This document shows positions 1 to 6,088 of a DNA stretch of 6,088 nucleotides, piece after piece. The DNA is from a virus (lineage: Duplodnaviria > Heunggongvirae > Uroviricota > Caudoviricetes). The first letter of the stretch is position 1, and each line of letters opens with the position of its first letter. The DNA is taken from IMG/VR virus record IMGVR_UViG_2585427765_000006. One strand, given 5' to 3'. Both the position numbers and the translations under genes were made by a program. The notes below the pieces were generated by a model. It made no database searches and had not been told where the DNA came from. It was given only the letters and a program-made list of their open reading frames with translations.

Positions 1-465
1 GATTACTGGAACAACTGGCTCAGGGACGTGTTGATGGCAGCTGGCTGAAATATCTGAAACAGTTGCAAAAAATACAGGTTCTAATCCTGGACGATCTGGG
101 GCTGGAACAGTTAAGTAACGCCCAGTGTAATGACCTTCTGGAGCTCATAGAGGATCGTTACGGACAAAGCAGCACGATAGTGGTAAGTCAGTTCCCGGTA
201 GATAAATGGCATGGTCTGATGGAGAACCCAACAACAGCAGATGCCATCCTGGACAGACTGGTACATAACTCACACCGGGTGGTCCTTCAGGGAGAGTCAC
301 TGAGGAAAAATCCCCCGGTAGTGGAAAGCAGCGAAAAAACGCGTTAAAAAGCGGTAGAAAAAGTTAAGTTCCCGGTTGATCGAATGGATGCGAATCGCTG
401 ATCGGACTTCGATGCCAATCCGTGATCGAATAGAGCGGAATACGCACTTACCCGAAAACCACTCA
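1..465 (+). mobile_element. Right-hand end of an IS21-family insertion sequence (partial; the element continues upstream of the window)
   Basis: Contains the 3' end of an istB-like gene, followed by a non-coding stretch (348-465) with repeated GATCGAAT / GCGAATCG / CGGAATACG motifs (about 378-444), consistent with the multiple terminal repeats of IS21-family ends. Exact right terminus not determinable; the downstream capsid frame opens at 434 (TAG at 431-433), so the junction lies roughly within 434-470. Confidence 0.7.
3..347 (+). CDS. istB: IstB-like transposition helper ATPase, C-terminal portion (5' truncated by window edge)
   Basis: The frame is open from position 3 to TAA at 345-347. 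Translation shows a Walker-B-like VLILDDLG followed by TIVVSQFP...W...ADAILDRLVHNSHRVVLQGESLR, the characteristic C-terminal signature of IS21-family IstB proteins. Confidence 0.85.
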   Translation, partial: LLEQLAQGRVDGSWLKYLKQLQKIQVLILDDLGLEQLSNAQCNDLLELIEDRYGQSSTIVVSQFPVDKWHGLMENPTTADAILDRLVHNSHRVVLQGESLRKNPPVVESSEKTR

Positions 466-1063
466 GGAAATTATCGATTTTTCCGAAGTCGATATTATGG
501 GCTGGTTATCTTCTGAAATTGGCGACACTTTCGTTGATACCGAAGAAACGGATCTGGTTTCCGGTGATGGCGAGAAAAAAGCCAAAGGTTTCCTGACTTT
601 CCCGCGCACTACGGATAATGACAAAACCCGTCCTTTCGGTACGCTCCAGACGAAAAAAGTGACTGGCAGTCTCAGCGCCGATATGCTGATTGACCTGAAA
701 TTTACGCTGCGCAATAAGTACCGCAAAAAAGCTGTATGGGTGATGAACTCAAATACAGCCGCCTCCGCACAAAAACTGAAAAATGCCACTGGTGATTACA
801 TCTGGCGCGATCGTTTACAGGCTGGTGATCCTGATTCTCTGCTGGGGCTTCCGGTTGAATATCTGGAATTTATGCCGGACGGTGTGATTGCAGTCGGTGA
901 CTTTAAGCGCGGTTATTTCATCGTTGACCATAAAACCGGTACGCGTACCCGTCCGGATTTCAGCGAGCCTGGATTCATTAACATCTATACCCAGAAATAT
1001 CTGGGCGGTGGTGTGGTGGATTCGAACGCCATCAAGATTCTGGAAATTCAGGCTGGCAAGTAA
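466..1063 (+). pseudogene. HK97-fold phage major capsid protein, C-terminal fragment; N-terminal part separated by the IS insertion
   Basis: Translation (…EIIDFSEVDIMGWLSSEIGDTFVDTEETDLVSGDGEKKAKGFLTFP … LLGLPVEYLEFMPDGVIAVGDFKRGYFIVDHKTG … NAIKILEIQAGK) matches the conserved middle and C-terminal blocks of HK97-family capsid proteins (GDG..K.KGFL block; LWGLPVV-like block; GDF..G block). No plausible N-terminus or RBS; the frame runs directly into IS terminal sequence. Start coordinate approximate (±30 bp). Stop TAA at 1061-1063. Confidence 0.75.
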
Positions 1064-1068
1064 TGAGC

Positions 1069-1092
1069 AAAGGGGGCTTCGGCCTCCTTTTT
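1069..1092 (+). terminator. Rho-independent terminator candidate immediately after the capsid gene
   Basis: AAAGGGGGC (1069-1077) / UUCG loop (1078-1081) / GCCUCCUUU (1082-1090) forms a 7-9 bp GC-rich stem (one G·U pair) with a UUCG tetraloop, followed by a T-run (1088-1092). Lies 6 nt after the capsid stop codon. Confidence 0.6.
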
Positions 1093-1112
1093 CAGCTTTA
1101 TGGAGTACACCG

Positions 1113-1673
1113 ATGAAAAACACCGATTTTGAAATCCGTACATCTGAACTGACCGCCAGCGATAAAAAACTGGTGGGTTATGCCGTTCGCTGGAACAGCC
1201 TTTCAGAAATTATCTGGGACGAGTTTCGCGAACAGTTCACGCCGGGGGCTTTTGCTGACTATCTGGCGGCAGGTAATGATGTGCGCTGTCTGTATGAGCA
1301 TGACTATACCCAACTGCTGGGGCGTACCAAATCCGGCTCACTGGTACTGACTGAGGATAACACCGGGCTACGTTTTGAACTGACACCGCCAAATACCCAG
1401 CTTGGAAAAGATGTGCTTACGCTGGTGGAACGTGGCGACATTACAGGGATGAGCTTTGGCTTTCGCGCATTATGCGAGGAGTGGAATATCGCGCAAAAAC
1501 CGTATCTGCGTACTGTAACCGCCGCAGAACTCCGTGAAATCACGATAACATCGATGCCTGCTTATCCCGAATCCGGCGTGGAGATTGCCCACCGTTCGTT
1601 GTTTGCACAGTACCCTGAATTACGCCCGGCAGGAAATAATCGTCATCGCTGGGCTGAACTGGCGGGGTTGTGA
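1113..1673 (+). CDS. HK97-family prohead (head maturation) protease
   Basis: ATG at 1113 preceded by GGAG (1102-1105). Translation (…LVGYAVRWNSLSEI…FTPGAF…VRCLYEHDYTQLLGRTKSGSLVLTEDNTGLRFELTPP…DITGMSFGFRAL…) shows the typical prohead protease layout. The ORF-track 888..1673 entry is an upstream extension of the same frame overlapping the capsid gene. Confidence 0.88.
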   Translation: MKNTDFEIRTSELTASDKKLVGYAVRWNSLSEIIWDEFREQFTPGAFADYLAAGNDVRCLYEHDYTQLLGRTKSGSLVLTEDNTGLRFELTPPNTQLGKDVLTLVERGDITGMSFGFRALCEEWNIAQKPYLRTVTAAELREITITSMPAYPESGVEIAHRSLFAQYPELRPAGNNRHRWAELAGL

Positions 1674-1674
1674 T

Positions 1675-2889
1675 ATGTGGTGGCCTTTTAGTCGTAAAAA
1701 AAGCGATCTGCGTAACCTGTCCATTGATGATTTTCTGGCGTTGTCTGGTGTACCAAATACCGGATCCGGAGAATATGTTTCTGCCGGGACGGCTGAATCA
1801 TTGCCTGCTGTGATGAACGCGGTTTCTGTCATCGCTGAGGCGGTGGCCACGATGCCGTGTTACCTGTATCTGGTACGCAATGATAAGGGCAGAGAGGCGC
1901 GGGAATGGCAGGACAGTCACCCGGTAGATATTCTGCTGAATGAGCAGCCTAATTCGTGCCTGACACCTTACCAGTTTAAACGCACAATGATGCGTCACTG
2001 CCTGCTGAACGGTAACGCCTATGCGGTTATTGAGTGGGGGCGGGACGGGCAGCCAAAATCACTTCATCCTTATGCGCCGGGGTGTGTTGTACCGGAACGC
2101 ACAGGCACACACAAATACCGCTATACCATCACCGAACCCTGTACAGGAACGGTGCGCACGTATTTACAGGAAGAAGTTCTGCATCTCCGCTATGCCTCGG
2201 ATGATGGCTTTCTGGGGCGTTCCCCCGTCACGATTTGCCGTGAGGCGCTGGGGCTTGGCCTTGCTCAACAGCGTCACGGAGCCAGCATTATGAAAGATGG
2301 CATGATGGCGGCAGGGATTATCACGTCAGGTGAATGGCTGGACGGCGTGAAAGGTAAACAGGCATTAGACGCACTGGAACGCTACAAGGGGGCGAAAAAT
2401 GCCGGAAAAACGCCAATCCTTGAAGGGGGCATGGATTACAGGCAGCTGGGGATGAGTAACCAGGATGCGGAATGGCTGGCCTCCCGTCGCTTCTCCATTG
2501 AAGACATCGCCAGGATGTTCAACGTGTCGCCGATTTTTCTTCAGGAATACAGCAACAGCACCTACAGCAATTTCAGTGAGGCGAGCCGCGCATTTCTGAC
2601 CATGACAATGCGCCCGTGGCTGGCGAACTTCGAACAGCAAATCAAGGCCGCTTTGCTGGTGACTTCTCCCGTACCTGGTACCCGTTATCTGGTTGAGTTT
2701 GATTCAGCCGATTTACTGCGCGCCACACCCACCGAACGTTATGCCACGTATGAGAAAGGGATTAAGAGCGGGATCATGAATCCGAACGAAGCTCGCGAAC
2801 GCGAGGGTATGCCGCCGCGTGAAGGTGGTGATGAGTTCAGCCAGGCATGGAAACAGACTGTGGAAATTAAAGGGAGAAAAGATGAGTGA
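1675..2889 (+). CDS. Phage portal protein (HK97 family)
   Basis: ATG at 1675 is 1 nt after the protease stop (TGA 1671-1673), suggesting translational coupling. The 404-aa translation contains portal-type blocks (…NGNAYAVIEW…GRSPVTICREALGLGLA…NAGKTPILEGGMDYRQLGMSNQDAEWLASRRFSIEDIARMFNVSPIFL…SNFSEASRAFLTMTMRPWL…). Confidence 0.88.
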   Translation: MWWPFSRKKSDLRNLSIDDFLALSGVPNTGSGEYVSAGTAESLPAVMNAVSVIAEAVATMPCYLYLVRNDKGREAREWQDSHPVDILLNEQPNSCLTPYQFKRTMMRHCLLNGNAYAVIEWGRDGQPKSLHPYAPGCVVPERTGTHKYRYTITEPCTGTVRTYLQEEVLHLRYASDDGFLGRSPVTICREALGLGLAQQRHGASIMKDGMMAAGIITSGEWLDGVKGKQALDALERYKGAKNAGKTPILEGGMDYRQLGMSNQDAEWLASRRFSIEDIARMFNVSPIFLQEYSNSTYSNFSEASRAFLTMTMRPWLANFEQQIKAALLVTSPVPGTRYLVEFDSADLLRATPTERYATYEKGIKSGIMNPNEAREREGMPPREGGDEFSQAWKQTVEIKGRKDE

Positions 2890-3184
2890 AGCCAGAATTA
2901 CACCTGATGAAGTCAGGGCACATCTTCGACTTGATGATGATTTATCCGGTGAAGGCGAACTTCTGAAAATGTATACCGATGCGGCGCTGGAAGCCTGCCA
3001 GAAGCATATCGGGAAACGTTTTGAAGACGGGCTGGAATTTACCCCGGCAATGCGTGTTGGTTGCCTGATGTACATCGCTTTCCTGTACGAGAACAGGGAA
3101 GCAGTTTCACCAGTGGAGCAGTCTGAACTGCCTATGGCTATTTCTGCGCTCTGGTCGGTTTATCGTGATGTGGGGGTGTACTGA
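2882..3184 (+). CDS. gp6-like head-tail connector (head completion) protein
   Basis: ATG at 2882 with AGGGAG (2871-2876) upstream; overlaps the portal stop by 8 nt. Translation starts MSEARITPDEVRAHLRLDDDLSGEGELL…, typical of gp6-like connector N-termini (…AHLR.DDD…). About 100 aa. Confidence 0.75.
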   Translation: MSEARITPDEVRAHLRLDDDLSGEGELLKMYTDAALEACQKHIGKRFEDGLEFTPAMRVGCLMYIAFLYENREAVSPVEQSELPMAISALWSVYRDVGVY

Positions 3185-3624
3185 TGCCGTGGCAACCATT
3201 AAGGCGATGCACTGAGCCGGGCTGTAATAAGCGCGTGAAGTCCGGCAAGTGTGAAGAGCACAGACGGGCTGTATGGCGTGCAGAGGATGCCAGACGGGGA
3301 CACCGCCGCGCGCGCGGGTATTCCCGACAGTGGGACAAATACCGCGCCCTGTACCTGAGCAAAAACCCGTTATGCGTGCGTTGTCTGGCTAAGGGGATTT
3401 ATACGCCAGCTCTTGTGGTGGATCACATCATCCCCATCAATGGCGGCGGTGATGTTCTCTTCTGGCCTGAGTGGAACCACCAGGCATTGTGCCAGACGTG
3501 CCACAACCGTAAGACGACACGGGAAGATCCAGCCACGAAAGCGAACCGTAAGGCGGGCATGTATCGCGAGCAGGAAGAACGGGCAGCACACCGTAACGAC
3601 TGGATGTATGGCGATGATGACTGA
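3184..3624 (+). CDS. HNH endonuclease (terminase-associated)
   Basis: ATG at 3184 overlaps the connector stop (cTGATG). Translation has an N-terminal Cys cluster (CTEPGCNKRVKSGKCEEH) and the HNH core (VVDHIIPINGGGDVLFWPEWNHQALCQTCHNRKT). It sits directly upstream of terS, as in cos-type HK97-like packaging modules. Confidence 0.88.
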   Translation: MPWQPLRRCTEPGCNKRVKSGKCEEHRRAVWRAEDARRGHRRARGYSRQWDKYRALYLSKNPLCVRCLAKGIYTPALVVDHIIPINGGGDVLFWPEWNHQALCQTCHNRKTTREDPATKANRKAGMYREQEERAAHRNDWMYGDDD

Positions 3625-3793
3625 ACAGGAGCAAACCAGGCTGATACGTGGACTGATAAGGCAGCGTGACTTATGGAAGACACAGGAGACAGGGCACAAA
3701 GCCAACAGGACAGGGCGCACAGAACGCACCACAGCGAAGCAATTAACCGACCGTGACCGCGAGGTCATGGAATGTTTTCGCAATCGCTGGTGA
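3608..3793 (+). CDS. Hypothetical small basic protein (about 58-61 aa), uncertain
   Basis: ORF MAMMTEQEQTRLIRGLIRQRDLWKTQETGHKANRTGRTERTTAKQLTDRDREVMECFRNRW fills most of the HNH-terS gap (alternative ATGs at 3608/3614/3617). No recognisable motif or clear RBS; it overlaps a DNA-level direct repeat, so it may be non-coding. Confidence 0.2.
   Translation: MAMMTEQEQTRLIRGLIRQRDLWKTQETGHKANRTGRTERTTAKQLTDRDREVMECFRNRW
3682..3723. repeat. Imperfect tandem direct repeat, ~21 bp unit, containing GACAGGGC twice
   Basis: acaggagacagggcacaaagc (3682-3702) followed by acaggacagggcgcacaga (3705-3723). GACAGGGC occurs at 3688-3695 and 3709-3716, 21 bp apart (two helical turns). Confidence 0.5.
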
Positions 3794-3867
3794 GGCCGTC
3801 AGAGGGGGTGGGGGTGGTTTTCAGGACGAAACCGTCCCTGCCGGACACCGACCGCCTCCTCAAATTT

Positions 3868-3896
3868 TTGTGCACGGGAATTTTTTTGAAAATAAT
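3868..3896 (+). promoter_or_regulatory. Candidate sigma70-like promoter upstream of terS
   Basis: TTGTGC (3868-3873), a 17-nt AT-rich spacer, then AATAAT (3891-3896), about 16 nt upstream of the terS ATG (3913). Only a partial match to consensus; no experimental support. Confidence 0.3.
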
Positions 3897-3912
3897 TGGG
3901 CGAAAAAAGAAC

Positions 3913-4269
3913 ATGGCAAGACCACCAAAAGCCCCCGCTTACCTGGATGAAATCGCGGTCAGGCAGTGGAAGGAAAAATCGCGCCAGCTTTCCGGACGGG
4001 AAGACCTTACTCCCGCCGACTGGAGCAATCTGGAGCTGTATTGCGTTAACTACTCCATATACCGCAAAGCCGTCGAAGACCTTGCCACGCGCGGGTTCAG
4101 CATTGTTAACAGTCAGGGCAGCGAGAGCAGAAACCCCGCCCTGAGCGCAAAGGCTGACGCTGAAAGAATAATGATCAAAATGGCTTCTTTGCTGGGTTTT
4201 GACCCGGTAAGTCGCCGCAGAAATCCACCGGAAACAGAGGAAGAGGACGAGCTTGACCGCCTGGCATGA
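3913..4269 (+). CDS. terS: Phage terminase small subunit (P27-like family)
   Basis: Translation MARPPKAPAYLDEIAVRQWKEKSRQLSGREDLTPADWSNLELYCVNYSIYRKAVEDLA… (118 aa) matches the N-terminal pattern and size of P27-family small terminases. The ORF-track start at 3772 is an upstream extension; ATG 3913 gives the typical size. Acidic C-terminus. Confidence 0.8.
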   Translation: MARPPKAPAYLDEIAVRQWKEKSRQLSGREDLTPADWSNLELYCVNYSIYRKAVEDLATRGFSIVNSQGSESRNPALSAKADAERIMIKMASLLGFDPVSRRRNPPETEEEDELDRLA

Positions 4270-5914
4270 GTACGCAGAAGGCGTAAAAAACAGCAAAATT
4301 ACGGCCTGTAAACGACTGAAACAGGCCGTTAAACGGTATTTTTCTGACCTTGAAAACCCCCTTTACACGTTCGATCCGGAGGTCGTGGAGCGGTTTATTG
4401 CCTTTTCCAGGGTGTGTCCGCACGTAAAAGGCGCAATGCGCGGTAGCCCCATTGAGCTGGAGCCGTGGCAGCAGTTCGCCTTTGCGTGCATCCTGGGCTT
4501 TAAGGTTAAGGCCACCGGACGGCGCAAATACACCAGCGCATTCATTGAAGTGCCGCGAAAAAATGCCAAATCCACGGTCGCCGCTATCCTGGCTAACTGG
4601 TTTCTGGTTATGGAAAACGGGCAGCAGGATATTTACACCGCCGCCGTGAGTCGTGATCAGGCGCGGATCGTGTTTGATGATGCGCGTCAGATGTGCCTTT
4701 TATCCCGACCGTTACGAAAGCGGGTAAATATTCAGGCACACAAGGTGATACACCCGAAAACCAACAGCCTGTTAAAGCCACTGGCAGCAAAAGCGGCAAC
4801 CATTGAAGGTACAAACCCGAGTCTTGCCATTGTGGATGAATATCACCTGCACCCTGACAACGGGGTTTATTCCGCGCTTGAACTGGGAATGGGGGCGCGT
4901 CCGGAGGGGCTGTTATTTGCCATCACCACATCGGGGAGCAACGTTGTTTCAGCCTGTAAACAACACTATGACTATTGCTGCCAGATACTGGATGGTGAAG
5001 AGGTGAACGAATCCATGTTCGTGCTGATTTACGAGCTGGATGATGAAAGCGAGGTTGACGATCCGGCGATGTGGATAAAGGCGAATCCCAATATCGATGT
5101 TTCCGTCGATCGTGAAAAACTGGCCTCAACCATCCAGAAAGCGCGGGGTATTCCGTCGCAGTGGGTGGAAATGCTCACCAAGCGATTCAATATCTGGTGT
5201 CAGGGGGCTACGCCGTGGATGGGTAACGGTGCATGGGCGGAGTGCGCCGGAACGTTCGCGGAGGCGGATTTATACGGTCAGGAGTGCTACGCGGGGCTGG
5301 ACTTATCATCAACCAGCGATATTTCCAGCGTGTGCTATGCCTTTCCGGTCGGTAAAAAGATTATGCTGGTTTCCCGTCACTATCTGCCGGAATTTCAGCT
5401 ACAGAACCCCGCCAATAAAAACCGCGCCATCTATCGCCAGTGGGTAAAGGCGGGCTGGATACGCACAACACCGGGTGACTGCATTGATTATGACCGTATC
5501 CGTGATGACATCATGGCGGATGCAGAGAATTTCAATATCAGGCTGGTGGGCTTCGATACATGGAACGCCACGCACCTGAGGACGCAGCTACAGGGGGCAG
5601 GATTTGAGGTGGAGCCGTTCCCGCAAACATACCTTCGTTTCAGTCCGGCGGCGAAATCGTTCGAAGTTTTTGTTAACCGGAAGGTGATTGTGCATCGTGG
5701 CGATCCGGTGCTGGCCTGGTCAATGAGTAATGTTGTGATGCAGAGTGACGCGAACGCCAATATCAAGCCGAACAAGAAAAAATCATCCAACAAGATAGAC
5801 CCGAGCGTTGCGGCGCTGATGGCGTTTGGCACATTCCAGGCAGAGCATGAGGAATTTGCATTTGATATGAGCGACAGCCACAAAGAGCGGCTTGCGGCGT
5901 TTGATGGGGTATGA
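4253..5914 (+). CDS. terL: Phage terminase large subunit (ATPase plus nuclease)
   Basis: 553-codon ORF. Putative TTG start at 4253 with GAGGA (4243-4247) 5 nt upstream, overlapping the terS end by 17 nt; the start codon is uncertain. Contains a Walker-A-like EVPRKNAKST, a Walker-B-like LAIVDEYH, and C-terminal nuclease-type acidic blocks (GLDLSSTSD, VGFDTWNA, KIDPSVAALMA). Confidence 0.92.
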   Translation: MTAWHEYAEGVKNSKITACKRLKQAVKRYFSDLENPLYTFDPEVVERFIAFSRVCPHVKGAMRGSPIELEPWQQFAFACILGFKVKATGRRKYTSAFIEVPRKNAKSTVAAILANWFLVMENGQQDIYTAAVSRDQARIVFDDARQMCLLSRPLRKRVNIQAHKVIHPKTNSLLKPLAAKAATIEGTNPSLAIVDEYHLHPDNGVYSALELGMGARPEGLLFAITTSGSNVVSACKQHYDYCCQILDGEEVNESMFVLIYELDDESEVDDPAMWIKANPNIDVSVDREKLASTIQKARGIPSQWVEMLTKRFNIWCQGATPWMGNGAWAECAGTFAEADLYGQECYAGLDLSSTSDISSVCYAFPVGKKIMLVSRHYLPEFQLQNPANKNRAIYRQWVKAGWIRTTPGDCIDYDRIRDDIMADAENFNIRLVGFDTWNATHLRTQLQGAGFEVEPFPQTYLRFSPAAKSFEVFVNRKVIVHRGDPVLAWSMSNVVMQSDANANIKPNKKKSSNKIDPSVAALMAFGTFQAEHEEFAFDMSDSHKERLAAFDGV

Positions 5915-6088
5915 CGAGAATGAGCGAAACCGAACTACTAAAAATAATCCGCCGCGTTACCGGAATCAGCCAGGAAGCAGGCAAACAGGAGGCCACGCAG
6001 CCGGACAGCGTGATAGCCAAAAATTACGCGCGTGTGGTGGCTGAGGTGATGCGCCGTGACGGTATCGAGCTTAACGGCGTGGATATAC
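5911..6088 (+). CDS. Hypothetical protein, 5' part only (runs off the window); possibly a head-tail adaptor/joining protein
   Basis: Open frame from ATG 5911 (overlapping the terL stop as ATGA) or ATG 5920, to the window end: M(TR)MSETELLKIIRRVTGISQEAGKQEATQPDSVIAKNYARVVAEVMRRDGIELNGVDI… No recognised motif; the functional guess rests only on position. Confidence 0.4.
   Translation, partial: MTRMSETELLKIIRRVTGISQEAGKQEATQPDSVIAKNYARVVAEVMRRDGIELNGVDI

Follow-up and report, generated by a model that had tools for sequence, protein, structure and literature searches.

What is left of a phage-like element when an insertion sequence (IS) ends abruptly within what appears to be its capsid gene, which kind of element is it, and can it still move? 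These questions are raised by the first kilobase of a 6,088-bp stretch of DNA (hereafter "the window"), which is the whole of contig JOSO01000115.1 from the draft assembly GCA_000713745.1 (sequence identity verified) of E. coli strain 2-177-06, the protein record covering the left junction being titled 'Escherichia coli 2-177-06_S3_C2'. The explanation favored here, which we consider very probable as a whole, is that an IS was inserted into the major capsid gene of a capsid-forming PICI (cf-PICI), that the disrupted copy has lost its own capsids, and that the event is recent and inherited. An IS21-family element of 2,639 bp has entered the capsid gene of a ~14.8-kb cf-PICI at codons 177-179, duplicating 7 bp and leaving the gene in two pieces, i.e., a 5' fragment fused into the IS (218 aa) and a 3' fragment devoid of a start context; the split copy would then no longer package/transfer itself unless capsid protein comes in trans. 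The window represents the right-hand junction of this event, running from the last part of istB and the right end of the IS through the 3' part of the capsid gene to the intact rest of the packaging module (Table 1).

Table 1. Features of the 6,088-bp window, with the matches or observations on which each is based
Feature	Position	Strand	Evidence/remark
istB, 3' part (last 114 codons and stop)	3..347	+	Pfam IstB_IS21, positions 131-233/238, E 4.9e-29
IS right end, non-coding, with imperfect ~18-20-nt repeats, terminal ...GAATACGCA	348..446	+	Seven independent copies share this terminus
Right copy of the 7-bp target-site duplication CTTACCC	447..453	+	Same heptamer ends the capsid 5' fragment
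cf-PICI major capsid, 3' 617 nt (codon 177 second base to stop)	447..1063	+	100% identical to intact genes
188-aa ORF remnant, starting at the first in-frame ATG	497..1063	+	ORF list; upstream GATTTTTCCGAAGTCGATATT
G+C-rich hairpin followed by a T run, directly past the capsid stop	1069..1090	+	MFE -16.7 kcal/mol, z -2.2
HK97-family prohead protease	1113..1673	+	Pfam Peptidase_S78, E 4.5e-45
Portal protein	1675..2889	+	Pfam Phage_portal, E 1e-91
Head-tail connector (gp6-like)	2882..3184	+	Pfam Phage_connect_1, E 2.3e-5; NCBIfam TIGR01560, 72.6 bits
HNH endonuclease of the packaging module	3184..3624	+	Pfam HNH, E 8.8e-10
Conserved 61-aa ORF between HNH and terS	3608..3793		No Pfam/NCBIfam match
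Small terminase (P27/Terminase_4 type)	3913..4269	+	Pfam Terminase_4, E 1.6e-23
Large terminase	4253..5914	+	Pfam TerL_ATPase and TerL_nuclease
Conserved 94-aa ORF, 5' part, cut by the contig end	5920..6088	+	Hypothetical protein in E203449

The IS/capsid boundary was placed exactly at 446/447 by a megablast search of window 1-1100 against 5,426 complete E. coli genomes, hundreds of which match one side of the boundary only, the sole record running across it being NZ_CM128603.1 (strain E203449, Mali; 100% identity), where both junctions are found in one piece within a 4.99-Mb chromosome-level assembly. RefSeq annotates the region of E203449 in the order of a capsid 'incomplete, missing C-terminus', istA, istB and a capsid 'incomplete, missing N-terminus', both capsid halves being labelled as pseudogenes. 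The right junction is also present on an independent Logan read-set contig (SRR35329215), and exact-pattern scans of the genome-contig and metagenome-contig collections did not return it. The evidence for the junction is, hence, exact identity to independently sequenced copies and not a statistical call. An IstB C-terminus, then a repeat-rich IS end, then a C-terminal capsid frame, as read from the letters alone in the initial annotation, are all present according to both the profile matches and the identity to E203449.

It had further been proposed that the IS sits inside the capsid gene, and the upstream DNA agrees with this in both strains, as a 536-nt capsid 5' part abuts the IS left end in each of them. 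Contig JOSO01000136.1 of the window's own assembly carries ProQ', an 82-aa ORF, capsid nt 1-536 ending in CTTACCC and 425 nt of the IS left end (identical to the IS in E203449), while comparison of E203449 with the intact allele of strain JP538 showed the left fragment to be capsid nt 1-536 and the right one to be nt 530-1146. The heptamer CTTACCC, which occurs once in the intact capsid gene, is seen at both junctions, its left copy lying just before the IS left end (11801-11807 in locus L001 of E203449 and 1376-1382 in L040), and thus supplies the target-site duplication of 4-8 bp that was to be looked for. Removing the IS and one CTTACCC copy from E203449 leaves an open 1,146-nt frame encoding 381 aa (N79 for D79 vs. 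JP538), and joining JOSO01000136.1 to window 454-1063 also gives an open 381-aa gene, 4 nt and 1 aa different from the intact copy on JOSO01000157.1 of the same assembly, so the capsid rebuilt without the IS is, as anticipated, open and one residue off its intact homologues. The reconstructed/intact 381-aa protein matches TIGR01554 over positions 3-384 of 385 (300.1 bits), as an HK97-fold capsid protein does.

GCA_000713745.1 is a short-read draft, the window is one of its short, repeat-bounded contigs, and both the IS and the packaging module are multi-copy in that genome, which is the setting where an assembly chimera might mimic a junction without any capsid gene being really interrupted. 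We give this reading next to no credence, however, for both junctions and the duplication are found inside the E203449 assembly, the left junction recurs in a second draft assembly and the right one on the independent Logan contig, and a 7-bp duplication shared by two junctions together with an exactly restored frame are not products of a chimera. What is insecure in GCA_000713745.1 is the linkage of the junction to the downstream SNP pattern and to a chromosomal site, because the packaging module (window 456-6088) is a two-copy repeat spread over four contigs there: among the other three (JOSO01000014.1, JOSO01000078.1 and JOSO01000157.1), two start exactly at window 456 and one ends exactly at 6088, those starting at 456 running into the allC or yifB flank. 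The SNP pattern of the window may be a consensus mix of the two module copies. Apart from contigs beginning at window 456, searches with the window's TerL and portal proteins yielded only copies that have an intact capsid gene. The truncated IstB product led to JOSO01000115.1, and the 218-aa ORF expected at the left junction led to the contigs that carry this junction.

As for the two pieces of the insertion-split gene, window 447-1063 is 100% identical to the intact capsid genes of 15 or more complete genomes, and window 446-1063 covers positions 79-279 of 280 of Pfam Phage_capsid (E 2.3e-42), i.e., the C-terminal part alone. The initial annotation was right in seeing only the C-terminal part of a capsid protein here, but not in having its frame run over 466-1063, as position 466 is out of frame with the stop codon at 1061-1063; the frame ending at that stop is open over 434-1063, its first 13 nt being IS sequence. 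The lack of a start context also holds: the first start codon is the ATG at 497, and nothing resembling a Shine-Dalgarno sequence is found in the GATTTTTCCGAAGTCGATATT stretch preceding it. The residual 188-aa ORF that could be read from there is probably not expressed or not functional, judging by this context. An ATG-initiated ORF of this length might nevertheless be taken for a complete stand-alone gene beside the IS (frame 466/497-1063, encoding a short capsid-like or decoration protein), which had been named as the outcome that would overturn the insertion reading, and which is, in our opinion, exceedingly improbable: the ORF region covers the C-terminal part of the capsid profile only, the frame up to 1063 is base-for-base the 3' part of the 1,146-nt gene, no ribosome-binding site precedes the ORF, and its exact product was found elsewhere on one short Logan contig only, with the same IS junction. 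Among complete genomes, that capsid allele (>=95% identity) is uninterrupted in 47 and split in E203449 only. On the other side of the IS, the frame of the 5' capsid fragment continues through 40 codons of IS sequence; the 218-aa product (178 capsid codons and 40 IS codons) is deposited as KDX39181.1/KEO03244.1 from JOSO01000136.1 and from JNQF01000088.1 of the second draft assembly (GCA_000704005.1). This product includes the delta-domain, which serves in scaffolding, and some 85 residues of the mature protein, the break at codons 177-179 lying within the latter.

The inserted element itself is an unexceptional IS21-family member. At 100% identity, window 1-446 reproduces the final 446 nt of the 2,639-bp IS in E203449, which carries istA and istB in the same orientation as the packaging operon. 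In E203449, istB lies directly downstream of istA on the same strand, and the full-length products of both genes are recognized by family-specific profiles: IstA (511 aa, outside the window) by NCBIfam NF033546 transpos_IS21 (283.6 bits vs. a cutoff of 160) and IstB (251 aa) by NF038214 IS21_help_AAA (257.8 bits vs. a cutoff of 200). The termini are TG...CA, the right end being a non-coding stretch of 99 nt that finishes with ...CGCA, and multiple short repeats lie inside both ends, as is characteristic of the family: five repeats with a ~23-nt period at the left end, with the right-end repeats (pairs 377-395/423-441 and 387-404/411-428) being their inverted copies. Defining the terminus by comparison, as had been suggested, gave TGCAAAATGG...GAATACGCA, termini also seen in six further copies of the IS, which come from four strains and one plasmid and have target duplications of 5, 5, 6, 6, 7 and 7 bp. 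IS21-family target duplications are 4-8 bp long, and the 7 bp duplicated at the capsid gene are a short duplication of this kind. As the six other copies agree, the IS ends are correctly defined here and the 7 bp fall within the range of this IS. The IS thus shares with IS21, IS100 and others of the family the istA (DDE transposase) and istB (AAA+ helper) genes, TG...CA ends, end repeats and duplication size, and nothing unusual was found when it was set against the family. The RefSeq product label reads 'IS21-like element ISSso4 family', the name ISSso4 being taken from that label only.

The IS (>=80% of its length) was found in 226 of the 5,426 complete E. coli genomes, and in E203449 it has matches at 10 chromosomal places and on two plasmids, the best place in each of the three E203449 records being a full-length, 100%-identical copy, which points to an IS that is active in the lineage of this strain. 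Site-specific targeting was considered and rejected, since the seven target duplications show no clear consensus. Four of the seven (GTAACG, GTATT, GTATGCC and GTAAT) do start with GTA, a hint of a weak preference that CTTACCC does not follow.

Which element did the IS land in? In E203449 the split copy is inserted in yifB (L001 3501-20537) and comprises an integrase, AlpA, an Icd-like protein, small ORFs, a D5-type primase, SSB, ProQ/FinO and the head/packaging module. Its left half is of the PICI type (Phage_integrase and Arm-DNA-bind_3; Phage_AlpA, E 2.7e-18; D5_N/DUF5906/Pox_D5 primase), and Pfam recognizes the head/packaging set of cf-PICIs, namely capsid (interrupted), protease, portal, connector, HNH, TerS and TerL. 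No tail or lysis (holin) genes are annotated between the flanking repeats, where the small unnamed ORFs were partly profiled. The repeats are 17,436 bp apart with the IS vs. 14,668 and 14,402 bp in two intact relatives, corresponding to an element of about 14.4-14.8 kb without the IS. A full-length alignment links the intact capsid protein to PDB 9GYI (73.8% identity, E 3.7e-184), which is the capsid of EcCIEDL933 (10.1101/2025.02.11.637232), and both content and layout of the element match the published cf-PICI definition (10.1101/2022.09.08.507074; PMC10085698). Since all of its structural genes are phage-like (an HK97-type head module), one might wonder whether this is instead a decaying prophage stripped of its tail and lysis genes; such an origin strikes us as very unlikely for an element this small between its repeats, with a PICI-type integrase, AlpA and D5-type primase, the gene order capsid-protease-portal-connector-HNH-TerS-TerL, a content that recurs unchanged at several sites of the chromosome in many genomes, and a capsid that close to the one of an experimentally characterized cf-PICI. 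By its gene content, the host element is a cf-PICI satellite and not a prophage.

Compared with the prototype, EcCIEDL933 (~15 kb; Alqurainy et al., 10.1101/2022.09.08.507074), the element has the same modules (int, alpA, primase-rep, and capsid through TerL), both are without tail or lysis genes, and their capsids align end to end, whereas the element described here has its capsid split by an IS and sits at yifB in E203449 and not at the EDL933 site; helper induction, small capsids and transfer via hijacked tails are known only for EcCIEDL933 and a few others (10.1101/2022.09.08.507074; 10.1101/2025.02.11.637232). A Pfam search of the module identified no second head-tail adaptor, which is expected in cf-PICIs; the 94-aa ORF after terL, for which Pfam and NCBIfam gave no family match, might be it. 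The locus is therefore properly annotated as one IS-interrupted capsid pseudogene in a cf-PICI, and neither as a short capsid-like gene nor as part of a defective prophage.

The functional consequences can be approached through the prototype. Mutants of the EcCIEDL933 packaging module replicate unaffected, their transfer being abolished or, for the hypothetical gene 1792, severely reduced, and trans-complementation of packaging mutants restored titres (10.1101/2022.09.08.507074). The EcCIEDL933 capsid protein is cleaved at residue 93; its essential residues include 257, 290, 295, 319 and 345, single substitutions at 290, 319 and 345 abolishing transfer (10.1101/2025.02.11.637232). All five of these residues are C-terminal to the break point seen here, and the disrupted copy, by homology, would be unable to make its own capsids. 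E203449, however, also harbors an intact twin cf-PICI between allE and allC (L011 4669-18758), the integrase of which differs from that of the yifB copy and which shares with it the protein accessions of primase, SSB, ProQ, protease, portal, connector, HNH, TerS and TerL; the window's assembly likewise holds an intact capsid copy, on JOSO01000157.1. Capsid protein could, by analogy with the complemented mutants, be supplied in trans by the intact twin. The expectation that the insertion renders the element defective and immobilizes it is therefore upheld as far as the split capsid gene goes and true in cis only, because an intact twin co-resides and EcCIEDL933 mutants are complementable in trans. 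In this respect the case also departs from the usual IS pseudogenization of prophage/satellite genes in E. coli/Shigella: in both, one mobile element knocks out a gene that is essential to the morphogenesis of another, but here an intact twin of the target co-resides, and the loss may be masked.

Could the disrupted copy, then, still be packaged and transferred, together with its IS, on capsid protein from the twin? The near-identity of the two islands (same accessions for primase, SSB, ProQ and the module proteins from protease through TerL), the intact capsid in the window's assembly and the titres regained by complemented EcCIEDL933 packaging mutants (10.1101/2022.09.08.507074) would permit it, but we regard it as unlikely. 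The T=4 capsid of EcCIEDL933 is said to suit a genome of 15.5 kb (10.1101/2025.02.11.637232), so it is doubtful that a genome of 17.4 kb would fit such a head: the 17,436 bp with the IS stand against 14,402-14,668 bp in intact elements, and a genome about 18% longer may, as we see it, be too much for a cos-packaging small head. The 218-aa N-terminal fragment could, moreover, disturb capsid assembly. Somewhat less likely still, in our estimation, is that a twin-packaged, IS-bearing island serves as a vehicle moving an active IS21 between strains/species by tail piracy, or that the 218-aa product disturbs the capsid assembly of the twin or of related satellites that enter the cell. The preferred reading remains that of a cf-PICI copy deprived of its own capsids, and the intact and capsid-null twin islands within one genome offer a natural set-up for studying trans-complementation and the size limit of the small cf-PICI capsid.

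The insertion itself appears to be recent, since no other lesion is evident (the remaining genes of the disrupted copy are all annotated as intact in E203449), the IS shows no difference from its other copies, and the flanks are almost the same as in intact alleles. Fourteen positions separate the window from E203449, and the window therefore originates from another strain. Separate insertion events in the two strains, suspected because of these differences, were discarded, as the capsid 5' fragment is identical and the sites are shared. A single inherited insertion, common to at least two related Malian isolates, is the more likely history, given the identical 5' fragment and the same two integration sites in both strains, with flanks ~99.9% identical. 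Mechanistically, this is ordinary IS-mediated pseudogenization, already reflected in the RefSeq annotation and of low novelty, and it matters little beyond annotation; it does, nonetheless, provide a cleanly dated case in which a phage satellite is eroded by an active IS.

An IS end might also affect what lies downstream. An outward -35 element was reportedly described in IS21 tandems by Reimmann et al. in 1989, and the initial annotation had the IS end possibly supplying outward transcription into the remaining module; this suggestion found no support here, as a consensus scan of window 1-1300 returned no promoter-like or terminator-like sites, a relaxed promoter scan reached 8/12 matches at best, and a -35 element of the kind in IS21 tandems was undetectable by either scan. 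Read-through from istB into the capsid remnant/operon is possible, as the IS and the operon point the same way and istB is not followed by a terminator. The terminator-/attenuator-like hairpin between the capsid stop and the protease gene, which the consensus terminator scan had missed, may act as an attenuator setting the ratio of capsid to downstream expression.

A few observations on this and related elements deserve mention in their own right. Recurrent truncation of the capsid was considered and rejected, as the 'partial' capsids of the same 90% cluster end at contig ends without foreign tails and are assembly breaks. In a related cf-PICI on the Hadza gut metagenome contig ERZ4560393 (L005 6497-6811), listed for four samples, an in-frame 831-nt capsid deletion fuses the delta-domain to the last 8 capsid residues, an independent route to capsid loss, and another relative, in GCA_966570035.1 (L010 7424-8637), has a 1-nt gap, as compared with the window portal, that breaks its portal gene into ORFs of 259 aa and 145 aa. 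Within the window, the 119-nt intergenic stretch before terS (3794-3912) contains G-runs and a T-rich tract (GGGGGTGGGGGTGG...AATTTTTTTG) and may be where the cos site or packaging signal lies.

Follow-up and report, generated by a model that had tools for sequence, protein, structure and literature searches.

Capsid-forming PICIs (cf-PICIs) owe their spread between species to capsids of their own, into which no DNA but theirs is packaged, and the question raised by the hnh-terS interval of the DNA analysed here (hereafter the window; one stretch of 6,088 nucleotides) is whether the signal behind this exclusivity lies there. The original prediction had read the interval (positions 3625-3912) as an unusually long, 288-bp gap holding the site of packaging initiation, with a pair of short repeats as the binding sites of the small terminase. 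The location itself will not surprise a specialist, as a cos site between hnh and terS is already established in HK97-like systems. For the cf-PICIs, packaging by cos is stated in the accessible parts of two preprints, where the site is left unmapped (Alqurainy et al. 2022; He et al. 2025), and we found no map of any cf-PICI cos site in the literature searched, which covered few subscription papers. Our analysis indicates that the interval very probably consists of two parts, a small accessory gene (3617-3793) and an HK97-type cos site within the non-coding segment 3794-3912.

The window was found to represent the packaging half of a cf-PICI from E. coli. Positions 447-6088 correspond at 99.75% identity to part of an island in E. 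coli 700481 (L001). This reference island is ∼15 kb long, is inserted in yifB and carries genes in the order integrase, HTH regulator, Icd-like protein, primase, SSB, ProQ/FinO protein, major capsid, prohead protease, portal, head-tail connector, HNH, a 61-aa hypothetical protein, terS (P27) and terL; no tail or lysis genes are present in the annotated ∼15-kb island. The published layout of proteobacterial cf-PICIs has the morphogenetic genes followed by hnh-terS-terL (10.1101/2022.09.08.507074; criteria also in 10.1101/2025.02.11.637232). The class assignment was made on the annotated L001 island, since the window spans the packaging half only, and that island has the size (10-18 kb), the integrase-regulator-replication-capsid-hnh-terS-terL order and the lack of tail and lysis genes by which cf-PICIs are recognized. 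Within the window itself, Pfam matches were obtained for capsid, S78 protease, portal, connector, HNH, the Terminase_4 small terminase (TerS), and the ATPase and nuclease domains of the large terminase (TerL).

The cf-PICIs EcCIEDL933 and KpCIDSM30104 (Alqurainy et al. 2022; He et al. 2025 preprints) are islands of the same type and gene order; the window belongs to a different E. coli lineage, and its copy has an insertion sequence in the capsid gene. Positions 1-446 are the end of this IS21-family element (IstB, E=6e-25), so that the particular copy may be defective and may not package itself. We also considered OR845787.1, which was grown on EDL933, as a link between the window and the prototype EcCIEDL933, and set it aside, as it has no match to O157 genomes.

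The features that had been listed for the interval were all found where they had been placed: the HNH stop (3624), the terS start (3913), two GACAGGGC copies (3688-3695 and 3709-3716, 21 nt apart), a G tract GGGGGTGGGGGTGG (3804-3817), a hairpin GGACG-AAAC-CGTCC (3824-3837) and an AT-rich stretch (3862-3912). We compared them with 2000 dinucleotide shuffles of the 3625-3912 gap. Some 8-mer direct repeat occurred in 54% of the shuffles, one within 40 nt in 14.5%, and at least four 5-bp hairpins in 11%, while a 14-nt window with 12 G was seen in 0.4%. The G tract is the sole listed feature that lies beyond chance in this test. Tandem Repeats Finder, run on the gap, reported no repeat.

The gap is also not as long as it had appeared, because a gene takes up about 170 bp, which leaves 3794-3912 (119 bp) as the only non-coding part. 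PGAP annotates this gene in the E. coli record from ATG 3608 (3608-3793, 61 aa); the ATG conserved among relatives is at 3617, and the reading frame from it overlaps the HNH stop. Among the collected loci we counted 87 variants of the encoded protein, sharing the core M[TN]E...R[DE]RE[LV].EC[FM]RNR, the second half of which (R[DE]RE[LV].EC[FM]RNR) is its conserved C-terminus. The pN/pS values were 0.28-0.62, and variability was 0.42 at codon position 3 against 0.30 and 0.27 at the others. Taken together with the PHROG 3173 match, these patterns identify the small ORF as a real, fast-evolving accessory gene. In L009 and L078/L079 the frame is shifted or cut short. The coordinates of all features are collected in the table.

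Table. Features of the hnh-terS-terL segment of the window; identities are mean pairwise values in sets of 11 or 42 lineages, described in the text
Feature	Coordinates	Strand	Basis
HNH endonuclease gene, terminase-associated type	3184..3624	+	Pfam HNH E=8.8e-10; PDB 5h0m E=3e-15; PHROG 144
Small conserved ORF, 58 aa from the MTEQEQ start	3617..3793	+	PGAP CDS; PHROG 3173 E=9e-28
∼21-bp imperfect repeat, GACAGGGC twice	3682..3723	+	In-frame 7-codon duplication (QETGHKA / NRTGRTE) within the small ORF
Block A, G tract + TTTTCAGGAC; conserved, putative upstream cos element	3805..3827		Identity 0.87 (11 lineages), 0.67 (42)
Variable spacer, holding most of the hairpin 3824-3837	3828..3842		Identity 0.51 (11 lineages), 0.45 (42)
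Block B, C-rich + CTCAAATTTTT; predicted nicking region, cosN-like	3843..3869		Identity 0.84 (11 lineages), 0.80 (42)
Predicted 10-nt 3' cohesive end CGACCGCCTC	3849..3858		Ends of contig 3300022664_000095 + HK97 precedent
Block C, GCACGGGAA-T7-GAAAATAA	3872..3896		Identity 0.97 (11 lineages); T run 0.93 (42)
Variable leader + ribosome-binding region of terS	3897..3912		Identity 0.56 (11 lineages), 0.43 (42); indels not multiples of three
terS, small terminase, P27 family, 118 aa	3913..4269	+	Pfam Terminase_4 E=1.6e-23; SfV TerS 36% identity, E=7e-21
terL, HK97-type large terminase	4253..5914	+	Pfam TerL_ATPase + TerL_nuclease; PDB 6z6d E=2.4e-43

Some phages do have phased repeats to which TerS binds, and the two GACAGGGC copies are real and spaced by two helical turns, as phased TerS-binding sites defining a private packaging signal would be. 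We nevertheless regard this reading as very improbable. The copies lie inside the small ORF, where the second one amounts to a 7-aa insertion that the protein alignment places in the window's E. coli lineage only, against all other families; in other cf-PICI families the corresponding position is taken by unrelated DNA. The repeat does not stand out from the shuffles, and the region holding it is absent altogether, along with the small ORF, from Pasteurella phage Pmp8 and from two further loci (L051 and L221) that retain the conserved non-coding blocks described below. Moreover, the TerS site of phage HK97 is to the right of the cut (PMC11331095), whereas the GACAGGGC copies would be ∼140-170 nt to its left. 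Being in a gene, in one lineage and at chance level, they do not make up a repeat array of the lambda cosB type either.

Comparison of the gap across related elements, which had been proposed as a check, disclosed a conserved core, and this core is the non-coding part, 3794-3912. We gathered the relatives through the TerS protein and not through DNA motifs, obtaining 80 IMG/VR loci, Pmp8 and 80 loci from species-representative genomes; loci found by DNA pattern were left out of the identity figures, since in these the blocks are conserved by construction. Identities were calculated for two sets, one of 11 lineages (<93% identity, Pasteurella included) and one of 42 lineages (<90% identity, from species-representative genomes of ∼35 genera). 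These genera range over Enterobacterales, Pasteurellaceae, the bee-gut Gilliamella and Frischella, and Aeromonas; Klebsiella, Citrobacter, Serratia, Xenorhabdus, Proteus, Photorhabdus, Erwinia, Yersinia, Pasteurella and Testudinibacter are among them.

Three blocks, separated and followed by variable stretches, emerged from this comparison. Block A has the consensus GGGGTGGGGGNGGTTTTCAGGAC, and the core of its G tract shows an identity of 0.75 in the 42 lineages. The consensus of block B is GGNACCNNCCNCCNCCTCAAATTTTT, with 0.88 identity at its core (3857-3869) in the same set, and that of block C is GCACGGNN-T7-GAAAATAA, its GCACGG..T7 part being at 3872-3887. For comparison, codon position 3 of terS stands at 0.60 in the 11 lineages and at 0.46 in the 42, where codon positions 1 and 2 are at 0.79 and 0.85. 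Across the 42 lineages the three blocks are conserved on a par with codon positions 1 and 2 of terS. The sequence CTCAAATTTTT..GCACGG..T7, together with the G tract, is nearly invariant over the ∼35 genera and exceeds TerS itself in conservation, the protein showing 68-85% amino-acid identity. The more distant relatives have lost much of GAAAATAA but keep CTCAAATTTTT, GCRCGG and the T run, and all three blocks persist in Pmp8, the TerS of which is 61% identical to that of the window. The G tract and the AT-rich segment, both noticed in the original prediction, belong to these blocks conserved across genera. The hairpin is present too; a role for it is not supported, as it lies in the variable spacer, its stem is broken in the close relatives L035 and L042, and hairpins of this kind occur in chance-level numbers.

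Two readings would explain conservation at this position by the expression or the coding of the terminase genes. The first takes 3794-3912 as coding for an N-terminal extension of TerS, a 165-aa protein starting at ATG 3772. The 165-aa frame is open in the window and dozens of database entries call a protein of this length. In 68 of the 77 relatives, an in-frame stop lies no more than 125 nt upstream of the 118-aa start, and in L034, of the same lineage as the window, the frame is interrupted by a 1-nt indel. PGAP and RefSeq give the 118-aa protein, the MARPPK start of which is common to all families. Given the upstream stops and the indel, we treat the 165-aa call as an artefact, and the extension itself as scarcely credible.

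In the second reading, the blocks would be signals for expression of terS-terL (a promoter, a terminator or a structured RNA leader) and not a packaging site. They do lie directly upstream of terS; a weak terminator-like match occurs at 3796-3811, and RNAalifold proposed a weak pairing of the G tract with the C tract (-4.4 kcal/mol) that beat 100 of 100 column shuffles. This pairing, however, joins near-invariant tracts and so has no supporting covariation. On the + strand of the gap we found no sigma-70-like promoter, and Rfam gave no match. The pattern of conservation also runs the other way, the 16 nt beside the start codon being variable and the farther blocks near-invariant. Above all, expression signals would leave unexplained why assemblies of the packaged form open at this very place. 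We therefore consider expression signals improbable, and a cos site remains our preferred reading of the three blocks.

The assemblies in question come from two relatives. The first, vB_KppS-Ant (LR881103, 16.5 kb), derives from a lysate on K. pneumoniae DSM 30104, and the assembly was noted to be >99% identical to the host (PMC8006926). We identified it as the cf-PICI of that strain, that is, the element known as KpCIDSM30104; its cos blocks match those of the window, and its TerS is 85% identical. The record ends with ...GGTTTTCAGGAC and starts 22 nt before terS, lacking 69 nt of the chromosomal copy in ATCC 13883 (L253). This gap is centred on CCCCCTC^AAATTTT, and it brackets the cut site only, with block B falling inside. 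Packaged DNA of the same cf-PICI is reported to have cohesive cos ends (He et al., 10.1101/2025.02.11.637232).

The second assembly is a unit-length metagenome contig of 15,518 nt (IMGVR_UViG_3300022664_000095; L373 + L151). It is in the excised, cos-opened order, running from terS-terL through int and the capsid gene to HNH, and is colinear with vB_KppS-Ant; we looked for a terminal repeat in it and found none. The contig begins with CTCAAATTTTTACGCACGG... (at CTCAAATTTTT) and finishes with ...CAAGGCAC (at GGCAC). In integrated relatives these sequences are joined as GGCAC-CACCCGCCCC-CTCAAATTTTT, so that exactly 10 nt are absent between the contig ends. When a library is end-repaired, 5' overhangs become double-stranded and 3' overhangs are lost, and in the assembly cos ends come to lie at the contig limits (PMC5557969). 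The loss of 10 nt is what is expected of a 10-nt 3' overhang after such trimming, and the fact that the ends are gapped and not overlapping argues against a 5' overhang of the lambda type, as does the HK97-type TerL. With conserved blocks and two packaged-order assemblies that open in the region, the placement of the packaging site between hnh and terS is supported.

These unique ends, free of terminal redundancy, also bear on headful packaging. Many PICIs and SaPIs use pac packaging (10.1101/2022.09.08.507074), and if the present element did so from a site in terS or elsewhere, the gap would be irrelevant. The TerL, however, is of the type found in HK97, a phage with 3' cos ends, an HNH gene is adjacent, and cohesive ends have been reported for a cf-PICI (10.1101/2025.02.11.637232). 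A headful mechanism is accordingly a most improbable explanation, and we interpret the ends below as those of a cos site.

We transferred the cut from this one relative to the window by alignment, the spacer being of equal length (21 nt) in both. On balance we favour, by a small margin, nicks at 3848/3849 on the bottom strand and at 3858/3859 on the top strand; this placement is derived from the single metagenome contig and the HK97 precedent and assumes that the library was end-repaired. The 10-nt length is that of the gap in this contig, and the 3' polarity is our inference. An earlier estimate from HK97 motif alignment, CAAA|TTTTT (3864|3865), was shifted to 3858|3859 by the contig ends. 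A scan of metagenomes with the left-end pattern gave 38 matches, all of them contig-internal, with no pile-up of contig ends. L335, L100 and L204, considered as candidate ends, turned out not to be true contig ends, and PQ569648.1, with a junction at codon 2 of terS, is probably chimeric and thus uninformative.

We then compared the site with that of HK97. The only PDB match of TerL was 6z6d, the HK97 TerL, over residues 46-541, which is nearly the full length, and the protein is homologous to HK97 gp2. The order hnh, cos, terS, terL is the same in HK97 (gp74 HNH, gp1 TerS, gp2 TerL) as here, where the HNH gene is 288 nt before terS. HK97 has a 10-nt 3' overhang (PMC9410871), with PhageTerm termini at 2047 (left) and 2036 (right), and the overhang proposed here would be of the same length and polarity. 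Setting +1 at 3859 of the window, the T7 run starts at +23, compared with +24 in HK97 and +22 in phage SfV. The G tract is at -55 to -42, compared with -51 to -43 for the G9 run of HK97, and block A spans -54 to -32; both HK97 and the window have a C-rich segment at the cut. There are also differences. In HK97, the ∼320 bp from hnh to the cut hold no annotated gene, and here this space has the small gene; the carrier here is a 15-kb satellite and HK97 a 40-kb phage. When we aligned the gap to the HK97 cos region, the score fell short of significance (z=1.6, with 163 of 2000 shuffles reaching it), as it did in local alignment, and we therefore limit the claim to shared architecture and geometry.

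The HK97 TerS site has been mapped to +15 to +29, with contacts at T16 and G21 and an essential A/T tract at 24-29 (PMC11331095). In HK97 this segment is CTAACCCGATTTTTT, and the published numbering fits the left end in GenBank. The corresponding segment of the window, 3873-3887, is CACGGGAATTTTTTT and is highly conserved. We tentatively propose it as the TerS-binding site, though we would put this at somewhat less than an even chance. The window's TerS shows no detectable relation to HK97 gp1 (BLASTP E=4), which is without a Pfam match and belongs to another PHROG; a search of TerS against PDB sequences found nothing, and fold searches with a model of moderate quality gave no informative match. 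As no sequence relation between the two small terminases is detectable, transfer of the HK97 site is an analogy only. HK97-like working is well supported for TerL, for the HNH protein and for the geometry of the site; for recognition by TerS it is an analogy.

For TerS, a closer relative is that of Shigella phage SfV, a member of the P27 family and homologous to the protein encoded here. SfV also has an HNH gene at the right end of its genome, followed, as in the window, by a G tract, the end of the record, a C-rich segment and the T7 run; the counterpart of the G tract is GGGGAGGGGCGGG. The window and the SfV cos region gave a modest alignment (z=3.8; 7 of 1000 shuffles), while SfV and HK97 are clearly similar to each other here (z=5.3). 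With the SfV ends taken as deposited, SfV has its C-rich segment to the right of the end, whereas in the window this segment would lie across the cut. The alignment and the deposited SfV end disagree on the position of the C-rich blocks, and we did not use the alignment for placing the cut. The sequences of the blocks are unlike those of both HK97 and SfV, which fits a site private to the satellite, as had been suggested.

Similar three-part logic is found in the lambda cos (cosQ-cosN-cosB), where an upstream element, a nicking site and a TerS site on the terminase-gene side follow one another. Lambda differs from the window in having a 12-nt 5' overhang, R-site repeats with an IHF site, no HNH gene and an unrelated terminase. 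Among satellites, SaPIbov5 and other cos SaPIs (phi12, phiSLT) resemble the present element in being packaged from cos by an HNH-dependent terminase. These SaPIs depend on the terminase of their helper, a copy of whose cos site they contain (PMC5052747); in contrast, the satellite here encodes its own HNH, TerS and TerL.

We propose the following sequence of events. After induction, the satellite's own TerS would bind GCACGG..T7 (∼3873-3887), 15-29 bp to the right of the cut. TerL, together with the adjacent HNH protein, would introduce the two nicks predicted above, 10 nt apart in the C-rich block, leaving the 10-nt 3' cohesive end CGACCGCCTC. Packaging may then start at the terS side and traverse the element until it reaches the next cos, where site-bound TerS would halt the motor and the cut would be repeated. 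The upstream G tract (block A) would be part of the site and may act in termination.

A wider claim, that all these cf-PICIs share one interchangeable private packaging signal and that the Arg-rich PHROG 3173 gene is an extra, lineage-specific packaging factor, we consider doubtful. If it is true, the terminase of any cf-PICI could package any other cf-PICI, or a plasmid bearing the 120-bp cassette. The 119-bp candidate, with its predicted nicks and predicted TerS site, is a concrete target. The motif can also serve as a marker of cf-PICIs in genomes and viromes, and it tells intact copies from those in which the site is deleted, such as the Shigella remnant L310.

In many database entries TerS is called as a protein of 165 aa starting from the ATG at 3772 (window 3772–4269), so that the gene spans the predicted cos site. 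We rejected this extension as an artefact, its frame being open by accident, because the reading frame is interrupted by a stop codon ahead of the 118-aa TerS start in 68 of the 77 relatives.

Moderate purifying selection acts on the small ORF of PHROG 3173, which most enterobacterial cf-PICIs carry between hnh and cos. This ORF is missing from the Pasteurella phage relative Pmp8 and from the relative loci L051 and L221; in L009 and L078/L079 it carries a frameshift or is truncated. The PHROG 1561 ORF downstream of terL continues beyond the end of the window. At the opposite end, the major capsid gene of the cf-PICI is interrupted by the end of an IS21-family element, and homology to the intact island begins at 447; this copy is probably unable to build its own capsids.

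Some further coding features of the window
Feature	Position	Assignment
IS21-family element, end portion	1–446	IstB C-terminus at 63–347
Small Arg-rich ORF	3617–3793	PHROG 3173
ORF 3′ of terL	5920–6087	PHROG 1561 (E = 3e-25)

At the left genome ends (positions 1–30 of each) of HK97 (L084), SfV (L249) and the unit-length cf-PICI contig IMGVR_UViG_3300022664_000095 (L373), a T7 run begins 22–24 nt from the end. HK97 shares this position with the other two, although its TerS belongs to a different family. T runs inside the first 40 nt are also present in Gordonia phage Bialota and Streptococcus phage Sfi21.

In Shigella flexneri SFBU1023 (locus L310, 1440–1520), a deletion of ∼95 nt has fused the spacer following block A of the cos site to about codon 9 of terS, with CCCCGC microhomology at the junction, thereby removing blocks B and C as well as the terS start. 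This locus is probably an immobilised remnant. In the 106-kb record of Klebsiella phage P12620-1 (PQ569648.1; L333, 1150–1260), similarity to the cf-PICI starts precisely at codon 2 of terS, with unrelated sequence upstream; the record is probably chimeric or recombinant. Genome contig matches (L260–L332) also revealed several cf-PICI-type terS loci per genome in Xenorhabdus species, at least six in X. innexi and three each in X. mauleonii, X. kozodoii and X. santafensis.

The published description of vB_KppS-Ant (LR881103.1, L082) is that of a filamentous ssDNA prophage, an identity that we rejected: it is the capsid-forming PICI of K. pneumoniae DSM 30104/ATCC 13883 (L253), sequenced from particles. 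Directly 3′ of its terL lies a gene of 2.3 kb whose annotation reads ‘tail length tape measure protein’.
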